DNA of 64,000 bases from Trueperaceae bacterium (GTDB taxonomy: Bacteria; Deinococcota; Deinococci; Deinococcales; Trueperaceae), in contig CBDCDZ010000004.1 of the NCBI GenBank assembly GCA_965215565.1, forward strand, positions 416,001-480,000. The letters are read 5' to 3'. How positions within the stretch are numbered: the stretch's first letter is position 1; every line of letters begins with the position of its first letter. The position numbers were made by a program, and so were the translations under genes. Positions 1 to 64,000 of the stretch are shown piece after piece. Under the pieces are notes generated by a model, which was given only the letters and a program-made list of their open reading frames with translations, did not search any database and had not been told where the DNA came from.

Positions 1-927
1 CTTACCGCGTACCCATACATAATGTGTACCGGAGCGGTTAAAGTTGACGGTGTAGTCTAGGCGTGGGCTGTTTGTGGTGTAGTTCGAACTGTTGTTAGTT
101 CCATTATCGGGCAAGGCTTGCATTGCCTCATTTCCTTGTGCTGCGCTACCCGACACAGATCGCCAACTCTGTCCATTTTTCGCTACGTTATTCTGATTGT
201 TCTCTGCTTCGATCTGCACGAGTCCGTCTGAGTCTTGCTGATACGCAGCGCTAGGGGTACTACCTGTGCTGTACTCGACATAAAGGCGCGGCGCTACATC
301 TTTACCGGAATCGCGCGACTCAGCAACTCGTTTGCCATAACCGTACCCAAGAACGAACGCGATTGTGTTGCCGCTCTTCCAATTAGGACGGTCCACAACC
401 TCTTGCACAATAGCTTTGAGGTCAGGACTACGCTGCGCTGCGCCAGACTCCCCTACAGTATTCCAAGCAGGGATGGACCAGCTTACATTCGCGCTAGTTT
501 TAGTAGCTCCCGCGAGGTCTGTCGAGGTGTTGAAGAAGGGTGCGTCGTCCTGGTCAATCGCACGAATACCTACGACCGTGCTCACCGAGGTTGCCTCATC
601 AACCGTAAATTGAAGCCACGCCCGGGTGACCGTCGCGCCTTTCGGCACGTCTATACCTGTAAAGCGCAAGCCAATCTTCTGTTGACCGCGAGAATTATAA
701 CTATCTCTCGTAATCTCGAGGTCTGAGCTTGTCAGGTATACCTCTGAGCCATCCTCGGACTCTTCGATATCATCGGAGCTTATCCAAGGTATTCTTTCAA
801 AATTGCTGGTGGCTTGTAGCTCTAATTTTGGTTCATTGTGCAAGTTACCGGTATTGGTACAAGCAGTGAGAAAGAGTATAGTAACAACAAGAGGTAATAG
901 CTTACGAATGGACAACGTTTCTGTCAT
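1..927 (-). CDS. Secreted lipoprotein with beta-rich extracellular domains (3' end runs off the window)
   Basis: Not in the ORF track; hand-translated open frame from ATG at 927 (RBS AGGAGAG upstream): MTETLSIRKLLPLVVTILFLTAC (lipobox LTAC), then DDIEE..SSDLE..QKIGLRFTGIDVPKGATVTRAWLQFTVDE..QRSPDLKAIVQEVVDRPNWKSGN, then a VQIEAE CBM-like segment; no stop before base 1. Confidence 0.85.
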   Translation of the reverse strand, partial: MTETLSIRKLLPLVVTILFLTACTNTGNLHNEPKLELQATSNFERIPWISSDDIEESEDGSEVYLTSSDLEITRDSYNSRGQQKIGLRFTGIDVPKGATVTRAWLQFTVDEATSVSTVVGIRAIDQDDAPFFNTSTDLAGATKTSANVSWSIPAWNTVGESGAAQRSPDLKAIVQEVVDRPNWKSGNTIAFVLGYGYGKRVAESRDSGKDVAPRLYVEYSTGSTPSAAYQQDSDGLVQIEAENNQNNVAKNGQSWRSVSGSAAQGNEAMQALPDNGTNNSSNYTTNSPRLDYTVNFNRSGTHYVWVRGK

Positions 928-1128
928 TTTCTCTCCTTGCCGAGATGTAAAGAGATTGAGTGAGTTTCTGGCTTCATAGATCGACCTTTCAGTTCTTTCT
1001 CAATGTGTTCTTCTTATTGAATGAGGTCGGTTACAAGCTCTTCTTTATATGGGTGGAGCTTGCTGCAACCGTATAGGCATCTACTACCCTTTCCACCTCC
1101 TTTTCAAAAAAGATGATTTAATATATAT

Positions 1129-1160
1129 TTCTAGGTTTTCTAGGTCTTTCTAGGTCTTTC
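1129..1160. repeat. Short tandem repeat TTCTAGGT(C)T x3 in the divergent intergenic region
   Basis: ttctaggtt ttctaggtct ttctaggtct ttc seen directly. Confidence 0.7.
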
Positions 1161-1272
1161 AAGCGCTTAGCTAAGGGATCGAGTGAGATCAGATACCAAG
1201 TTGTTTTAGGCAGCTAAATATGCAGGCATTCCAGGTTGCTCGCTACGTTAAACTAGATCAAGTAAGCACTCA

Positions 1273-4263
1273 ATGAGGAGGAAGCCGATACTCTATACGT
1301 TAGGAAAACTCTCCCTCGGAGACGCAAGCTTTACTCGGCTCAAGCCACTCATCTTACTGTCCTATTTGAGTTTGGAGGGACCGCAAAGTAGGGCGCATCT
1401 CGGTGAGCTTCTTTGGTCCGACGCGAAAACTCCTCTAGGCGGTCTTTCCGTCGCACTAAGCCGACTTAGACAGGTTTGCCCCGGTAGTATCGAAGCTGAC
1501 GAATACGTTGTTAAAAGTACTTTGCCCACCGACGCGCTCGCCTTCACGAGAGCCGCACAGCAAAGACAGTACAAGGCGGCTCTAGACCTTTACCAAGGAC
1601 CTTTTTTAGAAAATGTTGTCCTATCCGACTGGAGCGTCACGCTAGAGTCGTGGGTCTATACCACCCGTGAAATGCTCGCGGCGCAGGCCCAAACGTGCCT
1701 CTTAAAGCGCGCCAAACGCTACGCCGAAGAGAGCCGTGTAGACCTCGCCGCGCAGTACGCTGAAACCGCCTATACCCTGCCCGCCGCGCCTGCACCCGAA
1801 CCTGAAACGTTGACCCTCATCTTCGATTTGCTCCAAGAAGGTAGGCATGAGGCGGCGCAAGCCGTTGCCGCAGAAGCCGAAGAGTTGGGGCTTACGCTCG
1901 TTAAAGCAGCCTCATCACGCGCTAAAACTAGCATGATCTCTCATAACCTACCTCCGTCAAAAAACGCCTTTATCGGACGTCACGAAGAGATAGTGACGCT
2001 CAGCACACGGCTCAGCGACCCGAATTGCCGACTTCTCACTCTTAAAGGACCAGGAGGTATAGGAAAATCACGGCTCGCGCTGAACGTAGCGCGCGCGCAA
2101 CTCTCTCAGCCACATTTTAAGGACGGCGTTTATTTCGCCTCACTCGAGTCCCTTGGGTCTCCTGACCTTGTTCCGACGCGCATTGCTGAAGTGCTGGAGC
2201 TATCGTTAAGCGCTCAAGAGTCTCCTATTGACCTCATCATGTCCTTTTTGCATCAGAAGCGGGTACTTCTTGTGCTAGACAACTTCGAGCATCTCCGCGA
2301 GGCCGTGCTAACCCTCGCGGAAATCTCGGCGGCGTGCCCCCTGCTCACCTGTCTTGTTACCTCACGTGTTCGGCTTAACCTCAAAGACGAGTGGGTTTTT
2401 CGGGTAGACGGTCTAGCGTATCCCACCTCTACTGAACAGCTCGACGTGCTTTTAGACTATGACGCGCCAAAGCTCTTTGCGCAACGTGCACAGCAAGCGC
2501 TAATAAATCTCTCTTTGACGCGCTCAGACTATCCCGATCTTGTAAAGCTCTGCCGCTTGACAGGGGGAATGCCTTTGGCGCTTGAACTTGCGGCTGCTTG
2601 GTTGCGAATTATGTCCCTTAGGGAAGTTGTCGAAGAGGTAGAACGCGGCGCTGGACTCCTCGCCAGTGATTACCGCAATAACGATACGCGGCACGAAAGC
2701 ATTTCAGGGATTCTCGAGCAGTCGTGGCAGCGTGTAAGTAAAGATGGACAAGAGGCGCTTCTTAAGCTTTCCGTTTTTGAGGGCGGTTTTACCCGCGCAG
2801 CCGCCGCGCAAGTCGCGGGTACGACGCTATCTACCTTAGCGAGTTTGCTAGACGCTTCAATGTTGAGTAGGGAGACAGGTGAGCGTTACGGGTTTCACCC
2901 GCTAACGAAACAGTACTTTCTCCAACGACTGCTCGAGGATTCAGCGCACTTTCAAGCTATCAAGTGCCAACACGCTTCGCACTACCTTTCCCTTGCAGAA
3001 GAAGCGGAGTCCGAGCTGAGAGGTGAAAAGCAAAAGGGATGGCTCGAGCGACTAGACCAAGAGCTGAGTAACTTTCGGTCAGCGCTCCACTGGTCCACTG
3101 GTCAGGGGGAAGCCGAGATAGCTTTGAGGTTAGCCAGCGCTCTGCTCACCTTTTGGGAAGTTCGCGGTTACTTTGCCGAGGGGCTTGCTTGGCTTGAACA
3201 GTCACTCAAGCTTGTAGGTAAGATAGACGAAAGAAGCAGAGTGAAAGCTCTCCATGCGGCAGGTACATTGGCTGAGCGACAAGGAGACCTAAAAGCCGCC
3301 CACACCTACTTTGAAGCCGGTCTAACATCAGCTAGAAGCTTAGGCGACCAAGCGCTCATCGTTGAACTGCTTATAGGTATGGGCGTTACACAGATGTATT
3401 TAGGGAACTATGCTGATGCTCAAACCTACTTTGGAGAAGGCGTAGACATAAGCAGAAGCTCGCAAAACGTGCGGGGTTTAGGAAGGTTGCTGAGCAGCCT
3501 TGGAATTGTAGAAACTTACCGGGCGAACTACTCCGCCGCTCGAGCCTATTTCGAGGAAGTTATACCTTTAAGAAAGAATTCGGGCGATATACTTGGCTTA
3601 GCAGCATCCTTGCAAAACTGGGGACTTTTAGAAGTGAAAGAAGGAAACTATTCAATGGCTCGCACTCTTGTCGAGCAAAGTTTAGAAATTACCGAAAACT
3701 TAGGACATGTATATGGCAGCGCTGCCTTGCTTAACAGCTTAGGATTTTTGGAAGAACATGATGGCAATCTACCAGCGGCAAAAAGATATTACCGAAGGTG
3801 CTTGCTGCTAAGAGACAGGATGAGCGACCAGCGCGGCAGAGCGGAAGTGCTAACCAACCTAGGTGAAATTGCCTTGAGACAGAAGAGTTACGCCGAAGCC
3901 CATAAACACTTTGAGCAAAGTCTGAAAATAAGTTACAGGTTGGATTTTAAGTCCCAAACAATCGAAAACATAGAAAAATTTGCGTGTCTAGCATGTTTGG
4001 TGAGTGACTTTACCTATGCTGTACAGTATTGGTCTTACGCGGAGAGGCTCCGACGAGATATAGGTGAGCCTTTAGATATGCCCGAAAAGCAACGCTACGA
4101 CCAAATTCTCGCTACTGCATACGACCATCTCGACGCCAAAGCGCTTGAGATTGCTCAGGAAGCCGGACAACAGTTGACGGTTGAAGAGGTTGTCGATCAT
4201 ATATTGAAGCAACTAGAGTTGCCTCGAGATAATTCCGCCAAAGATTCTTTTACTATACTGTAG
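1273..4263 (+). CDS. SARP/BTAD-like N-terminus + STAND (NB-ARC-like) ATPase + TPR transcriptional regulator
   Basis: N-terminal SRAHLGELLW..LSRLRQ / ALDLYQGPFL; HNLP..FIGR; Walker A GPGGIGKS; LLVLDNFEH; GMPLALELAA; C-terminal TPR-like repeats. Confidence 0.9.
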   Translation: MRRKPILYTLGKLSLGDASFTRLKPLILLSYLSLEGPQSRAHLGELLWSDAKTPLGGLSVALSRLRQVCPGSIEADEYVVKSTLPTDALAFTRAAQQRQYKAALDLYQGPFLENVVLSDWSVTLESWVYTTREMLAAQAQTCLLKRAKRYAEESRVDLAAQYAETAYTLPAAPAPEPETLTLIFDLLQEGRHEAAQAVAAEAEELGLTLVKAASSRAKTSMISHNLPPSKNAFIGRHEEIVTLSTRLSDPNCRLLTLKGPGGIGKSRLALNVARAQLSQPHFKDGVYFASLESLGSPDLVPTRIAEVLELSLSAQESPIDLIMSFLHQKRVLLVLDNFEHLREAVLTLAEISAACPLLTCLVTSRVRLNLKDEWVFRVDGLAYPTSTEQLDVLLDYDAPKLFAQRAQQALINLSLTRSDYPDLVKLCRLTGGMPLALELAAAWLRIMSLREVVEEVERGAGLLASDYRNNDTRHESISGILEQSWQRVSKDGQEALLKLSVFEGGFTRAAAAQVAGTTLSTLASLLDASMLSRETGERYGFHPLTKQYFLQRLLEDSAHFQAIKCQHASHYLSLAEEAESELRGEKQKGWLERLDQELSNFRSALHWSTGQGEAEIALRLASALLTFWEVRGYFAEGLAWLEQSLKLVGKIDERSRVKALHAAGTLAERQGDLKAAHTYFEAGLTSARSLGDQALIVELLIGMGVTQMYLGNYADAQTYFGEGVDISRSSQNVRGLGRLLSSLGIVETYRANYSAARAYFEEVIPLRKNSGDILGLAASLQNWGLLEVKEGNYSMARTLVEQSLEITENLGHVYGSAALLNSLGFLEEHDGNLPAAKRYYRRCLLLRDRMSDQRGRAEVLTNLGEIALRQKSYAEAHKHFEQSLKISYRLDFKSQTIENIEKFACLACLVSDFTYAVQYWSYAERLRRDIGEPLDMPEKQRYDQILATAYDHLDAKALEIAQEAGQQLTVEEVVDHILKQLELPRDNSAKDSFTIL

Positions 4264-4412
4264 CTAAGTCGAGTTCGAGACGAAGATATTACGGCGCTAT
4301 TTCGACCCCCGCTGCCACCACAACATCAGCACCCCTGCCCCGATAAAAAGGAGCGGTAACCCCCCGAGAGCCTACTCACAGGGTCCTTGACTAGCCCGTA
4401 CTGCACCCTCTC

Positions 4413-4766
4413 ATGGACCCTCGCGTGGGGGAGGCTATCGAACTCGGCATCGCGGTGCTAGACGAAGCGCTTTCGGTGCTCGAGTTCGCCTATCAAGTAG
4501 ATAAACCGAGGGGTTTGCAGGTTACGTGCGATGCTATTGGAAACTACTTAGATACGCTCTTTGCTGCTTGGGTCACCCCTGTAGACGACGCGCTGCCTGC
4601 ACCGTCGCTTGCTGAACTTGAAAACGCAGGGCTAGCGCTCGCCAGCCAAAAGACATTCGAAGCGCGTTTAGAAGAGGTGAGTACGCGGCGGCGTCTGCTG
4701 CGTGCGCTCGTCGGGCGGAACGGCTGGGAGTGGTGGCAGGTGGAGGATACGGCTCAGCCTAACTGA
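4413..4766 (+). CDS. Hypothetical protein
   Basis: 117-aa ORF with plausible helical composition; no recognised motif. Confidence 0.5.
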   Translation: MDPRVGEAIELGIAVLDEALSVLEFAYQVDKPRGLQVTCDAIGNYLDTLFAAWVTPVDDALPAPSLAELENAGLALASQKTFEARLEEVSTRRRLLRALVGRNGWEWWQVEDTAQPN

Positions 4767-4876
4767 TTCGAGTTGAAGCTTCTGCGGTTAACGCGCGCGT
4801 TCGCTGCAGAAGGCTAATACTACGATAGGCCCGTTTCGCAACCTTATTGGTCCATCTGTATATCCATAATGAATGA

Positions 4877-5018
4877 GAGCGGCGCATGGCTCATGGTTCA
4901 TCTGCCTTGGCTTATCACCGGCTGATGGCTCTTTTTGGAAGGGCCTGCGCCGCTCGTGCGGTGGTCTATCGCTAGATACTTGGGTGCGTATAGCTCGCTA
5001 CAGATGCGCGTAGACCAC
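4877..5018 (+). ncRNA. Putative IS110 bridge RNA (two stem-loops with large internal loops)
   Basis: GAGCGGCGCA (4877-4886) pairs with TGCGCCGCTC (4946-4955); GTGGTCTA (4961-4968) pairs with TAGACCAC (5011-5018); both enclose internal loops; directly upstream of the IS110 recombinase and downstream of a CATAAT -10-like box. Confidence 0.55.
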
Positions 5019-5037
5019 GGCCACCTGAGGAGGTGAC

Positions 5038-5982
5038 ATGATGGTCATTATAGGCGTTGACCCACATCCTGGTACCCACACAGCAGCTGTGTTGGACATA
5101 AACGGCAAAGAGCTGGCTTACCTCACCGTCGAGAACAGCGAAGCAGGCTTGCAGCGGCTGAGGGATTGGGTAGAGCAGTTTCCTGAACGGGTCTGGGCTA
5201 TTGAAGGGACGAACAACCCCTTTGTGACGGCGCTGAGCCACACGCTCGCCGTGCAAGAAAGCGTCGTCAACATCTCGCCCAACCTCACTAGCCAATACCG
5301 CAGCCGGAGAGGGCGCAAGAAGAACGCCCGAGTCGATGCCGTCAACGTGGCACGGGCTTACCTCGCTAATCCTGATCTGCCTCCGTTCTCACCTCGGGCA
5401 GACGTTGAAGAGCTCAAAGAGCTTACCCGCACCAGAGAACGGCTCGTTGAGACGTTGAAAGCAAGCTGTTCAGCTTTACGTCGACTTGATGAGGGGGCGA
5501 CCAACTACCAAGCATTAGCAGCCGTTGTCGCCTGTCTTGAACAACAGATTTCGATGTTCGAGGCTGACCTAGATAGCCTCGTCAAGACGGCTGGTCCTCA
5601 GCTCTTAGGTTTACGAGGGGTTGCCACCGTCAACGCCGCTATCATCCTGGCAGAAGCAAGTAATGTTGAGCGTTTCCGCGACCAGCACGCTTTTGCAAGC
5701 TACGTCGGCTGCGCCCCCGTCGAGCGCTCGAGCGGGGGGCAGCAGCGCAGGTAACTCGATCCTGGTGGGAACCGGCGACTCAAACGGACCTGCCATTTGA
5801 TCGCGTTGGTAAGACTGCGGACCGATGAAATGACCCGAGCGTATGTGAAGCGTAAACAAGAAGAAGGTAAAACCTTTCGAGCTGCGCTCAGATCACTCAA
5901 AACCATCATTGCCCACGAACTCTACCGCTCTCTGAAGACCACTCGCACTCAACCCGCTTCTTTCATGGGGCCTTGCCCTTGA
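5038..5982 (+). pseudogene. IS110-family DEDD transposase/recombinase with an in-frame nonsense codon
   Basis: IIGVDPH, WAIEG, KKNARVDA (expected KxDxxDA; one Asp appears to be Ala), FASYVGCAPVERSSG; TAA at 5752-5754, then the same frame continues LDPGGNRRLKRTCHLIALVRLR. Confidence 0.9.
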
Positions 5983-6041
5983 CATACTTGATTCCGCTAA
6001 ATACATGCAGAGTAAATTCACTTCACGAAGGAGGTCACCCT

Positions 6042-6452
6042 ATGCGCTCATACGCCCGCGTTCGCAAGCTAACTGAGGAAGAATACCAAGAGTGAAAGCG
6101 TTGGGAGCACTTGAGGACGATGGCAGCAGGCAAGGTCAAGCGGGCTCAGGCAGTGCTGTGCTCGAACCAGGGCTACACCTACGCTGAGATTACACAGAAG
6201 CTCGAGGTGGGTAAACGCACCGTAAGACGGTGGGTGGCACACTTTAACAAACTGGGTATTCCAGGAATAGAAGAGGAGCAGCGTCCAGAATGCCCACGAG
6301 TCTTTACCACCAAATAGGTGAATACGGTAGTCGAAGCGGCATTGGCTAAGCCTGATGGTTTAGGTGTACCTTTTAGCTCGTGGTCTTTAGATAGGCTTGT
6401 CGCCTATCTCAGCGAGAAAAAAGGTATTAGTATGAGCCGCAGCCGCATGAGC
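6042..6452 (+). pseudogene. IS630-family transposase N-terminal (HTH) remnant
   Basis: MRSYARVRKLTEEEYQE*KRW..RAQAVLCSNQG..TVRRWVAHFNKLG..RPECPRVFT*..PFSSWSLDRLVAYL; two in-frame stops, no DDE domain. Confidence 0.75.
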
Positions 6453-6706
6453 GTTGCCACCCAGAATGACTTCGGCAGCTTGGCATGACCTACTTTTACA
6501 TACCCCACCCGGACCTAGCGAGGTGAAGCGCAGGCAGCGCGGACGCTTCACGCCACCGACGTCACACTACTCGATGTATTGGGTTTGCTCTAGTCCGTCC
6601 CTAAACTCCGCAGATACAACCCTTCGCCAAACGTACCCTGAACTAGCGATTCGCCGAACGTGGGACGGACAACGCGCGGCTCTTCTTCGCATTTGGGCGC
6701 TTTATC

Positions 6707-7097
6707 TCACAGCCACACGCCCGCAGCGAGATACATGTGTTCATCCGAAATGCTGAGATGAGACGCTGAGCGCGGAGTCAGCTCGAGTCCATCCGCATAC
6801 ACCAACCCCTTCTCGCGGTAGACACGTAAGCGGCTCGAGGGTCGCCTGAAGCTAAACGTCTCCTGGTGCGCTACACGACCCGCCGAATAACGTTCCAACG
6901 TGCCGGAACCGGGCTCACGAGTGTGCTGTGATTGCCCCTGCCCATCCCGGATGACCTTGCCGCTGCCGAAGACGACCTCTTCACCGTAAACGTTGTGGTC
7001 TTTTTCGACTTCTAAGATAAGTGCGGTGTCACCAAGTCACAGCCTGTCATCCGTGGTGGGTAAGCAATGAGTAAAAACCAAAAACCTTTAGACTCAT
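6707..7097 (-). pseudogene. ureC: Fused remnants of urease alpha subunit (ureC 5' end) and a UreD-like internal segment
   Basis: Minus strand: [43 protein letters not shown] (UreC N-terminal signature) running in frame into [32 protein letters not shown] (UreD-like, less certain). Confidence 0.75.
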
Positions 7098-7113
7098 TAC
7101 TCGTTCCTCATTA

Positions 7114-7416
7114 CTAGCTAATCGGATCATGAATCGTCACCAGCTTCGTCCCGTCGGGAAACGTCCCCTCCACCTGAATCTCCAAGATCATTTCAAGCCC
7201 GCCGTTCATCGCGTCGTCGCGCCCTAAAATCGTCGCGCCGTAGCTCATCAGGTCAGGGACGCTCCGCTCGTCGCGGACGCCCTCAAAGACCTCGGCGGTG
7301 ATGAGGGCGATAGCTTCGGGGTGGTTGAGTTTAAGCCCCCTTTCTTTGCGGCGACGGGCGACCTCTGCCGCTGTGAAGATGAGGAGCTTGTCGCGTTCAC
7401 GTTCGGTGAGTCGCAT
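7114..7416 (-). CDS. ureA: Urease subunit gamma (possibly degenerating)
   Basis: [63 protein letters not shown] at 7416 just after the glnA stop. Confidence 0.9.
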
Positions 7417-7420
7417 GAGG

Positions 7421-9583
7421 TCAGCGGATAAAGAGCATCTCTTGATAGGTTGGCAGAGGCCACAGGTCATCGGCGACGATCGCCTCGAGCCCATCCGCCG
7501 CCTCGCGCACTTTATGCATGGTGGACCTGATCTCGTCGTGGGCGTAGTGAGCGCCCTCTAAGCCTTCTGGCACGTCTTGTTTGAGTGCCTCCAACTTCGC
7601 CGTGTTGTCTTGAAGCGATTTGACGAGGCTCGTGACCTTGTCGAGCGTGTCAGTATCGAACTCGTAGCCGATGGCTTTGAGGCTGGCGCAGGTCTGCGCG
7701 AGTTCGCCCTGGTAGCGCACGGCGGCGGGGAAGATGATGGTCTTCGCCATCTCCACAACTAAATTCGACTCCAGGTTGAGGCTCATGACGTACTGCTCTA
7801 AAGCGACTTCGTAGAGGCTCTCCAGTTCGTGTTTGCTAAAGACGTTGTAGGTCTCGAAGAGGGTGATGACCTCCTCAGAGATGTACGCGGGCAGGGCGTC
7901 CGGGGTCGCCTTGAGGTTGGGCAGCCCACGCGACTCGGCCTCCTTTTCCCATTCTTCCGAGTAGCCGTCGCCGTCGAACAAAACCGCGCCGTGCTCTTGG
8001 ATAATGGTCTTGAGAAGCGACTGCACGGCGGCGTTAAAGTCGTCCGCGCCTTCAAGTTCATTGGCGACGTAGTCGAGCGACTCCGCTAAGATGGTGTTGA
8101 TGACGGTAACGGGGCGCGAGATGGACTGGCTCGAGCCCACCGCCCGAAACTCGAACTTGTTGCCTGTAAAGGCGAAGGGGCTGGTGCGGTTGCGGTCACC
8201 TGCGTGTTTGGGCAGAGGGGGCAGCGTGTCCACGCCGACGCTCAACGTGCCCGAGGATTTGGACGAGGTCGCGCCGCCGTTGTTTTTAATCTGCTCAAAG
8301 ACGTCGCTGAGTTGGTCGCCCAAAAAAATAGAGATGATCGCGGGCGGCGCTTCGTTCGCACCCAAGCGGTGGTCGTTGCTCGCGGAGGCAATCGCAGCGC
8401 GTAGGAGCGGCGCGTGGCGGTGCACAGCGCGAATCACGGCGGCGCAGAAGACCAAAAATTGTGCGTTGTCGTGGGGGTTGTCGCCAGGGTCCAGCAGGTT
8501 CCCTTGCGCCGCGTTGCCTAAGGACATGTTCACGTGCTTGCCGCTGCCATTGATGCCCGCGAAGGGTTTTTCGTGGAGCAAGCAGGCGAAGCCGTATGTG
8601 CTGGCGGTTTTTTGCAGCACGCTCATGACAACTTGTTGGTGGTCGGCGGCGACGTTGGCGTTTTCAAAGACGGGCGCGAGTTCGAACTGGGCTGGGGCAA
8701 CCTCGTTGTGGCGGGTTTTGATCGGCACGCCGAGTTTGAACAGCTCGCGCTCCAAAGCGTACATACACGCCTGCACCCGCTCGTTAATCGCGCCGAAGTA
8801 GTGGTCGTCGAACTCCTGACCTTTGGGGGGCGGTGCGCCGAAGAGGGTGCGCCCGGCGGTCAAGAGGTCGGGGCGTGCCAAGTAGAAGCTGCGATCGATG
8901 AGGAAATACTCCTGCTCCGCGCCCGCCGTCGAGGTGACGAGGGCGACGCCCGTGTGACCGAACAGCTTCAACACGCGCTTCGCTTGGGTGTCCAGCGCTT
9001 TCATCGAGCGCAGCAGCGGGGTCTTTTCGTCCAGTATCTCGCCCGTCCAGGCGACGAAAGCTGAGGGGATGGTCAGCGTCAAGCCGTTGGGGTTCTCGGC
9101 TAAATACGCGGGGCTCGTCACGTCCCAGGCGGTGTAGCCTCTCGCTTCGTGCGTCTGGCGGAGCCCGCCCGTGGGGAAGCTCGAGCCGTCTGGCTCCTGC
9201 TGAATCAGGGTATCGCCCGAAAACTCCGAAATCGTGCCGCCTTCCGAGGTCGGCGAGAAAAAGCTGTCGTTCTTCTCGGCGGTCAGCCCGGTCAGCGGGT
9301 AGAAGATATGTCCGTAGTGCGTCGCGCCCTTCTCCACCGCCCACGCCTTCATCGCCGAGGCGATGGCGTCGGCGGTGGACACGTCCAGCGTTTGCCCCTC
9401 CTGAATGGTCTTCTGTAACGACTTAAATACATGTAAGGGCAGGCGCTCTTTCATGACCGCCAAGCTAAAGACGTTGCTGGCGAAGAGGTCGCCCGTCGGC
9501 TGCGCAGCGTAGTCGATAGGTTCTGGCAGTCGGTAAGCAATCGTTTCAGCAACGGACTTCGTGCGCACGGCGTTTCCGCTCAT
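7421..9583 (-). CDS. glnA: Glutamine synthetase type III
   Basis: 720 aa; [99 protein letters not shown]. Confidence 0.95.
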
Positions 9584-9927
9584 AGGGGTTCCTTTCGAGG
9601 TTCATGTGTGTGGTGGTGGGTTGGATCGAGGAATAGCTGAGTTCAACTCGTTTAGCATAACACTACTACTTGCCAAATTGTAAAGGAACAGCTCTTCGGT
9701 TATACACAATTTTTTGCAATTAAGCGGCGTAAATCTGGGCATTTTGCAAATGTTTAGCGCACAACCGAAATATGAAACTTTGACACGTCGGATTGTAACG
9801 AAATAAAAAGTACTTTACTATTGCGTCATTAGACCTCCGACGAAAGTAATTGAAAGATGACATGATGCAGAGATGCGCGAGCAAACGACCCGGAGCTTGG
9901 CGTTGCCGCCTGAGAAGTTCAAGCGAA

Positions 9928-10173
9928 ATGATTGAACTGGGTGGCGAAGCGGAGGAAGTAAAAGACTTCGTGCTGAAACAGAAAGAGGCAGTTAGAAGCT
10001 ACCTGGCGCAGCTCGCAGTAGAGGCTAACCTCGCCGAACCCGAGCGGGCGTCTCACGAGTTGATGCTTATCATTGACGGCGCGACAGTAACGGCGCTATT
10101 TCGTAAGCCAGAAGAGGTGGCGCGGCATGTGAGATCAATTTTTGCGGCGACTTCTAAAAGCGATAGGCTGTGA
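9928..10173 (+). pseudogene. TetR-family regulator C-terminal fragment
   Basis: KEAVRSYLAQLAVEANLAEPERASHELMLIIDGATVTA resembles TetR C-terminal helices; no N-terminal HTH. Confidence 0.55.
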
Positions 10174-10289
10174 GGCGGTGCGAGAATCCTTCTGCGAGAG
10201 ATGCGCGCAACTGGCGAAAGCACCACCTCTATGCTGATCTCCAAGCGACGCCTATCACTATATGTTGCTACGTGCACTAAGGAGCCGCA

Positions 10290-10664
10290 CTAACCCTCAG
10301 CACGCCCGTCCGCATCCGGCGAGAACTCCATATAGACCCGCCTGACGTGCAAGAGCGCGCTCACGCGCAAGGCGCAGGCGAGCCCCAGCCAGCTCGCGAC
10401 CGCCAAGCCGAACAGGACGCGACCCAGCGGCAGACCGGGGAGGAGTGAGAGGCACGCAGCGGCGAGTACCATAATTGCCGCGTAGCCGAGCGTCACGTAG
10501 TCCTGCTCGGTGCGCTCGAGCCAGAACCCGTCCAAGGCCGCCTCGCGCGGGCGGGGGTCCTTGAGGCCAGTGACCAGGGCGACGCCTAGGAAGAGGACGT
10601 ACTCAGCCCACAGTGCTGAGAAGGAGACGGTGGAGACGGTCCAGAGGATGAGGTCGTTGCTCAC
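10290..10664 (-). CDS. Small hypothetical membrane protein
   Basis: Three hydrophobic segments; GTG start with GAGG upstream. Confidence 0.6.
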   Translation of the reverse strand: MSNDLILWTVSTVSFSALWAEYVLFLGVALVTGLKDPRPREAALDGFWLERTEQDYVTLGYAAIMVLAAACLSLLPGLPLGRVLFGLAVASWLGLACALRVSALLHVRRVYMEFSPDADGRAEG

Positions 10665-11595
10665 TGCGTTACCTCGAGCCCGACTGGACGTGCTGTAGGA
10701 ACACAGGCTAGAGATGAGGCGGAAACGGCGTCAACATAGCGTGGGGAGAGATAGAGCATGATGTGAAGGCGGTGCAAGGTGGCGGTAAGCGAAGCCTTAG
10801 CAGCCGCGCTGGTATGACTAAGGTAGCACCCCGCGAATGCCGAGATTCTTACTGTGCGAAGTCAGTTTCGCGTGCGTTTTGCGCCCGGCAGTACGACTTT
10901 GTAAGGTCTGCGTGAGGTCGCGTAGCACATGACAAACACATAACTATTGGTACGCAGAGAACACGCGACGGGGTTTGCGGTCGAGATTGTTGGTACGGGT
11001 TTCCGTAATTGCCGGTACTGGTTTACACGATGGCCGTAATTGCGGGTACTCGTTTTGCATAGAGCGCCTTCTTTGAGCAACGATCTTAGCGCTACCGACG
11101 TGCAATTGAGGTTTTCTAATACCAACTTTTTCGGGTGCAGTACCATATGTTGTGACGTAGTACTAAAGGTTTTGGAGGTTCACAGCCCGCTCTGCTATCT
11201 GGCAGTGTTACCCGTCTCCTCTGAACTCAGCGCACCTTGTCATCCCCCATTGCAGAGCTGTCAGCGCTCGCTTCACCAGATAGGATGTATAGAGCCTATT
11301 GGAGCGTCCGGTAAATCTTGTGCTCTTGTGCAGGTTCCGAAGTTGAGTTTTCACGTTTTGAACGTAAACCAGCAGGTCGATAAGCGGTAGCGACTTGCTG
11401 GACGCACCATTCTGCGGCGAACGCGCGCGTCTGTTGCAAAAAGATCTGTTGTAGTAAGCCCAGCACGCTGCATAAGCGATACCTTTATCATGAAGACGCT
11501 CTATGCACGGCTAAGGTAGCTGTCTCACCGAGGAAAGCAACGATGTGGCAAGGTAGAGGTGTGTAGTGCTAAGTTAGAGCGTCAAGAGTTTACAT

Positions 11596-12726
11596 ATGAG
11601 CAAGAAGGGAGAATGCATGCATTCTGTTCTAAAGGGGTTCTTCGTTATCCTCACGGCTCTCTGTGTCTGGGTCACGCCAATGGAGGTTGCGCAGGCGCAG
11701 GAAGCTGCGCGGCCACTGCCGAGCCCCGAAGAACTCACGCAGCTTCTGACCGCATTCGACGTTCCTGGATTGGCGATGGCGTCCTTGACGAATTGCGAGG
11801 TCGATAACGAGGTCATCGTCGCGGGTTCGGCCACATTGGAGCCGGACGTAGCCGTCACGCCGCAAACCGCGTTTGAGGCAGCCTCCCTGTCAAAACCGGT
11901 GTTCGCTTGGTTAGTGCTCACGCTCGTTGACGAAGGCGTCATCGACTTGGACCGCCCTATGGCTGAAACGTTTGACTATACACGGATTCCCGATAAAGCT
12001 GCGTATGCGAAGATTACGCCCCGCATGGTGCTCACTCACCGGACCGGTCTACCCAATTGGGTGAATGAAAGTGTCGATTTCTACGAGCGAACGACGCCGA
12101 TCCCTTTTGAAACGCCACCCGGTACGGCCTACAGCTACTCAGGTGAGGCATTTCAACTACTTCAGGCTTTTATGGAGCGCGAGACAGGGAGGACATTACA
12201 ACAGCTTTTCCATGAGCGACTTGGAGAGGTCATGCCACATTCGACGTTCAGAGCTCCCCTGCCTGACGGACTCACGCTTTCTCGAGGCTACCAGAGCGCC
12301 AGCAGTCCTGCGAGCAGGGACGACCTCGACCTCGAAGCACGTGGGGCTGCCGCCTACTCGCTCGTCACGACTGCGCAGGACTACGCTCGCTTCCTCTCGT
12401 ACGTATGCAAAGGCGAGGGCCTGCGTCCTGAAACCCACGCTGAGATGTTAAGGCCGCAGTCGGGCGTCCCGGAGAGCGAAACGCCCTTCCCCACGTCCTA
12501 CGGTTTGGGTTGGCTGCTCGCAGATATCGGGGCGGAAACGTTCGTTGGTCATGGCGGCAACAACGACGAGTACCGGGCCTTCGGCGGCTTCGCTCGAGAA
12601 AGCGGCGACGGTCTCGTGATCTTCACCAATGGGGCCACCGGTCAGGCGCTGATCGACCTGCTAATTGCCTCACCCCCGCCAGCCCCGGACGCAAGCCATC
12701 ACACTGGACTTGCGGGTCAAAAATGA
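11596..12726 (+). CDS. Secreted serine hydrolase (beta-lactamase class C / peptidase S12 family)
   Basis: Signal peptide ending AQA; FEAASLSKP (SxxK), LTHRTGLP, YSYSGE, YGLGW, GHGG. Confidence 0.9.
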   Translation: MSKKGECMHSVLKGFFVILTALCVWVTPMEVAQAQEAARPLPSPEELTQLLTAFDVPGLAMASLTNCEVDNEVIVAGSATLEPDVAVTPQTAFEAASLSKPVFAWLVLTLVDEGVIDLDRPMAETFDYTRIPDKAAYAKITPRMVLTHRTGLPNWVNESVDFYERTTPIPFETPPGTAYSYSGEAFQLLQAFMERETGRTLQQLFHERLGEVMPHSTFRAPLPDGLTLSRGYQSASSPASRDDLDLEARGAAAYSLVTTAQDYARFLSYVCKGEGLRPETHAEMLRPQSGVPESETPFPTSYGLGWLLADIGAETFVGHGGNNDEYRAFGGFARESGDGLVIFTNGATGQALIDLLIASPPPAPDASHHTGLAGQK

Positions 12727-13156
12727 CCGCACCGACATCGAAGCGGGAAGCGACCGAGTTTTAGAGACGGCCCTCGACTTCCTGCGCGTAGGTGCCGTCC
12801 AGCCCTGGGACCGGGCGGCGCAGAAACCCACAACGCGGCTCCCCCCAGAATGAAGCAATACGTGGAGCTGCAAATTAATGTGGAACAGAACGTCGACCCG
12901 CTTTGCCTCGTATGGGCAATAAGGTGTTCTGCACGTCACACCACCAGCTCACTCGCGCTAGTCGGCTGAGCGCTCCTTTGTTAGGACAGAGTTGCGCGCA
13001 TCTCACGCATAAGAATCTCAGCGACTCAGAACCTCTGATGCCAGCTTGAGAGTTACACGGTAAGGCTTAAAAACTCTGTTCAGCACGCAAAGCAAAACCT
13101 CTATGCTACCCCACTAACTCTGACACGCTTCTTACAAATATCGGTTGTTCATGTTG

Positions 13157-13186
13157 ACTTTCTTACACGTCGGGGTGTAAGAAAGT
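13157..13186. promoter_or_regulatory. Perfect inverted repeat upstream of the Rhs gene
   Basis: ACTTTCTTACAC-gtcggg-GTGTAAGAAAGT (12-bp arms, 6-bp spacer). Confidence 0.5.
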
Positions 13187-13340
13187 TCCTTCACAACAGC
13201 TCGAGCCCGTTGTAAGCGCACACTCAAGTTCGCATCGCGAGCAGGCGGTGTTTTACCACTTTACAGGTGTACCAGATGCACCGCTCACTTCGCCTCATCT
13301 CTCTATCATGTTCAAGCTGTCCTACAAGGGTCCTTAGAGA

Positions 13341-16300
13341 TTGGACATGACCATGAACAGAGCTACGTCGCATCCACGCCATCAACGCCGCACCGCCTCC
13401 CTTCTCGCCGCACTGATGTTCCTTGGCACGATCTTCCCGACCGGCTTCGCCTCCGCCCAGCAGTTCATCGCCAAGCCGGGCGCGGGCGTCTCCCGCTTGC
13501 CTTTGAATGTGACCGCCTTCCAAGCGGACGGCTTCGGGGACCTCACGGACGCCATCAACCTAGCCACCGGCAACGTCTACCTCAACGTCGCGGGCGTCTC
13601 CATGAACAACTTCATGGACTCGGGCGACGACACGAGCCGGGCTATCGGCGCAGAAGGCTGGAGCCTCAACGCCCGGTTGCGCTCGAAGGGCTTCTACAAG
13701 GGACTGAGCAGCGCCCCGAGCGGTCTCTTCCTAGGCGAGGGCGACGGCGGCGGCACGCCCTTCGAGCGTTACACCGTCTCTAGCTACTACAATGCCCCCT
13801 CCTGGATCGAGCGCTACAAGAACGTCTCGAACGCTTATGTGTACCGCAACCCGGAGCAAGACGGGGTGCAGTACTTGGAGGAGTTCGTCGTTCTCTTGGT
13901 TCGCCCTAATAGCTCTATCGCCCACTACTACGACCACAGCGGCACCCGCTACACCTTCCACGACGACGGCGAGTTCCTGGACTACGTGCAAGACCCTCAT
14001 CAGCAGTACCGCAGCGCGAAAGCTGGGTACTCGGAAGGGCGCGAGGTCAAAGGTGAGGCAACCATCCTGAGCTATAGGAACACCAGCAAGGGTCAGCTCA
14101 GCAAGGTGCAAGACCCCTGGGGCAGGGTCACCCGCTACACGTGGAACAGCGACAACACGTTGCGCTACGTCGACGAACTCCTCCAGAACGAGAGCGACCC
14201 CAACTCGTATGTCTCGCGCATCTCCTTTTTCTACATTACGAGATACAACCAGCGCCTGATGGACAAGGTCTTCATCACCCGCACAAACGGGCTCAAGCAG
14301 GTTAGACCTTACAACCACGACATGAGCGGGGTAGACCGGCGCTACTTGCGCTTTTACTACGCGCAGCAGTCCAACGGGGAAATCCTCCTCAATCGCTATG
14401 AGAAGGAGGGCGTCAACGGGACGAGCAACCGCTCGAAGACCTTCTACCGCTACGACCCTCAGAACCGGGTGACGCGGGTGCACACGACGGACAACTCGGG
14501 CAACCGCATTGAGACCTATACCTACTACAAGTACGGCACTTCGAGCGCGTTCGACGGGCAGCAGGTCACGGTGCAGCAGGGCGTGAAGGAGTCGGTCTAT
14601 GAGTTCGACCTTAGCGGTCAGTTACGCCGCAAGAAGGTCAAGGACTACAACCCGCGCTATAGCCAGACGAAGTGGCTGACCTGGAACTACACCTATGGGG
14701 ACGAGAGCCCCCGTGCGTACTGCCGCCTATGTGAGGCTAGCCCGGACCATCCTCGAGGCTCCACCTACCGCATCGAGGACCCCTCTGGCAAAGCTACCTC
14801 TTACACCTACGACAAGCACGGCAACGTCATCGAAATCTACGAGGCGGCGCTCGAGAACCCGACCAACGACCCCAGCCTGAACCGCACTCAAATCTTCGAC
14901 TACGACCGCGACAACCGGCTCAAGCACGAAGTCATGCCGCCCGACTCGGCGAAGCTCGAGGACGGCACCACCTTCGCTGAATACACGTTCAACCGAATCA
15001 ACCACTACTATACGATGCGACCGGCTGTAGAGCGTAACGGGCAGCGTTTTACTGCTGTTCAGTCCGTTAGCCGGAAGCGCGTCGGTGCGGGCGAGGACGC
15101 GGAGTACACCGACACCTTCGATACCTATGGACGTCTAACCGAGTCCAAACGTGTTGGTGAAGATCAGACCCAAACCACGACCTACGACTACTACTACGGC
15201 ACGAAGAACGCTAACTGGCGGCAGTACCTCCCCGATAGCGAGGGGCAACCCTCCAGTAGCTGGACGCCCGTGCAGTACGGCGACCAGGTCTACCTCATGA
15301 CCAGGACGGGCGAGGGAACGCGCTCTTTCACCTACGATCCCTACGGCAACGTCGTTGCTGAAAGCCATACGAGCGGCTTTAGCCCGGAGGTGGGCGTGAC
15401 CCGCAGCCGCACCACCTACCGCAGCTTCAACGGCTTCGGGCAGCCCGTCTGGGAGCTGACTTTCGGGGGGAGCGACCCCAAGGCGGCGGACGCTCAAGTT
15501 GCCAAACGCATGTGGTACTACCACGCTAAAACGGGCAACCTCGACTACAGTTGGGAGGGCAACAAGAAGAACGTCACCACCTATACCTACGCGGTAAATG
15601 GGACTGATAATGGTCGCGTCACTAAGATCGAGCGAGGCGTGTCCTCGAGCGGCAACGGCACGCTCAGCACGGTGCGGGGGCAGACGCTGTTCGACTACGA
15701 CGAATATGGAAGGGTCACGGAGAAGGCTGTTGACAAGCACGCTGTTACGAACGGCTTCACCACGAACTACCGCTACGATACTTTAGACCGGGTGGTGGAA
15801 GAGAAACGGCCTGCCGAGCACGGTACCACCTCGCGCGGCTTGACTGGCTACAAGTACGACGCTACGGGGCAGATCAGCTACACGTGGAATGCGGGTGCAG
15901 GGCTGCAACACTTCTTTGACCGTGACGCCTTTGGTCGCGTAACTAAAGAGGATTGGAACACTGCCGCGCCGATCTATACGACGTACGACCCCTACGACCG
16001 CCCTATTGCGATTCGCGACGAACGCCTGACAATGAACCAGGCGGGCGAACACCGCACGCGCTACTTCAAATATGATCTAAGGGGCAACCTCACTCACGAG
16101 TTGGGCGCACCGTTGCGCACAGCCGCGGGCGAATATACCGACTACCGCCGCCCTTACGTCATTCACCACTACGACGGGCTCAACCGCAAGGTTAAAGAGC
16201 AGCGGCTCATCAACGGCTCCACCATCGTCGGTAAAAACAACCTCATTGCTCTGAGCGACAGCAGCAGCAACGTCGCCGTCACCGAATACAGCTACGACGC

Positions 16301-16621
16301 CGCGAATCGGCTCACCCAGACAACCGATCCCGAGGACTACATCACGAAGTACAGCTACGACAGGTCCGGCAACCTCATCAAGCAGGTCCGGCAGGTCTGC
16401 AAGACGTACCAGGACTCGGACTGCACAAGTAGCGTGGAGGGGCTCGCCACCGTCGATAACCTCGGCTACGCCGTAGCGACCTACACCGGCTACGACGCAG
16501 CAAACCGCCTCATCTGGCACAAAGACGCGCGGACCAACATGCGCAGCACCACTTATGACCTACAGGGCAATGTCACAAAGCAAATCAACGAGCGGGACAA
16601 AGAGACGAGGCGCGTCTATAC
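13341..16621 (+). pseudogene. Rhs/YD-repeat protein, 5' part, interrupted by a Tn3-family transposon
   Basis: Sec-like signal peptide (ASLLAALMFLGTIFPTGFASA), DAINLATGNVY, many YD repeats (YTYDKHGNV, YRYDTLDRV, YSYDAANRL); the annotated stop at 16664 lies at the inner edge of the transposon left TIR. Confidence 0.9.
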
Positions 16622-16662
16622 GAGGTCCGGCAACAATTCGTGTAAATTTCAGCGACTCTCAT
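16622..16662 (+). repeat. Tn3 left terminal inverted repeat
   Basis: GAGGTCCGGCAACAATTCGTGTAAATTTCAGCGACTCTCAT, exact reverse complement of 23665-23705. Confidence 0.97.
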
Positions 16663-17003
16663 AGAATGGCATGGCGGTAGATGAGTCCAAAGTTTTATGC
16701 GTTTGCCGCGTGGCTTTGGTAGAAGGATTTATTCAGTAAATCTCGCGCTGCTACCGATGTAGTCGAGTTTTTGCAAAAGCACGAATTAACATTCAGCAGA
16801 CCATGGCAAAGCCGCTGTGCGAGCAAATAACCCCCGCACTTAACCAACTTCAGATTTGCCGAGTCCGGATGTTGGAAAATATATAGTTGAGAACTAAATG
16901 AGACTATTCTAAGATTGTATCCTGATACCAACTTGGCGAGATGTCTCGCGGTTGCGCTAATAGGTTATCAGCTCAAAAGAATTCATGCAGTGAAAGGATA
17001 ACG

Positions 17004-18872
17004 ATGGGTCGTCAAGTTTACGTCGTGTTAGGAATTCTGGTGCTTCTTCTTTCAAGTTGCAGCATTCAAGAACAGCCAACAGCAGCTTTTAATGAGGACA
17101 CTTTCACAAATTTTGTGGCAGATGATATAGGTGCAACTTTACCTACAGAGATGGAAATGGTTGATGCCGCCCTGAGCGACGCCAATACCGCTGATGACGC
17201 CTTTTATCGAATGGTCAAAGAAGTCGGTGGCTTTACTGCGTATGAACAGAAGCTGATGGAGCTTGATGACACTGCCCTAGATCAGTTCCACAAGCAATAT
17301 GGTTTAGGTTTTACAAGAGGAATGCCAGGTAGCTCTCTAAATGCGTTCGGAGATATAGCACTACAGGCTATTACCGACTGCGTTGAGTTTTTCCCGGCCT
17401 CGGACCGCAACCGAGTCTTTAGAATATCGGGACACACGGTCTTTATTGACAATGTTGGACGACCGGGCTATGCAAAACTTAATTTCAGGCGCAATCAAGT
17501 CATCGCGCCCAACCCGGTACGTACCAAATGTCAAACTGACGTGCGCGAGTGGGGTGACCCCGGTGATGTTGGTGGTCATTTAATTCCCGCGGTATTAGGT
17601 GGGTACAACAAACGAGCAAATATTGTGCCACAAAATGGCACAATGAACAATTCAGTCTGGCGTAAAGTTGAGAATTTGGTACGCAAATGCGTGACCAGTA
17701 GGTACAGCGGTTCCTATACAGTGACGCCACAATACGCTGATCCAACCTCGGTCCGCCCATCCCATCTGCAGGCTTATGTCGTCCTATACCGTCCCTTAAT
17801 TCCTATTGTTCCTGCTGTTACAGGAACCTTACGCCTTCCCAATCAGGTTCCTGGTGCCGCTCAGACTCTTGCAGCGGAAGGTTTCATCGCCAATTTCACG
17901 CCCTATTGCACGCGAATTGTTGGCCTAATTATTGACGATACGGGATCGATGGGAAGCCAGATTGGTGCTGTTAAGGCGTCTCTAGCGAACTATATCACAG
18001 ACGTTCCTGAGGAGCAGGACACCCTTTGGAACTTGACGACGTTCAAAGACGCTGTCTCCAATAAAGGAACGACCGCAGAGCTAAGCACAATAAGCGGATG
18101 GGTGGGTGGATTACGCGCCTCTGGTGGTGATGATTGCCCTGAGGAAGCTCTCGGAGCGATTAGGTCGGGAATTCGCACGCTCAGTACATATCCAGACCGC
18201 GGAAGAGATTTAATCGTCGTTACCGACGCTTCGGCTCAGCCAGGTGACATAAGTGGAATCATTGCTGCTGCCAATCTCGATGATGTTCGCGTCAGTGTTT
18301 TACTCTCTGGCGACTGTGGCAGATCAACTACGACCTCGACTTTGAGTTCGAGCGGGCTCACGACACTTAGTCACTCCTACCCTCTCTCGAGCCAGGTTGT
18401 ACTCAAGGAAATCGCTGACGCTACGGGGGGAAAATACTTCTTCATCCCTGGCGGTACTCGACAGGATTACGAGAACGCACTTGATGAAATATTTGCGTTC
18501 ATCGAAGAAGGCTCAACGGATACAACGCCACCCACTATTACCCTGAGCACCGATTCCAACGTACTTTGGCCTCCGAACCATAAAATGCGAGAAGTCAGTG
18601 TCGAGGTTGTAGTCGAAGATGATACAGACCTGGAGCCGATGGTCGAACTCGTAGGCGTCGTGAGCACCGAACCTTTTGATGGACAAGGGGATGGGCATAC
18701 TGAAGATGATATCCAGGTGGATGAAGAAGGTAGAATCTTCGTTCGCGCCGAGCGCAGTGGCTCAGGAAATGATCGAATCTATACAGTTACCTATAGAGCA
18801 ACCGATGCCGCTGGCAACGTTGGTTTCGGATCGTTAGACTTCTTAGTACCACACGATAAAAGAAAGAAATAA
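17004..18872 (+). CDS. Lipoprotein with DNA/RNA non-specific (His-Me, Endonuclea_NS_2-like) nuclease, vWA and C-terminal Ig/HYR-like domains
   Basis: Start MGRQVYVVLGILVLLLSSC (lipobox, AAAGGA RBS); DVGGHLIPAVLGGYNKRANIVPQNGTMNNSVWRKVE and VRPSHL (nuclease); IIDDTGSMG, ASGGDDCPEEA, IVVTDA, IADATGGKYF (vWA MIDAS); DTTPPTI..LWPPNHKM..RAERSGSGNDRIYTVTYRATDAAGN. Confidence 0.85.
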   Translation: MGRQVYVVLGILVLLLSSCSIQEQPTAAFNEDTFTNFVADDIGATLPTEMEMVDAALSDANTADDAFYRMVKEVGGFTAYEQKLMELDDTALDQFHKQYGLGFTRGMPGSSLNAFGDIALQAITDCVEFFPASDRNRVFRISGHTVFIDNVGRPGYAKLNFRRNQVIAPNPVRTKCQTDVREWGDPGDVGGHLIPAVLGGYNKRANIVPQNGTMNNSVWRKVENLVRKCVTSRYSGSYTVTPQYADPTSVRPSHLQAYVVLYRPLIPIVPAVTGTLRLPNQVPGAAQTLAAEGFIANFTPYCTRIVGLIIDDTGSMGSQIGAVKASLANYITDVPEEQDTLWNLTTFKDAVSNKGTTAELSTISGWVGGLRASGGDDCPEEALGAIRSGIRTLSTYPDRGRDLIVVTDASAQPGDISGIIAAANLDDVRVSVLLSGDCGRSTTTSTLSSSGLTTLSHSYPLSSQVVLKEIADATGGKYFFIPGGTRQDYENALDEIFAFIEEGSTDTTPPTITLSTDSNVLWPPNHKMREVSVEVVVEDDTDLEPMVELVGVVSTEPFDGQGDGHTEDDIQVDEEGRIFVRAERSGSGNDRIYTVTYRATDAAGNVGFGSLDFLVPHDKRKK

Positions 18873-18887
18873 GACGTATAACGCCTG

Positions 18888-18919
18888 GAGAACGTGGAGG
18901 CTTGAGCCTCCACGTTCTC
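18888..18919 (+). terminator. Hairpin after the nuclease-vWA gene, probable terminator
   Basis: GAGAACGTGGAGGCT-tg-AGCCTCCACGTTCTC followed by TCTTT. Confidence 0.6.
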
Positions 18920-19002
18920 TCTTTGCAGCTATAACTCAGACCAACAGGAATTCTCAGACCGCGGTGTACATTTCTAATTAGCCTAAACGCTATGCCCAGT
19001 TC

Positions 19003-19046
19003 TGCGCTTTGCAAAGCGCATTTCTCGGACCTTTATAATTCAACTT
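19003..19046 (+). promoter_or_regulatory. Palindrome plus -10 box for probable leaderless SMI1 transcript
   Basis: Perfect 18-bp palindrome TGCGCTTTGCAAAGCGCA (19003-19020); TATAAT at 19034-19039, 7 nt before the ATG. Confidence 0.55.
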
Positions 19047-19655
19047 ATGGACGCTGCCGCGCTGTTTTACACCATCACGGACATACTCGAACCCTTCTAT
19101 GAAACCCTGCCTCTCAATCCGCCAGCCACCGAATCCGACATCATGGCGCTGGAGCGTGACTTAGGCGTGGTCCTACCCGAGTCTTACAAAGAGATATTGC
19201 GCCTTCATGATGGTGAAAATCTCTCTCCACCAGGCGGAGAAGATTTACTTGGTCTCTTCGGCTACTATGAATTCTTGAGCGTCGCTGAGGTCAGAACGCA
19301 GTACGAGATATGGCGGGAAACGGCTAACTACTGGGCTGAGCAGGACGATGACACGGTTTTTACGAGTGCTCCCGAAGATTTCGTGCAAGAGGTTTTCGTC
19401 GCCTCAGGCTGGCTCCCCTTCGCGGGTAAATACTCGGGCAACCACCTAGCCCTCGACTTCGCCCCCGCGAGTCGCGGCGTGGTGGGTCAAGTTATTACGT
19501 TCGGGAGCGATGAAGAGGTTCATCACCACATCGCGCCGAACTTTACCGAGTTTCTGGCGTTCATCCTAGCGGCGTATCAGGAGGGTAAGTATCATCCCAA
19601 GCTGACCGGCAATCCTAAAGCGCTCATCGAAGACCTCCCTGCATTTCGCGTTTGA
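19047..19655 (+). CDS. SMI1/KNR4 (SUKH) family protein
   Basis: LNPPATESDIMALERDLGVVLPESYKEILRLHDGE..GWLPFAGKYSGNHLALDFAPASRGVVGQVITFGSD..IAPNFTEFL. Confidence 0.9.
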   Translation: MDAAALFYTITDILEPFYETLPLNPPATESDIMALERDLGVVLPESYKEILRLHDGENLSPPGGEDLLGLFGYYEFLSVAEVRTQYEIWRETANYWAEQDDDTVFTSAPEDFVQEVFVASGWLPFAGKYSGNHLALDFAPASRGVVGQVITFGSDEEVHHHIAPNFTEFLAFILAAYQEGKYHPKLTGNPKALIEDLPAFRV

Positions 19656-19776
19656 GAGATTAAATGGGATCAAGCAACTAGGCTTACCTAAGTCGGTCTT
19701 CGCTTTGATGCAAAACTAAAGAAAAGTAGCCGACTATTTTAGAACCGTTCGCCGCACAACACCCTCTAGTCCGCGT

Positions 19777-20466
19777 TCACTTCGACAGCGCTTTTAGATA
19801 GTTCTCCCCGAGGTTCTTGAGGCTCGTCTCGGCGTAAATTTGCGTGGTCGTCACGTTCTTGTGCCGCAAAAATTTCTGCACCTGGTCGATAGGCATTCCT
19901 TTGTCGAGCAACAGGGTGGCGACACTCGCCCGCAGGCGGTGGGGCGTCACCACCTTCTCAATCTCCGCACGCTTCGCCGCGTTTTGCACGATGAGCTGCA
20001 CCCCACGCGGCGAGTAACGGTCGCGTCGGTTGCTCTCGAAAAGGTAGAGCGTCTTGCGCCCGCTCAGGTAGGTGCGCAGCTCTTGGGCAAGAGACGGCAA
20101 GATCGGCACATAGCCGTCGCTCCCGCCCTTCGCCACGGCAATGTAAATCTGTGGCGGCTCCAAATCGAGATGTAAGTCCGCCGCTTTAATGTTGACAAAC
20201 TCGCTGACTCTCGCACCTGTATAGAAGAGCATCTTGACCATAAGCCCGTAACGGCTGCCCTTGCGGTACGCCGCTTCGATAAGCCTCTCGACTTCGAAGC
20301 GGTCAAGCCGCGCTACCGTGCGGCGGCGCTCTTTGGGTTTCTTCAGTTCAAGCTCGCGTCTGACGCGCTCAATGACGTAGCGGCTCTGATCATAAGAAAG
20401 GTGATGCTTGCGCCAAAGTTTAGTGGTCTCGCGGATAACTTCGTTCAAGCCTGCTGTTTTCGTCAT
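19777..20466 (-). CDS. Tyrosine recombinase (transposon co-integrate resolvase, TnpI-like role)
   Basis: YTGARVSE, AKGG, TPHRLRAS, FLRHKN, TTQIYA; inside the Tn3 element and divergent from tnpA; start uncertain (20466 or 20532). Confidence 0.9.
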   Translation of the reverse strand: MTKTAGLNEVIRETTKLWRKHHLSYDQSRYVIERVRRELELKKPKERRRTVARLDRFEVERLIEAAYRKGSRYGLMVKMLFYTGARVSEFVNIKAADLHLDLEPPQIYIAVAKGGSDGYVPILPSLAQELRTYLSGRKTLYLFESNRRDRYSPRGVQLIVQNAAKRAEIEKVVTPHRLRASVATLLLDKGMPIDQVQKFLRHKNVTTTQIYAETSLKNLGENYLKALSK

Positions 20467-20532
20467 AGCGTTGTGACCACGCCATCCTTTCTCATATTCG
20501 GCTATTTGTCTCCTTTTACTTGCTCCTTGCAC

Positions 20533-20574
20533 ACCGAATAGTTCGCTGTTTCAGCATTGTGCGAACTCTTCGGT
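20533..20574. promoter_or_regulatory. Putative resolution (recombinase-binding) site
   Basis: ACCGAATAGTTCGC-N14-GCGAACTCTTCGGT (1 mismatch) between recombinase and tnpA; TG-N-TATGCT extended -10 at 20583-20591. Confidence 0.55.
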
Positions 20575-20669
20575 CTAGCTTCTGCTATGCTGGGGAGCCC
20601 GACCCAAAATCTCCATGTCATGGGTTGCCATCTGCCTTTCTTTCCACTTTAGGGGAGTAAGGAGCACAT

Positions 20670-23600
20670 ATGGCTGAGGTTCACGAAACCGCCTACCCGA
20701 GGCTCAAGCATAACCCGAGCCGCCGCGACCTGGAGCGAACGTACACGCCGAGCCGCGAGGAGATCGAGCTGGCTGAGTCGCTCGCTCGGAGTGAGGTCGC
20801 CAAGCTCGGCTTTCTGGTGCTGCTCAAGACCTTCCAGCGGCTCGGCTACTTCGTGCGTTTAGAAGAGGTACCTGTTGCCGTCGTCGAACACATCGCGCGT
20901 AGCTTAGGCTACCTGTTCGTGCCCGTGCGCATCGTCGATTACGACCGGAGCGGCACGCGCACGGCTCACGTCGCAACCATCCGCACCAAGGAGGGCGTGC
21001 GACCCTACGGGCTAAGCGGACCAGACGTCATCGCCCAAGCTATGCACGGGGCGGCGCAAACCCGCGAGGATTTGCGCGACCTCATCAACGCTGCGGTGGA
21101 GGAACTCGCACGCGCTCGCGTCGAGCTACCCGCCTTCAGCACTCTCAAGCGGGCAGCTTATCGCGTCCGCACCGAGGTCAACGCGCACTACCACAGGCTC
21201 ATTCACGATGCTCTGACCGAGGCGGACCGGATCACCTTGACGGCGATCTTCGCCGAACCGCTCGCAGGCGCGACGACCAGCCCGTGGCGGGAGATCAAGC
21301 GCGACCCCGGCAAAGCCACGCTGACCAACCTCGCGGCGCTGCTCGAGCACCACGCCTGGCTCGAAGAACAAAAGCCCACTGTAGACTTCGGCGCACTCCT
21401 ACCCGAGACGAAACTGCGTCAGTTCGCCGCCGAGGGGGACAGCCTCGACTTCGCGCGGATGCGGCAGGTCGAGCCGGTCAAGCGCCTCACTCTGACGGCG
21501 GCGTTAATCCACACCAAGGCGGCACAAGTGCTGGACGACCTCGGTGACCTCTACTGCAAGCGCCTCTATGCGATTCACCGCCGGGGTCGGGAGGCGCTCG
21601 ACGCTTACCACCGCGAGCACCAGAGCCGCACCGACACCTTGGTCCGGGCGCTCAAGGATGTTCTCACCGCCTACCGCACGGGCGGTGACGAGGCGACGCG
21701 CTTTCGCGCCATCCGCGGCGTGGTCGGTCACCGCACGGACGAACTGATCGCGCAGTGTGAAGCGCACGAGGTGTACGCCGACAACAATTACGCGCCCTTC
21801 CTCTGGCGTCCTTACGCGAGCCACCGCGCCACGCTTTTCAGACTGGCTCGAGCGCTGCCCCTCAAAGCCACCACGCAGGACGAAAGTTTCATGGCGGCCC
21901 TCACCTTTCTGCAGGGTAACGAGAAGAGTCGGAGCGACTGGCTCTCGCTCGAAGATCACCCGCTCGACCTATCTTGGCTGGGCGACAAGTGGTGGTCGTT
22001 AGTGACGGATGAAAAAAAGCGCACCCCCTATCCAGCGCGCGTCAAGCGCAAGCACTTCGAGATCGCCGTGTTCAACCAGCTTATGCGCGAACTCAAGTCC
22101 GGTGACGTGTGCATCGAGGGCAGTTTGGCGTATGCCGACTACCGCGCTCAACTCGTTAATGACCAGGAATACGCTGAGCTAGTCACGGCGTTCGGGGTAG
22201 AGGTAGGTTTACCCACCGACCCTACCGCCTTCGTGGACCACATGCGGACGTGGCTTCATGAGGCGGCCACCCGGACCGACCTCACCTTCCCAGCCAACGA
22301 CGCGCTCAGTCTCGAAGACGGACGACCCGTGCTCAAGAGGCGTCGCCGCAAGGTCGCCCAGCGCAGGATTAAACACCTGGAGAAGAAGCTGCGCGAGCGC
22401 TTCACGCCTACGCCCATCCTCGACATCCTTACCGACACAGAAACGCTACTCGCTTGGACGCAGTTCTTTCGACCTCTCTCCGGCCACGACGCCAAGCTGG
22501 AGCACGCCCGCGCGCGTTACCTTACTGCCACCTTTTGTTACGGCTGTAACGTCGGCCCGACCCAGACGGCGCGCTCGCTGCCAGGAGCCGACCGCAAGCA
22601 AATCGCCTGGGTGAATCAGCGCCACATTCACGACGAAGACTTAGAACGTGCCAAGACGCTGCTGATCAACGCCTACAACCGTTTCGCCATCCCCAAGCTG
22701 TGGGGCACGGGTAGAACGGCCTCGGCGGATGGGACCAAGTGGGACGTGTACGAGAAGAACCTCTTGGCGGAGTACCACATCCGCTACGGGGGCTATGGGG
22801 GCATTGGCTACTACCACGTCTCAGACACCTATATCGCCCTCTTCAGCCGCTTCATCCCTTGCGGGGTGTATGAGGCGGTGCATATCTTGGATGGTTTGTT
22901 GGAGAACGACAGCGACATCCAACCGGATACGGTCCACAGCGACACGCACGGGCAGAGCGTACCGGTGTTCGGCTTGGCGCACCTGCTCGGCATCGACCTG
23001 ATGCCCAGGATTCGCAACTGGAAGGACCTAGTCTTCGTTAGGCCGGACAAAGGGCTCCGCTATGAGCACATCGACGCGCTCTTTACCGACACACCTAACT
23101 GGGACCTCATCCGCCGCCACCTACCCGACCTGCTGCGCATCGTGGTGTCGATCAAAGCTGGACGGATTAGCGCCTCGACCATCCTCAAGCGCCTCAGCGC
23201 GTACAGCCGCAAGAATCACGTCTATCAAGCCTTTCGTGAACTCGGACGGGTGGTGCGCACGGGGTTCTTGTTGCGCTACCTCGCCGACGAGGAACTGCGC
23301 GCAACGATCCAAGCGGCGATGAACAAAAGCGAGCAGTTTAACGCCTTCTTGAAGTGGCTCGCCTTCGGCGGAGAGGAAATTCGCACCAACGATAGAGAGT
23401 TGCAGCAGAAGATCATCCGCTACAACCACCTCGTGGCTAACTGCGTCATCTTCTACAACGTTATGACGCTCACGCGGACTGTGAAAGAGCTGCGTGACGA
23501 AGGCTATGAGGTTCCTGAAGAGGTTCTCGCCGGGCTCAGCCCTTACATGACGGAGCACATCAACCGCTTAGGGGAGTACCGCCTCGACCTTTCCAGGGTG

Positions 23601-23678
23601 CCACCTGAGCCCGATTATGACTTCACTTTCACGCTGCCCGAGGAGGCTAAAGCCTCACCGCTTCATGAGAGTCGCTGA
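20670..23678 (+). CDS. tnpA: Tn3-family transposase
   Basis: 1002 aa; ETAYPRL, ASADGTKW, VHSDTHGQS, LMPRIRNWKD, AFRELGRVVRTGFLL, MNKSEQFN; stop lies within the right TIR. Confidence 0.97.
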   Translation: MAEVHETAYPRLKHNPSRRDLERTYTPSREEIELAESLARSEVAKLGFLVLLKTFQRLGYFVRLEEVPVAVVEHIARSLGYLFVPVRIVDYDRSGTRTAHVATIRTKEGVRPYGLSGPDVIAQAMHGAAQTREDLRDLINAAVEELARARVELPAFSTLKRAAYRVRTEVNAHYHRLIHDALTEADRITLTAIFAEPLAGATTSPWREIKRDPGKATLTNLAALLEHHAWLEEQKPTVDFGALLPETKLRQFAAEGDSLDFARMRQVEPVKRLTLTAALIHTKAAQVLDDLGDLYCKRLYAIHRRGREALDAYHREHQSRTDTLVRALKDVLTAYRTGGDEATRFRAIRGVVGHRTDELIAQCEAHEVYADNNYAPFLWRPYASHRATLFRLARALPLKATTQDESFMAALTFLQGNEKSRSDWLSLEDHPLDLSWLGDKWWSLVTDEKKRTPYPARVKRKHFEIAVFNQLMRELKSGDVCIEGSLAYADYRAQLVNDQEYAELVTAFGVEVGLPTDPTAFVDHMRTWLHEAATRTDLTFPANDALSLEDGRPVLKRRRRKVAQRRIKHLEKKLRERFTPTPILDILTDTETLLAWTQFFRPLSGHDAKLEHARARYLTATFCYGCNVGPTQTARSLPGADRKQIAWVNQRHIHDEDLERAKTLLINAYNRFAIPKLWGTGRTASADGTKWDVYEKNLLAEYHIRYGGYGGIGYYHVSDTYIALFSRFIPCGVYEAVHILDGLLENDSDIQPDTVHSDTHGQSVPVFGLAHLLGIDLMPRIRNWKDLVFVRPDKGLRYEHIDALFTDTPNWDLIRRHLPDLLRIVVSIKAGRISASTILKRLSAYSRKNHVYQAFRELGRVVRTGFLLRYLADEELRATIQAAMNKSEQFNAFLKWLAFGGEEIRTNDRELQQKIIRYNHLVANCVIFYNVMTLTRTVKELRDEGYEVPEEVLAGLSPYMTEHINRLGEYRLDLSRVPPEPDYDFTFTLPEEAKASPLHESR

Positions 23679-23705
23679 AATTTACACGAATTGTTGCCGG
23701 ACCTC
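23665..23705 (-). repeat. Tn3 right terminal inverted repeat
   Basis: ATGAGAGTCGCTGAAATTTACACGAATTGTTGCCGGACCTC followed by TATAC. Confidence 0.97.
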
Positions 23706-24563
23706 TATACCCCTGATGGGCTCCTTCACTCCATCTACGAACCTGCTATCGAAACAGGTAGCAGCGGCGAGGTCAGAACCAAGTACTACACCTACGGCAA
23801 GCGCCCTTTCCCAATCACGCTGAGCGAGGCGGCGGGTCCGGACAGTGGCGCGCTGACGACGTACGAGTATGACTGGCGGGGTAACGTCGTCGAAACCACG
23901 CTGCCTACAACGCAAGATGTGGACGGTGCCGACGTCGCCGCGACCGTGACCCAGACCTACGATGAAAACGGCAACCTCATGATGATGGTAGACGCAGAAG
24001 GGTTCGTGACGACGTACTGGTATAACAAGTACAATCGGCTCGAGACCGAGCAGAAGCTGACGCGAAACACCACGACAATTGACAACAAAGCGTTCCCGGA
24101 GAGTGGCGGCCCGAGGACAGATTACTGGTACGACGCGGCGGGCAACCTGATCGGGGAGGAGCGGGGCACCCTCTACACCCATTACGCCTACAACAGCTTG
24201 GGTAAGGTCATCGTCGAGTCGCGTCCTTCTACTGCGAGCAGCGCCGATTCGAATAGAAAGCTCAAGACCTACCGTTTGGACGGTGCGCTCACAGCGCATA
24301 CAACCTATGATTACAGGGGTTCGTTAACAGGGGCAGGGACAAGTACAGTTGCTAAGATAGGTCCCTCCAACCTACCGACAGTAACCAAGCTGTGGGAAGA
24401 GGTCTTACCTAGTGCCAAAAAGCGACGCAAACGTCGAATACCTCGACACCTTTTTGCGAAGTCGCTAAGCGAAGCCGCCGACGCCTTAGGGCGGCTAGAC
24501 TCACCCCCTCGAGATGGTATCTATGTTTGTAAAAAGACTACCAGCAATTTGCAGACAACATAA
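23706..24563 (+). pseudogene. Rhs/YD-repeat protein, 3' continuation, truncated (similarity fades at ~24390)
   Basis: Removing the Tn and one TATAC restores ..RRVYTPDGLLHSIYEP.. in frame; YEYDWRGNV, TYDENGNL, YWYDAAGNL; no Rhs core end (PxxxxDPxG) or toxin tip. Confidence 0.85.
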
Positions 24564-25190
24564 ATTTTTCACGAGCATAGGTATTGTGAAAGATTTCTTA
24601 AACGAGAAGCCTGTTAGCAGCAGATAGAGTATTTAGAGAAACCGTTGAAAACCTCCGCTTCGCTAAAAGGCATTTAGTGTAAGAGATAGCAGTTCCAAAA
24701 CATACTGAGACGGATGAGCGCAGATCTCTGTCCGCAAGGACTAGCGAAATTTCATCTCAAAATGTGCTTGCTGTTTTCTGAAAGCCCGCAGGGACGCAGT
24801 TTTCGCAGAGCGAATGACGTAGTACGCCGTCAGGCAAGCATGTTCTAGAAAGTGAGAGTGTTTCAAACCACCGTCGCTGCGCGAGTACTAACGTAAACCG
24901 AGCTTTGCGAGTTCAGCGACTCAGCTTTAGCTAGCGGGTTGGGCTGAGGTTTACCGTCTTCTGCGAAGCTTACAGATCAGACTTTGATACCTGCCAAGAG
25001 ACGCGGAAATAGATAGAGGATAAGTCCAGCAGTCACGTAGAGTTATCTTCATTAGGTCGAGACGCCGAGCGCCTGGAAGCGCTGAGGTTTCTTTGCTTTG
25101 CTGTTTAGCGTAGGGGAGAGGTAGAGTATGAATAGCACGCTTCACTCACAGCGCAACCAAGCTCGAGTTCAACCTTTAAGCCCTTCTCTG

Positions 25191-26222
25191 CTATTCTCGT
25201 GACAACCGCTCTCCTAATCCTTCCTGTGCTGACCTCGCCCGCTCGCTCGCTTTCTTGCTCGTCACCTTGGCGTAGCGCTGCGTCGTAACCAGACTCTCGT
25301 GTCCCATGAGCGCTTGGGTCTCGAGCAAGCCAACAGACTCCTGCATCATCACGCCGAACGTGTGCCTCAGCGCGTGAACTGCCCTATACGCATTGGGTTG
25401 TTGGGTGAAGGGGTTGACGCCGAACGCCTTTATACATAGAACCCGCAGCTTTTTTCTCAACCCATCCGTTGAGTAAGGGCCCCAGTGACCATACTTACGC
25501 ATGAGCACCCAGTTACCCCGCTGCGGCAGCGCGGCTAGCGCGCGGCTAGTCGCGGCGTCAAAAGGCACGGTGCGCCGCTTGTTCCCCTTCCCCTCAACGC
25601 TGAGAAGTTGATCTTGAAAATCTACATCTCTCCACCTGAGCGAGACGATCTCCTCGATACGTAACCCGCAGAGCACACCCAAAAGTATCGCCACGCGTGA
25701 TACCGAGTCATCCAGATGCTCCGCGGCTTCCAGCAGCGACTTGACGGTCTCGAGCCGATACTCCTCGCGCTTCTCGTGAGGCTTGACCGGGTCAGGAGAG
25801 ACTTTGACCTCATCAAAGGGATTCGTAAGTTCGAAGCCGCACCAGGCGAGCGCCTCGTAAAATCGGCGGGCGGCGATGACCCTAAGATGCACCGTGGCAG
25901 GCGCTTTAGGTTGAGTATCCTCGTCGCCCTGCTCGAGTCGCCTCACATACCCCTGCGCTTCGTCAGCCGAAACCCGTAAGAGGTCCGCGCCACCCCGGTG
26001 CTCGAGCCAGTCGAGCACGCCCCTTCTATACGCGCGCAAGGTGTGCTGGCTGACGCGCGTTCCCTTCTTACCCGTGAACTGTAGATGCGCTACGGTCAAG
26101 CGCCAGAGCACCTCCTCGTCCTCCGAGAGGATTGCCTGCGCTGCTCGCCGCTTGCGCTCGGAGGGGTCTAGTCGCGACCAATCTTGCCAAGCTTGGGATA
26201 GAAGTAAAAGGTCACTCACCAT
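25191..26222 (-). CDS. Tyrosine recombinase/integrase (Xer-like, with N-terminal SAM-like domain)
   Basis: SQHTLRAY, CGLRIEE, GKGNKRR, HALRH, LMGH, TTQRYA. Confidence 0.92.
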   Translation of the reverse strand: MVSDLLLLSQAWQDWSRLDPSERKRRAAQAILSEDEEVLWRLTVAHLQFTGKKGTRVSQHTLRAYRRGVLDWLEHRGGADLLRVSADEAQGYVRRLEQGDEDTQPKAPATVHLRVIAARRFYEALAWCGFELTNPFDEVKVSPDPVKPHEKREEYRLETVKSLLEAAEHLDDSVSRVAILLGVLCGLRIEEIVSLRWRDVDFQDQLLSVEGKGNKRRTVPFDAATSRALAALPQRGNWVLMRKYGHWGPYSTDGLRKKLRVLCIKAFGVNPFTQQPNAYRAVHALRHTFGVMMQESVGLLETQALMGHESLVTTQRYAKVTSKKASERARSAQEGLGERLSRE

Positions 26223-26665
26223 TCATCTCCGCATCATAAGTGTGCTGCTAAAGTTACCGATTAAAGGCTTTCCTCGAATCACCTGCGAAAGTCGTTTTGA
26301 GTTGCTCGGTCTATACTAGTGAGTTAGGCTCGTCTTTCAGTAGCTTTATAGCGTTGGGCGCAACTTGATTCAATCTTACACCAGACCTCTTGCGGAGGTA
26401 AGAGGTGGACGCAATAGCTGGTTTCCACTTTCGCCGAGTAAGCAGCCGTACCTAATTTTAACTATCCTAGATTGCACGGTTTTGAAAGTGCTCTTTTGGT
26501 TCAACGTGAACTAGTACGAGCACTTAGTTCACGCAGTCGGGCGTTAGCTGGGAGTACAAGCAGATACTCCCGGCGGTCAGAGCGGCGGTTTTGTAGGGAG
26601 TCTAGTGCTAGCGTGTGAGCTGCGGTGAGCGTGGGTAGCTCGAGTGCTTTGGCGGACCTAAACTC

Positions 26666-26720
26666 TATTAGTATAATAAGTCATGATAATGTTCAATTAT
26701 CATGACTTATTATACTAATA
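26666..26720. repeat. 55-bp AT-rich palindrome, candidate recombination site
   Basis: TATTAGTATAATAAGTCATGATAAT-gttca-ATTATCATGACTTATTATACTAATA (perfect 25-bp arms). Confidence 0.9.
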
Positions 26721-27129
26721 TTAATTTCTATAGAGGTCCGTCTGAGAATACATCAGGTTTCGAATGTGTGGGTCAGTTTAATTAGGTCGTCGGGCTTCCA
26801 GTCGCGCGGTAATCGTTTGACCTCGAGAGCAAAGAACCGCTTTTAGGTAGCGAAGGTGGTGGAGCACCCTCGCAGAAATCCTGCTAGTCACTTGAGAAAC
26901 CCTGCAACCCCTCAGCATCTCACGTAAATGTAGTTTCACGTCACATAATTAAGAGTGTAGTTTCGTCATGCTGTATGAAATTTCTTGCGAGGACGTGCAT
27001 TCTCACTCTCTCTTTTTACAGTATAGACAACGCGCGCGGCACTGGTCCTGTCAGGGGAAAGGGGGGTTACAACGCACCGCCTACCACATTATTAAGCCAC
27101 TAAGAGGTATCTACGAGGAGGACCTAATT

Positions 27130-29166
27130 GTGAAACACAAGAAGACGCGCTACTTAGCGCCCCTCACAGCTTTTTCGCTGTGTTTGGCGGTGAGCGCCAC
27201 GCTGCTCAGCCTCCTTCCTTATCTCGGGCTAGCCAGCGCACAAACGCAACCTTCGGATTTTTCGTTCGACGCTCCCAAGGTGGCGCTCGCAGGCGTGCCC
27301 TTCGAGCAGACCGTGCGCGCTACCGAGCCGCCTGAGGGAGCACTCGAGCTGCGCGTCGGCGACGAGACCTACCCTGTCGAGCCCGGTATGTTCGAGGCTG
27401 TCGACGACGGAATCGTCTCTGAGGCGACTGTTGAAGACATCGTCGTACCCAATGTAGGCGACTTTGCGATGAGCCTCGTCCGAGACGGACAGACGCTGAG
27501 CGAGGCGTCCTCAAACGCGATCTACGGTTGGCTCTCGGTTCTGCCCGCGCTTCTCGCTATCGTCATCGCCCTCGTCTCTCGTCAAGTTGTGCCTTCGCTC
27601 TTCTTGGGTATCGCTCTAGGCGCGTGGATGACCTACGGGTTATCGTTGCCAGGGCTGTGGTTCGGGCTGCTCGATACGATGCAGGTCTACGTTTTAGAGG
27701 CGCTCGTCCCACCCAGTGGCGACAAAGGGCACATCTCGATCGTCGTATTCACGCTGATGATGGGCGGACTTATCGGTATTATCTACCGTAACGGCGGCGC
27801 TCACGCGATCGCGGACAGGATCAGCTCGCTAGCGAGCAACCGCAGGCGGGGTCAGCTCTCGACGAGTGGACTAGGCTTCGCTATTTTCTTTAGCACCTAC
27901 GCAAACTCGCTTATCGTTGGCAACACGATGCGCCCCGTCACCGACAAGCTCAAAATCTCGCGCGAGAAGCTCGCTTACATCGTGGACTGCACCGCCGCGC
28001 CGCTCGCCGCTATCGCGATCATCTCCACCTGGATAGGGTTTGAACTCGGTCTAATCCAGTCCGCTGTATCCACCATCGGCTTTAGCGAAAACGCCTACTC
28101 CATCTTTCTTAAGTCGATTCCGTACAACTTCTATCCTATTTTGGCGCTTTTCTTCGTACTCGCCGTAGGATTTACCGGGCGAGACTTCGGACCGATGGCA
28201 AAAGCCGAGCGTCGCGCCTTTCATGAGGGCAAGGTCGCGCGCGACGGCGCGTCAGTCGATGACGATTCGAAGGGTGAAGAGGGCGAGGGCGAAGGTGGGA
28301 ATGACTTATACATGAAAGAGAGTGTGAGCAAGCGCTCGTTCAATGCGCTTTTACCGATTGGCACGCTCATCGTCACCGTCGCCGCCGGGCTCTACGTAAC
28401 CGGCGAGGGAGACACGCTGCGCGATATCATCGGCAGCGCACAGTCGAGTCGCGTGCTCGTTTGGGCAGGTTTATTGGGCGTGCTCGTCGCCGCTGCGCTC
28501 TCGATCGGACAGCGCATCCTCTCCATCGGCGAGACTGTCGAGGCTTGGTTCGCCGGTCTCAAGTCGGTACTTTTCGTCATGATCATCCTGACGCTTGCCT
28601 GGTCACTCGCCGCCATCGCAGTAGACATTCACACAGCGAACTACCTCGTCTCCATACTCGGCGACGCGATCCGCCCCGAGTTCCTGCCCGCCATCCTCTT
28701 CGCCCTCTCTGCTGCGGTGTCGTTCGCCGTAGGCACAAGTTGGGGAACGATGGGGATTCTCATGCCCTTAGCGGTACCGCTCGTCTGGACGATCTTACAG
28801 AACTTCGGCATGGCGACGCCCGAATATAATTACATCCTCTACGCGACGATCGGCACCATCCTAGCGGGCAGTGTTTGGGGTGATCACTGCTCACCGATTT
28901 CCGACACTACCATCATTTCCTCCGTCGCGGCGGGCTCTGACCACATCGACCACGTGCGTACACAGATTCCTTACGCACTCGCTGTTGGCGTCGTATCTCT
29001 CGTCGTGGGGCTTATTCCTACGGGGTTTGGTATCCCCTGGTGGCTCACTTTACCCGCTGGCGCGGCTGTTTTGTTAGGTATCCTTTACGTATTCGGCGAT
29101 GACATCGAAGCCGAAGCTGAGGCGCAACAAGATCAGGTTGCAGCAGAGGCGGCCTCGACAGACTGA
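27130..29166 (+). CDS. Na+/H+ antiporter NhaC-family protein with extracellular N-terminal extension
   Basis: GTG start after GAGGAGG; WLSVLPALLAI, IVGNTMRPVTDKLKISREKLAYIVD, GTSWGTMGIL, GDHCSPISDTTI, HVRTQIPYA. Confidence 0.9.
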   Translation: MKHKKTRYLAPLTAFSLCLAVSATLLSLLPYLGLASAQTQPSDFSFDAPKVALAGVPFEQTVRATEPPEGALELRVGDETYPVEPGMFEAVDDGIVSEATVEDIVVPNVGDFAMSLVRDGQTLSEASSNAIYGWLSVLPALLAIVIALVSRQVVPSLFLGIALGAWMTYGLSLPGLWFGLLDTMQVYVLEALVPPSGDKGHISIVVFTLMMGGLIGIIYRNGGAHAIADRISSLASNRRRGQLSTSGLGFAIFFSTYANSLIVGNTMRPVTDKLKISREKLAYIVDCTAAPLAAIAIISTWIGFELGLIQSAVSTIGFSENAYSIFLKSIPYNFYPILALFFVLAVGFTGRDFGPMAKAERRAFHEGKVARDGASVDDDSKGEEGEGEGGNDLYMKESVSKRSFNALLPIGTLIVTVAAGLYVTGEGDTLRDIIGSAQSSRVLVWAGLLGVLVAAALSIGQRILSIGETVEAWFAGLKSVLFVMIILTLAWSLAAIAVDIHTANYLVSILGDAIRPEFLPAILFALSAAVSFAVGTSWGTMGILMPLAVPLVWTILQNFGMATPEYNYILYATIGTILAGSVWGDHCSPISDTTIISSVAAGSDHIDHVRTQIPYALAVGVVSLVVGLIPTGFGIPWWLTLPAGAAVLLGILYVFGDDIEAEAEAQQDQVAAEAASTD

Positions 29167-29439
29167 CAGAACTTAATCACAGACTTGATTACATAAGTAG
29201 GAAGCACTGTACTTCCTACTTATGGCATTCGCAGCAAATGTTGCCATGTACGGACGTTGATTGGTACAAGATTAACGTCGGATTTCGTGAACGCACCCGC
29301 CCGGTTTTAGTTGCCACAGATAAGCATATGAAGTGCTCCGCCGAGAATAGGTCCAAGGTCTATCGGCTCTAAATTGGCAGTAGTATAGTAACTAAGGCTG
29401 CACACGTTGTGTAGATGAAATGTCCAGGTCTCCCCTGCC

Positions 29440-29466
29440 GGTAGCGCGTCGTTGCGACGCGCTACC
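29440..29466. repeat. GTAG-type REP-like palindrome
   Basis: GGTAGCGCGTCG-ttg-CGACGCGCTACC. Confidence 0.55.
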
Positions 29467-29683
29467 TCTTCTATCTCAAGGAACCCGCTCAGAAAAATTC
29501 TGCCGAGTCTCTCTATAGATAAATATATATTTCACAATACCTTTGTTCGTGATATTTTTATGGTGCTACTTTAATTCAAAGGGTCCTGCACATTGCACCC
29601 GCGCTCAACCCCTCATCTACCTTTTCTTTGAAACGAGTGTACAGCTCGGACGCCTCGTGCCACGAGGCGTCCCCTCAACTCAT

Positions 29684-29722
29684 AAATAGCCGCAGCAGAC
29701 TCTGAGTCTGCTGCGGCTATTT
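29684..29722. terminator. Long hairpin, probable (bidirectional) terminator
   Basis: AAATAGCCGCAGCAGACTC-t-GAGTCTGCTGCGGCTATTT just past the dehydrogenase stop. Confidence 0.7.
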
Positions 29723-29739
29723 TAACTGTCAATAGAAGC

Positions 29740-31071
29740 TCAGGCGACGAGTTCTTCAGGCGTCTGGTCTTCCCAGCAGAGCGCTCGGTAGTCCAAGCCT
29801 GCGGGCGCGTCGGCAAAGAGTCCAGCTAAATCCAAGACCTTGGTGCCCGCGGGCGCTGCGAGCAGCGCTTGCCTGAATTCGTCAGTGGCGTGCGTGACGA
29901 TAATAAGCTCGGCGCGGCTGAGCGCCCCCTCGAGGTCATCGGTGAGCAGCGCTTCGAAGTGAGGCAAGTTCTGCTGGATAAAGCTGAGGTTCGCCCCCAT
30001 CAGGTTCGCTTGGTAGACGGCGCTGTCGTAGATCGTCACCTCACGCCCCTCGCCGATGAGCGTTTTGACGAGCGGCACGGCGGGGCTTTCGCGCAAATCG
30101 TCCGTGTTCGGTTTGAAGGCGAGCCCCAAAACTGTGACGCGCGGGGCGTCGACGCGCAGGGCGGCTTCGCCGGCGAGGTCTACCATCGCCTGGTTGCTCA
30201 TAGGGAGGGCTCTGAGCATCGGCACGTCCACGTGTTTTTCGTTCGCATAGTGGATGAGCGCGCCTAAGTCTTTAGGCAAGCATGAGCCGCCGTAGGCAAA
30301 CCCCGGCTTCATGTAGGCGGGCGACACGTTGAGCTTAGTATCCTGCGTAATGATGTCCATGACTTCGCGTCCGTCCACACCGAAGCCCTTCGCGACGCGC
30401 CCTATCTCGTTCGCGAAGGCAATTTTCGCGGCGTGCCAGGTATTTGCGACGTATTTGACCATCTCAGCCACGGCGGGTTTCACAACGACGACGGGCGCGG
30501 CGAGCCCCGCGTAAATCTCGCGCACGGCAGCCTCGGCGACGGGGTCTTCCGTCCCGATGATCGTGTAGGGCGGCGCATCGTAGTCTTTGATCGCGGAGCC
30601 TTCGCGCAAGAACTCAGGGTTAAAGGCGACGTGAACAGGCGTTTCGCCGGCTTCTTCTTCTAGGATGGCGCGGCAGCGCTCCAGCGTGCCCGGCGGCACA
30701 GTGCTCCGTAAAACAACGACGTGAGACTCGCCCTTTTCGCGCACGGCTTTGCCAATCTCGCGGCACACTGTAAAAACGTAGCTCAAGTTGGGTCCGCCTT
30801 GGTCGTCGGGCGGCGTTCCCACGCTGATAAGCGACAGCTCGGACGCGGCAGCAGCTTGGAAAGCGTTGCCCGTCGTCTTGATGCGCTTGGCGCGGACGTA
30901 CTCGCCAAGTAACGCCTCCAAACCGGGCTCCACGATGTTCGACTTGCCACTGGCTAACAGCTCGAGCTTCGCCGCACTCACGTCCACGCCGGTTACCGTG
31001 TTGCCGTCGCGCGCTAAACACGCCGCTGTGACCGTTCCTACGTAGCCCAGACCAAATACGCTGATATTCAT
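29740..31071 (-). CDS. Nucleotide-sugar dehydrogenase (GDP-mannose/UDP-glucose 6-dehydrogenase, AlgD-like)
   Basis: ISVFGLGYVG, RSTVPPGT, NPEFLREGSA, PGFAYGGSCLPKD, GLAFKPNTDDLRESP. Confidence 0.92.
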   Translation of the reverse strand: MNISVFGLGYVGTVTAACLARDGNTVTGVDVSAAKLELLASGKSNIVEPGLEALLGEYVRAKRIKTTGNAFQAAAASELSLISVGTPPDDQGGPNLSYVFTVCREIGKAVREKGESHVVVLRSTVPPGTLERCRAILEEEAGETPVHVAFNPEFLREGSAIKDYDAPPYTIIGTEDPVAEAAVREIYAGLAAPVVVVKPAVAEMVKYVANTWHAAKIAFANEIGRVAKGFGVDGREVMDIITQDTKLNVSPAYMKPGFAYGGSCLPKDLGALIHYANEKHVDVPMLRALPMSNQAMVDLAGEAALRVDAPRVTVLGLAFKPNTDDLRESPAVPLVKTLIGEGREVTIYDSAVYQANLMGANLSFIQQNLPHFEALLTDDLEGALSRAELIIVTHATDEFRQALLAAPAGTKVLDLAGLFADAPAGLDYRALCWEDQTPEELVA

Positions 31072-31532
31072 GAGGTTCTCCTAGCTATCTATAGCAGGTA
31101 TCGTCTAATTTAAGCCAATCTCACGAGATAGAACATGGTTGCCTGGCGGCGAACTACGTCATTCGCTTTGCGAAACCTTCGTCCCTACGGGCTTTCAGCA
31201 CACATTTTAGGGGATGAGGTTCCGTTACAGCGAGCTGTGAAATCTGCGTGATTCGCTTCTCAGCACTTCTGATAACCGCTATACTTGTGAGTTCAGGGTG
31301 TGCTGCCCTTTGGAGGTAGCTTAGCACGGCTATTCGATGTTGACGTTGTAAAATGACCATCTTTTCGGGAGCGGTTTGTGCCGAGAACTTCTACCACGCA
31401 GCTCGAGACGGTTAAAGCGCGCGGGGCGTCAATAGCAGCTCGAATAGCCGTGAAACCCGGTCACACCTCAGAGGAGTGTAAACCTCGAATGGGAAAGCGT
31501 GGTGAGACGACTCTGAGCCGCTAGCCGAACCT

Positions 31533-31566
31533 AAAAAGTAGAGGCTGAATTCAGCCTCTACTTTTT
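31533..31566. terminator. Intrinsic terminator after iscA
   Basis: AAAAAGTAGAGGCTGAATTCAGCCTCTACTTTTT. Confidence 0.8.
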
Positions 31567-31591
31567 ATTGCAGTCGAAATGTCCCGCTGGC

Positions 31592-31963
31592 TCAGTGGCA
31601 GCTTGGCGCGCCCTCACCGTCAGGGGCGCTCTTGCCGTCGGTACGAAACGAACTGCCGCAGCCGCACGCGCTCGTCGCGTTGGGGTTGTTCACACTGAAG
31701 CCGCCGCCCATCATGTTCTCGACGTAGTCGACTTCGGAGCCGTCCAAGAGCGGCAGGCTCATCTTGTCGACGACTAAACGCACGCCTCTATCTTCGAAGA
31801 TAGTATCGCCTTCTAAAGCGCGCTCGTCAATCGCCATGCCATACGAATAGCCACTGCAGCCACCCGACTTGACGAACACGCGGATCGCCGCGTCAGTTTT
31901 TTGATTTGTTTGGAGCAGTTGGCTCGCTTTGTGAGCGCCCGCATCCGTAAAACTCAAAGCCAT
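31592..31963 (-). CDS. iscA: Fe-S cluster assembly accessory protein (HesB/IscA)
   Basis: [25 protein letters not shown]. Confidence 0.93.
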
Positions 31964-32682
31964 CGTGTCCTCCTAGAGCGCCCTGGGGCGCGTTACACTA
32001 CAAAGTATAGCACGCTAGCACGTGGATGTGAGGTGCGCAGCTTGCGGTAGGCTGAGCTTCAAGGAGCCCGGTCAAGTGAGTGGCGCGCTCATTGCGTTAG
32101 GCTTAGGGGTCGGTTAAACCGTACGAACGCCCTCGAGCTAGGCTTTAGCATAGTTGTGACGAGGTCTAAGGGCCGACTTACGCGGAATTGCACGCTTTAC
32201 TTATCCTTGCGGAGAGCGTTAGAGCTTACCATCCGTGAAGGGCATGACTTAGCTCGTAAACCAGTAGCAGTTCCACAAAACACTAAGATAAAATGCCGCA
32301 GGTATCATCGCAGAATGTGTGTGCTAAACGGTGCTTCGTATAGTGAGAGCGTCTCCGACCAGATGATACCTGCTACAAGTTACAGGGCTTACGCATGTAG
32401 ATTCGTGAGGTCTTATTCGCATACGATCAAATAACTCTTCAAAGGGCGGAACCCGGCTTTACTCTCAGCGAACGTTGTTTTCGTTTCTAAAGGTTTACAG
32501 CAACCTCTCAGAGAATTGGCGTACATGCGTACGCCCTGGCCAAGTTATGCAAGCTCGTATTAGCAAGCCAAGGAAGCGTGGCGCGAACGCCTCGAGACCC
32601 GTGAGATCGAGGTTCTACCGGTGGCGCACTCGAGTGACCGATTTCAAGTTTTTCGCCTGCGCGCGTGCTACATTGGGGCGTT

Positions 32683-33954
32683 ATGCGTATTATCTACCTT
32701 CACCAATACTTTACCACCCCCGAGCGCGTCGGCGGCATACGTTCCTATGAGATGGCGCGGCGGCTCGTCGCGGCGGGCCACGAGGTGCACATGATCACCT
32801 CGAGTAACGCGCCCACGACGCAAACCGACTGGTTCGAGACCGAAGAGGCGGGCATTCACGTCCACTGGCTACCGGTCCCCTACTCGAACCGCCAGAGCGC
32901 CTTAGAACGCGTCAAGGGCTTTTTACGCTTCGCTTACGGCTCATTGCGCAGGGCGGCGGCGCTGGACGGCGACGTGATTTTCGCAACGAGTACGCCCTTA
33001 ACCATCGCGATTCCGGGGCTCTACGCCTCTTGGCGCAAAAAGATACCGTTGGTCTTTGAGGTGCGTGACCTGTGGCCCGAAGCGCCTGTGCAGATGGGCG
33101 TCTTGACCTCTAAGCCCCTCATCGCCGCCGCAAAACGCTTGGAGCGCGAGGCGTACCGGCGCTCGAGCCACGTCGTTGCGCTCTCGCCGGGGATGAAAGC
33201 GGGCGTCGTTAATGAGGGCGTGCCAGCGGAGCGCGTCACGGTCATCCCGAACGCCTCGGACTTAGACCTCTTTCAGCCTGGGCTAGACGGCAGCGAGTTC
33301 CGCAAAAGCTTCGGTTTGGAGGGCAAAACGGTTTTTATTTATTTCGGCACGATGGGGCCTGCCAACGGCCTCGGCTTCGTGCTAGACAGCGCGGCTGAAC
33401 TCAAAAAGCGCGGACGCGACGATATCGCTATCCTCTTACACGGCGACGGCAAAGAGCGTGACATGTTGGAGGCGCGTAAAGAGGCGGAGGGACTCTCGAA
33501 CGTGACCTTCTCGAGCTGGGACAAGCACCGCGACGACATCGCCCGCTTGGTGGCTTCCGCCGACGTCGCCATGACGATCTACAGAAACGTCCCGGTGCTC
33601 TACACCTGCTCGCCGAACAAAATGTTCGACTCCTTCTCGGCGGGCAAACCCGTCCTGACGAATATGCCGGGCTGGTTGGGCGGACTCGTGGAGAAAAACC
33701 GCGCGGGCGTCTTCGTCGAGCCAGACGATACCTCAGACTTTGCGGACAAGGCTGAACACTTAGCGGACAACCCCGAACTGCGCCGCGAGTTCGGCGAGAA
33801 CGCCCGCAAGCTCGCCGAAGCGGACTTTTCACGCGATAAGCTCGCCGCGAAGTTGGAGCGCATCCTCGTCGAGGCGGCGCGCACGAAGGCGGGTCAGCCC
33901 GCTCCCGTCGACGTGGCGGACAGCTTAGGCGGGGTCGAGGGTCAGCCTACCTAG
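32683..33954 (+). CDS. Glycosyltransferase family 4 (WbuB-like)
   Basis: MRIIYLHQYF, FEVRDLWPE, SPNKMFD, GKPVL. Confidence 0.92.
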   Translation: MRIIYLHQYFTTPERVGGIRSYEMARRLVAAGHEVHMITSSNAPTTQTDWFETEEAGIHVHWLPVPYSNRQSALERVKGFLRFAYGSLRRAAALDGDVIFATSTPLTIAIPGLYASWRKKIPLVFEVRDLWPEAPVQMGVLTSKPLIAAAKRLEREAYRRSSHVVALSPGMKAGVVNEGVPAERVTVIPNASDLDLFQPGLDGSEFRKSFGLEGKTVFIYFGTMGPANGLGFVLDSAAELKKRGRDDIAILLHGDGKERDMLEARKEAEGLSNVTFSSWDKHRDDIARLVASADVAMTIYRNVPVLYTCSPNKMFDSFSAGKPVLTNMPGWLGGLVEKNRAGVFVEPDDTSDFADKAEHLADNPELRREFGENARKLAEADFSRDKLAAKLERILVEAARTKAGQPAPVDVADSLGGVEGQPT

Positions 33955-34020
33955 TATTCTTGGAAGCGTCCGCGGGGGTTGGCAAACCCTGCTAAGACTT
34001 GCTATACTGGCAAGTCTTAT

Positions 34021-34093
<73 letters not shown>

Positions 34094-34097
34094 TTAA

Positions 34098-34127
34098 AAA
34101 CGCCCCCACCATGCAGTGGGGGCGTTT
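34098..34127. terminator. Hairpin terminator between tRNA-Trp and tal
   Basis: AAACGCCCCCAC-catgca-GTGGGGGCGTTT. Confidence 0.7.
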
Positions 34128-34143
34128 GCTTTTATACGTTTTG

Positions 34144-35283
34144 TTACGCAGTCTCGAGTACCTCATTGCGCTTCGTTTCGATCGTTTCCATCAAGCTGTC
34201 GAAGGGCTTGACGAACTTGTCCACCCCTTCGTCCGTGAGTTGCTGCGTCATCTCATCGATGCCAATCCCCATATCTTTAAGTTTATCCAGCGTCTTGCGA
34301 GCCTCGTCCGCGCCATCTTCTAAACGCGCTTCGGGCTGACCGTGGTCACGGTACGCCTCCAGGGTCTCCATCGGCATCGTGTTGACTGTTTCAGGACCGA
34401 TGAGCGCCTCGACGTACTTCACATCTTCGTAAGCGTCGTCTTTAACGCTGGTGCTCGCCCAGAGGAGGCGCTGCGGCTTCGCGCCTTTTTCAGCGAGCGC
34501 CCCGAAGCGTTCGCCCTCAAAGACCTCTTTATAAATCTGATAAGCCTGCTTCGCGCTGGCGATGGCGACTTCCCCGCGCAGGGCTCTGGCGGTGTCGGCG
34601 TCTTCGGGGCTCGAGTCGATGAGTTGGTCGAGCTTGCCGTCAATGAGCACGTCGATGCGGCTCAGGAAGAAGCTGGCAACCGAGGCGATGCCCTCTATAG
34701 ACTCGCCCTGCTCGAGGCGCTTTTCCAAGCCTTCCATATAGGCTTGCGTGACCTCCCGGTAGCGCGGCAGACCGAAGAGCAGGGTCACGTTGACGCTGAT
34801 GCCCTCGCTGATAAGCTGCGTGATCGCCTTTAACCCTTCTTGTGTACCCGGCACCTTGATAAAGACGTTGGGGCGCTCCAACATCGCCCAGAGCTTGCGC
34901 CCCTCTTCGGCGGTGCCTTGGGCGTCATGCGCGAGGTGCGGTGAGACCTCTAAGCTTACGAAACCGCGCTCGCCACTATGCTCATCGTAGAGGGGGCGGA
35001 AGCGGTCGGCGGCGTCGCGGATGTCTTGGGTAGCTAGCTCGAAGTAGATTTCTTCCGCGCTCTTGCCATTTTGCGCGAGTTCGCGAATTGCGCCGTCGTA
35101 CTCGTCACTGTCGGCGATGGCTTTCTGAAAGATGGACGGGTTCGAGGTGATGCCGCGCAGCCCGTCCTCTTCTATGAGCTTGTCCAGCTCGCCGCTCTCG
35201 ATGAGACCGCGCCGGATGTCGTCGAGCCACGGGGCTTGTCCAAAGTCGCTGAGCTTTTTAAGTGCGTTCATCGTCTCCTCCAT
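34144..35283 (-). CDS. tal: Transaldolase
   Basis: GITSNPSIF, FVSLEVSP, FIKVPGT, NVTLLF, SVASFFLSRID, QRLLWASTS. Confidence 0.95.
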   Translation of the reverse strand: MEETMNALKKLSDFGQAPWLDDIRRGLIESGELDKLIEEDGLRGITSNPSIFQKAIADSDEYDGAIRELAQNGKSAEEIYFELATQDIRDAADRFRPLYDEHSGERGFVSLEVSPHLAHDAQGTAEEGRKLWAMLERPNVFIKVPGTQEGLKAITQLISEGISVNVTLLFGLPRYREVTQAYMEGLEKRLEQGESIEGIASVASFFLSRIDVLIDGKLDQLIDSSPEDADTARALRGEVAIASAKQAYQIYKEVFEGERFGALAEKGAKPQRLLWASTSVKDDAYEDVKYVEALIGPETVNTMPMETLEAYRDHGQPEARLEDGADEARKTLDKLKDMGIGIDEMTQQLTDEGVDKFVKPFDSLMETIETKRNEVLETA

Positions 35284-35779
35284 GTGCTGTGTCTTTATAG
35301 ACTGTGTCCTCGAGTGACACCCTGAACCTGCGCTTCTCTACGGGTATTCTCTCCATGAGCGTTCCCCCTCGTCCTCGTCATACGCTTTTTGACCCAACAG
35401 CAGCGTCACACCTGCATTTCTTGCGCTCCCCCCTACTATAGACCCCTCACTATAGACCTACGTCAAGCTCGTTACAAGGGTTAGTAATAACCATTAAACG
35501 AAAGATTTCACAACATTTTAGCTCGTGAATATTTTGTTTCGTAGAAGGTGTGGTTTACGGTCCCTACCTAGAGGTGCCCAAGGCGAGCCGCTAAAGATGA
35601 GCCGCATTCAGACCCCTGCTGACACGCTGTTTTTAACTTCGCTCGCAAAAGTCTGTAAGGGTGCTACTTGGCATACAAAGCAAACCGAGTAAGCTTGAGC
35701 TTATGTAACTGTATACTCAATTCATATCGGTCTAAGAGGTGGGGCAGCCGGGCGCGGCGCGCGTCATGAGGGAGTAGGG

Positions 35780-36451
35780 ATGAAGGACAAACTTCGCGAG
35801 TACAGTTCTGAAGAGATCACCGTGACTTGGAGCAAGGCGCGCTGCGTCCACGTTGCCGCGTGCATCCGGGGCTTACCGGACGTCTTCGACACGGATCAGA
35901 AGCCCTGGATACAGCCGAGCCGGGCGCGGGCGCAAGAGGTGGCGGACGTCGTCACGCAGTGCCCGACGGGTGCCTTGCACTTTAGCAGAGATGGGGCGGC
36001 AGAAGAGGTGGCGGCGCGCAACACGGTTCAGGTTACGGAAGACGGCCCGCTCTACTTGCGCGGGGACATCTCGCTCCGCTCGCCCTCCGGCGAGGCGCGC
36101 CTGGGCGACACCCGCGTAGCGCTCTGCCGCTGCGGGGCGTCGGGGCACCAACCCCTCTGCGACGGCTCACACAAGGGTGCAGGCTTTCGAGACCGAGGCG
36201 AACTCGGCAACGTACAGCTCGGCGAAAGAGGGGGAGAAGGGCGACTAGAGGTCACCCCTATGGTGCAGGGACCGCTTGCACTGGACGGACCCTTCGAGCT
36301 TGTCGGCGCGGACGGCGAACGCGAAAGCGGTGTGCGCGCCGCGCTATGTCGCTGCGGGGCGTCGGGCAACAAGCCTTTCTGCGACGGGACGCACCGAGGG
36401 ATCGGCTTCGCGCCGGACGACTCACTCATAGGCAGTGACGATGAACACTAG
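35780..36451 (+). CDS. Divergent 4Fe-4S domain + tandem CDGSH iron-sulfur domain protein
   Basis: CVHVAACIRGLP..QCPTGAL; two LCRCG.S...P.CDG(S/T)H motifs. Confidence 0.9.
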   Translation: MKDKLREYSSEEITVTWSKARCVHVAACIRGLPDVFDTDQKPWIQPSRARAQEVADVVTQCPTGALHFSRDGAAEEVAARNTVQVTEDGPLYLRGDISLRSPSGEARLGDTRVALCRCGASGHQPLCDGSHKGAGFRDRGELGNVQLGERGGEGRLEVTPMVQGPLALDGPFELVGADGERESGVRAALCRCGASGNKPFCDGTHRGIGFAPDDSLIGSDDEH

Positions 36452-38510
36452 CGTGCGAAGGGCGCTTCTCGGGACGCTCGCGCTGCTCGCCCTCCCCGTC
36501 GCCTTCGCCGCCGGGGGGATGCCCGACTTCTTCGCGGAGGTCTCTATTCTCATCGTCGCGAGCGCGGCTGTCGGCTACGGCTGCTTCCGTCTGGGGCTCG
36601 TACCGATCATCGGCTTTTTGCTGACGGGCGTGCTCTTAGGCGTGACGGGGCTCGTCGACAACCCTGAACTCGTCGACGCGACCGCAGAGGTCGGTGTGAT
36701 CTTGCTGCTCTTCACCATCGGCATCGAGTTCAGCCTGGACAACCTCATGCGCATCCGTCGGCTCCTATTCGTCGGGGGCGGCGTGCAAGTCGGGCTCGTG
36801 ACCCTCGTGGTGACAGCCGTCATGCTCCTCGCGGGCGTGGACTGGCGCGCGTCGCTCTTCACAGGGATGCTCGTCGCGCTCTCCTCGACGGCCATCGTGA
36901 TGAAACTGCTAGACAATCGCGGCGAGACGAACGCGCCCGCCGGTCAGATTTCACTGGGAATTCTGATCTTTCAAGATTTGGCGGTGGTGGGGATGGTCAT
37001 CCTCGTGCCGATCTTGGGGGGCGAAGGGACGACGCTGGGGAGTGTCGCCTTCTCGCTCGGCAGCGCGGCGGCGATCATCGCGGCGATCTTGCTCCTCGCG
37101 CGGCGGGTCATGCCGACGATGCTAGAGGCGCTCGCGCGCACCTGTTCGCAGGAGATTTTCGTCCTGGGCGTGATCGCGGTCTGCTTCGGAACGGCGTATC
37201 TGACGGGCTTAGCGGGCGTCAGCCTCTCCTTAGGCGCGTTTTTAGCGGGGCTCTTGGTGAGTGAGAGCCGCTTCGGGTCGCAGGCGCTAGGCGAGATTCT
37301 GCCCCTACAGATCGTTTTTAGCGCCGCCTTTTTCGTGTCGGTGGGACTTCTTTTAGACGTCGCGTTCCTGGTGCAAAACCTGCCCGTGATCCTCGCGGTC
37401 ATCGCGGGCGTGCTGCTCGTTAAGACGCTGGCGGCGGCGGCCGGGGCGCTCGTGCTAGGGTATCCGCTCGGCGTCGCACTCGCAGCGGGGCTTACGCTCG
37501 CCCAAGTGGGGGAGTTCTCGTTCGTGCTGCAGCGCTCCGGGAGCGACGTGGGGCTCTTTCCGGCGGGCTTAGCGGGCGCGGGCGAGCAGACCATCATCGC
37601 CGCGACGGTGCTGCTCATGGGCGTCACGCCCAACTTAGCGACGCTGGGTAACACGCTGAGCGCGCGCTTAGCGCGCCGCCGCAAAGCGCAAGAACGCGCG
37701 GCGGCGGGTGCAGATGAGGGTGAAGCCGAGGGCTTGGGTGACCTGGACGATCACGTGCTCATCGCGGGCTACGGCGCAGGGGGCAAGCTGCTCGCTTCGG
37801 CGCTGCAGCGCGAAGAGGTCCCCTTCGGTGTCGTCACGCTGAGCCCGGCAGGAGCAAGCGAGGCAGAAGCGGCGGGGATGCGGGCGATGCGCGGCGACTA
37901 CGCGAAGACGTTTATCTTAGATCAGGCGGGTGTGGGGCGTTCGAGGATGCTCGCCATCTTAGACGACGAGCCCGAGCACGCGGGGCGGGTTATCGAGCTC
38001 GTGCGCGGTTTCGACCGCGAGCTTCCTATCTTGACGCGGGCGCAGTTCTATAGCGGGGCGCTCTCGCTCAAGCGCGCAGGCTCTACGGTTGCCACCGCCG
38101 AGGAGATCGAGAGCTTGGTGCCGCTCCTCAGCAGCGTCTTGACCTCGTACGGCAGCCGCCGCCGCGATCCGAGCAGCGCGAGAACGCTGCTCATCGAAAG
38201 CGAACCCAACGTGAGCGTGGAAACCGTGCAGCTCAGCGAGCAGCAGCGCACCTCAGAAGCGTGCAGTCACCAGGAGCAGACCAAAGTCGTCACGCCCGAC
38301 GCCGAGGTCTGCTTAGACTGCGTAGCGCAGGGCGACACGTGGGTACACCTGCGCGTCTGCATGACCTGCGGGCACGTAGGCTGCTGCGACTCGTCGAAGA
38401 ACAAACATGCGAGCAAACACGCGCAGAAGGAGACGCACCCCATCATTAAATCGTTCGAGCAAGGGGAAAGCTGGGCGTACTGTTACAGGGACGAGGTGAC
38501 GCTAGCTTAG
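36441..38510 (+). CDS. CPA2 (Kef-type) cation:proton antiporter with TrkA-N and C-terminal UBP-type zinc finger
   Basis: LLFTIGIEFS, ALSSTAIV, ILIFQD, AQVGEFSFVL, IAGYGAGG; CLDC..WVHLRVCMTCGHVGCCDSSKNKHA..H..W.YCY. Confidence 0.9.
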   Translation: MNTSVRRALLGTLALLALPVAFAAGGMPDFFAEVSILIVASAAVGYGCFRLGLVPIIGFLLTGVLLGVTGLVDNPELVDATAEVGVILLLFTIGIEFSLDNLMRIRRLLFVGGGVQVGLVTLVVTAVMLLAGVDWRASLFTGMLVALSSTAIVMKLLDNRGETNAPAGQISLGILIFQDLAVVGMVILVPILGGEGTTLGSVAFSLGSAAAIIAAILLLARRVMPTMLEALARTCSQEIFVLGVIAVCFGTAYLTGLAGVSLSLGAFLAGLLVSESRFGSQALGEILPLQIVFSAAFFVSVGLLLDVAFLVQNLPVILAVIAGVLLVKTLAAAAGALVLGYPLGVALAAGLTLAQVGEFSFVLQRSGSDVGLFPAGLAGAGEQTIIAATVLLMGVTPNLATLGNTLSARLARRRKAQERAAAGADEGEAEGLGDLDDHVLIAGYGAGGKLLASALQREEVPFGVVTLSPAGASEAEAAGMRAMRGDYAKTFILDQAGVGRSRMLAILDDEPEHAGRVIELVRGFDRELPILTRAQFYSGALSLKRAGSTVATAEEIESLVPLLSSVLTSYGSRRRDPSSARTLLIESEPNVSVETVQLSEQQRTSEACSHQEQTKVVTPDAEVCLDCVAQGDTWVHLRVCMTCGHVGCCDSSKNKHASKHAQKETHPIIKSFEQGESWAYCYRDEVTLA

Positions 38511-38578
38511 CGTGCGCCGAGGGATTTGCTCGAGCAGGGCCCAACTGCCGCGCAAACGAGGATAGAAGACCGAGCCCC

Positions 38579-39619
38579 TTATGACCCAGGCACCTCGATC
38601 ATGACCTTGACCGCTCCGTCTTTGCCCTCTTCTGCGTACTCGAACCCTCTAAGCGTCTCCGCAAAGGGAAAACGGTGCGTGATCATCGGCGTGAGGTCCA
38701 CCTGACCAGACGCTAAAAGGCTGATAGCGGCAGGATAGGTGTAGACGTAGCGAAAAATCCCTCTGAGGTCCAGCTCTTTGATGGCGAGTTCAACTACCGG
38801 TACGCGGTAGCGCTCGGCGTCGCCTAAACCGACGACGACGACGGTGCCCCCTCTCGCCGCCGCGCTGAGGCAATAGCTGAGGGCGACTTCGGCTCCGGCG
38901 CATTCGATGGCGAGGTCTACGCCGCGCCCGTTCGTCTGTGCGTGGATGACCTCTCGAGTCTCCTCCTGCGCCGCATTAATCGTCGTCGTCGCGCCCATTC
39001 TTTTCGCAATCTCCAAACGAGCACCCCGCACGTCGCTGATGATGATTTGGCTTGCGCCCGCAGCTTTGGCAGCCGCTAAAGAGGTCAGCCCAATCGGACC
39101 CGCGCCTGCAATAAAAACGCTTTGCCCAGCTTGAAGATTGCCGCGCCGACAAGCGTGAATACCGACTGAAAGAGGTTCGATCAGCGCCGCTTCGTCTAAG
39201 CTGACGTTGTCGGGGATTTTGTAGGCGAAGTCGGCGGGCGACACGGCGTATTCTGATAAAGCGCCGTTCACTGGGGGCGTCGCAAAAAATTCGACATCCG
39301 GGCAGAGGTTGTAGCGTCCCGTTTTGCACCACTCGCAGCGGCGGCAGGGGACGCCGGGCTCTATCGCCACCCTATCCCCCACCTGCAAAGAGGTCACGTT
39401 CTCCCCCACTTCCGCTACCACACCCGCCACCTCGTGCCCCAAAATCATCGGCTCCTCGACGACGAAGTCCCCGATGCGCCCGGTGCGCAAATAGTGAACG
39501 TCCGAGCCGCACACGCCCACGGAGCGAATCGCGACTTTCACGTCGTCGGGACCGAAGTCGGGGGTGGAGACGTCCTCGAGGCGCAAATCCCTAGCTTGAT
39601 GTAAAACGGCTGCTTTCAT
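38579..39619 (-). CDS. Zn-dependent polyol (sorbitol/xylitol-type) dehydrogenase
   Basis: GVCGSDVHY, LGHE, CRRCEWCKTGRYNLC, GAGPIG, GIFRY. Confidence 0.9.
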   Translation of the reverse strand: MKAAVLHQARDLRLEDVSTPDFGPDDVKVAIRSVGVCGSDVHYLRTGRIGDFVVEEPMILGHEVAGVVAEVGENVTSLQVGDRVAIEPGVPCRRCEWCKTGRYNLCPDVEFFATPPVNGALSEYAVSPADFAYKIPDNVSLDEAALIEPLSVGIHACRRGNLQAGQSVFIAGAGPIGLTSLAAAKAAGASQIIISDVRGARLEIAKRMGATTTINAAQEETREVIHAQTNGRGVDLAIECAGAEVALSYCLSAAARGGTVVVVGLGDAERYRVPVVELAIKELDLRGIFRYVYTYPAAISLLASGQVDLTPMITHRFPFAETLRGFEYAEEGKDGAVKVMIEVPGS

Positions 39620-39694
39620 AGGGTTGACCTTTCGTAATATTTGAAAGAATTTAATTCCGAGTTGTAGGGTAACTCTACGTTAAACAGTTGTATA

Positions 39695-39952
39695 TCATCG
39701 CGAGCTAAGGGACGAGTGAAAAGTGACTTCGATGACTTGCTTATCTGACACAACGAAATGAGCGACTTGAGCTTTAGCAGACGGTTCTAAGTCGAGGTAT
39801 TCTTGCTCTAAGAAGTCCTCAACTTCTTCGGCAGCCCACGGTCCCAGCGACGCCTTAAAATCCTCGTACTCATCTTGGATTTCGCGCCAAGATGAGTACG
39901 ATTTTTTCGACAGCAACACACTATTTTTTAGGTAGATAATGTGTAATTTCAT
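39695..39952 (-). CDS. Small acidic hypothetical protein
   Basis: MKLHIIYLKNSVLLSKKSYSSWREIQDEYEDFKASLGPW..; AT-richer than its neighbours. Confidence 0.6.
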   Translation of the reverse strand: MKLHIIYLKNSVLLSKKSYSSWREIQDEYEDFKASLGPWAAEEVEDFLEQEYLDLEPSAKAQVAHFVVSDKQVIEVTFHSSLSSR

Positions 39953-39982
39953 AGCAGGCAAGCGTATTTAACCTCTCTCAGT

Positions 39983-40999
39983 CTACACCTCCAAATCAAA
40001 CTGCACTTTCATCCTCTCCGGGTCGTTCTCCGCTAAGTCCAGTCCCTTTTGAAAGTCTTTTACGCCGAGCGCGTGGGACACGAGAGGTTCGACTTGGATT
40101 GCGCCGCCTTGTATAAGGGCAATCGCCTCGTGAAAGGTCTTATTCAGGGCGAACGAGCCGATGATCTTGAGGTCTTTGCGGAAGACGTCGAAGGGGCTGA
40201 AGGTGGCGGTGGAGCCGTCCGGGGCGACGCCGAAGACCCAGACCTTACCTCCGGGACGCACGAAGGTGAAGCCTTGCTCGAGCACCTTAGGAATCCCTGT
40301 TGCGTCCGCCACCACGTCAAAACCGTGCGGAACGAGCGAGCCAAACGTGTCTTGCGTGAGCTTGTCGGCGTGAATGGCGGCGTTTGCGCCTAGCGATTCG
40401 GCAAGCTCTAAACGCCAAGGGTCTTTATCCACCATCGCGACGTACGCCGCGCCCGCTCGCTGGACCGCTTGCATCATTAGAATACCCATTGGACCCGCGC
40501 CGAAGATGAGCATTCGGTCTCCGGCTTGAAGCTGGACTTGTTGAAGCCCCCAGACGACGCAGGCAAGCGGTTCGACTAAAGCGGCGTCCGCAAAGGACAT
40601 CTCCCCCACTGAGTAGACGGCGCTTTCAGGCGCAGAGACGTAGCCCGCGAACGCGCCCGCGCGGGTCACGCCGATGACCTCCAAGTCGAGGCACTGATTG
40701 AACTGCCGCTGCTGACAGAAGGCGCAGCGGTAGCAAGGAAGATTGGGGTCGGCGGTAACGCGCTCGCCCACCTGGAAGTTTTGAACGTTGTCGCCGACTG
40801 CTGCGACGACGCCGCTCAGCTCGTGACCGGGCGTGACGGGGTACTGCGCGACGGAGTACGAGCCGTGCCAGATGTGGAGGTCCGTGCCGCAGATGCCCGC
40901 ACGTTTCACGTCGATAAGGACGTCATCGGGACCGATGTCGGGCGTGTCTTTTTCGAAAACTCGAGCCTCTTTGGGCGAAGAAATCTCAGCGGCAATCAC
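39983..40999 (-). CDS. Zn-dependent alcohol/polyol dehydrogenase
   Basis: GTG start overlaps the permease stop (GTGA); GICGTDLH, PGHE, CYRCAFC, GAGPMG. Confidence 0.9.
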   Translation of the reverse strand: MIAAEISSPKEARVFEKDTPDIGPDDVLIDVKRAGICGTDLHIWHGSYSVAQYPVTPGHELSGVVAAVGDNVQNFQVGERVTADPNLPCYRCAFCQQRQFNQCLDLEVIGVTRAGAFAGYVSAPESAVYSVGEMSFADAALVEPLACVVWGLQQVQLQAGDRMLIFGAGPMGILMMQAVQRAGAAYVAMVDKDPWRLELAESLGANAAIHADKLTQDTFGSLVPHGFDVVADATGIPKVLEQGFTFVRPGGKVWVFGVAPDGSTATFSPFDVFRKDLKIIGSFALNKTFHEAIALIQGGAIQVEPLVSHALGVKDFQKGLDLAENDPERMKVQFDLEV

Positions 41000-41826
41000 T
41001 TGATGGCTCCCATCGTGAGACCTGAGACGAGTTGGCGTTGAGCGATCCAACCGACGATTAAAACAGGAATGACCGCTGCTGTAGACGCCGCCGACATCTT
41101 AGCGAGGAATAAATTACCCTGCGCCGCCTTAAAGGTCGAGACGTAAACTGAAAGAGGTGAGGCGTCGCGTGAGGTCAGGTTCACCGCTAAAAAGAACTCG
41201 TTCCAGGTGAAGATCACGCAGAGGAGCGCCGTCGCCGCGAGACCGGGGACGAGCAGCGGCATGATGACGCGCATGAATTCCTGCCATAAGTTTGCACCGT
41301 CCAGCCGCGCCGCTTCGATAATCTCATACGGGACTTCCAACATAAACGAGCGCAACATCCATATCACCAGCGGCAGATTCATCCCAGCGTAGAGGAGAAT
41401 CATCCCTAAGTGCGTGTCGAGCAAATTGAACTGCAAGAACAGCACGTACAAGGGCACGATGATGCCCGCAGGCGGCAGCATCCGCGTGGACATGATCCAG
41501 AGCAGCGAGGCGTCGGTGCGTTTGGTCGGATAAAACGCCATCGCGTAGGCGGCGGGAATGCCGAGCAGGAGCGCCAGGAGAATCGACAGGGTGGTGATGA
41601 TGACCGTGTTGCCCAGGTATTCCATAAAAGGTGAGTTGAAAAGCGCGTTCTGCCAGTTCGCTAGCGTCGGCTCGAAGAACACGGGCGGCGGAAACTGGAT
41701 TGCAGCGGTTTCAGTCTTAAAAGAGGTCAGCGCCATCCAGAGAATCGGGAAGAACATCAAAAAGGCTAAGAATAGGGTTAAAACCGACAGGGCGTGTCCA
41801 TAGAGTTTTCTGCGGCTCAAGTTCAT
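40996..41826 (-). CDS. Carbohydrate (polyol) ABC transporter permease
   Basis: EAARLDGA motif, WNEFF, multiple TM segments. Confidence 0.93.
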   Translation of the reverse strand: MNLSRRKLYGHALSVLTLFLAFLMFFPILWMALTSFKTETAAIQFPPPVFFEPTLANWQNALFNSPFMEYLGNTVIITTLSILLALLLGIPAAYAMAFYPTKRTDASLLWIMSTRMLPPAGIIVPLYVLFLQFNLLDTHLGMILLYAGMNLPLVIWMLRSFMLEVPYEIIEAARLDGANLWQEFMRVIMPLLVPGLAATALLCVIFTWNEFFLAVNLTSRDASPLSVYVSTFKAAQGNLFLAKMSAASTAAVIPVLIVGWIAQRQLVSGLTMGAIK

Positions 41827-42758
41827 GCGCCGACTCCTTCCTCGTCCGAGTTGCGTAAGACCTGCAAGAACGCCAGGATGACAAAATTCGCTAAGATCAC
41901 GGCGAACACTCCGTAGGCGCTGGCACGTCCGACGTTTTGCCTCGAGAACGCCTCCAAGAAAATTTGATACGGCAGGTTCGTCGATTGCAAACCCGGTCCG
42001 CCCGAGGTCGTCACGAAGATCGCGCCGAACACGCTCAGGATGAAAATCGTCTCTAGGAGCAGCGCGATTTCGATAAAACGCTTCAGGTGCGGCAAGATGA
42101 TGTGGCGAAACATGCTAAAACCACTTGCCCCGTCAATTCTAGCCGCCTCCACCGTCGAGTCGGGCAGCGACTGGAGCCCCGCTAAGAGAATCAGCATCAC
42201 GAAAGGAATCCACTGCCACGAGACGATGCCGATAACTGTCGCCATCGGAAAAGATTGCAGTGCGTAGAAGTTCTGCACGCCGAACAATCCAAAAAACCAG
42301 GAGAGGAGCCCAAAGGAGGGGTCTAAGAGGAGGTTTTTCCACAGTACGGCTGCCGCGACGGGCATCATCAAGAAGGGTGAGATGAGGAGCGTGCGGGCAA
42401 GGGCACGTCCGGGGAAGGGGCGGTTTAAGAGCAGCGCGAAGGCGAGCCCGACAACAAAGGTAATGACGACGACGGACAGCGTAAGATAGAGCGTGTTCCA
42501 TAAGACATAGTAGAAGTCTGAGTTCGTCAAAATGCGGCGGTAGTTGAGCCAGAGCCTGTCCCAACCGATAAAGCCCGTGCTGGTGGGTCTTAGTAAGTTC
42601 CAGTTGGTAAAGGAATAGTAGATTGCAAGCGCGAAAGGAACCTGCGTCATCAGGATGAGAAATAAGATGCCGGGGGAGGACAGATACTTGCGGCGTTCTC
42701 GTTTGGCTGTATCCGAGGTCGCGGGTTGCTGGTCTTGCTTAAAGGTCGTACTCGCCAT
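41823..42758 (-). CDS. Carbohydrate (polyol) ABC transporter permease
   Basis: WQWIPF..LAGLQSLP..EAARIDGA, TSGGPG. Confidence 0.93.
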   Translation of the reverse strand: MASTTFKQDQQPATSDTAKRERRKYLSSPGILFLILMTQVPFALAIYYSFTNWNLLRPTSTGFIGWDRLWLNYRRILTNSDFYYVLWNTLYLTLSVVVITFVVGLAFALLLNRPFPGRALARTLLISPFLMMPVAAAVLWKNLLLDPSFGLLSWFFGLFGVQNFYALQSFPMATVIGIVSWQWIPFVMLILLAGLQSLPDSTVEAARIDGASGFSMFRHIILPHLKRFIEIALLLETIFILSVFGAIFVTTSGGPGLQSTNLPYQIFLEAFSRQNVGRASAYGVFAVILANFVILAFLQVLRNSDEEGVGA

Positions 42759-42895
42759 GAGGTCTCCTCTCGAGGTGGCGGATATGTGCGCGTTCGAGAT
42801 GATGTAGAGCAGTGTTCTGTGGAAAAAGAAAGGTATTAGCTTTTAGCTGTTAAGTATTGGCACAGTTATCTTTATTCGGGGAGGAAGTGTGCGGC

Positions 42896-42923
42896 GTAGG
42901 GGCGATTCATGAATCGCCCCTAC
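42896..42923. repeat. GTAG-family REP palindrome
   Basis: Perfect 28-bp palindrome GTAGGGGCGATTCATGAATCGCCCCTAC between the SBP and permease genes. Confidence 0.8.
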
Positions 42924-43010
42924 AACATTTGCCTCTTTCTACAATTTCTCTAGCGTCGTTTATCATTGTGCACTTTGCGAATAGCTAGAGCGTTATTCCA
43001 GCATCGCTGC

Positions 43011-44324
43011 TTAGTAATACCCTGCATCCTGCATCGTCTGAGCAGCGGACTCCTGCGCCCGCGCTAAGCCCTGTTCGACGCTCGTGTTGCCTGCGAGAAT
43101 CGCGGCGACGGTCTGCGCGACGTCGTTGCCGATGCCCTGGAATTCAGGAATCTGCACGAACTGGACGCCCGGCGCAATCTGCGGCTCGGCGGTGGCGTTA
43201 GCGGGCTCGGCGCTTTGGATCGACTGTAAAACTAAGGGCGCAAAGGGCGCGGCTTCGGTGTATTCAGCGTTTTCGTAGGTCGAGGTGCGCGTGCCCGGTG
43301 GGACGGACGCCCAGCCCCGCTCCTGCGCGACGAGGTCGATGTACTCCTGTGAGGTTGCCCAAGTCATGAACTTAAAGGCGGCTTCTTGGGCGTCCGAAGA
43401 GGCAGGAATCCCTAAATTCCAGGACCAAAGCCAAGCGTTACCCGTATCCACCGGACCGACAGGCGCTAGAGCGTAGGCGAATTGGTCGCCTATGTTTGAG
43501 CTTGCTAAAAAGCCCGCAGCCACCGTCGCGTCCACCCACATCGCCACTTGCCCGGAGGTCATAAGCTGGAGCGATTCGGTGAAGCTGATACCTGTGACGC
43601 CAGGCGCACCGCACTCTTGCACCAAGTCGCGGTAGAAGGTGAGCGCTTCTTGCCACTCGGGGGAGTCGAGCTGCGGCTCGCCCTCTTCGTTGAACCACTG
43701 TCCGCCGAAGGTGTTCACGACGGTAGTAATGGGAGCCATGTTGTCGCCCCAGCCGGGCTTACCGCGCAGCGCGATGCCGTAGACACCGTTTTGTGGGTCG
43801 TGAAGCTGACAGGCTAAGTCGCGAATCTCTTGCCAGGTCGGTTGCTCGGGCATACTCAGCCCGGCTTCTTCAAACATTTGCTGGTTGTACATCGTGAAGC
43901 TCGACTCGGCGTAGAAGGGCAGGGCGTAGAGTTCGTCCTCATAGGTGAGCATGTCGGTCACGGCGGGCAAGAGGTCGTCGAAGTTGTAATCTCCTGCTAC
44001 ATCGGAGTACTCCTCCTCGAGCTGGTCAACCGAGACGATCCAGTCGTTCGCGGCCCAGAGCGGCACCTCGTAGGCTCCAACTGTCACGAGGTCAAACGAG
44101 CCGCTGCCCGTTGCCACGTCGGTGGTGAGGCGGCTGCGGAGCGTGCCCTCATCTAAGAAGAGCCACTCGAGCGCAATATCTGGGTTTTGCTCGGTGAAGT
44201 TGCTGCTGAGTTCTTGCATCGTGACCATGTCGGGGTTGTTGACCGAGGCGATGGTGATAGTCGTTTGCGCTGAGGCGCAGGTGAGTCCGAACGTGACGAG
44301 CAGGGCGAGCCAGGTTTTTTTCAT
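43011..44324 (-). CDS. Polyol (sorbitol/mannitol-type) ABC transporter substrate-binding protein
   Basis: Signal peptide MKKTWLALL..ASA; TIASVNNPDM, LRGKPGWG, WVDATVAA, WLWSW, VPPGTRTSTY, IPEFQ. Confidence 0.9.
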   Translation of the reverse strand: MKKTWLALLVTFGLTCASAQTTITIASVNNPDMVTMQELSSNFTEQNPDIALEWLFLDEGTLRSRLTTDVATGSGSFDLVTVGAYEVPLWAANDWIVSVDQLEEEYSDVAGDYNFDDLLPAVTDMLTYEDELYALPFYAESSFTMYNQQMFEEAGLSMPEQPTWQEIRDLACQLHDPQNGVYGIALRGKPGWGDNMAPITTVVNTFGGQWFNEEGEPQLDSPEWQEALTFYRDLVQECGAPGVTGISFTESLQLMTSGQVAMWVDATVAAGFLASSNIGDQFAYALAPVGPVDTGNAWLWSWNLGIPASSDAQEAAFKFMTWATSQEYIDLVAQERGWASVPPGTRTSTYENAEYTEAAPFAPLVLQSIQSAEPANATAEPQIAPGVQFVQIPEFQGIGNDVAQTVAAILAGNTSVEQGLARAQESAAQTMQDAGYY

Positions 44325-44363
44325 CGAGTTCCTCCGTAAGTTTCTATAGCAAAAATTCGGGCG

Positions 44364-44638
44364 ATGGACACGTGACCATTTTGAATCAGATGCTTCTGAT
44401 CGAGTTACCCCCTTTCGGTGTTTGTCTAACGCTCGAGCGACCAAACCGCCTAAATCCAGTCGTATGGCTCGAGAAATCAGCTATTTTTCGACTTTGAACT
44501 ACAATGGTCTCGTGTCCATTACTATAGAGAGAAATTTAACGTTTGTCAAGAGGTAGCCCTGAAACCGGACGCTAAATCAGCTTTTGCGCGTCTGAAATAG
44601 CCTTTCACGAGCCTTCTGCTATACTGGTCTCGTGTCCA
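44364..44638. promoter_or_regulatory. Three LacI-type operators, consensus TGGACACG(T/A)GACCA
   Basis: ATGGACACGTGACCAT (44364-44379), ATGGTCTCGTGTCCAT (44504-44519), TGGTCTCGTGTCCA (44625-44638); imperfect palindromes with central CG. Confidence 0.75.
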
Positions 44639-45654
44639 CCATCAACGATGTCGCCAAACGCGCCGGGGTCTCCTCCACCACCGCTAAACGCGCTGTAAAG
44701 ACGCCGCACCTCTTGGCAGCGGACACGTTAGAGCGCGTTCAAAGAGCGATTCAAGACCTCAACTACGAACCTGATCAGGTTGCGAGTACGCTCCGTAGCG
44801 GTCAGAGCCGCACCGTGGGTCTTATCGTCGGGAACATCGTCGAGCCTTTTTTTGCCGAGCTTATCCGAGAGGTCGCGGGCGCGTTGCAGCGGCGCGGCTA
44901 CGCGCTCCTCATTGCGGACAGCGAATACCGCGCAGAGTTGGAGTTAGAGCACCTCAAAAGCATGAGCAGCTACCGCGTGGGCGGGCTCATCGTGCGTTCG
45001 GGCTACGGCAACGCGAACCTTAAATATATGCAGCGTATGCAGGCACAAGGCGTCGCCATCGTAGAAATCGACTACTTCTATCCGGGCAGCCCCTTTAGCC
45101 ACGTAATGCTGGACAGCCGCCAAAGCGTCTATGAGGGTGTCGCTTACTTGGCGGAACTCGGGCATCGCCGCGTCGCGCCATTGGGCGTCTATCACGAAAC
45201 GATCAACCCGGAGGAGCGTTCCTTTTACTTCACGGAGGCGATGAACGCCGCCGGGCTCAGTGTGCTAAGCGACTACCGAAGGGTCGTGCGCTTCACCGAA
45301 GATGAGGCGTATAAGCTCACGCACGAGTTGATGGCGTTGGAAGAGCCGCCTACCGCACTGTTCGCGTTCACGGGCAACATGGGCATGGGCGCGTATAGGG
45401 CGCTACGTGAGCGCGGTTTGCGCGTCCCCGACGATGTCTCTCTTTTGACCTACGACAACTACACTTGGACGAGCCTGGTTGATCCGCCCATTGATGTGAT
45501 CGAGCAGCCGACGAAAGAGATGGGGCTCGCGGCGGTCGATATTTTGTTTCAGGGGATTCAGCAAAAGAGTGAACACGCTCAGCAGGAGGTGGTGAGGCGG
45601 CGCTTTCCCGGGCGGCTCATTGAGCGGTGTAGCAGTGCGCCGCCTGAGGGATAG
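44632..45654 (+). CDS. LacI-family transcriptional regulator
   Basis: STINDVAKRAGVSSTT HTH, GLRVPDDVSLL; GTG start 6 nt after TATACT. Confidence 0.95.
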   Translation: MSTINDVAKRAGVSSTTAKRAVKTPHLLAADTLERVQRAIQDLNYEPDQVASTLRSGQSRTVGLIVGNIVEPFFAELIREVAGALQRRGYALLIADSEYRAELELEHLKSMSSYRVGGLIVRSGYGNANLKYMQRMQAQGVAIVEIDYFYPGSPFSHVMLDSRQSVYEGVAYLAELGHRRVAPLGVYHETINPEERSFYFTEAMNAAGLSVLSDYRRVVRFTEDEAYKLTHELMALEEPPTALFAFTGNMGMGAYRALRERGLRVPDDVSLLTYDNYTWTSLVDPPIDVIEQPTKEMGLAAVDILFQGIQQKSEHAQQEVVRRRFPGRLIERCSSAPPEG

Positions 45655-45680
45655 CACGGTTCTTCACGCCAGCGCAACAC

Positions 45681-48267
45681 CTAAACCTGTCCGGGATCGT
45701 CAACGACTTTGTACCTCACGCCAAGCGCCCCGAAGTGCGCCTCACCGCATCTTAGTTTGTGCCTTTGTGACGCCTTGAGTTTAGAGTCGGCTGCGCTCTT
45801 CGTTTCGCAGATGAGGTAGCTGGGACTAGCTTCTTTTACGATAGCCCAGCCGGGGTTGTAGGGTCCTACGGGCGTCTCCACCTTGAACCAGCTCGGCAGT
45901 TTGACGTAAAGGCGGATGTCTCGTCTTTCTTCAAGTGACTTGACGAACTTCAGCTCAACCTCTGAACCATAAACGACCCACTCGTGAACGGACTTTTGAA
46001 CTCGCTCCATGTTGGACAGGTAGCCGCTCGGCGCGTCCAGCTCGAGGCGCTTCATCTCGAACGCCTCACCGGGGCTGGGCGCGTACTCGGCGCTCTCCAC
46101 CATCAATTCTTGCAAAACGCGCTGAACTGCCCTGACTGAGCCGTCAATGAACGCTTGTGGGTTGACGAGCAGATCGCCGACACGCCCCGACGCTTTAAGA
46201 ATTGCGGCGAGCGTAGAGCGGGTCAGTTCCGTCTCGCGCTGGAGGATACCTAGAACGTCGGGGACGGCGAAGTTTGGGCCCGCCTGCACCTCACTCCGCG
46301 CTGCAACCCTCACCGGGGCGAGGTCCCCGCGCTGCAACCGCCCCTTCTGAACGCTGACTTTAGGGGCGGTGACAGGGGGCAACTCAGAGACCGCTACAGC
46401 CGCCACGCGGATAAGTTCATTCGCGCCGTAGTGGACGGTGTAGCGGGTCTTTCGCCCGATACGGTCCCACAACACTCTAAATTCAGGGCTGAGGTAGACC
46501 TGCTTATTGAGCGTTACCGCCTGGCGCTCGCGCTTGTTCTTGATGCGGTCTCGCCCGATCTTGACACCTGTTTCCGCAAGAATCTCGTTTTGCAACGCCT
46601 TAGCGAAATCGGCGTAGCTCTCGTTAGCGACGACGCTCAGCACATTGATAGACTCGTCAAAAGAGCGCTCGCCCGTCTCGAGGACGGGCAGCCGCAGCCC
46701 CCGCCCGATCTCCTGCCGCTTCTTGATGTCGGACTTGCTCTCATTCAGGGTGCAGATTTGGAAGACGTTGGGATTGTCCCACCCCTCGCGGAGCGCGGAG
46801 TGGCTGAAGATGAAGCGCAGCGGTGTTTTGGTGTCTAAAAGCTCCTCTTTCGCCTGCATGATGAGGCGGTAGGCGTCATCATCCGCTTTCGTTCTGCCGC
46901 TCGTGTCCTTCGCCTCGCCGCTGTTGGTGGTGGCGAAGTAACCGTTATGCACCCGTTCTGCGGGGGGTAGATTGAGCCCCTTGTATTTGGGTAGCGCCGT
47001 GAACTCGCTGTACGCCTCGATGAACCACCTGCGGATTTTGCCGTTCTTGTCGGCGTAGTTCGCTACCTTGTCGATGAAAAAGAGCGAGAGGACTTTGAGG
47101 CGTTGCCCCTCGGGAAGCCTCGAGATACGCAGCCTCCTTGTCCAGATGCTCCTTGACGGTCTCGCGTACCTGCGCTTGCATGATGGCATCTTTGTTGTTG
47201 CCGTGCGCCTGCCCGAGGTAGAGCGAGACGCCGTTGGAAAAGGAGACGCGCTCCTCTCCGGCGTGAATCTCGCTCACGATGTGGTCCCTGTAGAGATCAC
47301 GCTCCGTTTTCTCGAAGAGGTCATCGTCGCCCTTGACCGTCAGCGTTTTGCGCTTCACGCCCGCCCTTTGCAACACATCTAGCTCGAGCTGCGCCGTCGG
47401 CGGCTTGCTCTTATAGGCTTTGAAGCCCTTGACCGCGATGTAAGGCTTGTTGAAAGCAGCGTCCTCGATAACTGAGGAGACCTCGATGAGTTTCACCAAC
47501 TTGAGGTCATAGGCTCTGATCGGGTCTAGCTTATAGACGAGGTTGTAGAGGTTGCGGTGCGTAGCGGAGTAGCGCAGCGTGCATAAGGGGTTGAGGCCTT
47601 GAATCGCCTTTTGCGCTCTACCGCTCTCCATGTTCTGCGGCTCGTCCATCACGACAACCGGACTGGTCTCTTGGATAAAATCTAAAGGACGCCGCCCTGA
47701 GAGCGCATCCTCATTGCGCCGGATGACGTTGTTATCTTTGTTAAAGGCGTCGATATTCATGATCATGATCTGCAAGGTGTTGTTGACCCCAAAGGAGCGA
47801 ATCTGGGAAAGCCGCTTAGGGTCATAGACGAAGGCGTTGTAGGGGACGTTGAAGAGGAGCGCGAAGTGCTCGCGCGTCAGCTCGAGACTTTTGAGCACCC
47901 CTTCACGAATCGCCACCGAGGGGACCACGATGATGAACTTTTTGAAGCCGCAGCGTCTATTCAGCTCGAGGATGGTGCGCAAGTAGACATAGGTCTTGCC
48001 CGTGCCCGTCTCCATCTCGACAGTGAAGTTGCGCCCGCCCAGCTCTTCCGAGACGCCCAGTGCGTTACGCCCTTGCACAGCTTGAAGGTTCGCGAGCAGC
48101 GCCGCGTCGCTCAGCGCGAGCACGTTGGCGAAGCCGAGTCCACTCCACGCGCTGCCGCGCGCGACCTCAGAGCGTCCTGCGGCGCTAGGTTGCCCGGTGA
48201 AGAGGTCGGTGACGGCTCGAATAGCCTCGAGCTGATAGGGTTGGTTGCCGTCGAATTTGAGCTTCAC
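45681..48267 (-). pseudogene. res: Type III restriction subunit Res, frameshifted at ~47133 and with altered nuclease motif
   Basis: NFTVEMETGTGKTYVY, DEPQ, LRYSATH, then +1 frameshift (GAC AAG GAG G CTG CGT) into KVLSLFFIDKVANY, HSALREGWDNPNVFQIC, QEIGRGLRL, YNPGW..ETKS. Confidence 0.9.
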
Positions 48268-48875
48268 CGGACAAGCTCGAGCAGTTCAGCCATAGGGCGC
48301 ATGTCTTTCAGCTTTAGCTCCGGCGCTTCTCTCGCTTCTCCTTCATACACAGCGAACGCCTGCAGATCACGCCTGCCAGCCCAACCGATCAGCGCGGCGT
48401 TTTTGGCGTTAGGAAGGTTGACACGGTTCTTCTCTGACGTGCCCTTGCTAAATATGTCCAGCCAAAAATAGACTTGGATATTGACGTCTCTAAGCTCGGA
48501 GCGCTTGGTTGCCAAGGTGAACGTCTCCACGATAGCGGCGGGCGTCTTGAAGACCGATAAGGACGACTTGACAGACCCGAGAATCTCTCTGCCATCGGCT
48601 GTGCGGAGCGCTACGTCGTGACCTAAGTCTGGCTCGGCAGAGGCTTTGTCGACGGCGGAGGCGGCGTACTTGCCGCTCTGACGAAAAAACTTCAAGGTCA
48701 TCGCTTCGGCGATTTCGCCCAGGGTGACGTTCACGAACCTCTCCAAATAGTCGCGCGCGTGCAAGTCCGAGCGGTCTCGGATGTGCGGCGTGAGTTTCTG
48801 GGCGACGCTGATGCACCTCGCTATCTCCTCGTCCGTTAAGGGAACAAACCTGATGTCCGCTTCGGTGACGGCCAC
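48264..48875 (-). CDS. Putative PD-(D/E)XK nuclease-fold protein between mod and res
   Basis: GTG at 48875 after GAGGGGG RBS; GEIAE..FFRQSG..PDLGHD..SVKSS spacing resembles restriction endonuclease cores; stop overlaps res start (GTGA). Confidence 0.6.
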   Translation of the reverse strand: MAVTEADIRFVPLTDEEIARCISVAQKLTPHIRDRSDLHARDYLERFVNVTLGEIAEAMTLKFFRQSGKYAASAVDKASAEPDLGHDVALRTADGREILGSVKSSLSVFKTPAAIVETFTLATKRSELRDVNIQVYFWLDIFSKGTSEKNRVNLPNAKNAALIGWAGRRDLQAFAVYEGEAREAPELKLKDMRPMAELLELVR

Positions 48876-48883
48876 GCGCCCCC

Positions 48884-50812
48884 TCAAACCGTGTGAAAAG
48901 CGATACCTGCGCGCCGCATCGCTAAGACGGTGTTGGTTTTGAAAGCGTCGTTGCCCGCAAAGGCGGCGTCCAAACAGATGAAGCGCGCCGGTCGAGCGCT
49001 GAGGACCGCCTCGACGGTTTCGGCGGCGAGGGGTCTCGCAAGGCAGACGTAGAGCGCCTTGCCTTCGGCGGCGTACACCTCTTGAGAAGCGCCGAGCGTC
49101 TCTACGGACGCGCTCAGCGGCAAGCCCGCTTTGAGGAGGAGTTCGTACAGGATGCTCTGCTCGTCCTCTCCTGCGAGGTTGTCCGCGAAGGCGCTTAGCT
49201 GCGCTCCTAGCGCCGCCGCGCCGCGAACCGCACCGTCCCACCTCCTGAAGTCCCATGTTTTGAAGTTCGAGGCGCTCAGGCGAAACGCTCTGAAGCCCCG
49301 ATCCGCCGCACTAGCGCGTTCCTCGTCGGCGCGGCCGAGCTTGCGGATGACGCGGCGCACCCGCTCTCGCGTGATCGCCGCGACGGTGGGGAAATCGGTT
49401 CGTCCGGTGGGCTCGGGGAGTTGCACTAAGAGGAACGTCCTGTCGCCGCCGTCCGCCTCATTCAGCTCGAGCACGGCCTGCGCGAGCGTGCCCGAGCCCG
49501 CGAAAAAGTCGAGGACGATGAAGTCGCGCTCAGGCGTCGTGTTGATCAAAAACTTGAGCAGCGAGACGGGTTTGGGGAACGCGAAGAGCTTCTCTCCGAA
49601 GAGTTCGGTGACCTCTTTCGTCCCGTCCTCCGTCCTGCCGACGCTACTCGGCAAGACCGTGCTGAGCGATTTACGCGCCTCTTCGACGCCGAATTTCTTG
49701 AGGTTTTTCTCCCTGTCTTCCGTTTCGAACACGCGGTACGCGGGTCTGGAGAGGTTCAAGAAGTCGTAGTCGCCCGGAAAGACGATCTTGCCCCTATCGT
49801 AGTAGTCTCTAAAGGTCTCGCGGGTGATGGACCAGACCCGGTGGGGGTTGGCGGGGTACGCCTCGAGCGTCTTCGGGTTGACCATCGTGAAGTTCGAGTT
49901 GGGTCTCTCGTTGGCGCTGGTCTGCTTCGTAAGGTCCGCGAGCCGCCAGCCGCTCCCGAAGTCGCTCGTGTAGTGGTAGCGGCGCGCCACGAAAGCGCCC
50001 GCTCGAAACGCGCCCTTGGTAAAGGCGACGATCCACTCGTAGTCTTGCGACACGCCGAAGGGAACGTCGCTCTTAGCGGTCCGCTTGCGCCAGGGGAAGG
50101 TGGCGACGTAGTTCTCCTCGCCGAAGAGTTCCGCTAGCACAAAGTGAAGATTTTTCGCCTCGTGATCGTCGATAGAGACGAAGATGACGCCGTCGTCGGT
50201 GAGCAGATCGCGCGCCAGAGCGAGGCGCGGGTACATCATGGTGAGCCAGCTCGAGTGCTTGCGCCCGGCGTGCTCTTCGCGGCTCGTCTGCCGCGTCCCG
50301 TCAGCCTTGCGCTGCCCCGAATAGCGCAAGTATGCACCCAGCCCCTCGCGAAAGTTGTCCGTATAGATGAACTCGTTGCCCGTGTTGTAGGGCGGGTCAA
50401 TATAGATCATCTTAATTTTGCCGTAGTAGCTCCGCTGCAGGAGCTTCAAGACCTCTAGGTTGTCGCCCTCGATGATGGCGTTGCGGCTCGCGTCAAAGTC
50501 CACCGATTCGCCCCGCAGCGGCTCCAAGGTGCCCCGGCTCGGCTCCTGCACCGCCCGGAGCGCGTCACGCTTGCCCGCCCACGTCAAGCCATAGCGTTCG
50601 GGAGGAGGCGCTGCGTCACCCGCTGCGTCGCCCGGCTCGTCATATATCTCGTCATTTGCCGCGTCGCCAAGCGCAAGGCGGAGCTTGTCGAAGTCGAGCT
50701 GACCTTCGCTGAACGCTTCGGGAAAGAGGTGGCGCAGGACGTCCAAGCGGGGCTCGAGCGGGCTCTGCGCGTCGGGCAGGGCGGTGCCTGGTTCGCCGGG
50801 CGTCTTCTTCAT
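48884..50812 (-). CDS. mod: Type III R-M N6-adenine methyltransferase Mod
   Basis: ERYGLTWAGK, IEGDNLEVLKLL, IYIDPPYNTG, HSSWLTMMYPRL, FPKPVSL, LDFFAGSGT (beta-class order). Confidence 0.93.
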   Translation of the reverse strand: MKKTPGEPGTALPDAQSPLEPRLDVLRHLFPEAFSEGQLDFDKLRLALGDAANDEIYDEPGDAAGDAAPPPERYGLTWAGKRDALRAVQEPSRGTLEPLRGESVDFDASRNAIIEGDNLEVLKLLQRSYYGKIKMIYIDPPYNTGNEFIYTDNFREGLGAYLRYSGQRKADGTRQTSREEHAGRKHSSWLTMMYPRLALARDLLTDDGVIFVSIDDHEAKNLHFVLAELFGEENYVATFPWRKRTAKSDVPFGVSQDYEWIVAFTKGAFRAGAFVARRYHYTSDFGSGWRLADLTKQTSANERPNSNFTMVNPKTLEAYPANPHRVWSITRETFRDYYDRGKIVFPGDYDFLNLSRPAYRVFETEDREKNLKKFGVEEARKSLSTVLPSSVGRTEDGTKEVTELFGEKLFAFPKPVSLLKFLINTTPERDFIVLDFFAGSGTLAQAVLELNEADGGDRTFLLVQLPEPTGRTDFPTVAAITRERVRRVIRKLGRADEERASAADRGFRAFRLSASNFKTWDFRRWDGAVRGAAALGAQLSAFADNLAGEDEQSILYELLLKAGLPLSASVETLGASQEVYAAEGKALYVCLARPLAAETVEAVLSARPARFICLDAAFAGNDAFKTNTVLAMRRAGIAFHTV

Positions 50813-50831
50813 GAGTAGCTTCGCGGGCGGT

Positions 50832-51392
50832 TCACCGCTCCCAGGGACGCAGCGTGATCTGTCCGTCAACGAGCTGCGCCACCTCCGGCCCGGCTGCCGC
50901 CTTGCCACCCTCCCCTGCCTGCGCCAGGGCGCTGCCGATGCGGAGCTGCTTCGAGAGAATCTGCTGCGCCCAGATGATCGCCTTCTCGTTGCCCGCAGCT
51001 CCGGCGTGCGCCACGCCGCGCAGCGCGCCCAGCACGATGATGTCGTCCTCGGCGATGAGTTCGGAGCCGGCGTTCACATCGCCGATGACGATGATAGAGC
51101 CGCTCGACTCGACGCGCGCACCGCTCCTCACGGTGCGCGCGACGATGACGGTCTCGCCCTTCGCTTGCACTACCGCGCTCGGCGGGCGCACCTCCACCAC
51201 GTCACCCTCAGCCTCCCCGACAGCGTTCAGCACAGCTTCGACGCTCGCCCAGGGGACGCGCCCGCCGACTTCGATAAAGACTTTGCCGCTCAAGAGGTCG
51301 CGCTGTAAGGCTAGGGAGCTTTCCAGAGCGCCCGGCGTATCCTCAGCGTCCAAACTCACCACGATGCCGCTTCTCGTCCCCCTAGTCTTCAC
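50832..51392 (-). CDS. minC: Septum site-determining protein MinC
   Basis: RTVRSGARVESSGSIIVIGDVNAGSELIA..IIVLGALRGVAHAGA; likely GTG start at 51392 (alternative 51404). Confidence 0.9.
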   Translation of the reverse strand: MKTRGTRSGIVVSLDAEDTPGALESSLALQRDLLSGKVFIEVGGRVPWASVEAVLNAVGEAEGDVVEVRPPSAVVQAKGETVIVARTVRSGARVESSGSIIVIGDVNAGSELIAEDDIIVLGALRGVAHAGAAGNEKAIIWAQQILSKQLRIGSALAQAGEGGKAAAGPEVAQLVDGQITLRPWER

Positions 51393-51603
51393 CTGATGCT
51401 CCACACCTAAGGCTCCACACCTTGACTCGTATCAGCTTAACTCGTATCAGCTCGATCTGTATCCGTCCCCTCACGTCGCGCTTCACGCTCACTTTCGTCA
51501 TGCCAAAGAGGACGATACCGCAAAATGCCGGGCGGGTCTACTCGGTGAGGCGGGCGTGAGCAGTGAGAGAAAACGGTGCGCAAAATATGTTTAGATACCC
51601 CTT

Positions 51604-52491
51604 ATGAATCCGGTAATCGTGCTTCACGGCGGCGCGGGGACGATCCGCGCCGAGGACAGAGAGAACTACGTGGCGGGGCTTTTAGCCGCGCGGGAGGCGG
51701 GCTACGCGGCGCTGCGAGCAGGGGAGCACGCGCGCGCGGCGGTGCTCGTCGCCGTCGCCATGATGGAGGACGACGAAAGAGCGTTCAACGCGGGCACGGG
51801 CGGCTCGCCGAACCGTGAGGGCGTCGTCGAATGCGACGCGGCGGTGATGGCCGGCTGGGACAGAAGCGCGGGCGCGGTGGCGGCGGTAACGAACGCGAAG
51901 AACCCCATTTTGCTCGCGGAAGAGGTGCGTCTGACGTCGCCGCACCTCTTCCTCGTCGGCGCGGGCGCGGAAGCCCTCGTGGACGCGCCCATCGACAACC
52001 GAACGCTGCTCACCGCGCGGACCAGGAGGGCGCTCCGCGAGTGGCGCGAGAAGAAGTTAGCCCCTGCGAACTCGGCGACGGTGGGCGCGGTAGCACTAGA
52101 CCAACGGGGACGCCTCGCCGCCGCGACGAGCACGGGCGGCGTCTTGGGCAAGTGGCCGGGGCGCGTGGGCGACTCGCCTCTCATCGGCGCGGGGACGTAT
52201 GCGGACGCGCACGTCGCGGTGTCTTGTACGGGCAAGGGGGAGGCGTTTACAAAGGCGGTGACGGCGAAGAGCCTAGCGACGCGGCTGCACTACGAGCGGG
52301 ATTTGAACAGCGCAGTCGAAGCGGCGTTGGAAGAGGTCAAAACGTTAGAGGGTACGGGCGGGCTTATCACAGTCACAGCAGACGGGCGGGTATGCGTGGG
52401 CTTCAACACGCCGCATATGGCGTACGCCTGGAAAAGTGACGAGGCAGAGGACGCCCGAGTGAGGCTCGAGGCGGGCCTCTATCACCCATGA
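51604..52491 (+). CDS. iaaA: Isoaspartyl peptidase/L-asparaginase (Ntn hydrolase)
   Basis: LHGGAG, FNAGTG, TVGAVALD, AATSTGG, GRVGDSP, SCTGKGE. Confidence 0.9.
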   Translation: MNPVIVLHGGAGTIRAEDRENYVAGLLAAREAGYAALRAGEHARAAVLVAVAMMEDDERAFNAGTGGSPNREGVVECDAAVMAGWDRSAGAVAAVTNAKNPILLAEEVRLTSPHLFLVGAGAEALVDAPIDNRTLLTARTRRALREWREKKLAPANSATVGAVALDQRGRLAAATSTGGVLGKWPGRVGDSPLIGAGTYADAHVAVSCTGKGEAFTKAVTAKSLATRLHYERDLNSAVEAALEEVKTLEGTGGLITVTADGRVCVGFNTPHMAYAWKSDEAEDARVRLEAGLYHP

Positions 52492-52558
52492 GACGCTTAA
52501 CTGGTTAGAAAGAAGCGAAGAGGTGGAGCCCCACCTCTTTTCTAACCGACTCGCAACC

Positions 52559-54010
52559 TCACGCCTCGTAAGACCCTGACGGTACGTCGCCGCCGTGCCC
52601 CGTCCAATCGGTGTGGAAGAACTCGCCGCGCTCTTTGTCCACGCGCTCATATGTATGCGCGCCGAAGTAGTCGCGCTGGGCTTGCAAGAGGTTGGCGGGC
52701 AGCCGTGCGGTGCGGTAGCCGTCATAGAAGGCGAGGGCGCTGGACGAGGCGGGCACCGGAATCCCTAGCGCGACGGCTTTGGCGACGACGCGCCGCCACG
52801 CGCTTTGGCATTCGTCGATCTGTTTTTTGAAAAAGGGCGCGAGCAGGAGGTTTTGCAACCCTTCGTCGTTCTGGTACGCCTCCATGATGTCGCTCAAAAA
52901 GGCGGAGCGGATGATGCAGCCGCCGCGCCACATCTGCGCGATGCCCGAGTAGTTGAGGTTCCAACCGTACTCGTCGGCGGCTGCGCCCATGAGCATGTAG
53001 CCCTGCGCGTACGAGGTGATCTTGGCGGCGAAAAGGGCTTGCTCGAGGTCTTGCAAAAAGGCCTCTTTGTCCACCTCTACGCCCTCACTCGGTCCCTCTA
53101 AGATTTTCGACGCTTCTTCACGCTCGTGCTTTAAGGCCGAGAGGAAGCGCGAAAAGACCGCCTCGCCGATGAGGGTCAAGGGAATGCCCTGCTCCAGAGC
53201 GGCAACAGCCGTCCATTTGCCCGTGCCCTTTTGCCCAGCGGTGTCTAAAATCTTGTCCACCAAGGGCGAGCCGTCGTCGTCTTTCGCCTTGAAGATTTCG
53301 CCCGTGATTTCAACCAGGTACGAGTCGAGCCTGCCCTTGTTCCACTCTCTAAAAGTCTCGCCGATCTCGTCCGTATCCATGCCCAGTGCGGACTCCATCA
53401 AGTGATACGCCTCGCAGATGAGCTGCATGTCGCCGTACTCGATGCCGTTATGCACCATCTTGACGAAGTGACCTGCGCCGTTCTCGCCCACCCAGTCGCA
53501 GCAGGGCACGTCGTCTACCTGCGCGGCGATGCTCTGGAAGATGTCTTGGACGTGCTCCCAGGCTCCAGGCGTGCCGCCCGGCATAATGGAGGGACCGTTG
53601 CGCGCGCCCTCCTCGCCGCCCGAGATGCCCGTGCCGATGTAGCGCAGACCCTTCGCCTCGAGTTCTTCGGCGTGCCGTATCGAGTCGTGGTGGTTCGCGT
53701 TGCCGCCGTCAATGATGATATCACCCTCGTCGAGCAGCGGCAGGAGCTGCTCGATAACCTTATCCACCGCGCTGCCCGCTTTGACCATGAGCATGACGCG
53801 GCGCGGTTTTTCAAGTGCCGCTACCATGTCCTCTAGCTCCTCGAAGCCTTCGACGTTCGTGTCCGAGGCGGGTCCGGCGATGAAGTCGGTCATCTTCGAG
53901 GTGGTGCGGTTGTAAACCGCCACGTTGAAGTCGTGGTCGTCCATGTTCAAGACCAAGTTTTGACCCATTACCGCGAGTCCGATAAGCCCGATGTCTGCTT
54001 TTGCGTCCAT
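52559..54010 (-). CDS. gnd: 6-phosphogluconate dehydrogenase, decarboxylating
   Basis: IGLAVMGQNL, VKMVHNGIEYGDMQ, QKGTGKWT, WRGGCIIRS, QAQRDYFGAH. Confidence 0.97.
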   Translation of the reverse strand: MDAKADIGLIGLAVMGQNLVLNMDDHDFNVAVYNRTTSKMTDFIAGPASDTNVEGFEELEDMVAALEKPRRVMLMVKAGSAVDKVIEQLLPLLDEGDIIIDGGNANHHDSIRHAEELEAKGLRYIGTGISGGEEGARNGPSIMPGGTPGAWEHVQDIFQSIAAQVDDVPCCDWVGENGAGHFVKMVHNGIEYGDMQLICEAYHLMESALGMDTDEIGETFREWNKGRLDSYLVEITGEIFKAKDDDGSPLVDKILDTAGQKGTGKWTAVAALEQGIPLTLIGEAVFSRFLSALKHEREEASKILEGPSEGVEVDKEAFLQDLEQALFAAKITSYAQGYMLMGAAADEYGWNLNYSGIAQMWRGGCIIRSAFLSDIMEAYQNDEGLQNLLLAPFFKKQIDECQSAWRRVVAKAVALGIPVPASSSALAFYDGYRTARLPANLLQAQRDYFGAHTYERVDKERGEFFHTDWTGHGGDVPSGSYEA

Positions 54011-54173
54011 GTCGCCTCCATTTTGATGCTCGGCTTAGGTTGTCGCTACGCTACTGTTTACCATAGCGATGACGAAGGGGGAAGAGTGTAGCGCTTTGGA
54101 CAGAAGCGAGACAGCAAGTGAGTACCGAGCAGTGAGTTGAAAGTGAAAGGCTCTAATATTCACTCACTGCTCC

Positions 54174-54890
54174 TCAAAATACAAGCGTCAGTCCTAACAC
54201 GACGATGGCGACGTTTATGAGGCGCTCGAGCCTCCCCTGCGGCACGCGCTTCGCGAGCTTATGTCCCGCAAAAATCGCCACTACCGTGAGCGGCAGCGCA
54301 AAGGCGTAGAGCCGCCACACCTGCGCGCTCCAGAGCCCAGTCGCGCCGTGCGACGTCGCAATGAGTAGGCTTGTCGCGATGAAGTAACCCTGTAAACTCG
54401 CCCTAAAAACCTCCGGCGGCCACCGCCTCAGCCCGCCGTAGAGCACCGCCACCGGACCGCTCACGTTGTACGCGCCGCCGAAAATCCCCGAGAGCACCCC
54501 GAGACCGAACGTGAGCACGGGATGGTGCAGGGCGGGCAAAGGGGGTTGGGTCAACCTGAAAAGACCGAAACTCATCAGCACAACGCCCAGCGTGACGATG
54601 AGCGCGTCACCGCTAAAACGGACCAAGAGAAGTGCGCCGATAGGAATGCCAATCGCCGACGCGCCGAGAAAGGGCGCAACAGAGCGCATGTCCACCTTTT
54701 GCCAGGAGAGCAGCAGCATGAGGACCGCCGTCGAGACGCCTGTGAGCCCGACGAGCGGTGTGGCCACCTCTAAACTCACCACCAGAACGAGCAGCGACAT
54801 GGCGATGAGGGCGTCGCCGAAGCCCACCGTCGCGCGGACAAAGGCGGCGAAGGTGACAATGAAGAGCACGGCAACGTCAGCGGGAAGCAT
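54174..54890 (-). CDS. Sulfite exporter TauE/SafE family membrane protein
   Basis: VGFGDALI, GIFGGAYNVSGP, FRASL; multiple TM segments. Confidence 0.85.
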   Translation of the reverse strand: MLPADVAVLFIVTFAAFVRATVGFGDALIAMSLLVLVVSLEVATPLVGLTGVSTAVLMLLLSWQKVDMRSVAPFLGASAIGIPIGALLLVRFSGDALIVTLGVVLMSFGLFRLTQPPLPALHHPVLTFGLGVLSGIFGGAYNVSGPVAVLYGGLRRWPPEVFRASLQGYFIATSLLIATSHGATGLWSAQVWRLYAFALPLTVVAIFAGHKLAKRVPQGRLERLINVAIVVLGLTLVF

Positions 54891-54924
54891 GGAAGGTATC
54901 GTAGCAGCAAGCAAAGGAGACCTT

Positions 54925-55944
54925 ATGTCTGATATCCCCACCACCATGAACGCCCTGCAACTCTCCACTTACGAGGGTTTGGACGCGCTCGAGGTTGTAC
55001 AAAAAGAGGTGCCCGCGCCGCGCGAGGGTCAAGTCCTCGTCCGCGTGGAGGCGGCGGCGGTCAACCCCTCTGACCTCATGTTCATACGCAATTTGTACGG
55101 CTTCAAAAAACCTCTGCCCACCGTGCCCGGCTTCGAGGCGAGCGGCGTGATAGTCGCGGGCGAGGGCGCGTACGCAAGGTGGCTCATCGGCAAGCGCGTG
55201 GCGTGCGGCGTGCAGCAAGAAGGGGACGGCACGTGGGCGCAGTACGTTTTGGTGGACGCGGTGATGTGCTTGCCCCTTTTGAAACGGGTGAGCCTCGAGC
55301 AAGGCGCGATGCTTTTAGTCAACCCTTTTACCGCGTGGGGTCTGGTCGAGCGGGCACGGCAGGGCGGACACCGCGCCGTGGTGCAGAGCGCCGCCGCGAG
55401 CGCATTAGGGCGGATGGTGCTGAAACTCGGTCAGAGGTTTAAGCTGCCGATGGTTCACGTTGTGCGCCGCGACGAGCAAGTCGAACTGCTGAGAGGTCTA
55501 GGCGCGGAGCACGTCTTGAACAGCAGCCTTTCTAACTTTGATAAAGACTTGAAAGAGGTCTGCCACCGCCTCGACGCGACTTTCGCTTTCGACGCGGTGG
55601 CGGGCGACATGCCGCAGCGACTCCTCTACGCGATGCCGCGCAGCAGTAAGGTCCTGGTTTACGGCGCACTGTCAGAAGAACCCATCCGCTTAGACCCGAG
55701 AGGTCTCATCTTTGAAGACCAAAGAGTCGAAGGCTTTTGGCTCTCGGACTACCTGGAGAACCTAGCGCTGCCCAACTTCCTCCTACGCACCGTGCGCGTC
55801 CAACGCGCCTTAGGGACGGACTTACGTGCAGATATTCGCGGACGATATGCGCTCGAGAATGCGGTTGAAGGAATTAGAGCGTACGAGCAGAACATGACGG
55901 AGGGAAAGATTTTGCTTACGCCGAATGGAGCCGTTGGCTCCTAG
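54925..55944 (+). CDS. MDR-superfamily NAD(P)-dependent oxidoreductase (enoyl-reductase-like)
   Basis: ATG after AAGGAG; VNPSDL, VPGFEASG, VNPFTA, AAASALG. Confidence 0.88.
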   Translation: MSDIPTTMNALQLSTYEGLDALEVVQKEVPAPREGQVLVRVEAAAVNPSDLMFIRNLYGFKKPLPTVPGFEASGVIVAGEGAYARWLIGKRVACGVQQEGDGTWAQYVLVDAVMCLPLLKRVSLEQGAMLLVNPFTAWGLVERARQGGHRAVVQSAAASALGRMVLKLGQRFKLPMVHVVRRDEQVELLRGLGAEHVLNSSLSNFDKDLKEVCHRLDATFAFDAVAGDMPQRLLYAMPRSSKVLVYGALSEEPIRLDPRGLIFEDQRVEGFWLSDYLENLALPNFLLRTVRVQRALGTDLRADIRGRYALENAVEGIRAYEQNMTEGKILLTPNGAVGS

Positions 55945-56033
55945 CGAGTCAGCACTTCAGCAGGTCAGCGAGTCAGGAAAAACTTGAAGTGCTGATTAGC
56001 TCCCACACCGAACTACCTCTCCCTCAACGAGAC

Positions 56034-57353
56034 CTAACCGACGACGAATAACCCCGCAATCGCCGCGCTCATCAGGTTCGCCAGCGTCGCCCCCGCCACT
56101 GCGTAGAGCCCCAAGCGGGCGATGTCGGCGCGTCTCGAGGGCGCAATCCCACCCAGACCACCGAGTAGAATCGCCAAGGACGCGAAGTTGGCAAAGCCCG
56201 TCAAGGCAAAGGTGATGATCGCTTCGGTGCGCGTGCCCAAATCGCCCAACACATCCTGAAAGGCGATAAAGGCGACGAACTCGTTGACGACGATTTTTTG
56301 CCCGATGAAGTTGCCCGCTAAGGGTGCGTCCGCCCAGGGTACGCCGATGACAAAGGCTAAAGGCGCGAAGAGGTAGCCCAGAAGCTGCTCGAAGGAGAGT
56401 TCGGGGTAGCCGAAGAGCCCGCCGATACCCCCGAGCAAACCGTTGATCAGCGCGATTAGACCGACGAAGGCGAGCAGCATCGCGCCGACATTGAGGGCGA
56501 GCTGTAGCCCGTCCGACGCGCCCCTCGCCGCCGCGTCAAAGACGTTGGCGGCGTCCGCAGCGCTCTCCCCACTCTCGTCCTCCCTCGCTTCGGTTTCTCT
56601 ATCGACCTCTTCGCTCTCCTTGTCTTCAGACGAGACGGACCCGTCGTCCTTAGCCGAGACCTTATCGTCTGATTCGGCGTCGGCAGTTTCGGGGATAATG
56701 AGCTTGGCGAAGAGAAGCCCTGCAGGTGCCGCCATGAAACTGGCGGCGATGAGGTACTCGAGCCGAATCCCTAGCTGCGCATACCCCGCCAAGACCGAAC
56801 CCGCCACCGACGCTAGCCCCCCCACCATCACCGCGAAGAGTTCGGACTCGGTCATCTTGGCGATGTAGGGGCGCACTGTTAGAGGCGCTTCGGTCTGCCC
56901 CACAAAGACGTTCGCGCTCGCCGATAAGGACTCGGGGCGGCTCGTCCCCAAGAGTTTCGCGAGCGCGCCGCCTAAAAGCCGCACGATCCACTGCATGATG
57001 CCCAAGAAGTAGAGCACCGAAATCAGTGACGAGAAAAAGACGATGATGGGCAAAACTTGAAACGCGAAGACCGTCCCCAAATTCTGACTGATCTCCGAGT
57101 TTGGCGAGGTGAGCCCGCCAAAGAGGAAGTTGATGCCCTCGTTCGCGTAGCCAATCACGTTTTGCACGCCCATTGAAACCGCCTGTAGCGCCTGCCGACC
57201 CAGAGGCCAGCGCAGCACGATGAAGCCGAACAACACCTGAATGGCGAGCGCACCTAAGACCGTACGCGGGCTGATGCTACGCTTATGTTTGGAGAGTAGA
57301 AATCCTAAGCCGAGTAGCGCCATCATGCCGAGAAGACTGATCAGACGTTCCAC
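56034..57353 (-). CDS. nupC: NupC/CNT-family nucleoside transporter
   Basis: [44 protein letters not shown]. Confidence 0.92.
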
Positions 57354-57691
57354 CGTGACCTCCTTCAAAGTTAGCAGAGCCTAACATGGTATGAGGAGGG
57401 GTTGACTTGGGACTCAGACCTTTTACGCAAGTTTCCACCTGCACGCAACTTTGCGGTTGCTCCAGATGATAAGCTCGAGCGTTTTGAGTCAGCCGTGACG
57501 TGTAGTTCATTCACTTTTGCACCTGAACACGATTGGGCGTAGACGGTTACTCCTCTCTCGAGCCTCGAGTCCCTTTTCTTAGCAGTTCCACTTATTGTTG
57601 CACCACTTCTCCGCAGATATCATCGCTTAAAGTGTGTGCTAAGCAATGTTCTCTCAGGTGAGAGCGTAGATGACCAGATGATACCTGCTTT

Positions 57692-58333
57692 ATGAACCTC
57701 TTGGACCTCTTCGACTTCATCGGCACTGCCGTCTTCGCCATCACAGGCGCGTTAGCCGCAGGCAGTAAGCGCATGGATATCTTTGGCGTTGTGGTCTTAG
57801 GTGGCGTCACTGCGCTTGGCGGCGGCACACTTCGCGACGTGATCTTGGGCGCTCATCCTATCTTTTGGATTGAAGATACGAGCTACCTCTGGGTCGCCGC
57901 GCTCGCCGCCATCGTCACCTTCTTCTCGTCGCGCTACTGGACGCTCCACCAAAAGACGCTTCTCTATGCGGACGCGCTAGGACTCGCAACCTTTACCGTC
58001 ATCGGTTTCCAGCGGGGCTACCAGGAGACGGGTCTCTACAGCGTCGGCATCGTCATGGGCGTGATGACGAGCGTGGTGGGCGGCATGATTCGGGATGTGT
58101 TGGCGGGCGACATTCCGCTCATCTTGCGCCGCGAAATCTACGCCTCGGCAAGTCTTTGCGGCGCTGTCTTGTACGCGCTACTCTGGAGTTTAGCCGTACC
58201 TAACCTCTTCGCCGCACTTACCGCCGCATTCGTGACGCTCGGCATCCGCGTCGCCACAATACGCCGCAACGTATCGCTGCCAGTTTTATACTTAGAGAAT
58301 GGGCGAGGGGATGCGGACGAGCGAGGGCGCTAG
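57692..58333 (+). CDS. Trimeric intracellular cation channel family (UPF0126) membrane protein
   Basis: FAITGAL, TALGGGTLRD, DALGLA, GGMIRDVL..PLILRREIYA. Confidence 0.9.
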   Translation: MNLLDLFDFIGTAVFAITGALAAGSKRMDIFGVVVLGGVTALGGGTLRDVILGAHPIFWIEDTSYLWVAALAAIVTFFSSRYWTLHQKTLLYADALGLATFTVIGFQRGYQETGLYSVGIVMGVMTSVVGGMIRDVLAGDIPLILRREIYASASLCGAVLYALLWSLAVPNLFAALTAAFVTLGIRVATIRRNVSLPVLYLENGRGDADERGR

Positions 58334-58422
58334 CGCTTGTGTATTTCCCTAAAATGGCAACCACATCTTTATCTTAGCCTTACGGTAGACTCACCTTAAT
58401 TCACGAGATTTAGGGGAGACCG

Positions 58423-61400
58423 ATGACGCACACACGCATGTTTCGGCTTTTGATGACGCTGCTTTTGGGGGCGATCCTATTTCAGTTCGTCGCGGCACAA
58501 GAGGGTGACAGCGCTGCGCGCATCCACTACACCCGCCCGGATGGAGTGTACGAAGGCTGGCGGCTTCACGTGTGGGAGGACACTACGCAACCCACCGAGT
58601 GGGAAAACGGCTTGGAGATTTCGGGCGAGGACGAATACGGCGTCTACTGGGACGTCGGTTTGACCGAGAATGCGCAGACGCTCAACTTCATCGTCCATAG
58701 AGGCGACGAGAAAGACCCCGGTCCCGATATGAGCTTGGACCTCGGCGAGATGGGGCGAGAGGTATGGCTCGTGTCGGGGGACAGCACGCTTCATACGGAG
58801 CAGCCGAGTGGTGAAGAGGTCATGGCTTCGGTAGGCGACCTCAGTCAAGCAGAAGCGTACTGGCTCCGCGCCGATACGCTCGCCTTGGATACGAGCGGCT
58901 TGCCGGAAGGCGCGCAGTTTTCACTCGTTTATGCGGCGGACGCGGTCTTAAACGCGGAGAATTTGGACGCGGGCGAAGCGTTTCCGCTGAGCTTGGATGA
59001 AGATGGACTCAGTGAAGAGGTTAGGGAGGCCTTTCCGCATTTAGCTGAGCTTTCCAGGCTCGAGCTGACAGACCCCCCCAACGCCCCCGACCTCTTGCGC
59101 GGTCAACTCGCGCTCGTGGTGAGGGACGCCGAGGGCAACCTTTTAGACGCGACGGGTGTGCAGATTCCGGGTGTCCTAGACGACCTCTACGCCGAAGCTG
59201 CCTACGACGAAGCGCTCGGCGTGGTGTGGGACGGTGATACACCTACGGTGCGCGTGTGGGCTCCGACGGCGCAGAACGTGCGGCTGCACCTCTTTGGGCG
59301 TCCGAATGGCGAGGCGGACGAGGTACTTGACATGACCTACGACGCCGCCACCGGAATCTGGAGCGTCACGGGCGACGCGAATTGGAGCGAGCGGTACTAC
59401 CTCTTCGAGACGACGGTCTACGCGCCCTCTACGCAGCAGATTGAGACCAACCTCGTCACCGACCCCTATTCGCACTCCTTGGCGCTGAACAGCACCCATT
59501 CGCAGATCGTGAATTTGGATAGCCCCGAACTTCAGCCCGAAGGCTGGACAGACTTGGAGAAACCACCGCTCACCTCGACCAGAGACAGCGCCGTGTACGA
59601 ACTCCACATGCGCGACTTCAGCGTGGGTGACGAGACCGTACCCGAGGAGGCGCGCGGCACATACCTAGCCTTTACCCAGCCCGACTCAGACGGCATGACG
59701 CACCTCAAATCTTTAGCCGCAGCAGGCTTGACCCACCTTCACCTCTTGCCGACGTTCGACATTGCTACGATCAACGAGGACAAATCCGCGTGGGAAGAAC
59801 CGGCGGGCGACCTCTCCTCGTACGGTCCCGCCGCCGAGGAGCAGCAAGCCGCCATCGGCGAGGTTCGTGAGCAAGACCCCTACAACTGGGGCTATGACCC
59901 GTACCACTACACCGTGCCCGAGGGAAGTTACGCTACGGAGCCGATGGGTACGCCGCGCCTTGTGCAGTACCGCGAGATGGTGAAGGCCTTGAATGAGGCG
60001 GGGCTGCGCGTCGTGATGGACGTCGTGTATAACCACACGAACGCGAGCGGGCAGAGTGAACGCTCCGTGCTCGATAAGGTCGTGCCCGGCTACTACCACC
60101 GCCTCACCTTGGAGGGCGAGGTGGAGACCTCCACGTGTTGCCAGAACACCGCTACGGAGCACAAGATGATGGAAAAGCTGATGGTGGACTCGCTCGTGAC
60201 GTGGGCGAAAGACTACAAGGTAGACGGCTTCCGCTTCGACTTGATGGGGCATCATATGGTGGAGAACATGGTTGCCGTCAAGGAGGCGCTCGGCGCGCTC
60301 ACACTAGAAGAGGACGGCGTGGACGGCGCGAGCATCCTCCTCTACGGCGAAGGCTGGAACTTCGGCGAGGTGGCGGACGGGGCGCGGGGACTCAACGCCA
60401 CGCAGCTCAACACGGGCGGCCTGGGGATTGCCACCTTTAACGACAGGCTCCGCGACGCGGTGCGCGGCGGCGGTCCCTTCGATAGTGGCACCGATCTGGT
60501 GACCAATCAAGGCTTTATCAACGGGCTCTTTTACAACCCGAACGCTCAAGTCGAAGCGTCCGAAGCGGAGCAGCGCGAGGCGCTCCTACGCGCCGCCGAT
60601 CAAATCCGCGTGGGGCTGACGGGGAACCTGTCGAGCTACACCTTCCAGAATGCGCAGGGCGAAGAGGTGAGCGGCGCGGCGGTAGACTACAACGGCTCAC
60701 CCGCCGGGTACACCGAAGCGCCGCAAGAGGCCGTGACCTACGTCTCGGCGCACGACAACCAGACCTTGTGGGACAATAGCGAGTACAAGCACCCCGCTGA
60801 CCTCTCCATAGACGAGCGTGTGCGGGCGCAGAACCTGGGGCTCAGCGTCGTCGCGCTTTCACAGGGCACGCCCTTCTTTCACGCGGGCAGCGAACTGCTG
60901 CGCTCGAAATCCTTAGACCGCGACTCGTACGACTCGGGCGACTGGTTCAACGCCCTCGACTACAGCTTTGAAACCAACAACTGGGGCGTCGGCTTGCCGC
61001 CTGCGTGGTCGAATGAGGACAACTGGTCCGTCATGACGCCGATCTTACAGGGGCGTGAAGCGCCGGAAGAGGTGCATATCGAGAGGTCAGCGGAGCACCT
61101 GCGCGAGATGCTCGCCATCCGCCAAAGCGCTCCCCTCTTCCGCTTGGAGAGCGCCGAGGCGGTGCAGAACCAGTTGGCCTTTCACAATACGGGTCCCGAG
61201 CAAATCCCCGGTGTGATCGTGATGAGCTTGCAAGCGGATGATTCAGACGAGCCAGCGTACGGACGCATCGTCGTCGCCTTTAACGCTACGAATGACACGC
61301 AGACCTTAAACGTGCCGCTCACAGAGACCTTTCAGCTTCACCCCGTGCAGCAGGGGAGCGGCGACGAACGGGTCAAGGAGGCGCAACTGAGCGGCGGACA

Positions 61401-61455
61401 GCTCCGCGTGCCCGCTCGCACGACGGCTGTGTTTGTCACGGCAGGAGATAACTAG
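58423..61455 (+). CDS. pulA: Secreted pullulanase-type alpha-1,6-glucosidase (GH13) with N-terminal pullulanase-associated (CBM41-like) domain
   Basis: YNWGYDP, DVVYNH, DGFRFDLMGH, YGEGW, YVSAHDN. Confidence 0.92.
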   Translation: MTHTRMFRLLMTLLLGAILFQFVAAQEGDSAARIHYTRPDGVYEGWRLHVWEDTTQPTEWENGLEISGEDEYGVYWDVGLTENAQTLNFIVHRGDEKDPGPDMSLDLGEMGREVWLVSGDSTLHTEQPSGEEVMASVGDLSQAEAYWLRADTLALDTSGLPEGAQFSLVYAADAVLNAENLDAGEAFPLSLDEDGLSEEVREAFPHLAELSRLELTDPPNAPDLLRGQLALVVRDAEGNLLDATGVQIPGVLDDLYAEAAYDEALGVVWDGDTPTVRVWAPTAQNVRLHLFGRPNGEADEVLDMTYDAATGIWSVTGDANWSERYYLFETTVYAPSTQQIETNLVTDPYSHSLALNSTHSQIVNLDSPELQPEGWTDLEKPPLTSTRDSAVYELHMRDFSVGDETVPEEARGTYLAFTQPDSDGMTHLKSLAAAGLTHLHLLPTFDIATINEDKSAWEEPAGDLSSYGPAAEEQQAAIGEVREQDPYNWGYDPYHYTVPEGSYATEPMGTPRLVQYREMVKALNEAGLRVVMDVVYNHTNASGQSERSVLDKVVPGYYHRLTLEGEVETSTCCQNTATEHKMMEKLMVDSLVTWAKDYKVDGFRFDLMGHHMVENMVAVKEALGALTLEEDGVDGASILLYGEGWNFGEVADGARGLNATQLNTGGLGIATFNDRLRDAVRGGGPFDSGTDLVTNQGFINGLFYNPNAQVEASEAEQREALLRAADQIRVGLTGNLSSYTFQNAQGEEVSGAAVDYNGSPAGYTEAPQEAVTYVSAHDNQTLWDNSEYKHPADLSIDERVRAQNLGLSVVALSQGTPFFHAGSELLRSKSLDRDSYDSGDWFNALDYSFETNNWGVGLPPAWSNEDNWSVMTPILQGREAPEEVHIERSAEHLREMLAIRQSAPLFRLESAEAVQNQLAFHNTGPEQIPGVIVMSLQADDSDEPAYGRIVVAFNATNDTQTLNVPLTETFQLHPVQQGSGDERVKEAQLSGGQLRVPARTTAVFVTAGDN

Positions 61456-61495
61456 CGTCTACGGTGTTCAACCTTTATGCCGCTGAACCGAGCCC

Positions 61496-62359
61496 ATGAC
61501 CGCCCCCCTCTACTTCGCCTCGCTCGCCGTTTTAAGTGGTCTTCTCTACCTCGTTGTTTCACTAAGCTCTAAAAGACCGCGCCACGACCGCGACTGGAAA
61601 GTGGACTACGCGCTCACGCCGCGCACCAGTACCAAAGGGCGAGAGGTCACGGTTCACAATTTGCGCGACTTTCGCTATGGTCAAGCGGACGACTCGGGAC
61701 TCCCGGAGGACGTCCATGTTGCGTACGACACGCGGACGTACGACCTGGATAAGCTCGAGTCCTTATGGCTCGTTTTAGAGTCCTTCAGCCGTTTCGACGC
61801 TGTGGCCCACACGCTGCTCAGCTTCGGCTTTTCGGACGGGCGCTACTTAGCTGTCTCCATCGAGGCGCGCATTCCTAGAGGCGAACGCTACGACCTCCTG
61901 CGCGGGCTCTTCAAAACCTTTGAACTCGTGTACCTCTTCGGCGACGAACGCGACCTCATCGCCCGTAGAGCGAAGGTTTTAGACCACGACGTCTACCTCT
62001 ACCCGGTTCGCGCTGCACCTAGCGTCATAAAAGACCTCTTGCTGAGCTACCTTCGCGCCGCCGATAGGCTCATAGAGGAGCCGCGCTTTTACAACAGCCT
62101 GTTCGACAACTGCACGAGCGGTATCGTCAAGCACGTGACCGAGGTGGACCCCTCGGCGCTCTCGCGCTATACGGTAGCGCAGATCGCGCCGGGTTGGTCA
62201 GACCGGATTCTCTATAGCCGCAACTTGATTGACACGGACTTGCCTTTCGAGACGCTGCGCACCCACTTCAATGTGAAAGAGAAAGCTAAGCGGTTTGCGA
62301 CTGACCCCGAGTTTTCGAAGAGGATTCGGGAGGGGTTACAGAGAAGTCCGCCCCGATGA
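61496..62359 (+). CDS. DUF4105 (Lnb-like) domain protein
   Basis: HNLRDFRY, AHTLLSFGFSDGRYLAVSIEAR, ERDLI, FYNSLFDNCT. Confidence 0.8.
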   Translation: MTAPLYFASLAVLSGLLYLVVSLSSKRPRHDRDWKVDYALTPRTSTKGREVTVHNLRDFRYGQADDSGLPEDVHVAYDTRTYDLDKLESLWLVLESFSRFDAVAHTLLSFGFSDGRYLAVSIEARIPRGERYDLLRGLFKTFELVYLFGDERDLIARRAKVLDHDVYLYPVRAAPSVIKDLLLSYLRAADRLIEEPRFYNSLFDNCTSGIVKHVTEVDPSALSRYTVAQIAPGWSDRILYSRNLIDTDLPFETLRTHFNVKEKAKRFATDPEFSKRIREGLQRSPPR

Positions 62360-62503
62360 TTGAACCCTCTCTTCAGAGCGAAGAGAGGGCGCGAAGGGAG
62401 CTGCCTGAGCGTAGCTCAGAGCTACTGCGAGGAATCGCCGGTTTCCGCGTTCAGCACTTTGAGAAGCTGATCATTGGTGAGTTCGGGCTCGTTGGGCAGT
62501 GGT

Positions 62504-63793
62504 TCACTGTGCGACCAGAATCCACACGCCAGCGCTGCTTTGGCTCGAGTTCCAAACGATACTGCCACCTTGCGCTGCTAAAGCGCCGCGCCCCGGGTCG
62601 GCGTTCTCGAGGCGGTAGCCTTCGCCCTCTTGAGACACCGCCCAGCGCTTGTCATCGCCTGCTGGTGTGGCGTCGGCTACCCAGCGGACGTCGCCACCGG
62701 GTCGCGTGTCGAGTGCACCCCGGTCAGGACGCTTATTCACAATGAAGAAGCTGTTGTCGCCCGCTGCAACAAACTGGAAGAGTCGGTCATCTCCGTTGCT
62801 GTCGGGCTTGAGCGAGAGCTGGCCACCGCCGCTGGTATCCAGGAATTGCCCCTGGGCGGCGTTCTCGAGGCTGTACCACACGCCTTCTTGCGGAAAGGCT
62901 CCAGGCTCGGGCTGCGGTTCGGGTTCAGGGTCTGGACCGGGCTCGGGAGCAGGCTGTGACGGCCCACCGCCGCCTGGCGCGACGTCTTCAAAGGACGCTC
63001 GAGCGCTGCCCCTCCGGTACTCGTCGGTGTAGATCAGGCGCGTCTTACTGCCCGACCTGCCGGGGTCGCCCGTATAGGCCCCCATCTTGAAGTTCGGCCC
63101 GGCCCCTTCGTCGTTCCACCAGGTGGCACCCTTGTAATCAACTGTCGGCGCGGACCAAGCGCCGTTGGCATCTCTCACCCACAAACGGAAGAACCCGTCG
63201 CTGTTGCCCGTCCACTTGGCGTGCATCACGAAGTCAATCCATTTGCCCTTGTACTGGTCCAAGCTGTCAAAAATCTTAAACTTTTCGCATTCGGTGTCGC
63301 TGCCGCCTTGGTGTTGCAGTGCGTAGGACAAGCTGCCGTCGCCGCCAATGGTGAGGTGATGACCTGCCGCGCCGCATATCGGTCTGAGGTTGCGGCCCTC
63401 TTTAGGCGGATAGAGGGTGTGTTGGTGAACAATTAAACCGAGTCCGTCAGGGCTGTAGTCCGCCGGTACGAACATCGACCAACCATACCAGCGCGTATCG
63501 CCTATACCTACTTTCCTCAAGTTGATTTCAGCGCGCTCGCCGCTGTTTGAAACAGTGTGCTTAAACGCGACGTTACCTGCGCGCACCTGCTCTTGGGTCT
63601 CAGAAACTGACGTGCCTTCAAACTCTTGGACTTGGTACGCGCCGCTCAAGCTCTCGCTCACCTCTTCTTCGATGTTGCTCCGCGCCGCAGCACTGACTTC
63701 CGGTTCCAAGCTCTGCGAACACGCCGCCAGCATTCCGAGGAGGGCCAGTAGCCCTAAAGCCACTACCAATCTCAACGTTGACTTACCTAACAT
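62504..63793 (-). CDS. Lipoprotein with polysaccharide-lyase-like domain, Pro-Glu linker and ricin-B-like domain
   Basis: Lipobox LAAC; RAEI..WYGWSMFVP..IVHQ..GKWIDFVMHAKW..GFFRLW..NFKMGAY; PEPEP linker; C-terminal WYSLEN..LDT repeats. Confidence 0.75.
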   Translation of the reverse strand: MLGKSTLRLVVALGLLALLGMLAACSQSLEPEVSAAARSNIEEEVSESLSGAYQVQEFEGTSVSETQEQVRAGNVAFKHTVSNSGERAEINLRKVGIGDTRWYGWSMFVPADYSPDGLGLIVHQHTLYPPKEGRNLRPICGAAGHHLTIGGDGSLSYALQHQGGSDTECEKFKIFDSLDQYKGKWIDFVMHAKWTGNSDGFFRLWVRDANGAWSAPTVDYKGATWWNDEGAGPNFKMGAYTGDPGRSGSKTRLIYTDEYRRGSARASFEDVAPGGGGPSQPAPEPGPDPEPEPQPEPGAFPQEGVWYSLENAAQGQFLDTSGGGQLSLKPDSNGDDRLFQFVAAGDNSFFIVNKRPDRGALDTRPGGDVRWVADATPAGDDKRWAVSQEGEGYRLENADPGRGALAAQGGSIVWNSSQSSAGVWILVAQ

Positions 63794-64000
63794 AATCCTT
63801 CCTTTCCTTTAGAGCTGCGTCGTTGCAAGCTCTACGCTGTGTTGCGTCAGGGCGTTGGCTTCGCTCGAGGACCGGGTCTACACCCCACCTAGATGCAGCC
63901 GGCGAGACGGGCTCGGCGTGCTGCAAGGAATAAAAAAGAAGCTGTACGGAGAAGACGCTGCACTATTCCTGTTGTCAATGTAGACGAAGCTGCAAGATGC

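Follow-up and report, generated by a model that had tools for sequence, protein, structure and literature searches.

What does a Tn3-family transposon carry when its cargo is a predicted lipoprotein nuclease followed by a gene of the SMI1/KNR4 (SUKH) family: a toxin with its immunity gene, or a secreted enzyme with its guard? The question is raised by an element of 7,084 bp at positions 16622-23705 of the window, the 64,000-nucleotide stretch of a Trueperaceae bacterium contig analysed here (CBDCDZ010000004.1). The explanation that we prefer, with rather more confidence than doubt, is that the nuclease acts at the surface on extracellular DNA and that a separately transcribed SUKH protein inhibits it in the cytoplasm, in analogy with NucA and NuiA. 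As the preliminary description had supposed, no published report of a nuclease-SUKH pair as Tn3 cargo was found, and such a pair is not among the seven types of toxin-antitoxin pair listed for these transposons (PMC4337579, PMC7157771); the element would thus add to them a cargo type for which nothing was found in print.

Structure and insertion of the element

The element has the characteristics of the Tn3 family, namely a DDE transposase of ~1,000 aa, end repeats of ~38-41 bp and a 5-bp target duplication (Table 1), and it is intact as first described, since the perfect 41-bp ends, the TATAC duplication, the full TnpA and the tyrosine recombinase were all confirmed. The 41-nt end repeats are 100% complementary to each other and carry GAGGT rather than GGGG tips; GAGGG tips are known among Tn3-family transposons, and GAGGT tips are also present on an element of a D. 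peraridilitoris plasmid. TnpA scores 682 bits against NF033527 (cut-off 500), matches PF01526 at E 8.5e-149, overlaps the right end repeat with its 3' end and contains D687, D758 and E888, which we take to be the DDE catalytic residues. The element transposed as one unit and left its 5-bp duplication in an Rhs/YD-repeat gene. Across the empty site the frame of this gene stays open, with 1 stop in 1,378 codons; its 3' part ends far before the length of the open frame of a paralogue (at least 2,614 aa). A search that tolerated up to 10 mismatches showed element and ends to be present as a single copy in the 4.49-Mb genome, and the 25-nt end pattern had no match in viral contigs. For one sample, two runs gave contigs in which the read depth was 20.5 over the element and 19.3 and 18.4 over the flanks, and no empty-site joint was found among the 15 of 19 joints listed; because this sample is probably the source of the assembly, neither observation lends independent support.

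Table 1. Coordinates of the element, its cargo and the interrupted gene in the window
Feature	Position	Strand	Remarks
Target gene, 5' part	13341..16621	+	Rhs/YD-repeat; outside element
Target duplication, left copy	16617..16621	unstranded	TATAC, 5 bp
Left terminal inverted repeat	16622..16662	+	41 bp, tip GAGGT
Predicted lipoprotein	17004..18872	+	622 aa; lipobox Cys19, helical pro-region, nuclease, vWA, Ig-like tail
NucA/EsaD-type His-Me nuclease domain	17367..17909	+	aa 122-302; PF13930, E 2.5e-13
vWA domain	17913..18509	+	aa ~304-502; VWA_4 PF25106, E 1.8e-17
C-terminal all-beta Ig/HYR-like domain	18516..18869	+	
Likely terminator	18888..18919	+	15-bp perfect hairpin between the two cargo genes; region z -3.5
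TATAAT, likely own leaderless promoter	19034..19039	+	7 nt before SUKH ATG; cf. the available part of PMC12340547
SMI1/KNR4 (SUKH-1) protein	19047..19655	+	202 aa; PF09346, E 1e-22
Tyrosine recombinase, likely resolvase	19777..20532	-	PF00589, E 1e-32
Likely resolution site	20540..20567	unstranded	28-bp inverted-repeat core between recombinase and tnpA
TnpA, Tn3-family transposase	20670..23678	+	1,002 aa; NF033527, PF01526, PF13700
Right terminal inverted repeat	23665..23705	-	41 bp
Target duplication, right copy	23706..23710	unstranded	TATAC, 5 bp
Target gene, 3' part	23711..24563	+	stop at 24563; outside element

The recombinase retains R108, H198-x-x-R201, H224 and Y233, presumably in their tyrosine-recombinase catalytic roles, and its relatives (59-74% identity) were found in 30 of 363 other genomes of the phylum. 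The 28-bp core recurs as the same motif in the same position in 16 of 20 resolvase relatives, against an expectation of 0.015 per 200 nt, and is therefore likely to be the resolution site, at which the recombinase would resolve cointegrates. TnXax1 (Tn4651 subgroup), Tn4430 and Tn5401 share the GAGG-type tips, the tyrosine resolvase and the 5-bp duplication (PMC4337579, PMC7157771), and TnpA is 46.5% identical to that of TnXax1 in a pairwise comparison. The present element differs from them in its 41-bp ends and in having one recombinase and no TnpT: instead of a TnpS and TnpT pair, it contains a single recombinase ORF, and the gap of 137 bp to the divergent tnpA leaves no room for tnpT. In Tn4430, by contrast, TnpI is colinear with tnpA. 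The nearest layout was encountered on D. peraridilitoris pDEIPE01 (TnpA 50.7%), where the cargo consists of signalling genes. Other, unrelated cargo is likewise borne by the related transposition modules, and co-travel of the pair with this family was not borne out: neither gene occurs in any of the 20 loci of the resolvase's relatives, and the 40 TnpA-related loci yielded neither a close end repeat nor the nuclease. At one of the latter (L016/L066), a SUKH gene adjoins a TnpA remnant.

The two cargo genes

Profile matches to PF13930, PF25106 and PF09346 bear out the reading of the cargo as a His-Me nuclease-vWA lipoprotein with a co-directional SMI1/KNR4 gene behind it. The likely start of the lipoprotein is the ATG at 17004 (database gene call P0001), preceded by an RBS-like AAGGA, and its lipobox, read from the sequence pattern, is L16-S-S-C19. 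A helical pro-region (~aa 45-121) and a conserved 'L-x-A-Q'-like junction lead to the nuclease domain, in which the GH-N-N-E signature is intact (G191-H192, N206, N215, E223). H192, N206, N215 and E223 as well as C126, C176, C229 and C302 are conserved without exception in the 26 aligned sequences, and the four cysteines are predicted to form two disulfides; the host genome has genes for homologues of DsbB and VKOR. The closest solved structure is the EssD/EsaD nuclease (E 4e-12). Two structure models of the lipoprotein reached pLDDT 59 and 80.9, and Foldseek returned, for both full-length models, vWA-type matches only among the matches listed, so that the nuclease fold rests on the sequence matches; the vWA part itself matched vWA/integrin I domains and carries DDTGS/VTDA motifs, which we consider MIDAS-like. 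The Ig/HYR-like domain also terminates two other large nuclease-like proteins of the same genome, presumably to be labelled ExeM/NucH, and among vWA-Ig-tailed proteins it is the head domain, not the tail, that varies. In P0009, a nuclease-vWA form may have been cut short.

The SUKH protein has no visible signal sequence. With the hairpin and the TATAAT box between them, the two genes look separately transcribed, and TANNNT lies 6-8 nt upstream of 7 of 11 related SUKH genes.

Distribution of the nuclease-SUKH pair

That homologues of both genes co-occur, on which the first reading depended, is confirmed: a PF09346 gene stands beside the HNH-fold nuclease gene, as is a feature of SUKH-1, at 13 of the 14 other loci from Deinococcota, counts that are non-independent in that 8 of 12 genomes belong to one genus. 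Deinococcota genomes hold 1-6 SUKH genes each, and the linkage is thus far above chance. Rhodothermales show it in four of seven loci. The pairs occur in three orientations, 11 of the 13 in Deinococcota being tail-to-tail, and SUKH lies directly downstream on the same strand in the element studied, L043 and L123. Repeated loci (L073 and L082 of L031 and L038, L080 of L215) were counted once. By these distributions the pair is older than the transposon, and it exists elsewhere without transposons. In the single genus sampled, identities are 75-90% for the nuclease and 49-76% for SUKH; over 11 pairs the two identities correlate (rho 0.72), which is not counted as co-evolution because six pairs come from one genus. 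The inverted contig ends of L126 were considered as a second cassette and rejected, as the repeat, which matches 13 sites of the same genome, is likely an IS end cutting the vWA gene.

In the myxobacterial phylum, none of 29 loci with an intact nuclease has a linked SUKH, a Pfam scan downstream found no SUKH in the 25 of 25 scanned, and no neighbour family is common to more than three of the 29. Unlinked SUKH genes were counted in two myxobacterial genomes (5 and 13 matches). The lipoprotein nuclease family spans several phyla, and some of its lineages retain the SUKH partner while others lack it; this contrast offers a natural way to test whether the guarding role of SUKH proteins extends to ordinary secreted nucleases or is confined to toxins. 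Neighbours of the nuclease at other loci include PhoD, PhoX and endonuclease I; Imm17 and Imm11 genes lie downstream at one locus each.

A proposed surface nuclease with a cytoplasmic guard

In the explanation that we prefer, the lipoprotein would be exported, lipidated at Cys19 and furnished with two disulfides, and its vWA-Ig tail would place the nuclease at the surface or in the matrix, where the intact catalytic residues suggest that it cuts extracellular DNA or RNA. The SUKH protein, from its own promoter, would be a standing cytoplasmic guard and likely inhibit any nuclease folding inside the cell, as NuiA does for NucA, NuiA being, as we assume, of an inhibitor family other than SUKH. 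The most speculative steps are that the host may gain nucleotides or phosphate, and that the element may be protected from curing by incoming empty-site DNA through transformation. Anabaena NucA/NuiA, a secreted sugar-non-specific nuclease with a separately and constitutively expressed cytosolic inhibitor (PMC13522737), is the best functional analogue, although the nuclease of the element is lipid-anchored, vWA-Ig-tailed and transposon-borne. The anti-transformation DNases IdeA, SxnA, Dns, CJE0566 and CJE1441 are likewise exported nucleases of integrated mobile elements in ComEC hosts, and ComEC is present here; they block transformation and reside on ICEs or prophage-like elements, and the available part of the source names no inhibitor partner or Tn3 case (PMC12378983). 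If the present nuclease acted in this way, such DNases would extend to a unit transposon.

Of the two functions first envisaged, extracellular-DNA processing fits best, and the competition toxin fares worse in view of the 29 of 29 unguarded myxobacterial copies, the lack of toxin swapping and the apparently separate transcription. The four invariant cysteines and the phosphatase and nuclease neighbours also argue against a polymorphic toxin, as does the pro-region: in a search of 364 genomes that scored no more than 17 candidates in each, all 12 of its matches with E<1e-9 are nuclease loci, which suggests that it occurs solely with the nuclease. Weak matches (E ~1e-3, 19 places) were set aside, being short, and 0 of 18 fetched match the nuclease or SUKH profiles. 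Moreover, the nuclease domain comes after the signal and is itself followed by a tail of the adhesion type, in support of a surface enzyme; polymorphic toxins and SitA, by contrast, have a variable toxin at the C-terminus, behind a conserved N-terminal part.

Several points weigh against a guard. Should the nuclease do no harm in myxobacteria, it is left unexplained why Deinococcota require a guard, though the unlinked myxobacterial SUKH genes could serve as substitutes; the -10 box and the hairpin are both missing from the predictions of the promoter/terminator scan; the Imm17 and Imm11 genes downstream at two loci belong to other immunity families; and the disulfides are deduced from conservation. 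An enzyme that depends on disulfides, furthermore, should require an inhibitor in the cytoplasm only if it returns into cells in folded form, a point in favour of a toxin.

Alternative explanations

Such a toxin, the main alternative but one that we judge unlikely, would resemble Myxococcus SitA1/SitI1, an outer-membrane lipoprotein nuclease with a SUKH immunity gene downstream on mobile DNA (PMC5562445): the lipoprotein would pass to neighbours by contact or vesicles, the nuclease would reach their cytoplasm, SUKH would protect carriers, and cells lacking the transposon would die, so that the transposon spreads by killing. The shared lipobox, the cytoplasmic partner, which implies cytoplasmic exposure, and EsaD, a true toxin, as the closest solved relative agree with this; speculatively, the 'L-x-A-Q'-like junction could be the release site. 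NucA-SUKH pairs have, in addition, already been predicted (PMC3113570, PMC3482391), Tox-NucA being listed with Imm-SUKH and sharing the GH, N, N, E residues. The nuclease of the element, however, is N-terminal in a lipoprotein with four invariant cysteines, lacks a carrier of the T5, T6, T7 or Rhs kind and usually has a tail-to-tail partner, and the available part of the survey shows no Deinococci in its Tox-NucA row (PMC3482391). EsaD is a T7SS toxin, the catalytic His of which aligns, and its inhibitor EsaG lies outside the SUKH family matched here (PMC9616950; PDB 8GUO, 8GUN). The toxin of SitA is C-terminal and variable (WHH in SitA1), and SitA is TraAB-dependent and reported only in Myxococcales (PMC5562445), whereas the element carries a fixed nuclease followed by vWA-Ig. 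Also against this explanation, the N-terminal region shows no toxin swapping, myxobacteria, which exchange outer-membrane lipoproteins, lack the linked SUKH, the nuclease is, in the genus sampled, more conserved than SUKH, the pairs are mostly not arranged as toxin-immunity operons are, and the T6SS/T7SS markers TssC and WXG100 had no match in the host genome. More doubtful still is that a nuclease toxin, glued to its targets by vWA-Ig, is passed between Deinococcota without a known secretion machine; if true, the transposon would bring a kin-killing addiction module of the SitA kind to bacteria other than myxobacteria, and the antidote would be a Knr4-like protein.

It is also quite doubtful that the nuclease acts at the surface and SUKH is no inhibitor, being kept nearby by a shared function such as export quality control or envelope stress. 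The SUKH family includes Syd, which acts in Sec proof-reading (PMC3113570), the clade of the present protein resembles the core of yeast Knr4 (E 9e-43, in a comparison confined to this clade), and the separate signals, mixed orientations and lineages without a partner would suit such a role. Yet SUKH tracks the nuclease rather than the exported tail, since it is found at 0 of 6 vWA-Ig-tail loci with another head domain, and the sole PF09346 gene adjoins the nuclease both in the host genome and in one Rhodothermales genome. The biochemical action of Knr4 was called poorly understood in 2011, so that a defined SUKH ligand would be useful.

Finally, that the cargo is a chance-captured passenger of no selected benefit is improbable: it would suit the single copy, the low GC3 of the nuclease gene (0.45, 1.5th percentile of host ORFs), the absence of the cargo from both same-genus genomes examined, the broken related loci (L041, L042, L044, L123) and the unrelated cargo of the resolvase's relatives, but it is silent on the biochemistry of the pair, neither gene is damaged, every conserved residue being present along with predicted expression signals, and a 71%/60% identical pair exists in P0002/P0030, found on single contigs of equal length (6,320 bp) that are probably one contig.

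The transposon and its insertion site

The intact Tn3-family element that the preliminary description placed at 16622-23705 was recovered at the same position, with perfect terminal inverted repeats, a TATAC duplication on either side and a full TnpA gene, and it represents a genuine, intact transposon with an unusual cargo. It is present in one copy in the 4.49-Mb genome and harbors four genes, encoding a lipoprotein, SUKH-1, a tyrosine recombinase and TnpA. The insertion target is an Rhs gene, whose reading frame is open across the reconstructed empty site; since this gene ends at 24563 while a paralogue comprises at least 2,614 codons, it looks truncated in addition to being interrupted. 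In contigs from one sample the depth of the element is comparable to that of its flanks, and no empty-site joint was found among the joints listed for these contigs. Directly past the truncated Rhs gene lies a short REP- or MITE-like repeat (24687-24870), whose depth in these contigs is very high; about 150 genomic places match its core.

Features of the transposon, in window coordinates
Feature	Position	Remark
Terminal inverted repeats	16622-16662 and 23665-23705	41 nt, perfect
Lipoprotein gene	17004-18872	
SUKH-1 gene	19047-19655	
Tyrosine recombinase gene	19777-20532	minus strand
28-bp inverted-repeat core	20540-20567	candidate resolution site
TnpA gene, full	20670-23678	

Transposition module and its relatives

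The TnpA shares 46.5% identity with that of TnXax1 and 50.7% with that encoded on the Deinococcus peraridilitoris plasmid pDEIPE01. The Tn3-like element of this plasmid (NC_019789.1, fetched as L045, 3059-11028), where the annotation splits both TnpA and the recombinase into pieces, has the same divergent recombinase-tnpA layout, GAGGT tips and a CTCCC duplication; it carries genes for a response regulator and for a GAF protein. TnpT is absent from the window element, which is thus, as judged by gene content, not a standard member of the TnXax1 type.

Of 363 other genomes from the phylum, 30 encode relatives of the recombinase (59-74% identical), at 37 places in all. Twenty of these places were fetched; none contains the nuclease or SUKH, and two have complete ends and duplications, with mer-type and HupE/DUF3500 cargo. 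Between the two outcomes considered earlier, the exchange of cargo is therefore supported and co-travel of the pair with the resolvase's relatives is not, and cargo is clearly exchangeable within this group of related modules. Among 20 relatives (19 fetched places and one further locus, L067), 16 have the 28-bp core at the matching position ahead of their recombinase gene, against an expectation of 0.015 per 200 nt, and the core probably serves as the resolution site.

The Deinococcota recombinase family at loci L155-L174, which has the conserved core and often a second copy of 29 bp, combines with various TnpA clades and orientations; at L157 (7684-13911) ends and a duplication are present and a TnpA match is absent. 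A second tyrosine recombinase (PF00589 and PF02899) is encoded outside the element at 25191-26222 on the minus strand; a gene resembling it occurs at locus L066, close to a SUKH gene and a remnant of TnpA. At loci L047 (5157-8765) and L048 (7479-11087), the gene for an 890-aa lipoprotein, followed by a 310-aa gene, adjoins a cargo-less Tn3 element with a serine resolvase, just outside it.

The lipoprotein and putative transcription signals

The lipoprotein is a fusion protein, in which a lipobox cysteine (Cys19, assigned by pattern) is followed by a helical pro-region, the nuclease (residues 122-302), a vWA domain and an Ig/HYR-like tail (structure model with mean pLDDT 80.9). All 26 aligned homologues share G191-H192, N206, N215 and E223, in agreement with the GH, N, N, E signature described for Tox-NucA (PMC3482391). 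Among solved structures, the EsaD nuclease comes nearest (E 4e-12); its catalytic histidine is His528 (PMC9616950). The four cysteines of the nuclease are likewise invariant and, because they form no CxxC pairs, two disulfides are predicted; the host encodes DsbB and VKOR homologues.

In most relatives the lipoprotein consists of the nuclease alone and measures about 250-330 aa, and four other full-length fusions were found among 28 matches (39-71%). Elsewhere the vWA-Ig tail is joined to other head domains, as a modular chassis (loci L002, L118-L122 and L125; proteins P0005-P0024) whose commonest head is a two-cysteine 'PHxS' domain of ~150 aa that has no Pfam match. At L070 (6905-9559), an 885-aa lipoprotein carries the same pro-region with the nuclease mid-protein, and a small Imm17 gene, not SUKH, comes next. 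The GC3 of the lipoprotein gene is 0.45 (1.5th percentile of 2,471 host ORFs) versus a host-like 0.79 for tnpA, which suggests capture from another source.

A 15-bp hairpin (z -3.5) follows the nuclease gene, and TATAAT stands 7 nt upstream of the SUKH start, a spacing that matches the leaderless-promoter position described for the phylum (PMC12340547). This motif is enriched upstream of host genes (3.2% at spacing 7 and 7.5% at spacing 6; background 1.3%) and precedes 7 of 11 related SUKH genes, with start codons assigned in the present analysis; a consensus scan listed neither the hairpin nor TATAAT.

Distribution of the nuclease-SUKH pair

The nuclease was found in 13 of 364 Deinococcota genomes, and SUKH adjoins it at 13 of the 14 loci besides that of the window (11 tail-to-tail, one head-to-head, one in line), a count of non-independent cases, as 8 of 12 genomes belong to one genus; five genomes tested encode 1-6 SUKH genes each. 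A second phylum shows the same linkage: in the order Rhodothermales, seven nuclease loci occur in 6 of 141 genomes, with a tail-to-tail SUKH at four. The two genes thus do co-occur, as the preliminary description had supposed. SUKH tracks the nuclease rather than the vWA-Ig tail: it is absent from six of six loci where the tail bears another head, and from beside one further contig-cut fragment; at locus L123 it is present behind a fusion-type vWA gene that an IS has cut and that has lost its head. ORF reading and tblastn revealed no Tn3 TnpA at seven more widely read loci (L068-L072, L127 and L128; the others were inspected across 1.5 kb each side), and the pair is therefore older than the window transposon.

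Proposed function and alternatives

Extracellular DNA processing, one of the two functions first proposed, is the best reading and is given slightly better than an even chance. By analogy with NuiA, a standing cytoplasmic inhibitor of NucA (PMC13522737), the lipoprotein would be exported, lipid-anchored and disulfide-bonded, its nuclease would cut DNA outside the cell, and SUKH would inhibit the enzyme in the cytoplasm. A plausible gain for the element is the blocking of transformation, an effect that DNases of ICEs and prophage-like elements have in Vibrio and in Campylobacter (PMC12378983), and the host encodes ComEC; a gain through scavenging of nutrients is equally plausible.

The main rival, a SitA-like competition toxin, is considered unlikely. 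A folded enzyme re-entering cells would most easily account for a cytoplasmic guard of a disulfide-bonded enzyme, and mobile DNA likewise carries SitA1, a lipoprotein nuclease, together with a SUKH gene (PMC5562445). On the other side, the pro-region was found solely with the nuclease in 364 genomes, so that SitA-like toxin swapping seems to be absent, and TssC and WXG100 had no match in the host genome. The hairpin and the TATAAT box between the two genes also speak against an obligate pair. Of the competition module originally envisaged, the pairing stands; evidence against an obligate toxin-antidote relation comes from the myxobacterial phylum, sampled as that of a Hyalangium record, where 29 of 251 genomes encode a single nuclease copy, the catalytic motif is kept in 27 of 27 complete copies, and no SUKH match lies within 1.5 kb at any of the 29 loci (two reach contig edges). 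A Pfam scan of 900 nt downstream of 25 of these copies (up to five longest frames each) yielded no SUKH and one Imm11 match. One myxobacterial copy adjoins endonuclease I, and two proteobacterial copies adjoin PhoD and PhoX phosphatases. A non-inhibitory role of SUKH is a lesser and rather doubtful rival, and a cargo that is merely a neutral passenger is more improbable still.

Relation to published work

The component families are all known, and a role as toxin-immunity pairs was predicted for linked NucA-family nuclease and SUKH genes in papers of 2011-2012 (PMC3113570, PMC3482391), the supplements of which may include a Deinococcus case. The accessible text of a Tn3 toxin-antitoxin survey describes seven pair types, none resembling nuclease-SUKH (PMC7157771); TnXax1 passengers are described as effectors and lytic enzymes (PMC4337579), and a review on Deinococcus extracellular nuclease concerns DR_B0067 (PMC6300522). 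In a mostly open-access literature, no Tn3 element with such a cargo was found, whether in connection with SMI1/polymorphic toxins, with extracellular nucleases or with Deinococcus and tyrosine recombinases, which agrees with the initial impression of an undescribed cargo. What is new is the lipoprotein-vWA-Ig form, the optional, apparently separately transcribed partner, and the carriage on Tn3 (one case so far).

Other features in the window

A 996-aa NB-ARC and TPR protein is encoded at 1273-4263, and a piece of an IS110-family transposase lies at 5038-5754. At 26666-26720, upstream of the gene for a Na+/H+ antiporter, an AT-rich inverted repeat has perfect 25-bp arms separated by 5 nt and may be an operator or recombination site.
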